A DNA stretch of 63,999 bases, filler included, from Fonticula-like sp. SCN 57-25 (taxonomy: Eukaryota): assembly GCA_001724245.1 (NCBI GenBank). It is 4 parts of 4 records of this genome, joined end to end, with 100 filler letters (N's around TTAATTAATTAA, not from the genome) between each part and the next. Parts side by side here need not be neighbours in the genome. Positions count along the whole stretch, not along the records: positions 36,953 to 51,596 come from MEDX01000156.1; 3 more parts are not named here. The stretch is one strand, 5' to 3'. The notes under the pieces are model-generated. The model made no database searches. It saw only the letters and a list, made by a program, of their open reading frames with translations, and was not told the origin of the DNA. Below are positions 1 through 63,999 of the stretch, in pieces (position 1 is the stretch's first letter; every line of letters begins with the position of its first letter). A program made the position numbers and the translations under genes.

Positions 1-30
1 ATCCATATTGGTTTATATAATAGCATCGAA

Positions 31-1203
31 TTAAACTAGGTACGAGTTCACATTCAGACTGGTCATTTTCCCACACGCACTTTTAAAATGATCAAAGAGC
101 TCCATAGCCCTTGGACCATATGTCCAGATTTTTAGTGCGGTAGTTTGATCCAGTTTCTTTTTTAGATCTGAATACGGGTCCAGACTAACAAAAATCGTGG
201 CTAGCGCTAAAACGAATGCACGTGAGATAAACATGTCACTTAACCCCTCATAAACAGATGGATCAGGGTAAACGAGCGGTGTGAGTTCTTTCAATATGTC
301 GGCGCCTGGCTTGAGCAGAAAGGTATTTCCGCGGCGGTGAATCCAGTCTCGGAACAAATCATACAGGCTGTCCACTACCGGTATGTCTTCCACACTTGCA
401 CTGTTAAATATGTCATCCACACTTAATATGTCATCCACACTTTCACTGTTAAATATGTCACCCACACTTTCAATGCTATTGTACGTGGAGTGCTGCTTCC
501 GGTTCTTCAGGGTATCCATAATCAAATTTTGCTCCCTCCAACTATGCGAACGTTTCTTTTCCAGAACCAACACCCAATCTTGAACCAATTTATCGTAGGA
601 ACTAATGTCGAGGTCTTCAAAGTGGTCGGCAGTTGGAGAAAAGAGGTTTGTGCTACCTGCGACGATTTTGCACAACAGAGGAAAAAGTATGGCGTCGAAT
701 TCTTGACGAGAAATCCGAGACGGAAGATCAGCAAACGCGTCTCGCCTGGTTGCGGCTTCTTTCAAAACTCTCACCAGCTTACTACTGAGCAAGACATGCA
801 CCTCTGGATCAAACTTGGTCAACAGCACGACCTTGCTAGTGAGTGGTATCATCTCAAGTTTCTCCAGTGCCTCCTTTTCAGACTTTGCCCGTTCACGTTC
901 TTCCTCACGCTCGAGGGCAGAGTCGTGGCGGTCCTTCTCGATAGCATCAATTCGTAATGCCAGCACGATCGTTCCCAACCCAAGAGCTCCTGTGTAAAAT
1001 GCACTCAAGTTGGTAGCCAGCAGATCAGAGGACAATGCCATGCTCACAATGAAAAGAGCGATCATTAAAAAAAGTACCACGGCAAACGCGCAAGCCTGCT
1101 TCCAAGTAAGCCAGGAGTCCCAAGTCTCCCGCCGTGAGCAGCAGGTCCCTCGCCGTGACCTGCCGGTCGTCTTCTTGTCGACCATGCCTATCACTGTCTC
1201 CAT
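31..1203 (-). CDS. Orphan intronless protein: two N-terminal TM helices, short charged coiled coil, internal S[VA]xDIFN repeats
   Basis: 390-aa ORF with ATG. Hydrophobic runs (AFAVVLFLMIALFIVSMAL; FYTGALGLGTIVLAL) followed by an E/K/R-rich stretch. Lower GC than neighbouring genes. No family recognised. Confidence 0.55.
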   Translation of the reverse strand: METVIGMVDKKTTGRSRRGTCCSRRETWDSWLTWKQACAFAVVLFLMIALFIVSMALSSDLLATNLSAFYTGALGLGTIVLALRIDAIEKDRHDSALEREEERERAKSEKEALEKLEMIPLTSKVVLLTKFDPEVHVLLSSKLVRVLKEAATRRDAFADLPSRISRQEFDAILFPLLCKIVAGSTNLFSPTADHFEDLDISSYDKLVQDWVLVLEKKRSHSWREQNLIMDTLKNRKQHSTYNSIESVGDIFNSESVDDILSVDDIFNSASVEDIPVVDSLYDLFRDWIHRRGNTFLLKPGADILKELTPLVYPDPSVYEGLSDMFISRAFVLALATIFVSLDPYSDLKKKLDQTTALKIWTYGPRAMELFDHFKSACGKMTSLNVNSYLV

Positions 1204-1741
1204 GTGACTCTGATGTGGCCTGGGCCCTTGGGTGTGTCACCGTATGCGTGCGAGCTGTGCAGTGCTGCTGCAGTGCTGTGTGATTGGTCCATTCCAATGG
1301 ATTCGAATGATCAACTGATACCGAACTATGTCATATACCGAACTGTAATACAGTAAACCAGCAAACCTCCTCCCGACACCACATTTGGTATCATCTAATT
1401 CGCTTCGCAGCTAGCTCTCGAACGCACCCAAAGCCATCACTCCGCGACGCGTGCGCTCGGAGGTATCAGTGTGGTGCTAGAGGAGTTTTCTGTTGAGGTT
1501 GCAGACGTTTATTTTCAATTCAGTAGAGGAACACGAAGAGTAATAACAAGACCAAAGATCAACAACCACACATATGGAACACAAAAGCGACAGTATCTAT
1601 ACAGGAAAATGTGTAACTGAGAGATACGTCTGCAAGGGTCTAGAAAGACGGTGACCCAGTCGGAACTGGTTTGAACGACAGGTGATAGACAGATCGAATG
1701 CTGAGTCACAGATTGGAATTTTGACCAAATTATATGGAATA

Positions 1742-1777
1742 ATATCCATACCAGATATCCATACCAGATATCCATAA
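1742..1777. repeat. Short tandem repeat (ATATCCATACCAG) x~3
   Basis: Directly visible 13-nt unit. Confidence 0.8.
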
Positions 1778-2280
1778 ATAATCATTGTATTGATTGTGCA
1801 ACCATTACAACCACCATTGGATTAATTTTGTCAGCGTTTGTCAGCCCTCCGATCGACTCCAATCCATGACAAAAATCTGTCACCTTTCATCAACACCTGC
1901 TCCAGACTGGGACTCCATCATCCCAGACTTTTCCAGACCTTCCTCTCTATTACGTATTTATCCTCAATGACGAGACGCCTATCCGCGTGCAACCTCGAGC
2001 GACGTCCCTCCGGAACATTCAGTTCGTTGGGCGTAACTACAACCTTGTCGAGGGTTGTCCCAGAGAACCCTCGGGGACAATCGACTCCGGCTTTCGACTG
2101 CCCGATATTGACCATGTGTACTTTCACAGGCAGTTCACTCCAGACGGGCTATTCGCTCTGCCGGATTTCGTCGACGCCGTGCAGCTGCCTAGAGCTACGA
2201 GACGCCTATTCGTCGGCAACCCTACCGCCTCGGGCTAGCACGGCGACAGCAGGCCAAGGCGGCCTGTGTCGACGTGTCAA

Positions 2281-2620
2281 CAACACTGAGTATGTGCTTG
2301 CCTACATCAGCCGAGCACTATCGAAACCCGAACGCAACTACTCGGCAACCGAACGCGAATGCCTTGCGGTGAATTGGGCAATCACGACATGGGATTCCTA
2401 CCTTTACGGCCGCGAGTTTGTAGTCGAGACCGACCACCAAGCTCTGAAATGGTTACTCGCCGTCCGAAAACCAGTCAACCGACTTGCTCGCTGGGCTTGG
2501 TCGTCCCATCGGCGAGCCGATGGGCAGCAACGATTATGCTCGTCCCTAGAGGATGTCTCGGTTCGGATGTGCGTTGACTATCGCCTTCTCAAAGCACATA
2601 CCAAGCGAGACAATTTGGAT
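2281..2620 (+). pseudogene. Degenerate Ty3/Gypsy LTR-retrotransposon pol remnant (RNase H plus RT fragment)
   Basis: [24 protein letters not shown]...[19 protein letters not shown]...RLARW is the Ty3/Gypsy RNase H signature. [10 protein letters not shown] is the start of the RT domain. No full pol or LTRs seen. Confidence 0.85.
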
Positions 2621-3502
2621 GATGCCATATTAAAGAGTTGCCCATGGGAAGGGAAACGCGGCAGGTGTCGTTCCTGACAATTGCACACAGGGGAAACGAA
2701 ACAGGCACGTCAGATCAATGGGCTTCCTCTAGACGATGCCTCACTGGGATGCAGTTCCAAGAAAGCCGCCTCCAGCGCCGATATCGAAATATTCGAGTCG
2801 TCTTCCCCGTATGTTAGAATATAGCTACACTGGTATGGCATCGGCGTACCTAGCACGTCGGTCGTTGGCGATACGTTCGACGACTTTCGAATAGCGGTCG
2901 CGAGCGCTCGACGAGCTGATGCCGCAAATTGTCAGACCATTAAACAAAAAAAGTGGTCTAACGCACGCATTGGAGCAGCAGGCACCCCGACCCGCTGCGC
3001 TTCGCGCTCCAAAAGAACTCGAACGCGCTGATGACACAAGTCGAGCGGAATTTTGTACTCACTCGCAAGCGACGGCACTAAAATCCCACAGTCAGAAAAG
3101 AAAAAAATTATGCGCACAACGTACGAGTCCCGGGCGCCGTAATGTGCGCCAAGAGCAGCTTGCGGTCAATTTCCTCCGTCCACATCTCGTCGGCAGTGGT
3201 CTCATTGCTCGGGCGAGGAATCACAACGGAAAGGCCTCCCACAGCCGGCAGCGTTGGTGCGGCGCCCTCAGGACGCCGCGTAGGTATCCGAACGATGACG
3301 TGCATCTGTCGCAGATCGTCTGCGTTTTTAACTCCAAAGGCTCGCCAGACACTAGTCGAGCCGCAAGTTAATGCGCTTCCGTATGGCGCCTGCCTGCTGG
3401 GATCGAGAGCCAGTCGCAAATGACGTATGCGATTGGATTCACGTGACTATTCATCAACACCACAACTGCTACGTACATCAGACGCACATTAGAAGTTGTG
3501 CA

Positions 3503-4099
3503 ATGGCTTCGTACGATGAGGAGCACGGCGTCAAGGCGCCGCCCCGCGTGGGCTCATCGCTGAATGCGTCGTCGACATCGTCGCGCGCGACCTTTGATGT
3601 TTCTGGTTTCATGGGCGTGGGATCGCCTTCCGGTTCGGACGCTCGCCGCGACGGTTCCGAAGACGAAACGTCGGCGGATCCCGTATCCAATCTCCTCTCC
3701 CTTCTCACTGGGCTGCGAGGCAGCTTTGCGACTGGAGGCGGTCTGCTGGACGCTCTTCTTGCGGACGCGCGAGTTGGTTTTCGCGAGGGCAATCCGCCTA
3801 CGTCTGCGTCTGTCATCTCGACGCTCCCGACGCGTGCCTCCATGTCAGACTGCCCCATCTGCACAGAGAGCCTTTCTGGGGCCAAGGCTGTCTATCTGCC
3901 GTGCAAGCACAGCTTTCACAACGACTGCCTTGTGCCCTGGCTGCGCGTGCGCAATACATGCCCGGTATGCCGGCACGAGCTGCCCACCGATGATGAAGAG
4001 TATGAGAAGCAGAGGAGAGCAAAGAAGGCCGAGGAGATCAGGAAACAGTACAGCAGCGCACATGACGACGACGACGACGACGACAACATGTACGGCTAA
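3503..4099 (+). CDS. RNF181: RING-H2 E3 ubiquitin ligase, RNF181-like
   Basis: CPIC...PCKHSFHNDCLVPWLRVRNTCPVCRHELPTDD. N-terminus MASYDEEH resembles RNF181. Start taken at ATG 3503. Confidence 0.8.
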   Translation: MASYDEEHGVKAPPRVGSSLNASSTSSRATFDVSGFMGVGSPSGSDARRDGSEDETSADPVSNLLSLLTGLRGSFATGGGLLDALLADARVGFREGNPPTSASVISTLPTRASMSDCPICTESLSGAKAVYLPCKHSFHNDCLVPWLRVRNTCPVCRHELPTDDEEYEKQRRAKKAEEIRKQYSSAHDDDDDDDNMYG

Positions 4100-4374
4100 G
4101 GTAATGGACATTTTTTGCGGCTATGCGGTATCTAGATCGCAGCCCTGTGCATTGTATTTCTGTATATTTGTCTGTTTGTTTGACCCACCCATTTGTAATG
4201 AAATAAAGTTATGTAAAAATTGATTTAAAACTTTGAACTAGTGCGCAAAAACAACAGTCTGGTACGTACATGCTGCGATACCATCGAGCATGATCGATGA
4301 ATCAAAACGACTGAGAACGTAATACAATGGCCTATAATGCCGTGCACTTCATAAATCCGACTACAGTAAGTGTA

Positions 4375-7300
4375 TCAAGCCGCCACTGTTGCTTCGTCCG
4401 GCTCCTGCTTGTGGTTCTCTGCCGAATCATCGGCCTCGTCCATGCGGTCAATCACGGCGTCCCTCGTGAGCGAGCAGAACGTCGACACGTTGTTGAGGCA
4501 GCGCCTATGGATGCGCGTGCTGCACTCGACGCACTTGATGCCCTCCCTGCCGAGACCCCAGATAAACTCGTCGCAAATGTCGCAGCGCGTCGGCCGCTTA
4601 AAGTTGCGCGACTCGAACGTGTGCGACGCGATGGGGTTCGTGAGCGGGTCCATCTCCTCGAGCGCTTCCATGAGGTCCGCCTGGCGGAGCGATGAGCTCC
4701 CCGAGCTCGAGATGGCCGAGCTCGACGACGCGAGACCACCCGATCCAGACTGCCCGGGCGGGGCGGGCATCGGCGTCGCGGTCTTGGTGCCATTGCCCGT
4801 GACGTGCACAAAGCTGCCGGCACTGCTCGAGCCCTTGAGCTTGCGGCGCCGTTCCGCGGTCGTCTCCACGCCGCCCATGCGGAGAAGGCTGCCAAAGACG
4901 GCGGCCGAGGTGCGGGAAATCTTTTTGCTGAGCGTGCCAATGTCAAAGATGGCGCCGATGGAGAAGCCCTTGGCAGCCTTGTCCGCCGACGCAGAGTCCG
5001 TGCCCTGCAGGCAGGCCAGCTCGGCGCGGCGAAGCGTGTCAATCTCGCGCACCCACTCGTCGCGCGCGGTCTGCGTGCGCAGGACAAAAGTGAATGTCTG
5101 CTTCTTGCTGGTCGTCAGCACAAGGCCAACCGACGGCTCGTAGAGGCGCATCAGCTCGCGCTGCTGCCGCAAAAGATTGTCAATCATTTCAATGTTGGAT
5201 TCCGTCACGGTCGCCTCCTTGCGCGCCGTGCGCTGCGAGTCCGACTTGCTCTGCTTGTAGAGGTCCGCCATGCGAGCCGCCTTTTGCTCAATGTTGCGCT
5301 CAACGTCGCGCTGGCGCTCAAGACGCTTGATCTCCTTCATGATCTGTCCCGGATCTGCGACAAACCTGTCAGCCAATGCCGCTAAAATGAAATCATAATT
5401 GCATACCGACATCGCCGCGCAGCTCGTTCTCCACGTGGTGAATCGATGAAAGCTGGAGCAGCGGCGCAAACCACTCAAACTCGTACTCGGCCTTGGTCGC
5501 GTGCTGCTTCACACCCGCCGCGTTTGTGAGCCGAGCCGTGCACAGAATGGCGTCGTTGAACAAGAAGAGGTGACGCATTGTCCGCTCGCCGCTCGACGCG
5601 GCAACAATGTCGCCTTCGCGTACAAAACGTCTCGTTTCGGTAACAAGCGACTATCAAAGCGGTCAGTCAGCGACAACAACAAAAGCAAGCAGAGATCGTA
5701 CGGGAAAGTCGCCCGCAATCTTTGACTGGATCTCGACGACCTTGATGCGCGCGTCGGCCTCGCGCTTCTTTTCATTGATCTGCTCGGCGAGCTTGCGCAT
5801 CTCCTCGGCCGCCTTGGAGAGGGACGCAAAGTCGGGGTGCGTCGGTGGCGTCAGCTTTACAATCGGGCCAAGAAGCAGCTGGTAGCGAGGAATGCGCTGC
5901 ACCGGCGTGATAAGAAGATCGGTCAACTTGAGTTTTGACAAGGACTTTGATTGCAATTCCTGGAAACGAGTGTCAGCATGGCTGGAAAGCACAGAGCAGA
6001 GAGGCGCACCGAAATAAGCGAGACAAAGGCGCTATTCTGCTCATACTTGCGCAGCATCGTGGCCATCTTGTCGTAATTGTTCACAAAGTCCGTGTACGCG
6101 TCATAGTTGTCTCTCTGCGATGGCGTTAGAAACAAAATAACCCCATACTAAAGCGTACCAATTCTAAAAGAATGTCGCCGATGCACTGATGCATGCTCCA
6201 CCGCTGGAAGCGTTCGTCCATGCGAGCATAGATCTTTGAATGGCACTCGACGAGGTTCCTCACCTGGAAAAAGAGCGTGTCCACGTGCTTGTCCGTCACG
6301 ACATGGTTGATGGCCTTGTCCCTCATTGGCTGCTCGTAGCAGCGCAAAAGGATCAGCAGACCATCCACGTACACCTTTTCCGTATCAAAGAGCTCGCGCG
6401 CGTGCAGCGACCGTTTCACTGGAAACCGAACACGTCAGCAAATATACAAGCAAAAGTCGTTTCGTACCAATGGTCCTGTAGTTCATGCGCGCCTTTCGCC
6501 TCCGCCACACCGACTGCACGGTGATAATATTCTTGACGTCATCCGGCGTAAAGTGACGCCCGTTGAGCGTCGCGCCTGCAAACTCGCGCGGCGTCTTTGG
6601 CGTCGATATGCTGATCGGCCGCATGCGGCCCGAGTTGCGCGCCGACTTGATCGACATTGACCGGCTGTCCGAGTCGCTGCGCAAAAACGCAACGGGCGGC
6701 AGCTCAAAGTACTCGCTCATTTCCTCGGGCGGGATCGTCGGGGCGTTCGAAGGCGTCACGCGGACTCCTTCGGGGTCGGTCGAAATGGAAAGCATAGCAG
6801 CCGCGACAGCCCGCGCGCGCGCCTTGGACATGGTTGACGATGCGCGCGGCAGCGACGGGGACGCCGCGTTCTGGCCCGAAATATCAAAAGACGAGGAGCG
6901 GCCGCGGGAAGGGGCGACGCTCAGCGCAGCAGCGTCCGTCCGGATCGGCGCAATGTCGGTCTGCGCTCCACGGCCGGTGAACGACGAAACAACTGGCGTA
7001 ACAATAGAAGATTCATCTGAAACGGCTTGCGACGCCGGCGGCGGTACAGTCAAAGAAGCAGGCTTTTCCGAAACGGGCTTTTCTGAAACAGGCTTCTCGG
7101 GCTCTGCAGTTGGTTGTACGGGAGCAGGCTGGGGCGGTTCCTGAGCAGGAACGCTAGCCACTTCTGCAGGCTCAGCAGAGGAAACAGCAACTACTGGTGT
7201 TGCCTCAGCCGGTGTCTCCATGCTAGCCGGTTCAGCGTGATTTGTGGAAGGTTCAGCGGCAGGCTGGGACTCGGTCGGCGAGCCGTCGCTCATCTCGGGC

Positions 7301-7625
7301 GTCGTCGCCATATTCAAGTTCGAGTCCGTGGCTGTCACGTCCGAGGTTGGCGAGGCGCGCCCCGACGCAACGGCAGGAGTGGCAACGGCCGGCGCTGCTT
7401 CTGGCAACCGGTCAGCAACGCTAAACTTTGCGGGCAGATGCTGCGCACTGTTGATCACCGGCGGTTCGTCCTCGTGGTCGATCGGCATGCCATCCTCGGG
7501 AAGCAAGTCATCCTTGATCTGCGTCAGGCAACAAATAGGGATTCGTTAGCAACAAGTATAAGAGATGCCGGATTGCGCACCCCGAAGGGTCCCGGCGTGA
7601 GCGGCTCGTCCTCGTCGTAGTCCAT
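4375..7625 (-). CDS. Rho guanine-nucleotide exchange factor (IQ-DH-PH-C1), multi-exon
   Basis: IQ-like TVQSVWRRRKAR. DH motifs ELFDTEKVYVDGL and LLITPVQRIPRYQLLL. PH motifs RHLFLFNDAIL and RDEWVREI. C1 motif HTF...CDICDEFIWGLGREGIKCVEC...HRRC. Several short GT-AG introns; start approximate. Confidence 0.88.
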
Positions 7626-8169
7626 GTCGTCAGAGACAGGTGGCCGCCGCACAAAGTCGAGTTGTTTGGTTTAGCCTGCCTCGCCGATTCGCGGTCAGTG
7701 CAGCAGCAAGGATACGCAAAACACCCTATCGGGAACGGAACGCAGCCGGCCCCTCTCCTCTGGCTGTGCCGACGCACTGTGCTCCCCTATGAGCGGTGCG
7801 GTGTGCGATGCCAAAAGGACGCGCTCGGCAGGATCTCCAAACCGCACAAAGGAGGCAAGGAGCTATACGTCAAAAGAAGCGAAAACCCAAAAAGGTCAAC
7901 GTCGGCCCTCGAAATCGTTTCGATCCCTTGGGCAGGAGTCAAAGTAGCCACACGACCGGCGATGACGATTCGGCGCGCTCACCCACTACACTTGCCCCTT
8001 TGGCGGGTGGAAATATGCTTACTATCGAAATTCTTGCGCCTCTGATTGGCCGATTACGTCCAATGGGACAAACAACCGGGCATTCTTCACGCCTGTGACA
8101 GCCCTGTGGCCAAGTTTGCAGTTTGCGCGTTTTGCGTCACTGTTCTGTTGTACACCCACCCGCGGGTAG

Positions 8170-11100
8170 ATGGAGGATTCGGCAGGGCCAGCGCCCGAGG
8201 TGCTGAGCCTGCTGGCGCCGGCGGGGGCGGTGACCGCGTCAAGCGATGTCACCGCTACCGCCATGTCTGGTGTTGTAAGCAGTGCAACTACAGCCAAGCC
8301 AGCTGTGCCGTCTAGTGCTTTGGCACCGACGCCGATCGTCGAGAAGCGGTACTTTGGCGTAGATCTGGTCGAGCTCGCCGCTGTTTCGTCCTCGTCGGTC
8401 CCGCGCCTTTTGATATTTTTGTGCGAGATGCTGCTGCAATACATGGGATCGTGCGGCTCGCCGCTGTCGGCTCTACGAGAATGGAAAGAGTTTGATCCCT
8501 TTGAGTCGTCCGTGGATATCGCCAAGGTGCGCGCCGCGGTCGATGCGGGCGATTTCGATGCAAACATGGATCCCGCCTTGCTTTTCTATCTCCTAAAGTG
8601 CTTTGTGCGGGAGCTGCCGACGCCGATCGTCCCGCCGTCGTACTACGCCGAGGCGCTGCGGATCCCGCCCGCCCAACTCAAAAAAGGTGACGTTATCATC
8701 TGCGGAGTTTGCCTTGCTAAACTCGCTTTGTGTAGGCGTGGCGGAACTGAGCCGGAATCGGCTTTACAAGGGTCTTCGAGCGTCGCTTGGGTCGGAGGTC
8801 GATCTGCACGTGCAGCGCGTGTGGCTCGTGGCGGCGGGAAAGGACGGCGGCCGCGCAGCCCCTGTCATCAACGGCAAGATCGTCGAGCAGGTAAGAGCAC
8901 TTCAAACCGTTGTCAAAGACTTTTCCTTTTCACTTACACGCAATGTTACCGAAGTAGAAGAGGTATGTTTTTACATGCTCGTTCATTGTTTGTGTTGGCT
9001 GATATCGCCCTTGTGTTGCGTTGATAGTTGTTTTTCAAGCTACCACGTGCGCACCGCGACGCGCTCGAATACCTTGGCGTGTTTTGCAGTAAGCTGGCCA
9101 CGTCAGTTTCGCGCGACCCTTTGTCTACGTCATCGTCTTCATCCCTGACGCTCGTGCTGGAGGATCTTTCCGAGATCTTTGCGCCGTACATTCTGCGCCC
9201 GTCCCACTGGGGCCCGGCCGCCAACGCCATCCCGAATGCGCAGAGCAAGAAGCGCGAGCGCTTTCTTCAAAACCGCTTTCTTCTCCTCTTTTTTTTCTTT
9301 ATCAAAAAGAAGCACAATTTGCTGTCGGCCGACGAGCGCAGCGCCCTCGAGGACCCAAGTGACCAGGCTGTACGCCCCTTTCGATATTCATTTTCAATTT
9401 CTCACGCGCATCGCTCGCAGCACATCCAGCAGCTTTTATATGAGGCGCTGCCGATGAGTGTCATCTCGTCTGCTCTCAAGGTATCAGGTCTGTCGCCACT
9501 TCCCTCTGCGAGCACCGACGCGCCACCTTCCCCGCAGTCGTCGGCCCCCTCCTCGTCGTCCTTTTCGTCACCCGCCGCTGCGCCGCCGACCACCCCCGCC
9601 CCACGCGGCTACTACGAGTTCCCCAAGCCCGCCACATTTGACATGTCGACTTTTGAGGCGTCGCCGGTGGCGCTCTCGCAGGCCAACTCTGTCCTTGTCG
9701 ACGACTGGGACGGCGTAGAGGAGCGGGCTACCCTCGTTGACGACTGCGGATTCCTCCGCGAGTGGGCGCGCGTCAGCTACGCTGGTGAGGAGGCCGTCCC
9801 GCTGCAGGTCAGAGTGGCCGCGGCGCGCGCGCGGCGGAGTTGTGCGCTGCTCGAGCGCGAAATGGACCCAAAGGGCGCTCTACAGCAGGACGCGGCTGCC
9901 AGTGAGGCGCGCCAGGAAGACGAGCGCGACCCCAACAGCGCACCGGGACGCGACCTTTTGCGCATGTTACTCGGCCATGTGGACGAAGTGCTGGACGTGT
10001 TTGCCGCGGGCGATGGGCCAACGATAGACGACGAAGAGGATGAAGAAGCAGAGGAAGACGAAGAAGGGAATGACGACGAGAATGATGGGAATGAAGGGAA
10101 TATTGCTGAGAGTAATGATATTGATGCGAATGCGAATGAGGATTCAGGATTGAATTCGACGGATGACGTCATGGCAATGCTAAATGACGATTATTCTTCC
10201 TCTTCTTCTTCGTTGTCGTTTGCCGATTCTTCACTTCCCGCTTCTTCGTTGCGCCATCTCGCGTCTTCCGCGACCAACTATGACGCTGCGCTGACCTTTC
10301 CGCGTACACTCGAGGACAAGCCGTCGAGCAGCCGTACATTAAAATCTGCGTCTGCGCGCGCCGCAGAGGCTCAGGCGGCGGCCGCCAAGAAAGAGTGGGA
10401 AAAGGCGCAGTTCCCTTTTGACCTCGACCCCGCCGTCCTGAACGCCGACTATATTCAGCGCCCCGACGCTGCCGTACGCCCCTATAGTTTATTTGATGTT
10501 GCTCACCAGGTGCAGGCGTGCGAGATGTGCCTGACGCTTTTTGCGTCTTTTGGCGGGAGCAGGCGCGTGTCATGCGGGTACTGTGGGCGGCAGCTGTGCG
10601 CCCGCTGCTGCGACCGCACGCTTATTACGCCCGCAAAGATCCTTCAGGAGGGCTCATTTTCGCCCACAAGCATCTGCTCGTCGTGCGACGACCATTTGCG
10701 CCGTACGCCGCTTTCGATTTGTCTATCCATTCTGACACCGCACAGGCCATGTGTCCAAGCCGGTTGTTGATCTGGGGCGCATGACGCCATCGGCCGCCGC
10801 ACGCATCGGCCGCCGGCGCGTCGAGCTGCTCCTGCGCGCTCAGGACAAGGTGATGCGCGCGCTGTTTTACTATCTGATCCACGGGTGCAGCGCGCTGTCC
10901 TATTTTCTCTCTCACCTTCCCATCAATGTCGTACGTCCAAGCTTTTTTTTGCCTTTTCGCGCTGCATTCTTACCTCTTTTGCTGTATAGTCGTTTTTCCT
11001 GCCGCCGGTGGCGCAGCAGTGCGAAGGTCCGATGATCAGCCTCATTGACCTCGCGAGCCTGCAGTCGTCTCATCTCACGGACGAGATTGTGCAGGTGGCC

Positions 11101-11328
11101 GCGCGCTTGATTGCGCACCGCGACGCGTGCGTGTCATGCCGGGGCGTTGCGCACAACTGCAGCGCCGGGGTGCAGTGCAGGCGAAAGGACGAGGAGGAGG
11201 GGCAGCGGCTGCCGTTCACGTTGGACGAAAGTGTCGCCGTTTTGTGTAGACAATGTTTGCTGTTCTGCCATAGAGAATGCTACGGAAATTGGGAGCGGCG
11301 GTGCGTTAAATGCACGAGCTCTACATAG
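8170..11328 (+). CDS. RhoGAP-like domain fused to C-terminal Rubicon-homology (DEF8/PLEKHM1-type) Zn domain, multi-exon
   Basis: RhoGAP-like motifs YFGVDL, LLKCFVRELPTPIVP, KLPRAHRDALEYL, LSEIFAPYILRP. RH-like motifs CGYCGRQLCARC..LITPAKIL...ICSSC, HRDACVSC, CRQCLLFCHREC..CVKC. Confidence 0.75.
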
Positions 11329-11404
11329 GACTGTGCCTGTATTACTATCCATGTTACAATACAATTATCACACAAAAAAGACAAATATAAAACCAAAAGT
11401 GCGT

Positions 11405-12014
11405 TCACTCGTCGTCGCTGTCCCCGTACGCTAGCCCCAGCGCGTTAGTTGCAGGCGGCGCGTCCTTTGCGGCGCTCTTCGTCTCGACTGCCTTTGTCGT
11501 CTCGGCGCTCTTTGGCGCCTCCTCTGCCTTGGGCACCTTAGCCGGCGGCTCTTCCTCTGACTTTGGCGCCTCTTCCTTGCGCTTGACGCGGACGGCGCCG
11601 AGAAGCTTCTTTTGGACATCAACCTGCTTTTTCTGCTGCGTCTGCGTCTGGCTCGGCTCGTCGATGCCGGGGACGACGGGCGCCGAAGCGACTGCGCGCT
11701 GCTTCACCATGTCGCGGAACGCGTTGAGCTGATCGCGCTTCTCGCGCTCCTCCTTCTCCTGCCGATCACGCACTTGCTCAACAAACTCGACATCTTCCTC
11801 TGCAAGAGTGTAGATTTGGTTCTTGAACGCGTGCGCCGCGTCCCACTCCTCCTGCTTGGCCGCCTTGTTCTGCGCAAGCTGGACATGAAGGGGCTTGATA
11901 CTCCCGTCGGGCAGCAGATCATGCCGTACTACGCGCCATGTTAGACTCGGCATAGAATCAAAAGTGGTACTCACCAAGAGAGGGGTTGAGCATCCTTGCC
12001 TGCTCAAACGCCAT
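11405..12014 (-). CDS. PSME3IP1: PSME3-interacting protein / FAM192A / NIP30 family
   Basis: KPLHVQLAQNKAAKQEEWD..FKNQIYTLAEEDVEFV and C-terminal LGLAYGDSDDE. One 5' intron inferred. Confidence 0.75.
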
Positions 12015-12353
12015 TTCGCGCGTCTCGCGCTCTTTTACGACGTCATTCTCGGTCACAAAGCTGCGCGAAAGGGTGAGCGGCGCCCGCGGCTCGAGCTCGT
12101 CGGGTTCCATGACACACAGTGCAAACTGACATGCAAACTGGATCCATGCAAACGATTTCAGGTGAAGGCAATGTAAAAAGTGGTTTCTGTCAGTGCAAAC
12201 TATGCAGGAAATACAGTAGCACTAGTGCACCAAATATTGTATATTTAAATTAGGCCAAAAGTATCATCTTTCACCAAACATAATCGAATAGCACATGACA
12301 AACATCACTGCCGCCATCGCCATTCTCAGTATCAAAAACACGCATTTATCGCA

Positions 12354-13884
12354 TTAAAGTCGACTCCTCAACGCGATTTTCCTGTGCTTTTCAATGAACG
12401 CAATGACAGCGTCGCTCGCCGCCTCTGTCCTGACCGACGGAATGTAATGGAACGCGTGGTGCGCCCCCTTAAGCGCCACGTGAATATCCGTGTCGACCGG
12501 CTGCCCGCACGCGCGCCTCAGCCGTCCCAGCAGCTCAAAGAACGCGTGCGTCTGCTCTGGCGGCACAAGGTTGTCACAGGTGCCTGAAATGGACAGGATT
12601 GGTGGAATTGTAGCGGTCGTCGGCGCCGCCTCGTCGCGCACCGCCGCCCGTTCCGCCGAGCCGAGGTGGACCGTCAGCACTTCCTTTGGCGAGTAGAGCG
12701 ACGCGTCGATCCAGCCATACATCCGGTCCATCCACCTGCGACTGTAAGTATACAAAACTAATACAAAGAAGATGCGCACCGGCGGCGGACGACGACGCGC
12801 GAGATGAAGCGCTTGAAGAGGCCACCGTCGCGCGCGGAAAAGTGGCCGTCGGCGTCGAACAGGTCGTGGACGCCGCAAAAGTCCACGCAGGCAATGACGG
12901 ACGTGTCGGCATTGGTAGAAAAGGACGGCGGCGCCCACGTGTGATACTATTCATGGTAAGTACACAATGTGGAGCAAAGATTGCATGTACACAATGAACA
13001 AAAGAACACAAGCAGAATAGGGGCACAATGCATCCCATATTCAGATACGAGACATCTTTGCCCAGTTTAGCCCCCGAGCGTACGGTGGGGTCGTTCTGCG
13101 TGAGCGCCGTGAGCACAGCGAGATGTCCGCCTGCTGATTCGCCGCCCACGACCATGATGTTTGGGTTTCCGCCAAATGTCTTTCCGTGGACGCGCTTGAT
13201 CATGTGGATGGCGTACTTTACGTCGGCCACCTGCTTGACGAGCGCGTTGCGCGGTGCGAGGCCGTAGTTGATTGACACGACAACCCACCCCGCCTCGGCC
13301 ACGCGGTGCAGAAGCGGGAGCGCGGCAAACTTTTTGTCGCCGCCGATCCACCCGCCGCCGTGGATGTAGACAAAGTACGGCGCGTCATCGGCGACATTCG
13401 GCAGCGAGTACACGTCCATCTCGGCGAGGCGGCGACGCTTTGGCGGAATTGACGAGATAAAAATGGGAATGTTGCGGCGAACGCGCACGCGCGATCCCAT
13501 CCGGCGCATGAGGAGAGGAAGGGCAAGCGGCGAGAGGGCCAGCGGGATCCCGGCCTTGGCAAAGGCAGCCACGAAATGACGGCGGGATCGAATGTTGCGG
13601 TACAGCAAAACGGCGTGAAGAAGAGTCAGGAACGCGTGGAGAGCCGTGGCCGATCGGCCGATCACAGAGCCGAGAACGCTGTTGGGATCATCGCGGCGGC
13701 GGTAGATGCGCACCAGCACAAGGGTATCAAACAAGAGGAGGAAGTGACTCAGCTCGCTCGGCACCATGTACAGCAAAAAGGCACCCATGCCCAACAGATG
13801 CTTGGTGCGGAAGAGTGCACCAAGCGTCACATGCGCCAGCGCAAGCTGCGACGCCAAGTACGCTGACGCCACAACCCGCCCCAT
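12354..13884 (-). CDS. Alpha/beta hydrolase (HSL/lipase-esterase family) with N-terminal TM segments, multi-exon
   Basis: Oxyanion motif YIHGGGW, nucleophile GESAGG, acid GTCDNLVP, His GAHHAF. Confidence 0.88.
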
Positions 13885-13971
13885 CCCGGCGGTCTCTGTT
13901 TGGGTGACACACCGCGCTCACGCAAACACGTGATATTTGCACCGTCATCGTTTCGTTCGGCGGCGGGAAGC

Positions 13972-14650
13972 ATGACGTCCCAAGGTGGCGAGGGTGAGCC
14001 GGCGGGCGACGTCGGACTGACACCGCTCGAGCAGAGGCGGAAGGTTATTCAGGACGATGTGCGGCGCATGCTCCTGCTCGGTTCCCAGGACGCGTCTCGT
14101 CCAGAGACACGCGAGGTCCGCAACTTTCAGCAGCTCGTCGGCTACACGTTCCTCATCGGCACGATCCTCGGCGGCATGGTACGAAGGCCATTCCCTATTC
14201 TCTAGTGTTCTTTGTTTCACTGTTCAAATGCTTTTTTTAGTACTAATCCTCTTGCTGAATTAGCGCGCAATTGGTCGCGAGAGCGCCGCCGGCCGCGTCG
14301 AAGGCGCAGGATCCGCCGATCAGCTTCGGACGCATCAGACGCGCGCCGCCCGCATGGTCCGCGGGTTTGTAATGGACGGCATTCTTTTGGGCGCACGCGC
14401 GAGCATCATGACGGGCGCGCTTGTCGGGTCGTCCATCTGCGTCGGCCTTTTGTCCGAGGGGATCCCGGACGCGGTCAACTACGCTGCGGGCGGTGCCCTC
14501 ACGGGAGCTGCGTACTCTCTCGGCGGGAGGCTTGGGTTAAGGACGGGAGCCGCACTCATTGCAGCGAGCGCAGTGGGAGGCGCAGTTATGGGCGCAACGC
14601 TGGACTGGGAGGCATATATGAAAAGCGAAGAGGAAAAGTCTCAATCGTAA
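13972..14650 (+). CDS. Small Gly-rich multi-TM protein, possibly Tim17/Tim22-family
   Basis: Several GxxxG-rich hydrophobic helices (NYAAGGALTGAAYSL). One intron ~14178-14263. Confidence 0.5.
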
Positions 14651-14778
14651 TGTACAGTAGATAATAAACATGTGTACAGGCAGTGCGCATTGCTAGAGAT
14701 ATGTTTAGACGTAAAAAAGAACAGTGGAGGAGATACACACAAATGTGTCGTTCTCTAAAAGGACAAAAAAAAAATATT

Positions 14779-14903
14779 GCCTGCAGCATCGAGTATTCCG
14801 GCGTGGTCACCCTCCGCTGTACTGACTCGACCAGCACGCGCTTGATTTTCGTGAGCGAGACGGAGACGGGTACGAATACGTTCACGTGTGTATGGCCGCA
14901 GAC
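14779..14903 (-). rRNA. 5S rRNA gene, 125-nt variant with 6-nt tandem duplication
   Basis: Minus strand GTCTGCGGCCATAC...AATCAAGC...GTCAGTAC..GGAGGGTGACCACGCCGGAATAC..GATGCTGCAGGC. 5' and 3' ends pair as the 9-bp helix I. Oligo-T Pol III terminator follows. Confidence 0.85.
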
Positions 14904-15244
14904 ATACACAAGTGTGTTGAATCTACCTTTATACATTAGCATCTGAAACGATTGATCCAATTGAGGTTCAAAGCTGGCACAGAAAAAGAACCCAATGCTT
15001 CACTCATGCCCACCTAAACTGTGTGTTTGATGAATAGTATCCCAACAGAGTTTCTCTCAAGCGACGAAAAAGTTACAGTACATAAGCGGTATCATTGCTA
15101 AGAGATGGATAAATTGACGACGACCCGTGTTGATGGTCAAGTTCCGACCACATTCAAATATTATGGTCGGTGCAGCAAGTCTCATTGCTGGCTTGTCCTC
15201 AGGTACTTAAAACAGTGTACGCTAAAAAAGGAACAAAAAAATTT

Positions 15245-15341
15245 GCCTGCAGCATCGAGTATTCCGGCGTGGTCACCCTCCGCTGTACTGACTCGACCAG
15301 CACGCGCTTGATTTTCGTGAGCGAGACGGGTACGAATACGT
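15245..15341 (-). pseudogene. 5'-truncated 5S rRNA copy
   Basis: Identical to the 14779-14903 copy over ~97 nt apart from lacking the 6-nt duplication. Lacks the first ~22 nt. Oligo-T follows. Confidence 0.8.
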
Positions 15342-15571
15342 CTACTTTTAAACATGTCGCATGAAATGTGATGAAAGCAAAAAAACAGACACTGCGATAG
15401 TTTGGATACAATGCCATGTGAACAATAATGAATAGGATAAGTATGAACGGCCGGGCGATTGCGTGTATTATCAGCAAATGGACAAAAATAATACAAAGGT
15501 ATAGTTTATGTATAGTTTGCAATTTTCGGTTCCTCCTCCTCTCCACCTCCTTGTCAGTCTCACACTCCTTT

Positions 15572-16490
15572 TTAGAGCCTATCAGTGCACAAGAGCGTGT
15601 CAGTAATCCAAAAATAACCGCGACGCAAACGCACGTGTCGATGAGCGAGTCGCGCATGTCGTTGATGACGGCGGTGGGCTGCGCTCCCTGCAGCTTAAAG
15701 ATGGATTCGATGACGGACATTTCGGTGGCGGTCGTGTCGAGACCGGCGAACGCGCACCAGTCGTTGACCAAGAGGCCGCCGCCAATCACGTCAGAACCGC
15801 GGTTCACGGTACCGGCCTGCATCGTCATAGGTCAGTCACACAGTCGGCTTTATGTTAAAGGGGGATCCGCACCATGAGGGGCACTTGTAGGAGGGACGAG
15901 AGCTCGTCCTGGTCCTGCACGGACGTCCTCGGGTGAACGAGGCCTCCCTGGTTGCTGAGCGCGCAGTAGGCGCCGACGAGCACCTCGCCGGCAATGGTCT
16001 GCCTAAACACCTCGACCTTGAGCGTGTCAGCGATGATCTCCTCCGTCTCGCGGTCGATGTCGGGGTGCACGAGCGCGACATAGTCGTTGCACGCAATCAC
16101 GTTGCCGAGCGCAGAAAGGCGCTCCTCAACGCGCGTGATGGCGACAGAGTCGGGGAGCGAGTTGCGGAGATGCTGCATCTCCTGATCGGTCGTCGTGCTC
16201 GGGAGAAGGAGACCATGGCGGTTGCCAACCACAAGGCGGCCAATGATGCGCGTGCCGGCAATGCTCGTGTGAACAATAGGGACAGTGTCGCCAAGCTCAG
16301 CTTCAAAAACACTGTAAAAGTTCTCAGAGCCACCGACGCCAACGAGGCAGTACGAGTTGGTCAGGCGCGCAAACACACCAACCTCATTGCTATTCTCAAA
16401 CTGACAGCCTGCGAGCAACAATTAGAAACGCCAAAGAGAGAAATGAGGCAGTGAGGCCAACAATGAGCAATGGGACGTACGGACAGCCAT
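15572..16490 (-). CDS. EIF6: Eukaryotic translation initiation factor 6
   Basis: [26 protein letters not shown]...[20 protein letters not shown]. Micro first and last coding exons inferred from GT-AG sites. Confidence 0.96.
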
Positions 16491-17220
16491 GGCGGATTCG
16501 GGGTACAAGCTACCGGCAACTGTGCTGATCGGCGTCTCGGGGAGGGTGGGGGCCGCGTGGAACGACCAATGACAAATCAAATATAGAAACTCGAATGAAA
16601 ACTAGCCCGTTGATTTCTCCAGGAATCGACGTGTATTTATTGTAGAATATTCTAGTTCGATCGATGGCACAAAATTGCGTAACAACCGCGTTTATTAGGC
16701 TTGTAATTGGTATGGCGAGCGAAAAAGGAACGAGAAAAGTATTTCGACATATTGTACGCCTTGACTTTTCAATTGCGAGACATATTTGTACATGCCATAT
16801 TCATGTAGAGACGCCAAAAGTACAAGAAAAAAGCCGGAAAGTATATGAAAAAGCAGCGATCGGTCACTTGCGCGGACTCTCGTGCGGTCTCTTTCGCGCC
16901 TGCATTCGCAACTTATCCCTTCTTCTCCTTTTCATCTGCTATACGTTTTTTTCCGTTATTATTTGGGCCCACAAAGTGCCCCGCGAGTGCCCCCGCCACG
17001 AGACAGACAGTCAGCACAAGTCTCTGTCAGCAAATCAGCGCCTTGTTTCTAAATTGCCATATTGCGCCATCATAACCACATGGCCGCACACGTGCGGTAA
17101 TGTTTGCACATTCGTGGTTTGCTCGGCTTTATTACCCGACGAGCGCGGGTCAACCCTCGGCTCGGAAGCGTCTCCGTCGATCGGCCGCCGTTCTCTCTCA
17201 CGCTCACGCATAGCCGTTTA

Positions 17221-18837
<1,617 letters not shown>

Positions 18838-19269
18838 GCGGGAAGAATGTTCATTTTGTCACCAATTCTCTTTTGCTACCATTATTATGCTTAATGTAAT
18901 AGATGTTTAGACCATTACTGGACCATGAAATAAAGATATACACAGTACATCACAGGTCATATACGGCAGTGCATACAAATGGTCCAATGAAGGCACGATA
19001 GCATGCACAGTTTTGGAACGACATTGTGGAATGTGGATGATCTTTCAATGGTGGTGCACGTACATCGAAATTGAATGATAGTAAAACATGCGCGTAAACA
19101 ACGAGGGTATTTTCCTATACGTTTATACGCAGTATCATGCCATACTATAGCAGTTTTTACATAAATATGCTCCGTTTCATCGGTATGCGGAATGATGATT
19201 GGTAGCGCAACAGTTGCGCCACTTTCTGTTGTTGTTTTCCCCTGACCCAACGGCAACGATCTGGCAACC

Positions 19270-19820
19270 ATGGCCGAATACGCGAACCAGCTTCTTGAGC
19301 CCGCGAGCTACTTGCTCAAGTCCACGAACGAGTCGGTTTTGTGGGAGTGCGGCAAGCTTGCGCTCTATGGCGGCGGCGTGGGCCTCGCCCTCTTCCTCAC
19401 CTCGGGGCTCATCGTTGGCTCGTACGCATTCTATTACCCCTGCCGTTCGTTGCTGATCCCGACGATACCCGCAGTCTCTTTGGCGTGTCGCGCGAGTTCC
19501 GCTCGAACCCCATCTACCGCCCGATGAACCACCCTCTCATGGGCTTTTACACTCCCTTTGTGTCGCCCTTTGTGAAGGCCTTCCTCATCGCGTACGTCAC
19601 GAGCGTCCTGTCCATCTCGGCGCCGGGCGTGCGCGACAAGACGATCGAGGGCGCCATTGTCGGCATCGGGTTTTGGCTCGTGTCGGCGCTGCCGGGCGTC
19701 ATGCTCGACTTTAGCGCGTTCAAGATGTCGTTCTGGACGGCCGTCAGCTGGTGGACGACCAGCCTCCTCAACGACATTTGCACCACAAGCGTCATCTACT
19801 ACGTCCGCTCAACCATGTGA
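19270..19820 (+). CDS. Small multi-pass membrane protein of unknown family
   Basis: Two ORF pieces joined by a GTACGC...CGCAG intron (~19422-19474). About 4 hydrophobic helices. Codon bias like neighbouring genes. Confidence 0.65.
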
Positions 19821-20028
19821 GCACGTACTTTTATATTTATATCGGCGCAGTTCCAAAATACTCTAGTATTACTGCGCAGTACCGCAAAAAAGCACTTTTG
19901 CTTCATATTTGCCGTTCGTCATATTCAGTTGTAGTGTAGTGTGTTCAATATATTATATGGTTCTCTTTATATTCAGCGTGGCGACCNAGCGCAGACAATG
20001 CAAAAAAGGCAATAAAACAAAGAAAGGT

Positions 20029-21073
20029 TCAGTGCTTACGCGAGCGCGAGCGGGATCTCGAGCGCGACCGCGAGCGATCCGAGTCGGATCCCGAGTCCGA
20101 GTCGGACGATGATGCCGTCGAGTCCGAGTCAGAGTCAGAGTCCGACGAGGAAGAGGAAGAGGAAGAGGAAGAGCGGCTCCTCTTCCTGCGTGACTCTTGC
20201 TTTTGCCTCTTTGAAGCGGAAGAGTCGTCCTTGGATGACGTTGACGAGGCGCGCTTGCCATCGGCATCGGCATCGTCATCGGGGTTGGCGGCGGTGGCCA
20301 CCATCTTGGCGGGATCGCGGATGCCGAGGGCCTTGGCAAAGCGCTCGACATCCTTTTGTTTGGCGGCGGCAAGCTGGTGCGTCTGGTGAGGCTGGATGCT
20401 GTAGGGAAATGGTCAGCAGAATGAACAAGAGAAGGTCAGAAGGCGAAAGCATGAATAACACGCAAAAATAATTAAAAACATGAACAAAACACACTTATAA
20501 AACCGCATGAAAGACACAAAAAACAATGAATAAACCCACGGCAAGCACACGGAAAACATGTGCTATGCGCAACAACACAAACAGGATCACATGTGAATCA
20601 GATTCCCACTCCCGCAGGCATCTCTGCCGCCCCTCCCCATACATTCCAACACTCTTCTTCTAATAGTCAATAACAATGACGTACGTTCTCGAGTCCTTGC
20701 TGTCCTGTGCGCCGTCGCCCTTTTGCAGCTCCTCGCGGCGAGCGGCCACGCGCTCGGCGATCTCCTTCTCGGGCACCTCGTCGTCCTCCAGCTGCGCGCG
20801 CAGCTCCATGAGCTTCACCTCAATGGCGCGCTTGCGCTCATGAGCGAGGATCTCGGCGTTCGCCTCGCGGGCCTCATACTTTAGCTCCCGCTCCATCTGC
20901 CAACGCAGCGCGAGATTGTCAGCACTTTGATCCTCATGGCCAAGATAAAGACGTACATCCTGGAGAGGCGTCGCTTGCTTCTGCGGGTGCTTGCGCACGT
21001 GGCCGAGGTTGCGCTGGACATAGCCGTTCGTGCCGGACCCGCGCGGCGTGCTCAGACCGATTCCGTTATACAT
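20029..21073 (-). CDS. CWC21: Spliceosomal CWC21/SRRM2-like protein with RS tail
   Basis: MYNGIGLSTPRGSGTNGYVQRNL, cwf21 motif HERKRAIEVKL, final exon SRSRSRSRSRSRKH. Confidence 0.92.
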
Positions 21074-21365
21074 GATCGCGCGCTGCTTTGGTTGACGGGG
21101 ATGTCGTCGGGCGGCGAAGCGTCGAATGGCAAAAGTTGGGCACGAATCTGGGGTGAAATCCAGGGTTAAAATCTGGGGTGATTGTTTGGAAGGCAGCATA
21201 AAAGAGACCTGTTTGGCATATAGCTCAATGATAAACATACTAGACATAAGGGCTTCTGTAGTTCAGTGCAGGGAAAATAAAAGTAAAAAAGATATATTAA
21301 TAAACTGCGCCATCTACTCGGCGATCACGACATCTATAGTACGTTATTTCTTCTATCCATAGTCC

Positions 21366-22082
21366 TTACATGAGCCCCTCGAGATCGCTCATGATATCGC
21401 CCGCGGTCGCCGGCTTCGCGTCCGTCTCCGCGACCGATGCCGAAAACCCGTCGAGACCGAGGAGATCATCCATGCCGCTGACCGCCGTCGTGGCGGCCTG
21501 CGTCGCCTCAGCGGCCGGCTGCGCCTGGGCGCCATCCGTGAACCCAAAGATGTCGTCCATGTTGCCGCCGGCGGGCGCCGACGCGTCGCCAAGGTGCAGC
21601 GACTCGACCGCGGGCTCGGGCGCCGCAATCGGCTCAACATCATCAATGTTGCCAAGAAGAAGGTCAGTGGCGGCCTCGGCGGGGAGAACAGTCATCGGGC
21701 CGTCGGCGGGGACATTGGCGACGCTCGTGTCGAGCATCGACGCATCAAAGACAGAGTTGTCAAGCTCGTCGGCGACGGCGTCGGCGAGCTCGTCAGCGGC
21801 CTTGGCGGCGGCGGCGGCTTCCTGCTCAAGGTGCTTGGCTTCGGCGGCAGAGGCCTCAAGGGCGAGGCGCTTCGTCTGGGCCTCGGCGGCGGCGACCTCG
21901 GCCTCGGCCTTCTTGGCGGCAGCGGCGACTTCCTCAAGGCGGGTCGACTCGTCATCAGCAGCAGACTCTTCCTCGGCCTTCTTCGCCTCGGCGGCGGCAG
22001 CGGCAGCGGCAGCAGCAGCCTCCTCCTCAGCCTTCTTGGCCTCAGCGGCGGCAGCAGCAGCAGCCTCCTCCTCAGCCTTCTT
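21366..22082 (-). CDS. 3' part of an Ala/Glu/Lys-rich coiled-coil protein with acidic D[DI]LxG motifs (5'-truncated by gap)
   Basis: Open frame from gap edge (KKAEEEAAAAA repeats) to stop at 21366. Confidence 0.65.
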   Translation of the reverse strand, partial: KKAEEEAAAAAAAEAKKAEEEAAAAAAAAAAEAKKAEEESAADDESTRLEEVAAAAKKAEAEVAAAEAQTKRLALEASAAEAKHLEQEAAAAAKAADELADAVADELDNSVFDASMLDTSVANVPADGPMTVLPAEAATDLLLGNIDDVEPIAAPEPAVESLHLGDASAPAGGNMDDIFGFTDGAQAQPAAEATQAATTAVSGMDDLLGLDGFSASVAETDAKPATAGDIMSDLEGLM

Positions 22083-22182
22083 NNNNNNNNNNNNNNNNNN
22101 NNNNNNNNNNNNNNNNNNNNNNNNNNTTAATTAATTAANNNNNNNNNNNNNNNNNNNNNNNNNNNNNNNNNNNNNNNNNNNN
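22083..22182. other. Artificial contig linker N44-TTAATTAATTAA-N44
   Basis: Six-frame stop linker flanked by N runs, identical at three sites. Confidence 0.97.
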
Positions 22183-23453
22183 GTAAGCTTGCGCTGCCCG
22201 GCCAGCAGGTTATCTTTTCGCTCAACGAGGCCATGATGGCAGAGGGTGCGTTATTGCTTGCAGAAATTGCGCGATGCTGATTGGTGCTTGTGCTAGACCC
22301 GCATCTGGCGTCGGCGCTGTACAGCGCTGTCCACACGGCGACCGTCTCTGAGGTGGCATTTGACGGCACGGTATGCTTTTATTATCTATTGTGTATTGGT
22401 TCTGACGCCGCCGCAGGTCCAGCAGCTGCTGCACACCTTCCTCGACTCGGAGCACCTGCAGCGCATCCTCGTGCGCCGTCGCGGCCAGGGTGCGTCTTTT
22501 ACGTTTTCTTTTGCAGTTTGCTGACACGGTTTGCGTCTCTGTAAAGGCCGCCCTGATGGCTCGAATATTCGCCACCTGCCCGTGTTCCTTTTCTCCGTGG
22601 ACATGCAGCACCCTCTGCTTATCGACGAGGGTCTGCAGGCCGTGACGCTCCCGAACCTTGTCGTGGGCGTGCAGTCGACCTTTACTTCGTGGCCGAGCCA
22701 CCTTGAATGCAACGGCAAGATGCAGCGCGTCAATCTGCGCGACCCGACGTCGGCGCTCGTCCTTGCCGTCGCGCAGCACCTCGGAGGCCTTTTGCCCGTG
22801 AACATGGGCGACTGCCACGGCCCGACATCCGGGGCCGACTGGCTGTGGGCGGTCGGCGACAGCGCGCGCAACCCGCTCTCGACGATGCCGTTCATGACCG
22901 GCTTTGATGTTGACATTGCGCAGCGCCACTGGACGGCCCGCTGGACGGACGCGTTGGTCGCACGCCTGAACGTGGCCGTCGCCGAGCTCGAGGGAATCAG
23001 GGCGACGCGTGTGGGCCTCGAAGACGACCTTCGCAGCACGATGGACACGGCGCGGCAGTCGTACGTCGCGTCGCTAAAGCTGCTCCAAAATATCTGCGAC
23101 ATTGGCGGGCGCATCGACCGCGACCCCCAACCCACGGTTCGTCTTATCACGCACAAATTTTTACGACTTTTTACTGACTTTTCCCTTTCCAGCTCGCGAC
23201 GCTTTCAAAGAGGGTGGAAGAGTTTGAGAGGGATGCCCACGCCGTGCGCGAGCGCGTGATGGCAGGCAAGTGTGACGAGAGGGCCGGGCCGAGCCGCGTG
23301 CCGTGGGACGACTTCGTAGAGGAGGATGAGGACGATGAGATCCTCGAGACGTGGCTCGCGTACCAGCTGCTCCTCGCAGTCGCGGCCGTCTTGATCGTGC
23401 TGGGGTGGTACGTCTGCAAGGGCCGCGGGCCGCAGAAAGTAAAGATCAATTAA
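22183..23453 (+). CDS. 3' part of an unknown protein with a C-terminal TM helix and basic tail (5'-truncated)
   Basis: Multi-exon open frames. Ends LLLAVAAVLIVLGWYVCKGRGPQKVKIN. Confidence 0.6.
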
Positions 23454-23776
23454 AGAGTCTTTTTGGAACGTGTACAGTATTGGTAAATGTTTTCGCAAAT
23501 ATATAATGCATATGTGAAGCGCCAAAGAGCGTAAAGGCCAGCAAAATTTCTATTGTGCAACCAGCAGGGAGCATATCACATGAACGTAGCCGTATTAAAC
23601 ACGTGTTGTAAGGGAATCAGAAAAACAAAGAGGAGGAAGACAACGTAGTAACGAAAAAGAAACAACAACGAAAAGGAAAGGAGAAACAAGAGCCGCGGTC
23701 CGCCGAGCACGAAAGACGCGACTTTGACGTAGCGTTGGCACAAGCGGGGCCGCGCGCCGCTATCTGTTCTGCATTC

Positions 23777-25090
23777 TTACCAGTCGCTAAAGTCACTCGC
23801 GAACGGATCCACCTCGTTCTCCTTGGGGAGCAGGGAATAGTCCTCGTCGTAGGCCTGGAAGTTGGACGTGTCCGATTCGTTCTTGACAACAGGGAGGAAC
23901 GGCGGCGGTACCTCGAGCTGCACGAACAGAATTAGTTAGGCAACCAAAAGCAAAAGCAGCCGAGCACGCACCCTTGCGAGCTTGTCCCAGTTGATGTCAG
24001 AGAACCACGCGTGGTTCTTGATGTCCTCGGCGCCGCCCTTCAAGTTACCGTACCGCTTGGTGAGGTCCGCCTGGAGAAGGTTCTTGATGAGGTCCTGCGC
24101 GTGCGGCGTGATCACGGGGTGGTACTTGACCCGGCAGGCAATGATCTTTTCATAGATTTCATACGGGTCGTCGTCGTAGAATGGCGGGTACCCAACAAGC
24201 ATCTCGTATATTAGGATACCGAGCGCCCACCAGTCAACGGCCATGCCATAACTGTGTCGCGAAAAGTTAGACGATGCGGTGCACGGGATCATGGCGCGCA
24301 CCCTTTGCTCAAAATGATCTCGGGAGCGAGGTACTCGGGGGTGCCGCACACCGTCCATGTGCGGTCCACTACGCGCTTGGCAAACCCAAAGTCGGTAATC
24401 TGCGATCATCGGTCAGTCGCATGGTCATGCGATGTGGAATGTGCGCACTTTAATATGGCCCTCCTGCGAAATAAGAATGTTTTCGGGCTTGAGGTCGCGG
24501 TACACAATGTGGAAGCTGTGCAGGTACTCCCACGCCAAAGTGACCTGCGCGGCGTAGTAGCAGGCCACGCTGTTCGAAAAACTATGACCGCCAGAATGTC
24601 AGCCGCCATCGGCACGATGCGCCCATGCGTACCGGTTGGCCTTGCGCAAATGGTAAAACATCTCACCGCCTGTAACATACTCCATCGCCAGGTACAGGTT
24701 CTTTACGTCCTGAAAACTTGTAAGAAGGTTTACAATGAAAGGGCTGTCGATTTTTTCCAAAATCTGCTTCTCGTATTTGGTGTGCTCAACCTGCTTCATC
24801 CGCTTGACCTTTTCCTTGCGCAATACCTTGATGGCATAGTATTTCTGAAAAAACCGGCGGTGAGTCGCACAAAAAACCGACGCCTTTGACATACCTGCGT
24901 GTCCTTGTGCAGCACCAGCACGACGCGGCCAAAGGAGCCGGTACCTAGCGTCTTCTTGATGTCAAAAGAGGCGATGTCCTTGACATTGTGCAAGGGATGG
25001 TTCACTGGCGCGCGCTTTAGCAGGGAAAATAGCAGAACAATGAAACGAACCCTTTGACTGAGCAGCACTTTTAGACGACTCCTGACCCAT
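23777..25090 (-). CDS. PRKAC: cAMP-dependent protein kinase catalytic subunit
   Basis: Myristoylation-type start [51 protein letters not shown]-terminal FSDW. Multiple introns. Confidence 0.94.
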
Positions 25091-25518
25091 TATGAAAATG
25101 CGCGAGTTGCCGAGCGAGCAACGATTCAACGGAGCTCGATCAGAAACAAAACAAAACCTGCGGCAAGAAAGTGGGAAAGGCGACCGGAAGGGAGCGCAAT
25201 TATCTTACCCTCCTCTCGCGAGCTTTCCTCCTTTCTCCAGTCACCGAGGCAACCAAGATCGAGAAGGCCGCGCGATCGCCAAATACCTCCGCTTGCAGCT
25301 GGCGAGGCACGACCGGAAACAACTGGACCAAGAAAGGCGCCCAAAAGTCCGCGAAGCTCATTGGACGGATCTTACAAGGCACCCCTGATTGGTCAAATAC
25401 AGCCAATCAGCAGAGTTGCACCCTGGGTGAGATTGGACGGTCCATCTGTAGTAAAAGCCACGGGCATCTTTGATAGTGTAAAAATCCAAAATCATCCAAG
25501 TGGCACACCCAGGTCACG

Positions 25519-26747
25519 ATGCGCGATGTCCAGCCGCTCGTGGAGGAGCTCGCCACCAAGATGAGGCGGAGGTGCGCTCCCGTGCGATTGCCATTTTCTC
25601 GGCTAATATGTTATCGAAACTATCAAGGCAAATCGTGGGCGCGTTCCCCATCGCCATGCAGACAGCGCAGCTGCTGCGCACAGTGGTTTCGCAAGGGCAG
25701 TGGTCGACCCTCGATCAGCTGCTCGCTCTCATAAAGAACGCGGGGCGCCAGCTGGTTCAGGCGCAGCCGCTCGAGCTGTCCGCGGGGAATATTACTCGTC
25801 GCGTGCTTCATCTTGTCCGCGACGAGTTTCCCGAGGTTGCTGAGACGTCGTTTCAGCTCCAGCGCAGCATGTACAACTTGCTCGAGAGCGCGCCCGCGCC
25901 CGCCAGCAATGCCACGGATACCGCCAATGTTAAGAGCATCCTTGCCGAGGGGATACGCGAGCTGATCGATGAGCTCGAGTCGCACTACATCAATGTGGCC
26001 GCGCTCGCGCTGGAGCACATCCATTCAGAGTACGCCGCCGAATCCTTTTGCCCGCCTTTTCTGACGCATCGTGTGCAGCGAGATCCTCATGACGCACGGA
26101 TCGTCGCGCACGCTGGAAGAGTTTTTCAAGGCTGCTGGACGCAAGCGTAAATTCCATGTAATTGTCGCCGAAACTGCCCCATCGTACGCGCCATCACCCG
26201 CTCATCCCCGAACGCCGCTCACCACTTGAATATAGATACCAGGGCCAGGAGATGGCAGTGCGGCTGGCGCAGGCCGGCATTGAGACGACGGTCATCCCAG
26301 ACTCGGCGATCTTTGCGATGATGTCGCGCGTGAACAAGGTTGTGATCAACACGCACGCTGTGATGGCGAACGGCGGTCTGCTCGCGAGGAGCGGGTCGCA
26401 TGTTCTCGTTGCCGCCGCCAAGCAGCACTCGACGCCGGTCGTCGTGCTCACCGGCATCTACAAGCTCTCGCCCGAGTACGCCTACGACCAGGATACGCAC
26501 AACACGCTCCTCGCCCCCAACGGCGTGCTTCCCTACGACGACGGTTCGTGCCCTTGTACTGGCGCTTACCTTTGACTAATGCTTTGGCGCAGCTCTTCTT
26601 TCCAAGGCCGATATCCAGGATCCTCTTTTTGACTATGTGCCGCCACACTTTGTGGATCTGTTTTTGACAAACCTGGGCGGCCACGCGCCGTCCTACATCT
26701 ACCGCCTCCTAAGCGAGCATTACGACCCCGAGGACACGGAGCTCTGA
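25519..26747 (+). CDS. EIF2B2: Translation initiation factor eIF2B subunit beta
   Basis: [54 protein letters not shown]. Confidence 0.93.
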
Positions 26748-26860
26748 TACCGCGGTTAAATTAAGAGTGGGGAGTGTATTGCTCAAAAACTAAAGTAGTG
26801 ATAATAAAATAACAGCTGATAAATGGCAAAAATTACCGTCGGGTAACGGCAGAAGCGCTC

Positions 26861-29072
26861 TTAGCCCCAAACCTTGATCTGATTATCGGCGGCGGCAGAG
26901 AAAATGCGCCCCTTTCCATACACGACGGCGTCGACGCTCGACGTGTGCCGAATGAGCGTCTGCACACACTGAAACGTCTCCAGATTCCAGACCTTTACGG
27001 TATTGTCGTACGACCCGCTGAAAAGCCTGTTGGGCCCCGTGTTGCTCGACGCGAGCGCGTACACGGCGGCGGTGTGGCCGTTCAGCGACCCCTTCAAGTT
27101 GAACGTCTTGAGGTCCCACAGCTAGTGACACATGTTAGCATTGATAAAAAGTAGCAAAGGCCAGCGCGTACGTCGATTCTGTTCTCGTACACGCCCGAGA
27201 TGAGGTGCTGTCCGAGCGTGTCCACTGTCAGCGAGTACACCGACCCACCCTGGCACGTAATTGTGCGGACGCAGTCGAATGTGGCGAGCGACCACACCAT
27301 GATAATGTTGTACGAGCCGCAGTAAAGATGGTCCTCGGAGACGACGAGCGCGCGCACCCAGTGGTTGAGCCCCTTGAGCTGCGCGACGACCGTCATCGTG
27401 TCGGCCTCCCACACGGTGACCGTCTTGAGCGACCCGCTAAACAGGAGCGACTGGGAGCCGTTCGTGCCGACGCGGGCGTCCAGCGTGCACACGGTGTTGT
27501 CCCCGGCTGGCACCGTCTGGATGAGCTCGCTCGTGTTGAGGTTCCACACGCGGATCGTGCAGTCCGATGAGCCAGAGTACAGCTTGCGGCCAATGATAAT
27601 GAGGGCGTGCACGATGCCTTCATGTCCCACAAGCGTCCGCACGCACGTCTGCTTGTTAATGTCCCACGCCTTGATGGCAAGGTCGGACGAGCCGCTGTAG
27701 ATGATGTCGCCGTGAAGCACAAGCGCCCAGACGGGGCCAGTGTGCCCGACGTACGTGCCCATGCACTTGAACCGGTGATTATAGTCTGGAAGTTAATGAG
27801 CAAAAGGGTCAAAAGGAATGTCAACTGGAGCGCACCATCAACGGCGCGAGCGGCCGACGTGGCGGCGCCGGGCGTCGAAATGTCGCCATAGTCCCTTACG
27901 ACGCGCGACAGCTCGTCGACCTTTGCAATCAAGTCCGCTGCCAATCAACGTCAGTATCAATTGCAAGCGCGTTCAATGCGTATGTGCGTACAGATACGAA
28001 GCCCCTCGATCTCCTGCAACCGGGACGAAAGGTCGTCGACCTCGCGGCGGAGCAGATCCACCTCGGCATTCCGCGAGGCCAAGTCGCGCTGAAGATCCTC
28101 AATTCGGTGGTCGCGATCACCCAGGACTTCGTGTACGGCCTCGTAGCGACACGTCTTTTCGTGCGCGTCCACTTCGCTGCGGGGGCCCCTGAACGTGCAG
28201 CCCAGCTTGCCGAAACTGCACGGGATGTTGGCGCAGTGCGCCAAGTGCTCCTCCAGATGCATTTGAAGCATAGGCTCGCACCGCTCCGAGTGAGGGCAGG
28301 GGATCACTCTGTATGGGCACATGATTTGGTGCTTGCTGGATACGCAGCGGGTGTCAGTCAACGGGGGCCAGCAGGAGTGAAACAGAACAGCACGCACGCG
28401 CGATCCTTGAGCTTTATTGTTTCCTGGCACGTCAAAACTTGATCCTTTGCGCTCGCATCGTGATAGCGACAGTGTACCAAAAGCTCACCAATTTGCTCGC
28501 CCAGCTATTGCTCGTTCATTAAAAGAGGATCGGAAAGGGAAATGTGCATACCGCAAGATTCGGCCAGAGGTCAGACTCATTCAAGCTCCTGTCATCGAGG
28601 GGGCATTTCCCCGTCTGCTGTAACGTGCGCGCAAGGCATCCGCGACAAAACGAGTGCTACTCCATCGTCAGCATAAGCGGCAAAAAGCGAGCTCATAATC
28701 ACAACCACAAATGCGTACACCACACTTGGCGATGACGGGATCCACCATGACCCCGTTGTGAATCTTGCACAAGAGCGCGGTGGGCGGCTCTGACACGTAC
28801 GCCACCGTGTCCATATCGTCGTCGAGGTCTATACCAACAAAACCGTTAGAACAAGACTGCGATACAACGCTGGGTGAAGGGGGCATACCAAGGGAGTTGA
28901 GATGCCCTGGTACCCGCGTGCCATCGAAGCCGGCATCAGCAGCGGACGGCTCGAGACGCATTGGCGCCGAGCTCATGTTTGACCTATCCATCATCGCGGG
29001 GGTCTGAGGGGTACTCGTCATACTCGACATAACCGGAGACCTGTGATGCACAGGAGTCTGAGGCGCGCTCAT
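26861..29072 (-). CDS. TRAF7: TRAF7-like E3 ligase (RING, TRAF Zn finger, coiled coil, WD40)
   Basis: CKIH..DPVIAKCG/HSFCRGC RING, CPHSERC..HLAHC Zn finger, ~7 WD40 repeats (GHTGPVWAL, GLNHWVRAL). Confidence 0.85.
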
Positions 29073-29311
29073 CTGCTGTCTGTGAGCCCGTGTGGCAGGA
29101 ACGCACGCAGGCCCAAACAGCGTCCCAAAAAGTAAATAAAGCCCCTAAAATCGCATGCGATTCACATGCGATTTACGATGAGACAAGGAAAAAAGGAGTC
29201 AGCATTCTGTGCGTGGTGATCGTTGTGCCCTCTCTGCAGAAGTGGGCTGCCGGCGTTGGTTTTACAAAGCGTCTGCAAAGTGGATTTATTCGGCAGTTGA
29301 CGTCGATCGGG

Positions 29312-30393
29312 ATGGGGACGCAACTACGTGCGTCTCTAAACGCGTTGCGGGGCCTGGCCGCGCGCGTCGTTACCCACTTCAAGGTAAGAACGGTCGTGGT
29401 GATTGCCCTCTGGTACCTTCTCAGCTGCGCCACGCTGTTCCTCAACAAGCACATATTGGACGACTTTGGCACGTCGCCAGAGTTCTTGGGCGTCGTTCAG
29501 ATGTTTAGCACGGCCGTGTATGGCGGACTAAAGATGGCGAGCGGCTTTCATAACCCATCGCCCATCGTCTTTGACCGCTCGTTCGTTCGCGACATGTCTG
29601 TGCTGGGAGTGTTTCGGTGCGATCTGAGAGCCCCCGCCTCATTGTACTGACGCGTACTCTAGCGTGGTGACTGTATTGCTAGGCTTGGTTAGCTTGAATT
29701 TTGTTCCTGTATCATTCACGGAGACGGTAAAAAGCGCCGCGCCCTTTTTCACTGTTGTTTTTGCCGCTCTGCTCCTGCGCGAGCGGACGACGCCCGCCGT
29801 GCTTCTTTCGCTCGTGCCCATCGTCGGGGGCCTTGCGCTCTGCAGCGCGCATGAACTGCGCTACCACCATATTGGCTTTTGGGCGGCCATGCTGAGCAAC
29901 TGCGTCGAGTCGCTTCAGAACGTGTACAGCAAGCGCCTCCTTGGGTCGACCTACGACCCTCACCGGCTCCAGTTCTACACCAGCGTGGCGGCGCTCGCTC
30001 TCCAAGCGCCTGTCATGCTCTACTTTTGGTCGCCACAGAGCAATATTGGATCGATCTCGAAGACGCTGGTACGATGCGGCTTTCCATTGGACTCGACGCT
30101 CACGCGGGAGGTAGGCCTTTTTGCTTTTGATGGACGGCGTCTGCTATCACTTGCAGAGCGTCACGGCGTTCATGGTGATGCAGGAGATCTCGGCGGTGAG
30201 CCAGTCGGTTGCAAACACAGTCAAGCGCGCGCTGCTCATCTGGCTGTCGGTGTGGCATTTTGGCAATCCCATGACGACGCTGGGCGTCACGGGGTCCGCT
30301 ATCGTTTTCCTTGGTGTCCTTGCGTATCAGTACGCAATCTACCAAAAGTCAAGATTGGAGAACTCTCCCACCGAAAAGGCAGCACAGGTATAG
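29312..30393 (+). CDS. SLC35E2: Triose-phosphate/nucleotide-sugar transporter, SLC35E2-like
   Basis: LFLNKHIL, VPVSFTETVKSAAPFFTV, LQNVYSKRLL, SVANTVKRALLIWLSV..FGN. Confidence 0.85.
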
Positions 30394-30599
30394 GATGTAC
30401 GGATTTTACTCGTTCATGGCATTTTTCAATTTTTGGCACAGGGAGCAAGATCCCTAATTATGTATTTTTACAACTGCCATCAATCGGCAGGAACATCGAT
30501 GCCTGTAACCCTGTACATGGGTACACACTATAATACATAAACTCGATACATACACAAAATGTGAATGAAATGGCGTTGAATATACAGCCTCAAAAGAGT

Positions 30600-33500
30600 T
30601 CACCGAGGGGCCTTTGACAAGAAAAGGCGTTTTCGGGTTGCAGTGGGGTCGATGGGCGTGCTTACAGGCGCCGCAGCGGGCACACTGGCAGACACCAAGA
30701 CAGGCTCAGCGGGTGTCTTGCCAGGCTGCCCCAGCAGCGCCTGAAGCAGGTCTTGGGCGACAGCAGTGTCTCCTGTGTCCTTATATGACTGGCTCGACGG
30801 CGATGATGACACTGGAATGGGGCGCTTTCCCTTTGACCGGCGTCGTTTGCTGACCGGCGGGTCATCGTCCTCTTCCGCCCCTGCCTCATCCTCGTCGTCG
30901 TCATCATCAACGATAAACCCTTCCAAATCAGAGTCCGACTCGTCCTCGTTTGCCCCTTCCGACGACATGGACAGCACCACGCGCCGCTCCTGCCGCCCGC
31001 GCCGAAACATGCGGTACACCTCACCGGGCTCATAGCGCCGCTTTGCGGGCGGCGAAATCTCCTGCGCGATGCTCCGCCTGTAGATGGTGCCCATATCAAC
31101 GGCCTTGTCCGCTGCACCGCCGCTCGCCTGCGAGCCGCTTCCGACCGCGTCGTCCTCTTCCTCGTCGTCAACCACAAAGCTGCTCTCCAGGGCGTCCTCA
31201 TCTGACCCTCCTGACCCGCCGTCTGAGCCGGACTCTGAGCCGGACTGCTCCGCCTCCATGTCAAAGAAAGATGAACGCCCCTTGCGGCCCCCGCGCTTCC
31301 TGACGCGCGGCGCGTCCGGCGATGCGTCAAGCTCACCGCTGCCCGACGCAGCAGGCGGCGACGACGACATGACCATCCGGCGCGCGCCGCCGAGGCGCCT
31401 TCTCGCAACGGGTGAGTCGGGGCTCGCCGAAGACGGCTGCGTCCCTGCCGCAGCAGCCGCCGACAGCGCTGGTGTTGCCAGCGGCTGCTTGGGCGCATCT
31501 GGCGGTGTGGGCACAGCAAGGCGGCCGCTCGAGGGGCCCAACGACGCATTAACAATTGGCGCAGCAGGCAGAGGTACCGGGGGCTCCTCAGGCGGCGTCA
31601 GCACGACGTCGTCCAGCATCGCATCGTCGAGATCATCAAAGAGATCAAAATTAATGGCTGCAGCGGCGGGCGGCGGGGCGCTCATCGGCGCAGCGGCGGG
31701 CGCGGGCAACGGTAAAGGAGCTTCAGGTTCGTCCGCGAGCAGTGCGGCGTCGAGAAGGTCGGCGTCGTCATCAGAATCGTCATGGAAGAGATCAAATGTC
31801 ACGGGAGCAGAGCGGTTTGCTGATGCCGAGGGAGCAGGCGCAGTGAAAGCAGGAGGCGCGGAACGAACAGGTGGCGGAAGCGCAGCAGGTGCGGAGGGAA
31901 CAGGTGGCCGGGGGGCAACAGGCGCAGAGGGAACGGGTGGCGGGAGGGCAGCAGGAACGGGAGGAACAGGTGGCGGGAGCGGGTAGGCAACCGGTAGTGC
32001 CAAAGGAGAATTCTCCTTTTTAATCGGGTCATCCTCAAGCTCGTTTACGTCCTGTGACATGAGCGCTACGAAAGCGATTAGCAAAAAAGCACACTACTCG
32101 AGCTGCCGTACCTTCCAGCATCTGCATGTCATGGTCGTCCAACGTGTTCTCGTCCAGGTCGTCGAACAAGTCGTCGTCTTCGTACTCAATGTCCCCGCCA
32201 AACGCGGCCGCCATCGCGTCGTCCAGGCTCCTTTCAAGCTCGTGCAGTGCCATTGGCGGCTCGCGCAGCATCCAGACCATCGCACGCTCAGGTACAACAA
32301 TCGGCGGCAGATCCTCAATCCTGGCCGGCGTGCTCTTGCTGCCAGAGCCTTTTGATAGCGCACTCGAGCCATCTCGAGGCAGCGCAGCAAGCGGCTTGAG
32401 AGGGCCAGTGGCCGCGCGACGATGTGCGGCGCGCATGGCCAATGCCTCATCGTCAGAGTCGTCCTGCGACTGCAACGTTTGGCAATGCGCGACAAGGCTA
32501 TTCGAGTTGTGAGCAAGGGCTGAGGGGTTAAACTATGACCGCGCGCGCACTTTACAAGCGACGTTGAGAGATTGGAGTGTGTGACGCGAAATGTTGGCCC
32601 TGGAGTGCTCTGCCACGACGCCCACTTGGAGAGGTCGACGTCATACAGCAGCTGCGACAGTGGCACGCGGTACTCGGCATTCCAGGTCTGCATCTGCGGA
32701 GTAGGCAAAACACCGTTCTTGTTCACCGTAGCTTTTTTTGTACTAAAAGCGGCAAGCTCGTTAGAAGGACACAAAGGGCCACTCAGCGTACCTTGTGGCA
32801 GCGGCGCGCTTCTTCTTGCCAGTGGTCGGCGCTGCCTGGCCGCTCATGATCACCAAGTCAACCTGCAGCTCGTCAGACTCCTTATCAAGCATATGCAAAC
32901 GTACCTTCTCGACGGTCGGCCGCACGTTGGGCGGCAGCATGGCCGGACTGTCGGCGGAAAACACGAACGAGCGCGAGCTGAGGGTCTTGTGGACGGAGCT
33001 TGCCGACTGCTGCGCCTTGGCGAACTGCGCCTCCTCCTTTCCCTCCGTGAGCAACACGACAATGCGGCCCTATCCTGCGCGTTAGGCATCAGTCAAGCGC
33101 GAGAAAAGAGCGCGCCTTTCGCTGGCGTCCCGTGCGCCCCATGCGCTGCAGCATGCGCGTCGGGGAATTCTGCGAGTCGAAAAGAACAATAAGATCAACC
33201 TCGCCGATATCAAGGCCCTCCTCGCCAATGCTCGTGCTGACGAGCACATTGTAGCCGCCGCTCCGAAAGTCGTCCACCACGCGGATCTGGTCCTTTTGAG
33301 CGAGGCCTTTTTTGCCGCGCCCGCTCGACTGGCCAATAAACATCATCGGCCGAATACGAGCAGGGTCAGCTTGCCGCAGCGCGTCCACAAGCTCCTCGAC
33401 CGACGCGCGCAGCTGCGAAAACACCATGACACGCGTCTGCTGGTCGCCCTTTTCGTCAAAGTGCGCGCGAATGATATCAATAAGCCGGTTCACCTTGAGG

Positions 33501-34783
33501 TGGCCCCAAGAGCGCGGCTTGGCAAGCTAAGTGCGGGCGGTTAGACACTGAAAGATGCTGGTCAAGGATAAAAGAATGGCACACCTCTTCTTCCGCCGTC
33601 TGGATGGCCTGGCGGAGCGACAAATTGCGCGCAATTTCATTCCGGAGACGAGGATCATTGGACTGAACGCCATAAAGTCAGCACGCATCAAACAAAAATG
33701 ACAGCAAACAATGAACACGTACCTCTTGCAGGTGCGAAAGGAATACGCGGAGGCCGTATTGCACAAGGACGCCGTACGCATGGCCGAGCGACATTGCGTT
33801 TCCGAAATCCGCTTCCACCATGTTGGCCGGCATCGCCACGCGGCCCGGGCTCGACCGAAACTTGTCCCTCGCCGCCATCAATTGAAAGTGCGATACCTAC
33901 ACACGAGGTAAGCAAGCATTTTTCGTGGCCAAATATGGGCGTACTCTGTCGGGATCGCGCTCGTAAAAGACCCCGTTGCTGCATAGTCGCGTAAGACTGT
34001 TGCCGAGCAAATGCAAAAATGGCTCGCGGACTGTCCGCACGCAGTCGCCCATGGGGACAACTATCCGGTCGACTTGGCGGCCGTGGATGTAGGGTCGGAT
34101 GTCCAGTGACTCGTCCGACCGCACCTCGATGTGGGCGATCTTTAGGTTGGATATTACCGCCTGCACCGTTTGGTAATTGTTGCCTGGCGTCGCAGAAAGG
34201 GCCAGAACGCGAAAGCGACCCCCGCGCTGAGACAGAATGCGCACGACCTCGCAATACGCGTGGTTTCCTTGCGCTCTGCGGTAAAATTAGCACGAGGTTC
34301 AAGCACGCAAAGGGCTGCGTACCTATGGGCCTCATCTATAACAAGACACGTAATTGATCGCGCGGGGCAAATTCCGGTAAGCAGGTCATTCTGAAGTGTC
34401 TGCGGCGTTAGAAAGAACACGGAGCGCGACTTCCAAAGCAGCGCGCGCTGCTCAGCCGCGATGCTCCCTGTCATGGCCGCCGTGTCAGACTGCGGGATCC
34501 CGGTCGCCTTACGGCAGGCGTCCACCTGCTGCAACACGAGCGGTCGCGTCGGAGCCATAAACACAACCTTGCCGGTGGGAAACCAGCGGTAGTAGTTGAA
34601 CATGATCACCGCTGCGATGAACGTCTTGCCGAGGCCGGTCGGAAGGGATACCAGCGTGTTGCTAAAGAGCGCCCGCTGCACAATATTAAACTGATAATCT
34701 CGTACAGCATAGTTTATAGGATACTGCCAATGGGCCCCTTGCTCTTCCGCAAAGGCGGGGTAGTCTGCCCTGTCGTCGGACAT
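30600..34783 (-). CDS. FANCM: FANCM/Mph1/Fml1 DEAH helicase, multi-exon
   Basis: YPINYAVRDYQ, LPTGLGKT, VIDEAH, LALSATPG, STSIGEEGLDIGEVD, QRMGRTGR. Long acidic/Pro-rich C-terminus. Confidence 0.94.
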
Positions 34784-35092
34784 TGTGGGGCGCACCGCGC
34801 GCGCCACACCAAGCGCGTCCCTGATTCCCGCCTGATTTATATCTGATTCGGATCAGTCAGCATTGATTGAGGAGTGTCAGGCCGAGTGTCAGGGGACACT
34901 CCTCGACTCCGGATGAGCGCCGATGGCGCCATAGTTACGAATCATATGGACTACGAGGGGTCGAGCATAGCCGGGCGTCATAGAAACCGTATGCGCCCTT
35001 GATAAGGAGGCTGGCGACGGCAGATTGAGGCATTCTTCACTTCCTCGCCGCTGTGATCGCTCACTTCAACTGCTGACTTGATCTCGATCGCC

Positions 35093-35594
35093 ATGCACAA
35101 AGCTCTCCTCATCGCCGCTCTTCTCGTGTCGGGTTCGTTCCTCTTTTGACTTTTCAAGGTTGTGCACTGACGTTTCTTTGTTTCAAGTTTCGTACGCGCA
35201 GGTCTTGCTGCCCGTCTCAAGTCTGGCGGACAACAACAATGGTTTCGGCCGCTGTTCAACGACCGCGCTGAACCGCCTCGAAGTGTTCCTCGCCGAAAAC
35301 TGTTCGCCCTCCACTACGCCTGCGGCAATTCTGTGTGATGGCGACTGCTTTATTGCAAGCTACCGGGTCGCCAACTGCCAGTCATTGTCGGGAAATCGAC
35401 AGGAGTGCCGCGATCTCGTCACCTCAACGAAGGCTTTCTGCGAGGCCGAGGCACCCAACTCTTTCGGCGCTGAAGTCCCCGCCTCTGTCTTTGACTGCAA
35501 CGCCGCCGGCATGGTAGGCGGCCCGATGTCAGTGATTGTCGCTACTGTAACCGCCCTGCTCGCTGTCGCTGGTGTCCAGGTGACGTACTTTTGA
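35093..35594 (+). CDS. Small secreted Cys-rich protein with C-terminal hydrophobic (GPI/TM) tail
   Basis: MHKALLIAALLVS signal peptide, one intron, ~8 Cys, hydrophobic C-terminus. Confidence 0.6.
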
Positions 35595-35671
35595 TCGCGC
35601 GTCCTTTCTGAAGCTATCCGTCTGTAAGTGAACAATGGATCCGTAAAAACAAATTTCCTTGCAGAGTTATT

Positions 35672-35687
35672 GGTGTTTAAAAACACC
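35672..35687 (-). promoter_or_regulatory. Histone mRNA 3' stem-loop
   Basis: Minus strand GGTGTT-TTTA-AACACC: 6-bp stem, 4-nt loop, ~50 nt downstream of the H1 stop. Confidence 0.75.
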
Positions 35688-35736
35688 AGGAAAAGAAATG
35701 AGTACGGTCAAAGACGCGTCCACAGGCCACAAGAAT

Positions 35737-36276
35737 TTACTTCTTGGCAGCGGCCTTCTTGGGGGCAGCAGCCTTCTTGGGCTTGGGGGCAGCGGCCTTC
35801 TTGGCGGCAGCGGGCTTGACGGCCTTCTTAGGGGCAGCCTTCTTGGCAGCGGGGGCAGCGGCCTTCTTAGGGGCAGCAGCCTTCTTAAGGGCGGCGGCCT
35901 TCTTGGGGGCAACGGCCTTCTTGGCAGCGGGGGCAGCCGGGGCAGCAGCAGCCGGGGCGGCGACCTTCTTGAAGAGCTTAAGAGGGCCAGAGGCGCCCTT
36001 GGGCTGGACAAACGCACCGCTCTTGACACCGCGCTTGATGGCAGCGTTAATGAGCGAGTCGGCGTTGTCGCCAACCTTGTAGTTGGCGTGGATGTACTTC
36101 TTGATGGCCTGGCGGGACGAGCCGTTACGGTCCTTGAGCTCGGCGATGGCCTTCTTGATCATGTCCTTGAAGGCCGGGTGAGCGGCGGGGGCAGCCGCAG
36201 CGGCGGCCTTCTTGGGCGCGGCAGCCTTCTTAGGGGCGGCGGGGGTGGTAGCAGTGGCAGTAGCGGCCTTGGCCAT
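35737..36276 (-). CDS. H1: Linker histone H1
   Basis: HPAFKDMIKKAI..LKDRNGSSRQAIKKYI..KGASG globular domain with K/A/P tails. Intronless. Confidence 0.96.
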   Translation of the reverse strand: MAKAATATATTPAAPKKAAAPKKAAAAAAPAAHPAFKDMIKKAIAELKDRNGSSRQAIKKYIHANYKVGDNADSLINAAIKRGVKSGAFVQPKGASGPLKLFKKVAAPAAAAPAAPAAKKAVAPKKAAALKKAAAPKKAAAPAAKKAAPKKAVKPAAAKKAAAPKPKKAAAPKKAAAKK

Positions 36277-36523
36277 TTTCAGATCAGTCGATGGAGTGCG
36301 AAAGGCAAACGAGATCTGGGGCGCGGCGAAGAAAGCGCGGTTTGAGTTTCGCGCGCATTTTGGAACGGGGGTGTGCACCCCACTGCAACATGGCGCAATA
36401 TGATGAGCAGAATTTTGGGACTTTCGCAACGGGTCGTACCCTAAACCCTTGGGGGGATCGCGGATCAACACCCCCGAAGCGGATTTTGGGCCGAGTATAA
36501 AAGGCGGCCGAAGGCCCGTTTAG

Positions 36524-36852
<329 letters not shown>

Positions 36853-36952
36853 NNNNNNNNNNNNNNNNNNNNNNNNNNNNNNNNNNNNNNNNNNNNTTAA
36901 TTAATTAANNNNNNNNNNNNNNNNNNNNNNNNNNNNNNNNNNNNNNNNNNNN
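36853..36952. other. Artificial contig linker
   Basis: N44-TTAATTAATTAA-N44. Confidence 0.97.
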
Positions 36953-39900
36953 CAGCTATTTGGATGGAGGCGTCAGCGCACCTAACGCCGACTTTGCACG
37001 TCGTCTCCGCGCGCTTCAGGATACTGTACCGCTTGTGGAATACCGCGCGCACGTGCCAGAAATGCGTGCTGCGCTCGCCAGCCTTGGAGTGCTGATTGAG
37101 TCGGACATGTCCGCGCTGGAATCTGACGCAGCCATTGCCGAGATGATGACGGACTTTACGGTGTCCCACTCGACCACGCTGCTTGGCGGCGTGAGGCAGG
37201 CCCTTCACGGTCTCACGCCGGACCAGTGCCGAGTTATCGCCGACCTCCGCGAAGCCAATCACGTGCTTGTCTTTCTACGACAGCCATCCATTCGTACCAA
37301 TAACTCGTTTCAGGCTCTCATGAGCCGCGCGCTGAATCGCGCTGCGGATGACGAGGGAGCGCAGCACGACTTGCATCATCTCACCTTGGTGAGGAGCCTT
37401 GTTGATATCCTTCTCCCTGGTGTCCCCGTCAAGCTGAAGGACCTGGTTGATGCCATGCTCCAATTGAGCGCCCCGTCAAGCCAGCTGCACGATGCTGTCC
37501 GCGCCGTATCCACCAAGTGGGACTTTATATCAAAATACCTATCGGATGATTCAAATGCTGCCGCCTCGGAAAGCACAGCTCGCCTCGCGGACGCTTCGGT
37601 TCGGACTGGCACGCTTACCTCGCGCATTGGCACGGGCGTCGTCTTGAGCTACATGTACTCCCAAGCTCGAGATGGCACCGAGGTTCCTCGCGAGGAGGCC
37701 GGTGAGCAGCTGGAGACCATGGTGCGCCAGGCTATGTTGGCGAAGCGAGGTGCCGCGTCCGTGACCAGCTCATCGACCGTCCTCGACACGTTTGTTAAAG
37801 TTGTCGATTTGGCCCGCCGTGCCCACGCTGCCCACAACCGCCTGGCATCCGAGGGGCACCCCGATCACCAAATTGCGAGCGCGTCTGGTGACGTTGTTCT
37901 AGGACGTCTTGACGAGGACGTCATTACGGCCAGCTTGGATCGCATGGAGAGTGTGCTCAACAGCTGGATAGCGGCGCGCGTGTACATGCTGAGAGCTGCG
38001 CCGCGTCTGTACTTGCTCAGCGACGGCGGCCGCCTACAGATGCTTCGCCATGCTGTTGGTGTAGTGAGACGCCCCGAAATTGCTGCGGACGGTGCCGACG
38101 CTTTGCTGCCGTATGCGCGCCAAATGTTCCGTTCTATTCCTTTGGCCGATCTGGCGGACGCGCTGTTGACTGTGTGTGCCGACCTGGCGAACGAGGTTGG
38201 CCTAGCTGCAAATACTGCTATTCCCGGCGCCGACGCGCCTGAGGCGCAGCTGGCTTGCACTGCGCACATATTCACGTCACGCATGGAAAATGAGTTGCAA
38301 CTTGATGACCGCGACGGCGACCCGACCCAAGAAAGCGAAATTTGCACCGTTGATGTGAGCGACGGTGTCGCGGGCTCTAGTACCGCCGCTAATCGCGAGT
38401 ATGCTCTTTATGCGCACGCCTTGAGCGCCATCTCGACAATGAGCCCCGCAGGCGCGGCACCTCTGCAAATGTTCTGGGCCTCGCCAACGACGACTGCCTC
38501 AATGCTCAAGACGTGGCTCGACTCCATTGCTGCCACACCTGGCCTTGTAGAGTCGGCGGTAATTTTGGCTGCTGACCAGCTTGTGCTGCGGGCTAGGCAG
38601 GTCTTGGTCGAATTCTCTCACGAGAGGCAAGGAAGAGCCGGGTGTGATTTGACCCTTCTGTTTGCATCATCGACGCCCATCGAGTCATTCACACACCTGC
38701 CCAAGGTGGCTATGGTACTGCCGACCCGCGATGAGCAGGCGCGCTCTTTGCGTGCGCCGGCGCCGTTCTCGTCTCAGCCACTTGTAAAGCACATCGCCGT
38801 GGTTGCCGGCGATGCTCAGATGGGCAAGTCGACGTGGATTGATGTGGACGCGGCATCGCGTGGCATTGCCAAGGCGCAGTGTCTCCGTCTGGCCGTGCAC
38901 GAAGGATTTTCCGTCGCTTCCGCAGCGCGCGCCTACACAAAGATGGCTTGCGCATTGGCGCCCAAGCCAGGGAATGGTCCGCCCGGGCGCATTGCTCTGC
39001 ACATTGACGTGTACGACATGGGAGCCGACATCCCGATGCTTGGCCGCTTCCTTCACAATCTGCTCTTTACCGCGCTTCTGATTGACGACGTCACTGGTGA
39101 GGCCGCCGCGCTCAGCGACGGCGTCGAGCATTTCATTTATGTCGAGTTGCCGGCGCTCGCAAAGCTCGACGCGGCAGTGAAACCAGATGGACCGCGTCAG
39201 CCGTGGCCACACGCCAATGTGAGTGACGCGAGGCAGCATCCTTTGCTCCCGCGGCTCGGAGCGGTGTCCATTGCGTCCCATGCCTTTATATTTGTGAACG
39301 CGTCGTCGTTCCCGCTTCGAATTGACGATAACGCGGCTCTTGTTGCGGCGTATTTCGAAGTTGCCGTCGCCCCCGCTGGGTCCGAGGTGCCCTTGCTGCC
39401 CACATCTGTGACCGCCCCGGCCGACGGCCCGGATGCCGACAAGCAGCGCGCGCTCATTCTATGGCTTTTGACCGAGGAGGGTGTGCCACGGACGCCAGGA
39501 GCACAAATGGCGGCTATTCGTGTTCTTTCGCATCGCCTGCTCCATTTGCGGCGCATGCAGGAGGAATCTGCACGCCAGCAACGCGCAAGGCAGTTCCGCG
39601 GTGTGCGCGCATGGACTGAACGAAGCATCCCGCCGAACGTGGCTGCTTTACCCGGCGCCAATGGCCAATATGTTCCTGACTTTTTCCGCATTTGCATTCG
39701 CGTGCTTCTCCGAGAGGCCGCACAGATTGCGGGCGCGCCGCATTCGAATGACCATTCGACGGTCTGGATGACCTCTCCTCGCACACTTCCTAACCAAACG
39801 GCGGTTTTAGTCGCTGATGGAACAATTGATGCGGCGAGGGGATTTCCTCGTGATCAGACTGTTGTTGTCTCGAGCGACATGACCAGCGCGCAATTTGGGC

Positions 39901-42900
39901 ACGTGCGCGCCGCTCTCTCTCAGCACTTTGGCTTCCATGACACGGGCGTTATGGCTTCTCTGCTCGAAGACGCCGGCTTTGTCTTGACTCCTCACCTGGT
40001 TTCGCGTTTGCTCCACGCTCAAGGCAACACGCGCGAAGGCTCAACTGCGTCCTTTATCATGGAGGGCGGGGCTGGCGTCGGGAAATCACAGCTTATGGCT
40101 CTATTGGCTGTGCTGATAAATACCGACCCAAAGCTCTTTGCCCCTCTTAGGGTGCACCTCATTGCTGTACTGCGCGCGGCCGCATCGGCCCGGCTGCAGC
40201 CCAGTCAACGCGGCGGCCGCCGGCAACCTGCTGCCGGTTCGAGCGCACAGGCCCCTGACACGGACGACGTCGTAGCGCTCAGGGCGTTGGCGAACCTGCC
40301 GTGGAGTACCACGCTCGACGCGCTCCTCGGCAGGCTTCAGGCGGTAGTGGACCTGGACCCAGAGCCGCTTGCTAATGCGCTGGGTGTTCCGATGCTTGTA
40401 TACCTCAAGGGGATCATGAATCGGTACCCCATGCAGATGGAAGCGGTGGCTCCGGAAGCGGCGGCGGACCTGAATCGCATCAGCGCGTTGCGCCCCGAAG
40501 AGCTTGAGATGGCTCTTGCCGTTTCTTCGATGGCGACCTACATCCTTCCTCCCTCTGCCCATGGTGAGTTGCCCACTGAGCTCAGCTTTGAGGTTGAGGA
40601 TGAAGTTGCAGTACCTAAGGCGCCCCCAGCACCTTACTCAGGCGACGCGTTTGCGTCCGCGCGCATGTTCAATGGAACCGCTGACTTGCTCCGCTGCGTG
40701 GAGCAGATCTGCAAGGCGCAGACGGGCTCCCCGGGTGTGATTTACCGGCGAATCCTCGCGCATGAGGGCCTCGACGCCGACGAGTGGCACGCGATTGTGA
40801 CCAACGTAACGGCCGACGCGGCTAGGATTGCGAGAATCTCTCCCGAAGCGACGCTTGTCGTGTTCTTGGATGAGCTCAATACGGCTGGCGCACTGGGCGC
40901 CATTGCAGAGACGTTCACGAACCACATGCACAATGGTGCTTTGCTCCCTCCCAACGTTCTCTTTGTTGGCGCGATCAACCGGCGCCGGGAAGCCGACGCA
41001 GGAAACCTGGCCGGCATCTCTGACTTTAGGTTCATGAAGAGCCCGACGGCCGCCTCTCCATCGACGGCAGCCTGGGCACGAGGCAACGTTGTGGAGGACA
41101 ACAAGATGGATTACTTGGCGCGGACTCCTTTTATTGTGCGCGCTCTCCCGTCGTCGCTTGAGGCGCGCGTGTCCACGCACGCCGGCATGTCGGGAACGTT
41201 TCAGCGCGTGTTCTTGGAATCATGCGCAAACAGTCCGCGCATCAGTGGTCTTGCCGATGCCGCGTCGGCCCCGACGCAAGTACTTGACATGATCCATGAT
41301 GCGCAAGAGTTGGTTCGCTCGTACAAGCTTCCTCGCATATCTGTCTCGATTCGCGATTTGCTGCGCGGCCTTCGAGTGTTTGTGTGGCTGCAAAAGCAGA
41401 GGCTCGCGGCACGCCCCAACTTGAAAACGCTTGAGCCGGAGCCGACGAGCATCACGAACCCCTTTTTGCCGCCGAACGTAAATAGCCCGAGACACGTGAT
41501 TGGCTACGCGGCCGTGATGTCGGTGGCTCTCACGTACTGGGCGCGCCTGCCGTCCTCTTCACATAACGCAGCAGGCCTCCCGGCGCCCGATTTCCGCGCG
41601 GAATTTATCGTGTCGCTTGCGCCGCACATCCAGACGCTCATCGCCCACGGTTACCTGCCCCCGTTGGCCTCATTTGGCGCAATTGTAGCGGGCGGTTTTG
41701 ATCACTTGTGGGGTTTTGCGCATAAGCCCGACGGCATTGCCACGACGTCCGGCCTCAAGGAAGCGTTTTGGGCTGTGGTGGTCTGCGTGCATATCAAGCT
41801 ACCGCTGCTGCTCACTGGGCCGCCCGGCTGCGGCAAGACGCTCTCGTTCCAGCTGGCTTCCCTCAATCTCAAGGGCAACGACTCGCCGTCGTACATTTTC
41901 AAAGGCCTAAAGCACATGGTGAGCGAGCCCTACCAATGCTCCGAGACGTCGACGGCAAAAGAAATCAAGGACGTCTTTGAACGCGCTGCTCGTCGCCAGC
42001 GCAACGAGGACAAATACCGCAGTGGCGCGTACGCCGTCGTGGTGTCCCTCGATGAAGCCGGCCTGCCGCCGGAACGCCGCCAGGCTCTCAAGAGCGCGCA
42101 CGATCCCCTCGATGCGCATGACGTGGCCGCCGTGTTCATGTCCAACACAACCTTGGATGAGGCCAAGACGTCGCGCATGGTGCAGGTGCTGCAGAGCCAG
42201 GCGAGCACGGAAGACCGCGAAGCCCTTGCCGTGGGCCTTCTTCTCGGAGACGACAGCGGCCGTGTGCCGGCCGCGAGCGCAGCTGCGCAGAGGCGCACCG
42301 ACGCGGCTCTCAAGCGCATCAAGGGTTTAGTGCGTGCGTTTGCGGGGCTCCGTCGAGTCGTGCCTTCAGAGACGTGGTATGATTCGCGCGACTTTGTCTT
42401 CATCTGCAAGCAGCTGGCGCGCTCGGTGCGTCGCGCGCAAGGCGTGCCTGGCGAGTTTGATGCCATCATGCTGCTGTCGGCGATCCGACGCAACCTTCAA
42501 ACGCTGGAGAAGCGCATGTTCCCTTCGGTCGTTCGGCTGTTCATGACAGAGACGGATCTCAAGCCTCCGCCCCATGAGCTTCCGGTCAAACCAAAGGTGT
42601 TGCAGGTGCTCGGCGAGGCTCTTTCAGACGTGGTCGTACCCGGCCAAGCCTCCAATCCCCCTTTCCGCCACATCATGATCGTTGACCGCAGCGATGCGCG
42701 CAGCGCCCTGGACGTTGTGTGGGGCGATATCGCCAGGCTGGGTGGCAGCAATGGACGCACGCCGCGCATCCTGTCGCTATCCGACTTTCCGGAAGACTGC
42801 TCGCTGACTCAGCACACGGCGTTCCTCGCCGAGCTGCGCGGGTACCTGGAGACGGGCGAGACGGTCATTCTTGTGAACGCGCGCGTGCTCGAGTCGAGCC

Positions 42901-45900
42901 TCTACTCGCTCCTCAACCGCCACTTTTTGGAGGATAGCGCGGGCGGCGCCGTGTTTGTGGCGATGGGCGTCGGTCAGTACAGTCGCACCGTCCGCGTGCA
43001 CCCCGACTTTCGACTCGTGGTTCACGTGCGCCACAGCGAAATTCGCAGCATCCCACTGCCCTTCCTGAATCGCTTTGAGCGCTATGTCATCAGCATGAGG
43101 GACAGCGTGAACGAATGCATTGATAACTATGTTGCGCATCCGCCGGCGTGGCTCTTCAGCACACCCGAGCCCAGCCGCGCCAACTATTTAGAAGAGCTCG
43201 CCCATGGCCTGCGCCGCTTTGTGGCGCACTGCGGCGAGCCGTCCTTCCACGGCCTCGTTCGCGACGAAACCATTGCAACAATCGTGCTCGACACGCTCCG
43301 TGAGAGCGCTGGCCGCACGTCGCTTCAGTGCCCTGCGCCGATCCGCCTGGACGGCGCCCCGATCAATTTTGCCACCACCAGCAGCAGCAGCAGCAGCAAC
43401 GGTGAAGCCCTTCGGAGCATCCTCTGGACCATGTGCTTCCGTCTCATGCAGTGCATGCAGCCGGCTGCCGTCTTCCGCTTGCGCAAGCGTCTCGCTGTGC
43501 CGTTCATTGAAGAGTATGTGCGCGCCCAAGAGCATAACGCGGGCGCCACGGTCCTGCGCGGTCTGCTGAACGGCACAATGCGCCGCGGCGGATGGTTACC
43601 GTCGTCCGACGCGTCGCAGGACGCGCGCGCTCCCCGCATCATGCTCTTTACGCGGACTTCGCGTGACGTCACGACGGTGGCGGCGGACCGGTTCCGCCCT
43701 TTGGCTCAGCTGCTGGATGTGGGCGGCGCGCAGGATGCCGCGCAGGTCGCTGTGGATGACAACGTCCCGCTGCACGTCATGTTCCTCGAGTGGCTCGTGT
43801 CGTCGACCGAGTGCCGCGATGCAGTGAAGCGCTTTGCAAATGCACTGAAGCGCGCCCCCGTCGTGGATGCGAACGGCGCCGCGCCTCGCCCACGTACACT
43901 CTTGGTGTTTGCCGACATGTCGACCGTCACGTCGGATATGGTGACCGACACGCGCCGCTACATTGACGAGTACGTGTCGTCGCCAAACATTGGCGTCGTT
44001 GCGTTTGTCCTGCACAAGCCATCGGTCCAGTTCTTCAAGCCGTGCTATCCGGTGGTGTCTCTCGGGTGGGAGCACATATTTGTCGACTCGTGGGGGTTCA
44101 GCATGAACCACGTGGATGGAGCACAGCCGCTGGACGCGCGTCCGCCCTCGCTCGATGACGCGGACCGCCTGGTGCGTTCCTGGATGCCGGTCATGCACGG
44201 GCTTGTCTCTCCCGACGCGGAAGATCCCGACGCCACGCCCGATGCCATTTTCGCCGCCACGATGCGCCAAGGTTTCACTTCTGCCATCCAGACGCTCAAG
44301 TTTGCGCAGTACCGCCGCCCGCCGCCTGGGCTGGTCGCCACTGCGGCCATTTATAGTGCCGGATCCCCCAGCGGAGCGGCAGTGGCGCTCTTCTCGCAGC
44401 GGCCGTTCATTGGCGAAGCGCTGCAGATGGTCACTGAGCGCATGTGGAAGCGTGATTTGGAGCAGGTGACCGCCGAGTGCACGCAGGAGGAGGCGCACGT
44501 CCCTCTGCTCGCCAGCTTGCGCGACCGTCTCAGATGGCGCGTGCACGACTCTGTGCGCACCCTCATTGCCACGTACATCGGTTGCGACTGGGGACTCGAG
44601 GCCATCGCCGCCATTCAAGACGGCGACGCGCCGGTTGACGTTGAGCTCCGCAACATTACAATGGCTGCAATCCAGTGCTTGGCTATGCTTGATGTGAACC
44701 CGACCGCGGCGTCGATTGCGGCCAGCTCGTCGCGGCCTCCGACCGTTCAATGCAACCGCGCGTTCGTACCGCAGCTGCCGTTGCTTTCCCTCCTTCTTTC
44801 CCTTTTGAGCGACATTGATATGCGCGCAACGATCGCGGCCTCTGATGCCGCAAAGAGCGCGGATAATGTCGGCGCTCAGTTGCCGCACGACGAGTATATG
44901 CGCCAGCTTTTGCGTGCGCCCGAGGCGGCGCCGCTGGCGAGCCTCGTGCACGCTCTTGAAAATGACGCTTCCGACACGCTTTGGGCGCGGTGGCAGTCTG
45001 ACTTTGTGCGTGGAATTTTGCACTTTGCCGACTTGGAATCAAGCGAGGTGCTTGCTGTGACGGCTGTCCTGGACGCTGCTGCGCGCTGTGAACCCACGGC
45101 GAGTACCAGCGCGTCCCCGCATGCCGGCCGCTCACGCGATATTGTGTGGCAGTACGCGAACAGAGACGTGCTGCGCGCCATGGTGGCGCCACTGGTGCAT
45201 TCGCTGCGCGAAGCGCGGGGACTGGCCAGCCCTCAGGCCATGAATGCGATGGTCGCTGCAGCCTCTGCCTCTGTGACGCCCGACTCCCTTGCCTCGCAGC
45301 TCATCTACAGCCTAACGTCGGCCATGCTGGACGGCCTGTTCGAGACCATGCCGGACAATGTCGCCAGCGACATTGATGATGTGTCCCGCGATGAGCAGCG
45401 TTGGTACGATGGCATGCGCAATGCCACGTCGACGGGCCTGCTGCAGTCGCTCTACTCGCTCACGGCGTCCGTTGATCAGGATGATGTGCAAAGGTTGTGG
45501 CTCGGTGCTGCTCTGGCGACGCTTTTTACCGTACTCCGCGCGGCAGTCTCGACGAACGACTTTGCGACGGTCTTTTCTCTGGGCGCGGATGTACTGCGCG
45601 GAGGCCCCCCGTCGGGTTCCATCGAGGAAGGAACTGCTGGACCGGTTGCCGCCGTGACGGATGTCCTGCGGTCCGTCCCCGCCGGCACGTTTACCTCGTG
45701 GTCTGCGATCGTACACACCGCCGTGCTGTGGCTCCTCGAGGCACCGGCCAGTGCCACGCGGCCGTCAGTGTACATTTCTGATGCGCTTCCGGTCCTCGTG
45801 GTGGGCTTGCTCCGCCCCGACGACCCCCGCATGAGCCGATACGCTATCGGCAGCGTGCTTGCGGACCTTTCAGTGAGCAGCCGCGCGGCCCTGCTGCGTG

Positions 45901-48900
45901 CGATCCTGGAGCGCACCGGCCTCGAGATCGACGCCATGCGCACCATCGCGCATGTTTTGGAGGACCTTGTGGAGGGCACGGGTCCGTACATCCCGACTCT
46001 GTGGACCGCCGCTCGGACTGTGCACATGGAGGCGGCCGTTCAGGGCAGCACTTTGCCGCCGCCCCGCTTGACACTGGTCTCTGCGAGCGCGTCCGCGGTC
46101 GTTGACATTGTGTTCCGTGCGTTGTCGCAGATGCTCGCCACGAAAGATAGGGTGACCGGTCTGCCCGAAACGGAGACGGACGCGCTCTCTGGCGGCGCCA
46201 GCGTCGAACTGGCCGCTGCCGCGCAGGATAACCGCATAACGAGCGCCTTGCTGTCGGCCGTGGAAAAGACGCGCCTGCTGACGTTTGTTGGCGAGCGAGT
46301 GGGTCGGCTGCTGGGGAACTCGAACAATGTGACGGCCGACGCGGTTGTTTCGCCTGCGCTGGCTGCCGCCGTCCAAGTATCGCTCAATGACGCGCCCTCG
46401 GAGGCGGGCGCGTATCTGCTGGGGCGCATTGCCCAAGCAAACTCGACGGCCGTGATTTCTTTGCTGCAGCGGGACGATATTCTAGCGTCGCTCGGCCTTT
46501 CGAACTGGCTCTCTGGGCGCCTGAATCAAGGGTCAATTACCGCGCAAGCCCAAGACCTTGACAACTTGAAAAGTCGCTACGTTGCCTCGCTGCATGCGAG
46601 CCGTGCGATTGAAGCCGCGTTAGACACTGCGAACAGCCCATCTTTCTCTGACCTGATTAGCGCTCTTCACCGGTCAAAGGATTCGTCCCTCGCTGCCCGC
46701 GCGCTTCTGCTGATGCTTGACCGAGAGTCGCGCGCGGATCTTCAAATGAACACCTACATTCCGCAGCTTGTGCGCGCCTACGAGTATGCGCGGACGGCCT
46801 TTGCGTACCGGTATACCGAAAGCGAGGCCCTCGTGACGCCGTTTGAAATTGCAGTGAGCGTGCTCCCCCCGGGACAGCGTGCCGCGGGCGAAAGGATTCG
46901 CGATGAGTTTTTGGACGCCTGGGAAAAATTGCGGCTCCAGTTTGACGAGTTCGAGCAGTGCGCTGGTGAACTTGAAGACGCAAGGAAGATCCCCACGCTG
47001 GTTCGCTTCCCTCCGCCAGAGTCGGCCATGCTCTGCGTCGCGCACCTGGTTGAGCTCTCGCTGTCGCCCGGCGAGGAGGCATCGAATCCGTGCGGCAAGA
47101 TCCTGCAGCGCAGACTGTTGCCGTCAATCCACAAAGTTCTGGTGGGCGGCAGCAACGAAGACACGATTGCTCAGCTGAGAGGGAACGACGGAACCTCTTT
47201 GAACCATCGCTCGCTGTTGCTTGACGAGAATTTGTTGGTGTCCAGCCTCAAGGACCTGCCGGCGCACCCCGCCGACGCCGTCCGCTGGCTTGTCACTGGC
47301 TCCTTTGCGCGGCCGCCCAATACCGGCTCCATCCACGACGATGATATATACATTGCGCAGCTCGTGGCAGGTGCGGCTTCTAGGGTGCCCGTCGTCGACG
47401 GTGGGAGCAGCAGCGGATCCTCGGCTGCTGCGCCGCCCACCGCTGATGTCAGTCTCGCGGATATCATCCAGCAGCAGGCATATGCGGAAGGACGAGAACT
47501 GCAGAAGCACGCGCACGATAATAGGTGGCTGATGTGTCCCGCATGCGGCAATGTGTCGGTGTTTTACGAGGGATGCAGTTCGGTTGCGTGCGGTAAGCAT
47601 GCAGCCGATAAAGAGCAGCTAAGAAACACATACGGCTGTGGTACAAAGTTTGTGATCTCGTCAAGCACTAATGCGAATCGTGTGCCCCCGCCTAATGCCA
47701 GTGGTCCTCCGCTCCCGGCCTTTCTCAAGCCGCCGTCGTCGTTATCGTCTTCGCTATCGTCGTTCCTTGAACAGGTGGCGAGTGTTCAGCTGCCGCCAGC
47801 TCGCGCACCGAGCGCGTGGCAGATTGACATTGACGCCGTTGCTCGCGCCCTGATCCCTCGCCTGCTCGCCCACCGGCGGCTGTTTGCTGGAAGCGACAAC
47901 ATTGTCAAGCTTGACCCGTTCTTTGCGCCGCTGCCGACGCTCTCCGAGTCGCGCTCCGTTGCCCCCGACGAGCCCGCTGCGCCTCCCGCGCGGTCTGTGG
48001 CGCCCGACGCTGCCGTGCGACTCGAGCAGTACGCGGCCCGCCTGCACCTGCTCGGCGGCCATGCCGGGCAGGTGTCTCTCTGGGCGAGCGGCAACTCGGC
48101 CGACAATCAGCTGCAAGACCAGATGCTGCAATTCGCGATGCAGCGGACCCCGAGTGAGGTCGCCGCGTCCGTTGAGCAGCTCGTGTCGGCCGCCGAGCAC
48201 CTCATCGAGGTCGCGGAGCAGCCCGAAAGAACGCAGGAGGCGAGCGCGACGCCCGCCACCGCGACGCAGCCGCTCTCGTCCGCTCTGGAGGCGCACTTTG
48301 CCACCCCCACGTGGACGCCTCTTGTGTCCGATTGGCTCCGCCTGATGCCGCCGGTCTCGGCCGACATGCCGGCCTTGTCGCAGCGCTTTGCCCAAATGTG
48401 CGACGTGGCTCTCAAGGCGCAGCGCGCGCGTCGCTACTCAACGTACCCCGAGCTTAACAGCGCGATGCCGGGCGCGCTGGACCAGTCGGTGCGCACTGAG
48501 CTGGTGGCGCTCGTGCGCGCCGCCCACGACGACAGCGCCGAAGCGATGGACGCGCTGCGCGCCAACATTCAAAACTTTGCCTCGACCGTCATTGCCTGCG
48601 AGGACGACGTGGCGGCTGCCAGCTTCGCCGACGACGCGCTGTTTACGATCCCGTCGGTGGCGGCCGCGCTCGCCACCAGCAGCAGCGACATTCTGAGCGC
48701 ATTCACGGCAGTGTCCAACGACGCCGTCCTCGTGAGGCATCTCGGCGCGTCGCTGCGCGTCCTCGACGACGCGCTGGCGAGCATCACGAGCCTGCAGCTG
48801 GAAGCAGCCGCGGGGGCAAGCAGCCTCGTTCACACTGTTTCGGTCCCACGCGAGTGGATGCACGACGCGGGCGCGGATGATGCCGCGCAAGCGGCAAGCG

Positions 48901-49745
48901 CGCCGCCCCACGTGGACGCTGCACGGCAGCGCGCCGAGGACATGTACCGCGCCATGGGCGATTCGCATCTCACAATGTTGGCGGCCATGTCTGCGGGGAC
49001 AGAGCCGCCGGCCTCCGCGACGGACAGCGACAGCGCGGCCAACGACTCGCCGGACGCGCCGCCGGTGATCCTGCCGCGACGCGCCGATCCGCTCTTCCGG
49101 CTTATGGGCGCATTGCAGCTGACGGACAGTGCGGCTACAAGCGCGCTCAAGACGCCGCGGCGGTTTGCGTTCGACCCGGCGCCGCCGCCGCCGCCCAACA
49201 CGAGAGCCGCGCAAGCGCCATCAAACGCGCAAGACGCACCTGCAGCTCCTCTGATTACGTCACCTCTGACAGCGCCTGTGACTGCGCCTGTGACTGCGCC
49301 TCACGAGGTGGGCGTGCCGGCCGAGGCTGCCCAGGCGGCAGAACGGAGCCCGACGGCCCCGACAGGGATTCCCATTTCCGCGTGCGGCGGACTCAATCTG
49401 TCGGCCGTGAAGCGTCTCGTGCGCCGAAAGGCGCTAAAGTGGGAGACGCCGCAGCAGGTATCGGTGACGATCGAATCGTGGAACCAGATGCAGAACAACG
49501 CCGAGATGCTCGCGGACATTGCAGATGATCGCATACGCGCTGATCCTAACCTTGCCGCGGTGCCATTCGAGGAGGTGATGAAGAAACTGCAGGCGGACCT
49601 GGAGACGTTTTTCGTGGCAAGAAGTGCCCCGGCTGCTGTCGGCAACGCCCCGTTTGTCCACCGGGAAAGCGGCGAGCTTGCCCTTCAAGCGGACGACTAC
49701 CGCGAGTGGGCTGCTCACCTGGACAGACTAGCATCGCAAGCTTAG
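36953..49745 (+). CDS. Giant RNF213/mysterin-like multi-AAA+ ATPase / putative E3 ligase (5'-truncated, >4260 aa, intronless)
   Basis: Frame open from gap edge. Walker A motifs GDAQMGKST (~38808), GGAGVGKS (~40065), GPPGCGKT (~41818). Walker B VFLDE (~40860) and SLDEAG (~42045). YQCSETST and GETVILVN..LYSLLN..VHPDFRLVV blocks are colinear with RNF213 AAA4/AAA5 as recalled. Confidence 0.85.
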
Positions 49746-49839
49746 CAAGCATATTCAATTTTATTATTTTATTGTTTCGATACAACCAGTTAATGATGAG
49801 CAATACAGTACTATATAATTCACATATATATCAAACCTT

Positions 49840-49875
<36 letters not shown>
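49840..49875. repeat. (CAG)n microsatellite
   Basis: About 12 CAG units. Confidence 0.95.
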
Positions 49876-49878
<3 letters not shown>

Positions 49879-50284
49879 CTTAGTGGATGCGACCCCGCCT
49901 TAAACGGGGCTTATCAGGATAGCATACCATTTCAGTCGCGCCCGACCAGCGTTCGTATATTCCTAGCATGACTATGCTGACTGCGTTCAAGCGAATCGGC
50001 TGAGCTTTGAAGAGTACTGTTTCCTTCATATACCGCGCACCATCGACCACCTATATGGTCATGATTATCTCGGATATACAGTAGCCGCATGATGAAATCA
50101 GCGCTGGGATGGACTCTTTCATTATTGGCAATAAAGTACTCTTATTCCCTCCGCGTAGCGATTCCATAGAGTTTCATTCCGTATTATTAAGACAAGCCAT
50201 ACGAAACATTCAGGGGCGCATACCTAGCCCACCCCCTTCTCTCACTAGATCCCCAAAACTGCATCCCCCCACTCATTCTTCTTC

Positions 50285-50942
50285 CTACGTGGAGAATCGA
50301 TCTCTCGCCCACAAGATCTGGACGGCGACCCCCCTCAGCGACTCTGCCTCCAAGTACCTCGTGTACGCGTGCGTGTACAGCCCCAAGAAGCCCGCCTTGC
50401 AAAAGTCGATCTTTATATTCCCCGACGGGAACTGCTCCTCCCTGACGACGATGGACTTTGGCCCGCGGTCTTCATTCCGCGTCCTCACCTTTGCAATCTC
50501 CTCGTCCGCGCCGCCCGTCGCGGCGCTCACAATAAACTCCTTGTACCACGTGACATTGTACCCCGCCGAGAAATGGAACTCTGTCGTGGTCGGGTCCGCC
50601 GCACGTGACGTGGCAAAGTAGATGACGTCATGGCCCCAGCGGCCGCTCGCGTTGATCAGCAGGCGGTGCGACGGGGCTTCGCTGGCGTCGCCGACCAGGC
50701 GAAGCGGCTCGTCAAACGACTCGGTGTAGTCGAGGTACGAGGAAGAGGAAATAGATATGGATTTCAGGCGGAGCGAAAGCTCGTCGACGTCGGCGGCGGC
50801 CGCGTCGGGGGCGGGCGAGGGCGTCGCGGGGGGCGTCGGGGGCGACGCAGTGGCGGCGGGGACGGCGGCGGCGGAGGGGTCCGCAATGTCGGCGAGGTGG
50901 GGGCTGCCGGCGGCGCTCTCGAGGCGCAGCGCTTCATTCATG
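50285..50942 (-). CDS. Hypothetical protein / exon of unknown family
   Basis: GC-rich open frame with coding-like bias. Ends uncertain. Confidence 0.4.
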
Positions 50943-51084
50943 GTCGAGCGGCTGCTGGAGCGGCCTGCAAGCGGGTCAGGAAAGGAAGAGCACGTGATCA
51001 TATGGGCAGAAACATGAAGTGGCCATACGGACAGAAACACGATACACTCAATGGCAGAAACACGATACACTCAATGGCAGTCAT

Positions 51085-51400
51085 ACCCATACTCACACAT
51101 GTACTCATACTCATCATCATACGCTTGCACATTATTATCATCAATGACAAGTCATCATACCCATACTTACCATACTCATCATCATACCCATGCTCATACT
51201 CATCATCAATGACAAGTCATCATACTCATACTTACCATACTCATCATCATCATCATGATGCTCATACGCATACTCATCATCATACTCATATTCATACTCA
51301 TTATCATACTCATACTTACCATACTCATCATCATACTCATACTCATCATCATACTCTTACTCATACTTATCATCAATGACAAGTCATCATACCCATACTT
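51085..51400. repeat. Low-complexity (CAT/CATACT)n minisatellite with three ATCATCAATGACAAGTCATCATAC units
   Basis: Directly visible repeat. Confidence 0.85.
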
Positions 51401-51596
51401 TACCCACTTTCCTCCCCCCCCTCCCCTTCCCCTCATAGCCGTACTGAGCGTGACAGCATCAAACTTTTCCGTCGTCGACGCAATCCTCCTATGCTTATGC
51501 TTTGTCAGCTTCAATATCCCATCAATGATATGCGGGATCTCAAACACCGCCTGGTTGCTGTACACCTCCAGCGCCGCCCGGCACTTTTCAATATTG

Positions 51597-51696
51597 NNNN
51601 NNNNNNNNNNNNNNNNNNNNNNNNNNNNNNNNNNNNNNNNTTAATTAATTAANNNNNNNNNNNNNNNNNNNNNNNNNNNNNNNNNNNNNNNNNNNN
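51597..51696. other. Artificial contig linker
   Basis: N44-TTAATTAATTAA-N44. Confidence 0.97.
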
Positions 51697-51870
51697 TTGC
51701 ATTAGACCATCCAAAAGAAATCGTTGATAAATCATTCTCGTCCAATCAGCGCGTGCCGCATCACAGTCGGCTTTGATGTTTTAAGAGACGATTCCTGAGA
51801 CGATTCCTGTTTCTTTTCTTTGTTTCCTCCACTGAGGCACAAACACTTTGCCGGTGCCCAAAAAGAGCAA

Positions 51871-53508
51871 ATGTCGCGGCCGGAATTCAAGCGTGGCTCG
51901 TCTCGCGACTCTGGCGCTCCTCGCGCCTCGCTGGTGGTGAAGGACGATGACGGAAACGTGCTTACGGCGCCGACGGCGGCCAAGCAGGACTCTGCCTTGC
52001 AGTCGATTGCCAAGCAGATCGAGGCACAGAACGCAGCCAAGGTGCGTCCGCCCCTTTTCACTAGCCGCTTTCCGTCCCTTCCGTGTCTTTTGACTTGCTT
52101 TGTGGCTTATCGACTGCTATATTGGATTTGCGCATGGTTCTAACCGTTACTTCAGGAGCAAATCGCTGCGGAGCTCAAGTCGCGCCCGCGCGATGCCCAG
52201 GATGCGCTCAAGGCCGCACAGGAGAAGAATCGCTCAGAGTTGTCCCGTCTTCGCCAGGAGCGCTCCAAGCTGCAGGACGCTCTCGCCGAGGCCGAGCGCC
52301 ACCGCGCGTCGGTTGCCAAGGAGGAGCAGATCCAGAGCACGCGCGTCGAGCCCGCCACCATTGTCGAGCGCATCACGTACGCCGGTTGAACGCTGATTGC
52401 TCTTTGTCTAATCGTTCGTCTTGACAATCACAGCGCTCTCGAAAAGAAGATCTCCAGCGGCACGCTGACCCTCGTTGAGGAGAAGAAGGCCGGCATGGAG
52501 GTTGCCCAGCTCAAGCGCCAGCTCACTGCCGCCGAGAGCCAGAAGCTCAAGGACGCTTCGTCCAGCGCTACCAAGGTGCGCAGCCGCTTTTCTTTTTGTT
52601 AACTAAAATTCTAATATCGTGACGTTGTAGGCTTCGCAGCCGCTGCCCGCGATGAGCGTCGAGAAGGCGAGGAAAGGTCTGCAGGATGTTGAGAAGCTCG
52701 TTGCTGCCGCCGAGGCCGCGCTCGAGGAGGCCGACAAGGCCGTCAACAACTTTTGGGAGGCCGACCGCGCTCGCCGCAAGGAGCTGCAGGAGAAGCAGCA
52801 GAGCATTGCGCAGGCCGTGAGCAAGCTCGTTGAGCAGCGCCGCGAGCTCCACAGCTCGTACGACGCTCAGCGTGCCGCTTACAACAAGTTCCTTCAGCGC
52901 GCGCTCAAGGAGCAGGCGGCCAAGGACAAGGAGGCGGCTCTTGCCCAGCGCCGCGCCGAGCGCCTTTTGCCCAAGTTTGAGGACGAGATTGCCGAGCTTG
53001 CCACGTTGATCAGGCACCTCGAGCGGACGTACCTTGGCATCTCTGCCAGCGCGTCGTCCGAGTCGACGCAGGAGACGTCGCCCGCCGCCGCGGACGCCGA
53101 CGAGGCCCTGCTCATCAACCGCCGCGGCCGCGTTGAGGAGGACGACAGCTTCATGGCTCCGTCCAACAAGAAGAAGACGTCCAAGTCTGCCGCCAAGCCC
53201 GCCAGCACCCCGTCCACGGTTCGCTTTGACGTTGTCACGCTCCACCGCCTCCACAAGTACAAGGGTACGCTTACTTGCCTTTTTGGTGCGCATGCTAATT
53301 TTCCTTTTTTCTTTGCGCAGTGTCGCCGCCGGCCGCCGTGTCCGAGGTCGAGACGACTGTTGAGCAGCTCAAGACGGTGAAGGGCTCGTATGAGAAGAAG
53401 CAAAAGGACGAGATTGCCAAGGGCCTCAAGGAGGAGGAGGAGGAGCGCAAGGCCGAGGCTGCCAAGGCTGCCGCCGGCGAGGTGGCCGCCGAGACCGCGT
53501 CCGCTTGA
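51871..53508 (+). CDS. Coiled-coil protein, Bfr1-like, multi-exon
   Basis: LEKKISSGTLTLVEEKKA resembles the Bfr1 core motif. Also FEDEIAELATLIRHL and PPAAVSEV..TVEQLK. Confidence 0.65.
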
Positions 53509-53802
53509 GCATTTTTCCCGTGCCTCCCATCAAATTAACGATAGGACTACCAAAACACACTAACCTGGCGTGGGGGTGGACATGCTCTTTCGCTGTACTC
53601 GTTCATTTCCGTTTCGTGATACGTTTTTCCCCCTCTTCTCCTACTGCTTGTATAAAAACACACGTACAATATGAAAAAAGGAATCCAGCCGCATGACGGT
53701 CCATGTTTTTGAAAGCGAGTTTCATTGGTTCAAAGTTGTTATTATAATAGTTGGTCAAAGAGATGTACATTGCGGGCGCCTGCGTCTGCACGGCCACTGA
53801 CC

Positions 53803-55031
53803 TTACGACTTTTTGATGGTGTAGTCGCCCGGCTGCACCGGGTGAAGCATGATCTTGGCCTGCTGCTGCTGCTGAAAGTTTTGCGCGCCCTTGTGCCAGT
53901 CGTTGCCGAGGGCGTACGCGAGGATGGTCCTGTCCCTGCTAAAGGCGGCGGCCGTCGTGGGCATGCCGAGGTTGTCAAAGCGCAGGCCGCGGTGGCGCTC
54001 CATCACGTCCCACGTGTTGAGGCCGCCGTCGCCGCCGCACGTCGCAAACACCTTTTCATCATAAACGGCAAAGGCATTGACGGGGAAGATAGTCACGGGG
54101 GTCTTTGTCGCATCGCGGTGGCACTTGAAAGCAAAGTCGCTGGAAAGCCGGCGGTGAGCGAGCGAGCGAGAGGAAGCGCGGTGAGCGTACCCATTCTTTG
54201 GGTGAGCCGCGCGGCCGAGATCTAGCCTGTGCACCGACGCGCGTCCCTCGACCGAGCCCAGGACAAATGACTCACCGTCAGCAAAAACGGCCACGCACCG
54301 CAGCATCGATTTGAGCTGGTTCTCGTCCGCCTGGCGGAACACATTCTGCGGCTGCTGCAGGTTGTAGATGGTGTACTTGCTGTCGGCCGTGATCGCGACG
54401 AGCGTCGATTTGGCAAGATCAAAGCCAAGGACGCGCTCGGTAAGAGTTTGCGTCATTGCGGGGTTCGGCGAGCGTGGATCCCAGTACTTGAGGCAAACCG
54501 TTAGCAGCGCCAAGCGGATGGGCAGCGATTTCGTACGCGAAGCGTGCGATCCCAGCTACTCGTAACGACCATCTGGTAAGAGGCCGTCGACGCAAACTTG
54601 ACCGCAGAAACGGGCCCGTCGTGGTTGCCCAGCGTTGTCGTCTGGTTCGTATTCAAATCTGTCATGCGCACCGCCTTGTCGCACCCAGAGTGAAAGAGCT
54701 TGGAGCCATCCTAAAGCGCGCCCGTTAGCATCAAAAGGCAACACAGTTAGCGCGCGCGCACGGGGCTCCAGCAAACTCCAAGGGCCGGCGCAGTCTGCCC
54801 AATAGACGTTTTCGGTACGGCGTTACCGCCCTGCACCTCCCACACGCGCACCTGCCCGTCCCAGGCAGCCGCAGCGAGAAAGTTGGCTACCGGTGACCAC
54901 GACAAGCAGTGTACAGTGTCGGGAAGCTCGGGCTTTACCATAATATCAGAACTCGGCGTTGTCGACTTTTGGCTTGCGCCAAAGGTGGACACCCCGCCGT
55001 AGCCTGTCGACCCGCCGAACCCAAACGACAT
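53803..55031 (-). CDS. RAE1: mRNA export factor RAE1/Gle2 (WD40)
   Basis: FG-rich N-terminus, DTVHCLSWSP, LGSVEGR, FAFKCHRD, YALGNDWHKG. Confidence 0.88.
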
Positions 55032-55153
55032 GATTGCCGGCGCGCGCGGAAGCTACCGACTCTCGAATCCGTAGTGGAGTCCAGGGTTGATTTTTCAATC
55101 GATGATGGATACGGCATTTTGGCGCCACTCTCGCAGGTGTCTGTCAATGTGTC

Positions 55154-55915
55154 ATGGGGGAGGCGGTGGTCTACACGCTAGAGCTCGAGGGAAAAAGGTT
55201 TTATGTTGGCAAGACGTGTGATTTGGAACGTCGACTCGACGATCATTATCGAGGCGGATCAAGGGCGTCGGCTTGGACGAGAAAATATCCCGTCGTAAGA
55301 TTAGCGGCGACCATTCCATGCCGGAATGATTTTGACGAGCTGCGGGTAACCCTCGACATGATGCGCAAACATGGAATATATAATGTAAGAGGCGCGTCCT
55401 ACCTCGACGTTGTTCTCTCACCGGAGCAGGTGGCCGACATCAGGCGCCATCTCGCTACCGCGAACAACAGCTGCTTTCGATGCGGCGCGAGAGACCATTT
55501 TGCCGCCCAATGTGAAAGTAATCGACAACAGCAAGGGTCATTTTCGAGCAATAACTGGGGACCGCGGAGTTTGGGATGCCAACGGTGCGGTCGTACTTCG
55601 CATTCCATCCATGAATGTTATGCGAGCTTCGACGCCAGCGGCCGCCCAATTCGCAGCAGCGCGTGTGCCAATTGCGGCAGCTCGTCGCACAGCACGGTTG
55701 ATTGTGGCGAAACAGCGAATGTCAATTACTTTTTAATTTTTGCTGTTTTTGCTGTTTTTCTCTTTCTTTTCGCAATTAGAGCCATCTTTAGTACCGGTTC
55801 TGAAGACCATGACTACTACGATGACTACTACGATGACGACGACGATGACTACTACGATGACGACGACGATGACTACTACGATGACGACGATTACGATACA
55901 TGGGAATATTATTAA
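55154..55915 (+). CDS. GIY-YIG nuclease with three CCHC zinc knuckles, TM helix and Asp/Tyr tail
   Basis: VYTLELEGKRFYVGKT..RRLDDH..SAWTRKY..DELRVT..NVRGASY. Three CX2CX4HX4C motifs. TM YFLIFAVFAVFLFLFAI. Intronless. Confidence 0.85.
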   Translation: MGEAVVYTLELEGKRFYVGKTCDLERRLDDHYRGGSRASAWTRKYPVVRLAATIPCRNDFDELRVTLDMMRKHGIYNVRGASYLDVVLSPEQVADIRRHLATANNSCFRCGARDHFAAQCESNRQQQGSFSSNNWGPRSLGCQRCGRTSHSIHECYASFDASGRPIRSSACANCGSSSHSTVDCGETANVNYFLIFAVFAVFLFLFAIRAIFSTGSEDHDYYDDYYDDDDDDYYDDDDDDYYDDDDYDTWEYY

Positions 55916-57397
55916 GCGAGGGTGTCAAAGTTTCAATAGCAGGTTAAAACGTTATCTTCTTATTATTATGTATAGACGTATGTGGCAAGGAGGCCACGGA
56001 ACCCGTTTGTAATTTTCGAGTGTATCGGCTTATCAATAGTTACTATTAAGCGAGGTCATTAACCGTACAATGAGGAAGAGCTGAAGTAATAAAAAAAGAA
56101 ACAAATAGTTGATTAAAGTTATTGGTATCATGAGGACAATGGCCTTTAGTGAGCTAAGATCATACAGAAGACAAGCAGATCGTGTGGACGAAAAGATGTG
56201 CCGAGCAGTACGAGGCTGGAACAACGAAAGATACGAAGGGTAATCTCGCAGCCGAAAGAGGGCGAGCCGAAGGCCATAAGATATTGCGAAACAAGTCCAC
56301 GAAAAATCCTCAGCTTGCGCGAGGAGCGAAAGGGAGCCGCGTGCTGCAGCCGTGGCGTGTATAGTAACAAAAGATGGTGTCACGGTGATATGAAGAGTCT
56401 CGGTTGCGCAAGTATCAGTCGGTAAGCTTGGCCCAACTTCAAAGGTACCAACCGCTGTATGGCGACCAGGCAAAAATAAAAAGGTGCTCCGCGTGTCAGA
56501 TCCTTCACGGCACCCACCGACGTTGCTGATCGCCGGACGATTCCCAAGATCAAATCGACGGCGCAAAAGATCTGGCACGTGCGACATGTACCGAACCACA
56601 TAGGTTTGCGGCGGCACCAGCGAGCGACAACTGGCGCTCAGAAGAGCACATTGAGCGCGGTCATGAGTGCGCGATCGCGGCGATGGCGCGATGCCCCAGC
56701 AGCTCGACCAATCGCGCGTTCCTGCGATGCCTGCCGCCAATGGTGTGCCGGGCGCGAACAGTAGTGCATCGATGCGGAGTATATAAGAGCTGAATGCGGA
56801 GAGACAAGTACATTCAACACCTAAAGTTGGGTTTCGTCGGCATCCCCGGCGCCTCAGAGCAAGTCTGGTTCAACCTGGTTCAAGCCGCACAAGCGAGATT
56901 TGTCGGCCGCGCTGATTTCGACATGTACGATGCGAGGAACGTCAATGGCTTCATTGCGCTGAGCGGAAAGAAAAATACGACAACACAAGTGCTGGGATTC
57001 TCCACGTCAAGGTACACGCATGTTCCGACCCAAAGTGCACGGGCCAGAGTGGTAGACGGGGGGAGCACACGGAGGCCGGCGAGCGGCCGTTGCTGCCGTA
57101 AATAGGCATAGGGGCTCACACGATTGGCTTAAACCAACCAATCAGAGATGGACGGTTAGAAAGGGGCAGCACGATGGCCAGAGCGCCGCGCGCGGAGCTA
57201 GTGCTGCTGGCATTGCTGGCAGCGATCGTCGTCTGCGGTACGTGCTAATGCTGGCATCTGATTATAACACATAAATACAGGTGCTTTAGAGGGGGACATG
57301 TTGTACAACGAGGCGTACGAGTTTGCAGGGGCCTACACAAACAGTTATCTCCCTGGCGACAATTTTCATCCTCCTAGTACGATGGCGATCACAGTAT

Positions 57398-57470
57398 CAC
57401 ACAAGGGATAAGGGTGCATATGAAATGGCAAAATCCGATCATATGTGGAGACGGACCGAAACCGACCTTT
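57398..57470 (+). repeat. Left terminal inverted repeat
   Basis: Reverse complement matches 63729-63792 with indels. Confidence 0.88.
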
Positions 57471-57906
57471 GCGCGCGCTTTGGCGCCATCAGTCATCGAG
57501 CGCTTTGAGCTCCTGTGGTTCCTCCATTTTAGTCTCTACTCTGGTTTCCTTTGCGTCAATTTGTTGCTACGTGTATGAGCTTTCGTTTAATATGACTTTT
57601 GTTCACGATTGTGTGCGCTTCAGCTCGGCACGCCAGTTTTACTTCCCTCTACCTCGGTTGAGCAATCCAGGGTGGTCCAACTTTGAGACCAGGGCTGCGC
57701 ACAGGCTCGAGGCCAGCCTAGTCATCAACGACGGAAACCTGAGGAGGGGTCATGGGGAAACGTTTTAAGCTCGCTAGGAAGGCAATAGCGAGTGGTACGG
57801 TGAAGATGTCATATCTACGAGTGCCTCTGACACCGAATTTGCAGACATCGAGGCGCGCGTTGATGACGATGGCGATGACGAAGATGGAGTTGAGGACGAA
57901 GCTGAT

Positions 57907-58308
57907 GTGGTAAGAGACGCCGCACAGGTTTTACAGGACCTGGTTATGAGCGGCCAGAGCGCGCTTGATTCAGAGGGAAGCGAATCTGTGAGTTTCCGTG
58001 TGCTGCAGTCTCTATTGGATTTGGTTGACGAATTCGAACCGGACGAAGAGGAGGAGTGCGCTCGCGTTTCCTTTTATATCAATGCGCTTATATACATTAT
58101 TAGTAAGGAGTCGGAGGAGGAAGATGCTGACTTTGAGCGCAGTGACGACGAGAGCGGCGACGAGAGCGGCGACGAGAGCGGTTTTCCTGAGGCGGGCCTA
58201 GCTGAGACGCCAGATGCCGCCACTGGTGACTGCGGTACGGAGAGTGAGGCGCCCGACGCTACCAGTGGTGACTGCGGTACGGAGAGCAACGACGCCACTG
58301 CGCCCTAA
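57907..58308 (+). CDS. Acidic, repeat-containing ORF/exon inside the transposon
   Basis: D/E-rich open frame with DESG x3 and TGDCGTES-like x2. True start unknown. Confidence 0.35.
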   Translation: MVRDAAQVLQDLVMSGQSALDSEGSESVSFRVLQSLLDLVDEFEPDEEEECARVSFYINALIYIISKESEEEDADFERSDDESGDESGDESGFPEAGLAETPDAATGDCGTESEAPDATSGDCGTESNDATAP

Positions 58309-58702
58309 CTATTGACGTTCTCCCTCCCAGCCTCACCTTCGACTTCTAATATGTGCTGCCTGCTGAGTGTCTCGAGATCCGGTGCCGTGCAGCGGTGTAC
58401 CGCTGGGCTTGCTGACTCTCGCTCGGTGGAGACCCTGAAAGGGCGCTGGTGTATTGCACCGGGTTCAGAGCACACGATGATCTGCTTGTCGCATCTCAAC
58501 CGAGGCCTCTCGTTCGATAGGAGTCCTCCAGAACCCGCTGCATCGAGCAACCACAATACGACCTCGGTATGTTCAATAACCTCATTGTTTACAACGGCGC
58601 TATTGCTCTCCATCCAATTGTTCAATTATTATTCTAATTGCTGCCATTCCAACAAATGTACAATAAATATCGCTAATAAACTTTATGCAACCATAGACAA
58701 TT

Positions 58703-59560
58703 TTGGAAAACATGGGTTCCGGTATGGCTTCATCGCGCTGCGTCTGCTGCTGGCGAACCTATCAGGTGTGGGACGGACCTTGGCATCGCACTCAGTTGCT
58801 TTCGCTCGACCAGGATGACGCACTCGTCCTGCCTGCAGACGCCGTCTTCTTAAAGTGTCGCTTCCAGAGGCCCGCCACGAATGCCGCGCAACGCAGCCGT
58901 AGCGTCTGCTTGAGCTGCCTTAACGCGGCCGGCTTTCTAATGTGGGAATCTGGCAAGGGACGTAATGAACATTTTAGCCACAGGTGCAACGACGCCTGCG
59001 ACAGCGCCATCCAGGCGCTAAAAAGCATGATGGAGGCGAAGAGGAAGGAGATTGACGAGCGGGAGGCGAGAAGAAAACAAAATAGAGAGACGAGAGAGAA
59101 GGCAGACGCGGACTATTTGCAGGACGCGGCGCGATGGGGCAGGGAGCTTGCCGAGCGTGAGCGGAATTGCAATGACGGCAGAGTTTTGGTGGCCTTTCTT
59201 TCCGGCTACTTTGACACGGCTGAAAAGCTGGTTCGAAACCGGAAGAGCGACTACAAGCCGGGTTACAAAGCAAAGCTCGCGCTGCGGAAGACGTTCATCG
59301 TGCAATTGCTGGCGCGCACCGTGCGCCCGCAAACGCCCAACGCGGACCTGGTCGACGGCCTTACGGCAATGGCTAGCATGCCGGGATTGTGGAGCCGGCT
59401 CGTTGATGTGCTAGGCGCTTTGGGGTTGACTGCGTTCGGCCGCGACCACTCGCGCCGCATGCGAGAGGCCGTCACGGAGCGCATAATGAAGAGGTACGAT
59501 GCGGCGGATAAATATGGATACGTGGGGGTGAGAGGGAGAGCACAAGGGAGGGAGACGTGA
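58703..59560 (+). CDS. Cys-cluster and helical ORF inside the transposon; probable N-terminal exon of the transposase
   Basis: CVCC..C..CLSC..HRC..C followed by a coiled coil and LVDVLGALGL. Same strand, upstream of the ATG-less transposase frame. Confidence 0.5.
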   Translation: MENMGSGMASSRCVCCWRTYQVWDGPWHRTQLLSLDQDDALVLPADAVFLKCRFQRPATNAAQRSRSVCLSCLNAAGFLMWESGKGRNEHFSHRCNDACDSAIQALKSMMEAKRKEIDEREARRKQNRETREKADADYLQDAARWGRELAERERNCNDGRVLVAFLSGYFDTAEKLVRNRKSDYKPGYKAKLALRKTFIVQLLARTVRPQTPNADLVDGLTAMASMPGLWSRLVDVLGALGLTAFGRDHSRRMREAVTERIMKRYDAADKYGYVGVRGRAQGRET

Positions 59561-59981
59561 GTTTGAGGAAAGAGGCAGAAAAAACCCTATGGCGATCGTA
59601 CTTGCCTTGCACGCTTGATCTCAGATGGCCTTTACATGGAAGGAGGAGGGCGATTGCGTCCAAGGGGCAATTCTGGGGCTCGAACCCAGTCATGCAGAGC
59701 ATGCAGCCATTCTTAATTCGCATATCCCTCAATACCGCAAACTAACCCAACCTGCGCTTCCATGCAGCTACGAGATTGATCGAGTCCCTGCCGCCGGTGC
59801 CGCTCAACCTGAGCCAGACGTAAATCCCGCAACCACGCCAAACGCCACAAAAAGGTGCGCACTATTTTCAGGTCGCGCTCGGCAACGACTCACATCAGTT
59901 CAGCCCCGCTTCACGTGGCTTGTCGACGGCGTCCTTCGAAAGAAACAGTGGCGAACGCTCAGCAACGTACGACCAAAATAA

Positions 59982-62900
59982 CAAACACTTCGACTAGTTA
60001 ACCAATGCCCCTCCTCTCAATACCACAGAACCCCTGTTGCGGTCGTATATGCGCACGACAACATCGACATTCAACAGTCCACGTTTGGATCGAGCGGCAT
60101 CTACGACAGCTCCAGAAAGACCACTCACGGCGTCTTGCGCGTCAAAGCCGTCAACTACAATACTGTTCCCGAACCTGCCGACCCAATACACGATTTAGTC
60201 GGCTACAGTAACGTGGTGATCCGCAATTTATGCGCGTCCCACGCCGATCCCCCTGCCGGTATGTCACGTGGTGAAGCATCGCGCACGGCGATACAAATCG
60301 CCCGAGAGAAGATTCGGCGGTCGGTACCGGCCGTCACAATCCATATTTTGCCGAGCGGACCTGGCACAGCGACGGACAATATCGGTATTCTCGAGTCGAT
60401 TCGGATGACCATTCAAGATGCCGATTCTACAAGTCCGCCTGCCAGCGTAATCCCTATCGTCGGCGACCAACCGGTTTTCACGAAGCAGCTCAACATCATC
60501 AAGCATAGGCCGTCGTGGCAGAGAGTACTGTCCATACCCGGGTTCTGGCACCTGCGGAATGCCGCCTTCCGCGCCGCACTGCACGCGTGGAGTGGCTTCG
60601 GCCTTTACTCAATTTCGCAGCTCCTGGGCGTCGTGTTCTTTGACAAAATGCATTCGGGCGTGAATGCTGCTGCGACGACCAGGACGCTGGAACTGCTGCT
60701 GCGAGTGACCGGAAGCGCCCTTGCGCGGATTCATCCCGAGGCCGACACGGTTGCCAAGCTCCTTGACGCGACCAAGCCGCACAAGGTCCAGCACATTATC
60801 GCGCATCTTTTTGCCATCACGATGGACGCCGTAGCACTTCACCACGGCATCCGCGAAAACCGCCCAGATGTACAGCTGGCGGCCGTGGCAGAGCTCGCGC
60901 CCCTTTTTGCCGCCCTCGGTCGGCACCCGTACGCCCTTGTCTGCACCCACCTACTCGAGAATCGCGACGAAGTTGAAGCCTGGATGATGAAGGTTGGCGG
61001 AGTCGGGTTCCGGGACGGTCACGCGATGGCGGTTGACGAGTCGCTCGAGCTGTGCGGCGTGCGGCCGTCGAAGCAGCATATGTGGTCGACGCGCATGGAC
61101 CAAGATGCGCTGCGCACTCACATTACTACGCTCGACATCCTCACCCAAAAGTCGCGCGGGCTTGTCGACGCGTGCTTCCCGAGGAGCACCAAGAGCTCCA
61201 GTGCGCCAGAGACGTCATGCTATGACGAGGTCGTCACGCACGCCGCGGATGTGCTCGAGAGCACGCTGAGACTGTCGCCCGAAGAGGCAGCCAACTCGCC
61301 ACTTTTCCGTTCCGCCGCCTGTGTCCACAGTGATGTGCACTGCAAGGCGTTGTTTGGACTAAAGGCCGACGGCAAGGAGCGCCTGGACGCGTCCTACTAC
61401 CCAGAGGTTCGCGGCCTGCCTTTCAAGCGGAAAGGGCGAGGCGCACGTGCAGTACCCAACGTGGTCTACGAGGTGAAGGCGAGCAAGCGCAAGACCAAGG
61501 CAAAGGAGGCGGCGGCAGCTCAGGCGACGTTGTTAGGCGCCAAGGACGCAGCCAACGAGGGCGACATTGATCTCGTGAAGAAGCGATTGGATGATGCGCT
61601 CGACCAGCTGCTCTCCTACCCCCCGCTGCTTGCGAGCCCGACAGGCGAGCCGATTCGAGCCAAAAAGTCGGAGACGCTCGCCGTATACCGCAGCCTCGCG
61701 CCTACTTCGAGCACAGCGAGTGGAGGGGTCCTGGCCATTGACCTCACCCAGCTGATGATGAAAATATTTGTAGAAGGGGGGGGGGAAAGAGAGGTGGGCG
61801 AGATTGCAGAGGTGGCATGGCAGAGGGCGCAAAGCCTGCGTAACGTGCACACCCTCATTCTTGTCGCCGATCGCCCCGAACAAGTTCCCGCCGCCAAGAT
61901 CTTTGAGCAACTTTCTCGCCAACCCGCTCTGTCGCCGATGAGCGGCATCTATCAGCAAAGGAGCACGCTGCTCAGCGAGCTGGAGGAGTGCACGGACGGC
62001 GGGGTTAAGGTGACGATGGAGCACGCGAAGGGGTCGCGCGAGGTTCGCGATGCGGTGACGGGTAAGGTGCTTGATCTGTGGTCCAAAAACAAGAACCTTT
62101 TCCCAAATGGCACTCGGTCGAAGCGCGTGCTTCTCGACGGCCCTGGCATGCCGGCCCCGATCCTACTGACGAAGGGTAAGCGAGGGATAACAGAGGTGGA
62201 GACGATGAAGCGTACGCTTCATTTTGGCGAAGCCGATGTCGCTCTTTTTGCGTATGCCCTGCAGTTGCAGGGCCTCTCTAAATACGAGCGAATAACCTTT
62301 GATATTAACGACACGGACGCCCTCGACGTTGGTCTGGCTGCCTCCGTCCGCCGCCTCAACTCTCACGACGGCAGCCTCGTACAGTCGTGGTACGTGCGCA
62401 AGCCGAGCGGCAATGGAACAGAGGTGTTCGACGTAAATGCCATTTTCGGCGCCCTCGTTCGCGCAAGCCCTGCCTCGTGGACGCCGGCTACCAGCGTCCT
62501 CTCCTTTGTCTGCGCCCGGGTGGCGTCGGGCAATGACTACAAGGAGCAGGCTGCAGGAAACCCGTGCGCGCTGCTGGAGCAGTATTTGGCCAACGTGCAG
62601 CAGGCCGAGCCCCTGGCCGAGGCGTCCTGGAACGCCACCAGCGGCACGGCGTCCATTGACATTAGCCATGCCGCCATCCGCGCGTGCCTCGTGGCGGCTA
62701 GCCAGCGCTCGCTCGTGCCGGCGACCGAGACGGCGTACGACCTGTCGGCCAAACGGGCAGTGGTAGCAGCCGACTACGCGACGTGTCTTGCACGTGGTGC
62801 GACGGGGTTCGAGAACGAGAGGTGGGTGAGTGGTGGAGGGTTTGTGAGGCTGCACGAGGAGACGGAGGTGAGCGCTCATAATATCGCAATCGCATGGGAC

Positions 62901-63023
62901 GCAACCCCACGCAGGACACTGACATGGCCCGCTCCGCCGGCACCACCCAAAACCCCCAAAAGGAATAAGCGGGCTGCACACACAAGCGGGAGCCCGCAAG
63001 CTAAGAAGTCGAAAGCGACGTAA
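59982..63023 (+). CDS. Academ-type DDE transposase fused to XPG/FEN(PIN)-like nuclease (main exon)
   Basis: HDNID..TTHG (60057, in frame upstream of the called ORF), VGDQP, PGFWH, DESLE. Then IDL, VADR, GEAD, DTD, GNDY, the FEN/XPG acidic pattern. Confidence 0.8.
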   Translation, partial: QTLRLVNQCPSSQYHRTPVAVVYAHDNIDIQQSTFGSSGIYDSSRKTTHGVLRVKAVNYNTVPEPADPIHDLVGYSNVVIRNLCASHADPPAGMSRGEASRTAIQIAREKIRRSVPAVTIHILPSGPGTATDNIGILESIRMTIQDADSTSPPASVIPIVGDQPVFTKQLNIIKHRPSWQRVLSIPGFWHLRNAAFRAALHAWSGFGLYSISQLLGVVFFDKMHSGVNAAATTRTLELLLRVTGSALARIHPEADTVAKLLDATKPHKVQHIIAHLFAITMDAVALHHGIRENRPDVQLAAVAELAPLFAALGRHPYALVCTHLLENRDEVEAWMMKVGGVGFRDGHAMAVDESLELCGVRPSKQHMWSTRMDQDALRTHITTLDILTQKSRGLVDACFPRSTKSSSAPETSCYDEVVTHAADVLESTLRLSPEEAANSPLFRSAACVHSDVHCKALFGLKADGKERLDASYYPEVRGLPFKRKGRGARAVPNVVYEVKASKRKTKAKEAAAAQATLLGAKDAANEGDIDLVKKRLDDALDQLLSYPPLLASPTGEPIRAKKSETLAVYRSLAPTSSTASGGVLAIDLTQLMMKIFVEGGGEREVGEIAEVAWQRAQSLRNVHTLILVADRPEQVPAAKIFEQLSRQPALSPMSGIYQQRSTLLSELEECTDGGVKVTMEHAKGSREVRDAVTGKVLDLWSKNKNLFPNGTRSKRVLLDGPGMPAPILLTKGKRGITEVETMKRTLHFGEADVALFAYALQLQGLSKYERITFDINDTDALDVGLAASVRRLNSHDGSLVQSWYVRKPSGNGTEVFDVNAIFGALVRASPASWTPATSVLSFVCARVASGNDYKEQAAGNPCALLEQYLANVQQAEPLAEASWNATSGTASIDISHAAIRACLVAASQRSLVPATETAYDLSAKRAVVAADYATCLARGATGFENERWVSGGGFVRLHEETEVSAHNIAIAWDATPRRTLTWPAPPAPPKTPKRNKRAAHTSGSPQAKKSKAT

Positions 63024-63728
63024 ATTACATCAAAGTATTCAATATAGTAGGCATAGATAACAAAAAAAACTAGTCTAGTAATACTTACCCATCCCTCTAT
63101 TTAATAACCCTTCACCACAGACCGTCACCCCAGAAAAAACGCACTTGAGTAGCCAGGATAATGGGCCGACTAGCTGCCGGAGAGGAAATCCGTAAGAACG
63201 GCTTTTGGAGCTGCAAAACCGAGAGATAACAAGTTAAGCCAATAACAAAACTAATATAAAAAAATGCGACAGAGCAGGCGCACCTATACTCGACGCTCGG
63301 CTCGGGCAGGGAACGGCGAGCTCGACCTGCGCATCCGCCATCACCAATCGAATAGGATTTTTTTTTCGAAGTCGCAGAACCATAGCTAAAAGAAGTCATC
63401 AAGCTAAAGAAGCTTAGTAGGAAACATAGAAAAATGGACGGACAATTCGAAAATATACCTCATTTGAAAACAGGACTCACTGGGCTCACGCCATCCTTGG
63501 GGGATGCTGGCCGCACCCCAAAAGACGTCATCCCTCGCGCACGCACGGTCATGGGAGCAGATGAAAACGCACGATGCTCAAAAGACCATGAGGTGGTAGC
63601 TCTATGACTAATTAACAAAAAACATTAGCAACATAACGCAAGACAAGGCCAGATGCATGCGCACGCTAACTTCAAAGTGGACGCGATCGTGATCGGGCAC
63701 GCCAAGATGACGGCGGAATCGAATCAAA

Positions 63729-63792
63729 AAAGTCGGTTTCGAGTCGGTCTCGATTTTGCCATTTCATAATATGCACCCTTATCCCTTGTGTG
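63729..63792 (-). repeat. Right terminal inverted repeat
   Basis: ...GATTTTGCCATTTCATAATATGCACCCTTATCCCTTGTGTG. Confidence 0.88.
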
Positions 63793-63999
63793 GTATATTG
63801 AGGTGTTAAGCAAAGTGAAAAATTAATACACTTTCAAACAATCCAGAAGTGCAAACTGCAAACTAGATCTTCAGCAAACTGTCCACGAGTTGTCAAAAAA
63901 TCACTTTCGTGACAGGGGGTGTCAGCAGTAAGATCGCGCGCCAAATGGAGCACCAGCGCGTGCTCCGTGGCAGAAAGCAACCCGATCCAGCAGTCCAAG

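Follow-up and report, generated by a model that had tools for sequence, protein, structure and literature searches.

Among E3 ligases, RNF213 is to our knowledge the only one in which Cys-based ubiquitin transfer is coupled to a dynein-like ATPase. The total length of the human protein is taken here to be 5207 aa. In the accessible text of PMC11549300 and of the preprint bioRxiv 10.1101/2025.10.14.682297, the ligands and catalytic residues of the RZ finger follow the pattern C-x3-H-x6-C-x8-C-x2-C-x8-H, and the finger carries out E2-to-Cys transthiolation. In the available part of the former source (PMC11549300) the nucleophile stands at +11 and a His acting as base at +32, and a helix precedes RZ domains in that of the latter (bioRxiv 10.1101/2025.10.14.682297). 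The other system of interest is the RING2/Rcat domain of RBR ligases such as HHARI/ARIH1, parkin, HOIL-1, HOIP and RNF216. A literature search, with subscription journals and supplementary files outside its scope, found no published description of an Rcat-type module in an RNF213-like protein.

An RNF213-like AAA+ giant from a probable stramenopile alga

The window (the whole stretch of DNA analysed, 63,999 nucleotides) carries on its plus strand the 3' part of a giant RNF213-like AAA+ gene (36960..49745), which translates as a single unbroken 4261-aa frame (4261 codons and a stop). The 5' end of the gene is absent because the DNA piece begins at 36953, and P0002, a database copy of this protein with 4923 aa, extends 662 aa further at the N-terminus. 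The host is probably a stramenopile alga. The AAA+ core (aa 1593-2064; 41736..43151, +), with the Walker A string GPPGCGKT, aligned to solved RNF213 chains at E values of 5.7e-30 to 1.2e-26 (9jwg, 8s24, 6tax and 7oim at 6e-30 to 4e-27), and no AAA+ protein other than RNF213 was matched at E<=10 in this PDB sequence search. The label "RNF213-like", given in a previous sequence-only reading, is thus borne out by the core (E 6e-30), which is dynein-like and homologous to that of RNF213. In the whole-ORF Pfam scan, AAA and AAA_5 matched the core just under their cut-offs, nothing was matched outside it, and IBR, RZ and RING models gave no match; CBM20 was absent from the Pfam matches of the whole-protein scan.

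The two proteins are alike in giant size and in a homologous AAA core over ~470 aa, whereas the algal giant contains neither a RING string nor an RZ string and its C-terminal 2,000 aa has no detectable similarity to RNF213. The previous observation that no canonical RING or CPNGH-type RZ finger lies elsewhere in the protein extends, by string search, to all 4923 aa.

A Cys-rich module conserved among ochrophyte relatives

An Rcat-like, putatively one-zinc module (aa 3523-3564; 47526..47651, +), delimited from its motif, the family alignment, a PDB profile, Pfam and fold matches, lies ~735 aa from the C-terminus. Its sequence, WLMCPACGNVSVFYEGCSSVACGKHAADKEQLRNTYGCGTKF, is the motif reported before, and so are the linkers flanking it, GGSSSGSSAAAPP upstream and SSSTNANRVPPPNASGPPLP...SSLSSSLSS downstream; the module falls within the previously given 47524-47655, the start of which was off the codon phase by 2 nt. 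The Cys and His residues are C3526, C3529, C3539, C3544, H3547 and C3560. From the pattern of the sequence, C3526 (47535-47537), C3529 (47544-47546), C3544 (47589-47591) and C3560 (47637-47639), all on the plus strand, are proposed as zinc ligands. C3539 (47574..47576, +), the Cys of the GC pair, is a candidate ubiquitin-accepting nucleophile; its counterpart in the alignment to RING2 of HHARI and parkin is their catalytic Cys. H3547 (47598..47600, +) may be a relocated general base, lying in the loop in which most members without the C+2 His have a His.

The module holds the sole CxxC and the sole 35-aa window with five Cys in P0002, in which Cys makes up 0.95% of residues. Five Cys within 35 aa arose in 60 of 5000 residue shuffles (p ~0.012 from composition alone); conservation is the stronger evidence against chance, each of the five Cys being kept in all 15 aligned stretches of the family. 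The module being the only CxxC/Cys cluster in 4923 aa, with no RING or further IBR Pfam match, the absence of RING1-IBR proposed earlier also stands. In the collinear relative P0007 (5680 aa), too, the motif is the sole CxxC and Cys cluster, one isolated CYRC excepted.

A homolog search with the C-terminal region recovered 27 relatives besides the protein itself, and 15 of these bear a CPxC-type string: 14 were aligned with the window's stretch in alignment A1 (15 stretches), and the other, P0028, stands outside it. Columns C61, P62, C64, C74, C79, C95 and G96 of A1 are invariant in 15/15. A lack of conservation of the GC cysteine in homologs had been named beforehand as one of the outcomes that would refute the Rcat interpretation; this residue is the same in all 15 stretches. 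The named relatives bearing the motif are all ochrophyte algae. A regular-expression search of the 48 collected proteins gave 21 motif rows with 18 distinct strings.

The replacement of the usual His by Ser, described earlier, is true for this protein (C3539-S-S3541), and the His at C+2 is missing in 10 of the 18 distinct motifs and kept as C-x-H in the other eight. A His lies near the GC cysteine in 16/18, at C+2 only in seven, in the loop only in eight and at both places in one, a loop His being counted when at most 8 residues past C4 (Fisher p 0.015, uncorrected for relatedness). H3547 itself is unconserved in the family. The loop between C4 and C5 is 14-29 aa long across the family and is predicted poorly (pLDDT 53). 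No conserved Cys or His follows C3560 in 15/15 aligned members, so the incomplete second zinc site noticed before is a family-wide trait rather than the decay of one gene. P0028 (695 aa), which matched the family profile with an hhalign probability of 92.9% and E 3.7e-7, is the sole outlier with a further FCxxC; together with its short C4-C5 spacing, this makes a two-site Rcat/IBR-like string.

Word-index homolog searches were less productive: aa 3380-3680 recovered only the protein itself, and a search with alignment A2 found no relatives. Profile A2, run against 13 other AAA-core relatives (Z = 1e6), matched P0036, P0007 and P0039, gave partial matches to P0040 and P0041, and had none in P0045, the two Haliotis proteins (P0046/P0047) or P0048. 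Alignment between the C-terminal regions of separate RNF213-like lineages failed. Plain ribbons of the form CxCG...CxxC are present in P0046/P0047 and P0048, about as far from the C-terminus as the module is here. Pfam found no IBR or RZ match in the zinc stretches of P0046, P0047, P0048 and P0039, and matched IBR_2 to that of P0045 at E 0.026.

Similarity to the RING2/Rcat domains of RBR ligases

IBR-type models were the commonest Pfam matches among 15 family members, namely IBR_1 in 9/15 (best E 1.6e-5), IBR_2 in 7/15 (best 0.0021) and IBR in 2/15, and no RZ model was matched. In whole-protein scans, IBR_1 was found in 4 of the 18 proteins scanned, each time at 17-21 bits against a cut-off of 27, and no IBR-type model rose above its curated cut-off. 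When the family profile was run against 177,635 distinct PDB sequences, the top ranks were 1wd2 (HHARI RING2; E 0.0095), 9c5e (parkin; 0.011) and 2lwr (fly parkin; 0.015); all three alignments are gapless, and the family GC lands on the catalytic GGC of GGC-x-H-M-x-C. HOIL-1 RING2 and parkin were also the best fold matches of the module, below threshold. A feature search of the ESM Atlas with 145 aa from the window returned three IBR-family clusters at the top, with a score of 0.91 and 165, 163 and 160 of 256 features in common; the "recognition" value was 2086, under the 2300 given as typical for known families. Each of these similarity scores is individually weak. A phmmer search of the PDB with the 83-aa motif stretch gave nothing meaningful (AvrSr27, E 0.25; FYVE, E 3.3).

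The likeness to Rcat is one of layout as well. By spacing, the module has the first Rcat zinc site with its loop Cys (C-x2-C-x9-C*-x-H-x2-C-...-C), with Ser in place of the C*+2 His here and E ~0.01. The spacing C-P-x-C-x9-C-x4-C is identical in HHARI/ARIH1, parkin, HOIL-1, HOIP and RNF216, the family string E-R-x2-G-C-x-H-[LM]-x-C resembles the Rcat E-K/R-x-G-G-C-x-H-M-x-C, a later Cys is followed by a hydrophobic residue four positions on (C-x3-F), and a helix stands ahead of the domain. The claim that the motif is Rcat-like and not RZ is supported, with a resemblance to the first zinc site and catalytic loop of RING2. The differences are equally clear: RING1, IBR (BRcat) and the second Rcat zinc site (C-x2-C ... 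H/C ... C) are all lacking. The algal module has the first site only, with a Pro-rich N-x-R-V-P-x-P tail in place of the second, its C4-C5 loop is long whereas this spacing is short in Rcat, and its host is an AAA+ giant rather than a RING1- and IBR-bearing ligase. Our preferred reading, held with modest confidence, takes the motif for a tethered module with a single zinc, derived from the N-terminal half of an RBR RING2/Rcat or at least of similar build.

A CPxC knuckle with a second Cys pair is a common zinc-ribbon solution, and a generic ribbon, Rcat-like by convergence and unrelated to ubiquitin transfer, would fit the window's own stretch, for which Pfam gave no IBR model at E<=10 and weakly matched just Zn_ribbon_3 (E 0.0014-0.046, below cut-off) and Cys_rich_KTR. 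The Rcat scores being sub-threshold throughout and the plain ribbons of the Haliotis proteins and P0048 lend it some further support. However, IBR/Rcat comes first in each of four independent comparisons, by Pfam, by PDB profile, by fold and by language-model features, the similarity reaches past the knuckle to E-R/K-x2-G-C-x-H-[LM]-x-C, and P0028 bears the fuller IBR-like string, which makes such convergence improbable.

A closer competitor, still unlikely in our estimation, keeps the fold and origin and gives up the catalysis: the module may be an IBR/BRcat-like ribbon whose role is structural or lies in binding a partner such as ubiquitin or an E2, and its fifth invariant Cys would then bind metal as an alternative ligand or have a structural part. 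The matched Pfam families bear the name IBR, the C+2 His is missing here and in more than half of the distinct motifs, and both the second zinc site and RING1 are lacking, all of which agree with this. Yet the gapless alignment of the profile is to RING2 rather than IBR and puts an invariant Cys on the catalytic one; C3539 is kept throughout the alignment though surplus to a four-ligand site, and a His is nearby in all but two of the distinct motifs.

Comparison with the RZ finger

As far as the accessible RZ sources describe it, the RZ finger of RNF213 and ZNFX1 shares several traits with the algal module. Both would be small modules built around one zinc, in which a candidate nucleophile Cys lies between two ligand pairs, each has a helix ahead and flexible linkers, and, by analogy, E2-to-Cys transthiolation may be proposed for the algal module too. 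Each also stands at a similar distance from an RNF213-type C-terminus, the ~735 aa here comparing with ~700 aa in human RNF213 (residues from the available part of PMC11549300, with the length assumed above). The Cys/His offsets from the first Cys (0, +3, +13, +18, +21 and +34) also recall those of RZ (0, +4, +11, +20, +23 and +32 in the accessible text of PMC11549300), and they first suggested a divergent RZ, a candidate dropped on the lack of conservation of H3547.

These same traits, in the same kind of protein, are what a diverged RNF213/ZNFX1 finger with shifted ligands would have to explain, as a knuckle, a free Cys and a second knuckle after a helix. The second knuckle would need H3547, whereas the conserved fourth ligand is C3560. 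The RZ order C-x3-H...C-x2-C, with its nucleophile at +11 in the published text available, differs from the algal C-x2-C...C...C with its candidate at +13, and occurred in none of the 48 collected proteins under a slack regular expression. Pfam matched no RZ model to any of the 15 members at E<=10, in a library that may lack one, and the family profile matched no RNF213 PDB chain at E<=10, those chains being in the library searched. No sequence or profile similarity to RZ was detected in these searches, and this already disfavoured origin is very improbable.

The sequence-only reading had further proposed a swap of catalytic modules at a comparable position. Distance along the chain agrees, the zinc module lying ~1,460 aa past the matched AAA segment here and ~1,300 aa past it in RNF213 (the latter figure in construct numbering with an assumed 40-aa tag). 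The remainder of that claim found no support here: neither the single protein nor the family profile gave a sequence match to the RNF213 E3 module (E3 shell, RING, RZ, CTD), and profile A2 had 0 matches in the PDB at E<=1 and hence no sequence bridge to that module. For an 801-aa AlphaFold model (aa 3160-3960; pLDDT 73.4), Foldseek gave nothing at E<=0.001; RNF213 chains came up weakly at ranks 8, 16 and 46 (E 1.9-3.6) amid unrelated helical proteins. Because the C-terminal region has neither a sequence match nor a significant fold match to RNF213, "comparable position" is here a matter of chain distances only, and the earlier interpretation as a whole is partly supported.

Neighbouring elements and possible function

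Upstream of the zinc module lies a conserved helical domain (aa ~3229-3449; 46644..47306, +), defined from family matches and the predicted model. It is the best-conserved and best-predicted stretch of the C-terminal region (pLDDT 86-97 over model residues 71-170 and mostly 74-92 up to 290), and many relatives match here only; that it docks an E2 is speculation. A Gly/Ser/Ala/Pro linker follows (aa 3450-3497; 47307..47450, +), which is predicted to be disordered (model residues 291-338, pLDDT <50) and would be a flexible tether for the module. The helix before the module (aa 3499-3520; 47454..47519, +; predicted H34-55, pLDDT 85-94) contains conserved Q, A and H columns and closes with A-H, of which H3519 (47514-47516) is invariant in alignment A2. 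Past the module, a conserved tail N-x-R-V-P-x-P...P-x-L-P-x-F (aa 3573-3588; 47676..47723, +; consensus RVPxP..LPxF) stands where the second Rcat zinc site would be; its column P113 is nearly invariant and its pLDDT is 84-95 (model residues 101-120).

If the module is an Rcat-type half-domain, C3526, C3529, C3544 and C3560 would hold one zinc, leaving C3539, picked as the free Cys by alignment, in a loop between the two knuckles. C3539 may then form a thioester with ubiquitin taken over from a Cys-reactive E2 and hand the ubiquitin on to a substrate, with the helix aa 3499-3520, H3519 and, in place of the usual C+2 His, H3547 aiding donor-ubiquitin positioning and general-base catalysis. As there is no RING1-IBR, some other C-terminal element would have to recruit the E2. 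Activity would be gated by the AAA+ core, as in RNF213.

A broader proposal, which we regard as possible yet somewhat doubtful, is that RNF213-type AAA+ machines recruited Cys-based ubiquitin-transfer modules repeatedly, the RZ finger in animals and, in ochrophytes, a minimal active Rcat with one zinc, without RING1, IBR or second zinc site, and with its base His at C+2 or in the loop after the next Cys. If true, this would be the smallest natural Rcat, working outside the RBR triad on an AAA+ scaffold that supplies E2 docking, and a test, provided by nature, of the minimal requirements of an Rcat (one zinc, no RING1-IBR, a movable His). The same motor with an Rcat-type module in a sister lineage would show that motor and catalytic finger are separable. 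It would also point to giant algal ubiquitin ligases, which may act in defence or organelle surveillance, as animal RNF213 does.

Two of the AAA-core relatives carry a Pfam ubiquitin domain, with P0037 above the cut-off (E 4.7e-11); judged from domain content, this may be a circumstantial link between the family and the ubiquitin system.

A giant RNF213-like protein with a single cysteine cluster

The window joins four separate pieces through spacers of the form N44-TTAATTAATTAA-N44 (22083-22182, 36853-36952 and 51597-51696), in which TTAATTAATTAA is an all-frame stop spacer between paired 44-N runs. On the plus strand, the RNF213-like gene reads open through 4261 codons (36960-49745) and is truncated at its 5' end by the piece boundary at 36953. 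P0002, a 4923-aa database copy of the same protein, has 662 extra N-terminal residues that are absent from the window. When all PDB sequences were searched with phmmer, the matches were RNF213 chains only (9jwg, 8s24, 9g08, 9jw1, 6tax, 6tay, 7oim, 7oik and 9i1i; E 5.7e-30 to 1.2e-26), over aa 1593-2064 including the Walker A sequence GPPGCGKT; for the ATPase core this bears out the name "RNF213-like" proposed in the sequence-only reading. Pfam returned AAA models only, all sub-threshold, and no sequence match to RNF213 was found downstream of aa 2064 with phmmer or with the family profile against the PDB. In two 2.5-kb fragments, P0037 (aa 735-802) and P0038, with 39-40% identity to the window protein in the AAA core, a Pfam ubiquitin-family domain precedes the ATPase (E 4.7e-11, above the cut-off); P0002 gave no match of this kind.

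The string WLMCPACGNVSVFYEGCSSVACGKH...YGCGTKF, previously placed at 47524-47655, was found inside that interval at nt 47526-47651 of the translated frame (aa 3523-3564), with its Cys and His residues at C3526, C3529, C3539, C3544, H3547 and C3560. It holds the sole CxxC of P0002 and is the sole 35-aa stretch with 5 Cys in its 4923 aa (overall Cys 0.95%). No RING-like cluster or CPNGH-type string occurs anywhere in P0002, extending to the longer copy what had been noted for the visible protein. Five Cys per 35 aa were reached in 60 of 5000 shuffles; by composition alone the Cys density is only modestly significant, and the main weight rests on conservation.

Conservation of the motif in relatives

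When aa 3150-4261 served as query in an exhaustive phmmer search of 1.84 billion representatives, 28 proteins, self included, scored E<=1e-3 and 16 of them E<=1e-10; a CPxC-type string is present in 15 of the 27 relatives other than the protein itself. Fourteen of these 15 were aligned with the window stretch, from 60 residues before the first Cys to 85 after it, with P0028 excluded because of its different, fuller Cys pattern. C3526, P3527, C3529, C3539, C3544, C3560 and G3561 are invariant in all 15 members, among them the GC cysteine (C3539), on whose conservation in homologs the sequence-only reading had made its proposal depend. G3538, G3545, a Gln of the preceding helix and a Pro of the tail are nearly invariant, H3547 is unconserved, and the helix-end A-H (H3519) is invariant in a longer family alignment. 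The consensus is h-C-P-x-C-x4-E-R-x2-G-C-x-H-[LM]-x-C-G-x-P-x2-P-Y-...-G-C-G-x2-h-...-N-x-R-V-P-x-P-...-P-x-L-P-x-F.

All motif-bearing relatives with organism names are ochrophyte stramenopiles, namely Mallomonas annulata (P0007, 5680 aa), Chlorochromonas danica (P0036, 5406 aa) and Chrysophaeum taylorii (P0045, 4961 aa). P0007 and P0002 are collinear over aa 555 to 4609, and in P0007 too the motif is the sole Cys cluster; no CP-x-GH string occurs there. In P0045, the Rcat-like string (aa 4122-4155) shares a protein with an RNF213-type AAA core and VWA_2 (E 2.2e-5, below the cut-off), and the C-terminal flanks are unrecognised by the profile of the longer alignment, which indicates that conservation of the module reaches further than that of its flanks. 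The 695-aa P0028 connects to the family profile with an hhalign probability of 92.9% (aa 571-695). Its string, CPRC-x9-C-x4-C-x4-C-x4-C-x2-C, is that of a two-site IBR/Rcat, and IBR_1 matches over model positions 3-36 of 47; with this pattern, P0028 may carry the module in a less reduced state.

Similarity to and departures from RBR RING2/Rcat

With each aligned member scanned alone against Pfam (E<=10), IBR_1 was matched in 9/15, IBR_2 in 7/15 and IBR in 2/15, and any other family in at most one, with no RZ model among the matches; in whole-protein scans IBR_1 scored 17-21 bits, short of its cut-off of 27, over model positions 3/4-24 of 47 (first half). Searched against 177,635 distinct PDB sequences, the alignment profile gave 7 matches at E<=10, led by HHARI RING2 1wd2 (E 0.0095), parkin 9c5e (0.011) and fly parkin 2lwr (0.015), followed by two further parkin entries (E 0.14-0.22). 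No RNF213 chain appeared at E<=10, although such chains are in the library. Alignments to the top RING2 chains have no gaps from CPxC to the Cys after x-H-M-x and set the family's invariant GC on the GGC of HHARI/parkin RING2, whose Cys is the catalytic residue (Cys357 in ARIH1, Cys431 in parkin; PMC8567218). AlphaFold2 predicted a 22-residue helix followed by short hairpins (pLDDT 75.6 overall, 85-94 at residues 31-80, weak in loop 81-90), and 25 of the best 27 PDB rows listed by Foldseek for this model are RBR ligases (RNF216, parkin, HOIP, HOIL-1), at E 0.12 or worse. For the window's own 145 aa, the three best clusters in an ESM Atlas feature search are of the IBR family (score 0.91), with query recognition below the tool's reliability mark. 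The Rcat likeness first proposed from the window is supported by the family comparisons with Pfam, the PDB and Foldseek and by the Atlas search with the window protein's own stretch, which itself matched no IBR-type Pfam model at E<=10. Each single score is weak, and a generic zinc ribbon resembling Rcat by convergence is one reading, which we consider improbable; as a whole the comparisons point to an IBR/Rcat-like module.

This module departs from RBR Rcat in several respects. The second zinc site, which had looked incomplete in the sequence-only reading, is absent in 15/15 members, which have a conserved Pro-rich tail instead; the C4-C5 loop (C3544 to C3560) is long and poorly predicted; and the window protein lacks the RING1 and IBR of RBR ligases. 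The His two residues after the catalytic Cys of Rcat (C+2) is Ser in the window protein, as the sequence-only reading had stated. Among 18 distinct motifs, His stands at C+2 only in 7, in the opening 8 residues of the loop behind C4 only in 8, at both in 1 and at neither in 2 (alignment columns around C74 and in the C79-C95 loop; window aa 3541 and 3546-3552), a near mutual exclusion with a Fisher p of 0.015, uncorrected for shared ancestry. The window protein's His is of the loop type (H3547). This distribution suggests that a general base may be retained at one or other of two sites. A non-catalytic, IBR-like binding module, for which the IBR matches would speak, is in our view rather unlikely.

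We propose a mechanism whose anatomy is observed and whose chemical steps are all inferred, in which a one-zinc Rcat-like finger would be held on a flexible tether, an E2 would dock elsewhere in the C-terminal region, and C3539 would take ubiquitin from this Cys-reactive E2 and pass it to substrate, with transfer controlled by the AAA+ core. This reading joins an RNF213-type motor, in ochrophyte algae, to an Rcat-like module that is half-size and stands alone; no published description of such a pairing was found in the main texts of the non-subscription literature.

Position of the module and comparison with the RZ finger

Between the module and the C-terminus are 735 aa, and about 1,460 aa separate it from the RNF213-matched AAA segment before it. 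We take human RNF213 to be 5207 aa in total. There, the RZ finger is about 700 aa from the C-terminus and about 1,300 aa past the AAA segment, by the RZ residue numbers of PMC11549300, this length and PDB construct numbering. A model of aa 3160-3960 (801 aa; pLDDT 73.4) contains a confident helical domain (aa ~3229-3449; window 46644-47306, plus strand), then a disordered 48-aa linker, a helix with the zinc module, and further helices. Foldseek found no significant PDB match to this model, with RNF213 chains only at E 1.9-3.6; thus "in place of the RZ finger" is a positional analogy rather than a demonstrated replacement. In three other RNF213-type proteins found through the AAA core, P0046 and P0047 from Haliotis and P0048, a plain CxCG-x13-16-CxxC ribbon with no Cys between knuckles lies about 750-890 aa from the C-terminus (aa ~4198-4216, 4041-4054 and 4068-4088, respectively), and these stretches have no Pfam match. 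Small zinc modules at a similar place thus differ between lineages, a hint that more than one kind of zinc module is tolerated there.

According to PMC11549300 and bioRxiv 10.1101/2025.10.14.682297, the RNF213 RZ finger has zinc ligands C4505, H4509, C4525 and C4528, nucleophile C4516 and base H4537; ZNFX1 has the same RZ spacing, and ubiquitin is bound by an N-terminal helix. The window offsets (0, +3, +13, +18, +21, +34) are superficially RZ-like, but a diverged RZ finger needs H3547, which is unconserved; the fourth ligand that the family does conserve is C3560, at a distance of 14-29 residues downstream. An RZ-type string occurs in 0/48 proteins of this analysis; a diverged RZ finger, one of the outcomes that would have told against the Rcat proposal, is therefore very improbable.

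For the helical domain upstream of the Rcat-like module, no known fold or family was found. Nowhere else in the C-terminal region are conservation and prediction confidence as high: in a further alignment (A3), G, F, W and C each stand at an invariant position of this domain, and many short database fragments match it alone.
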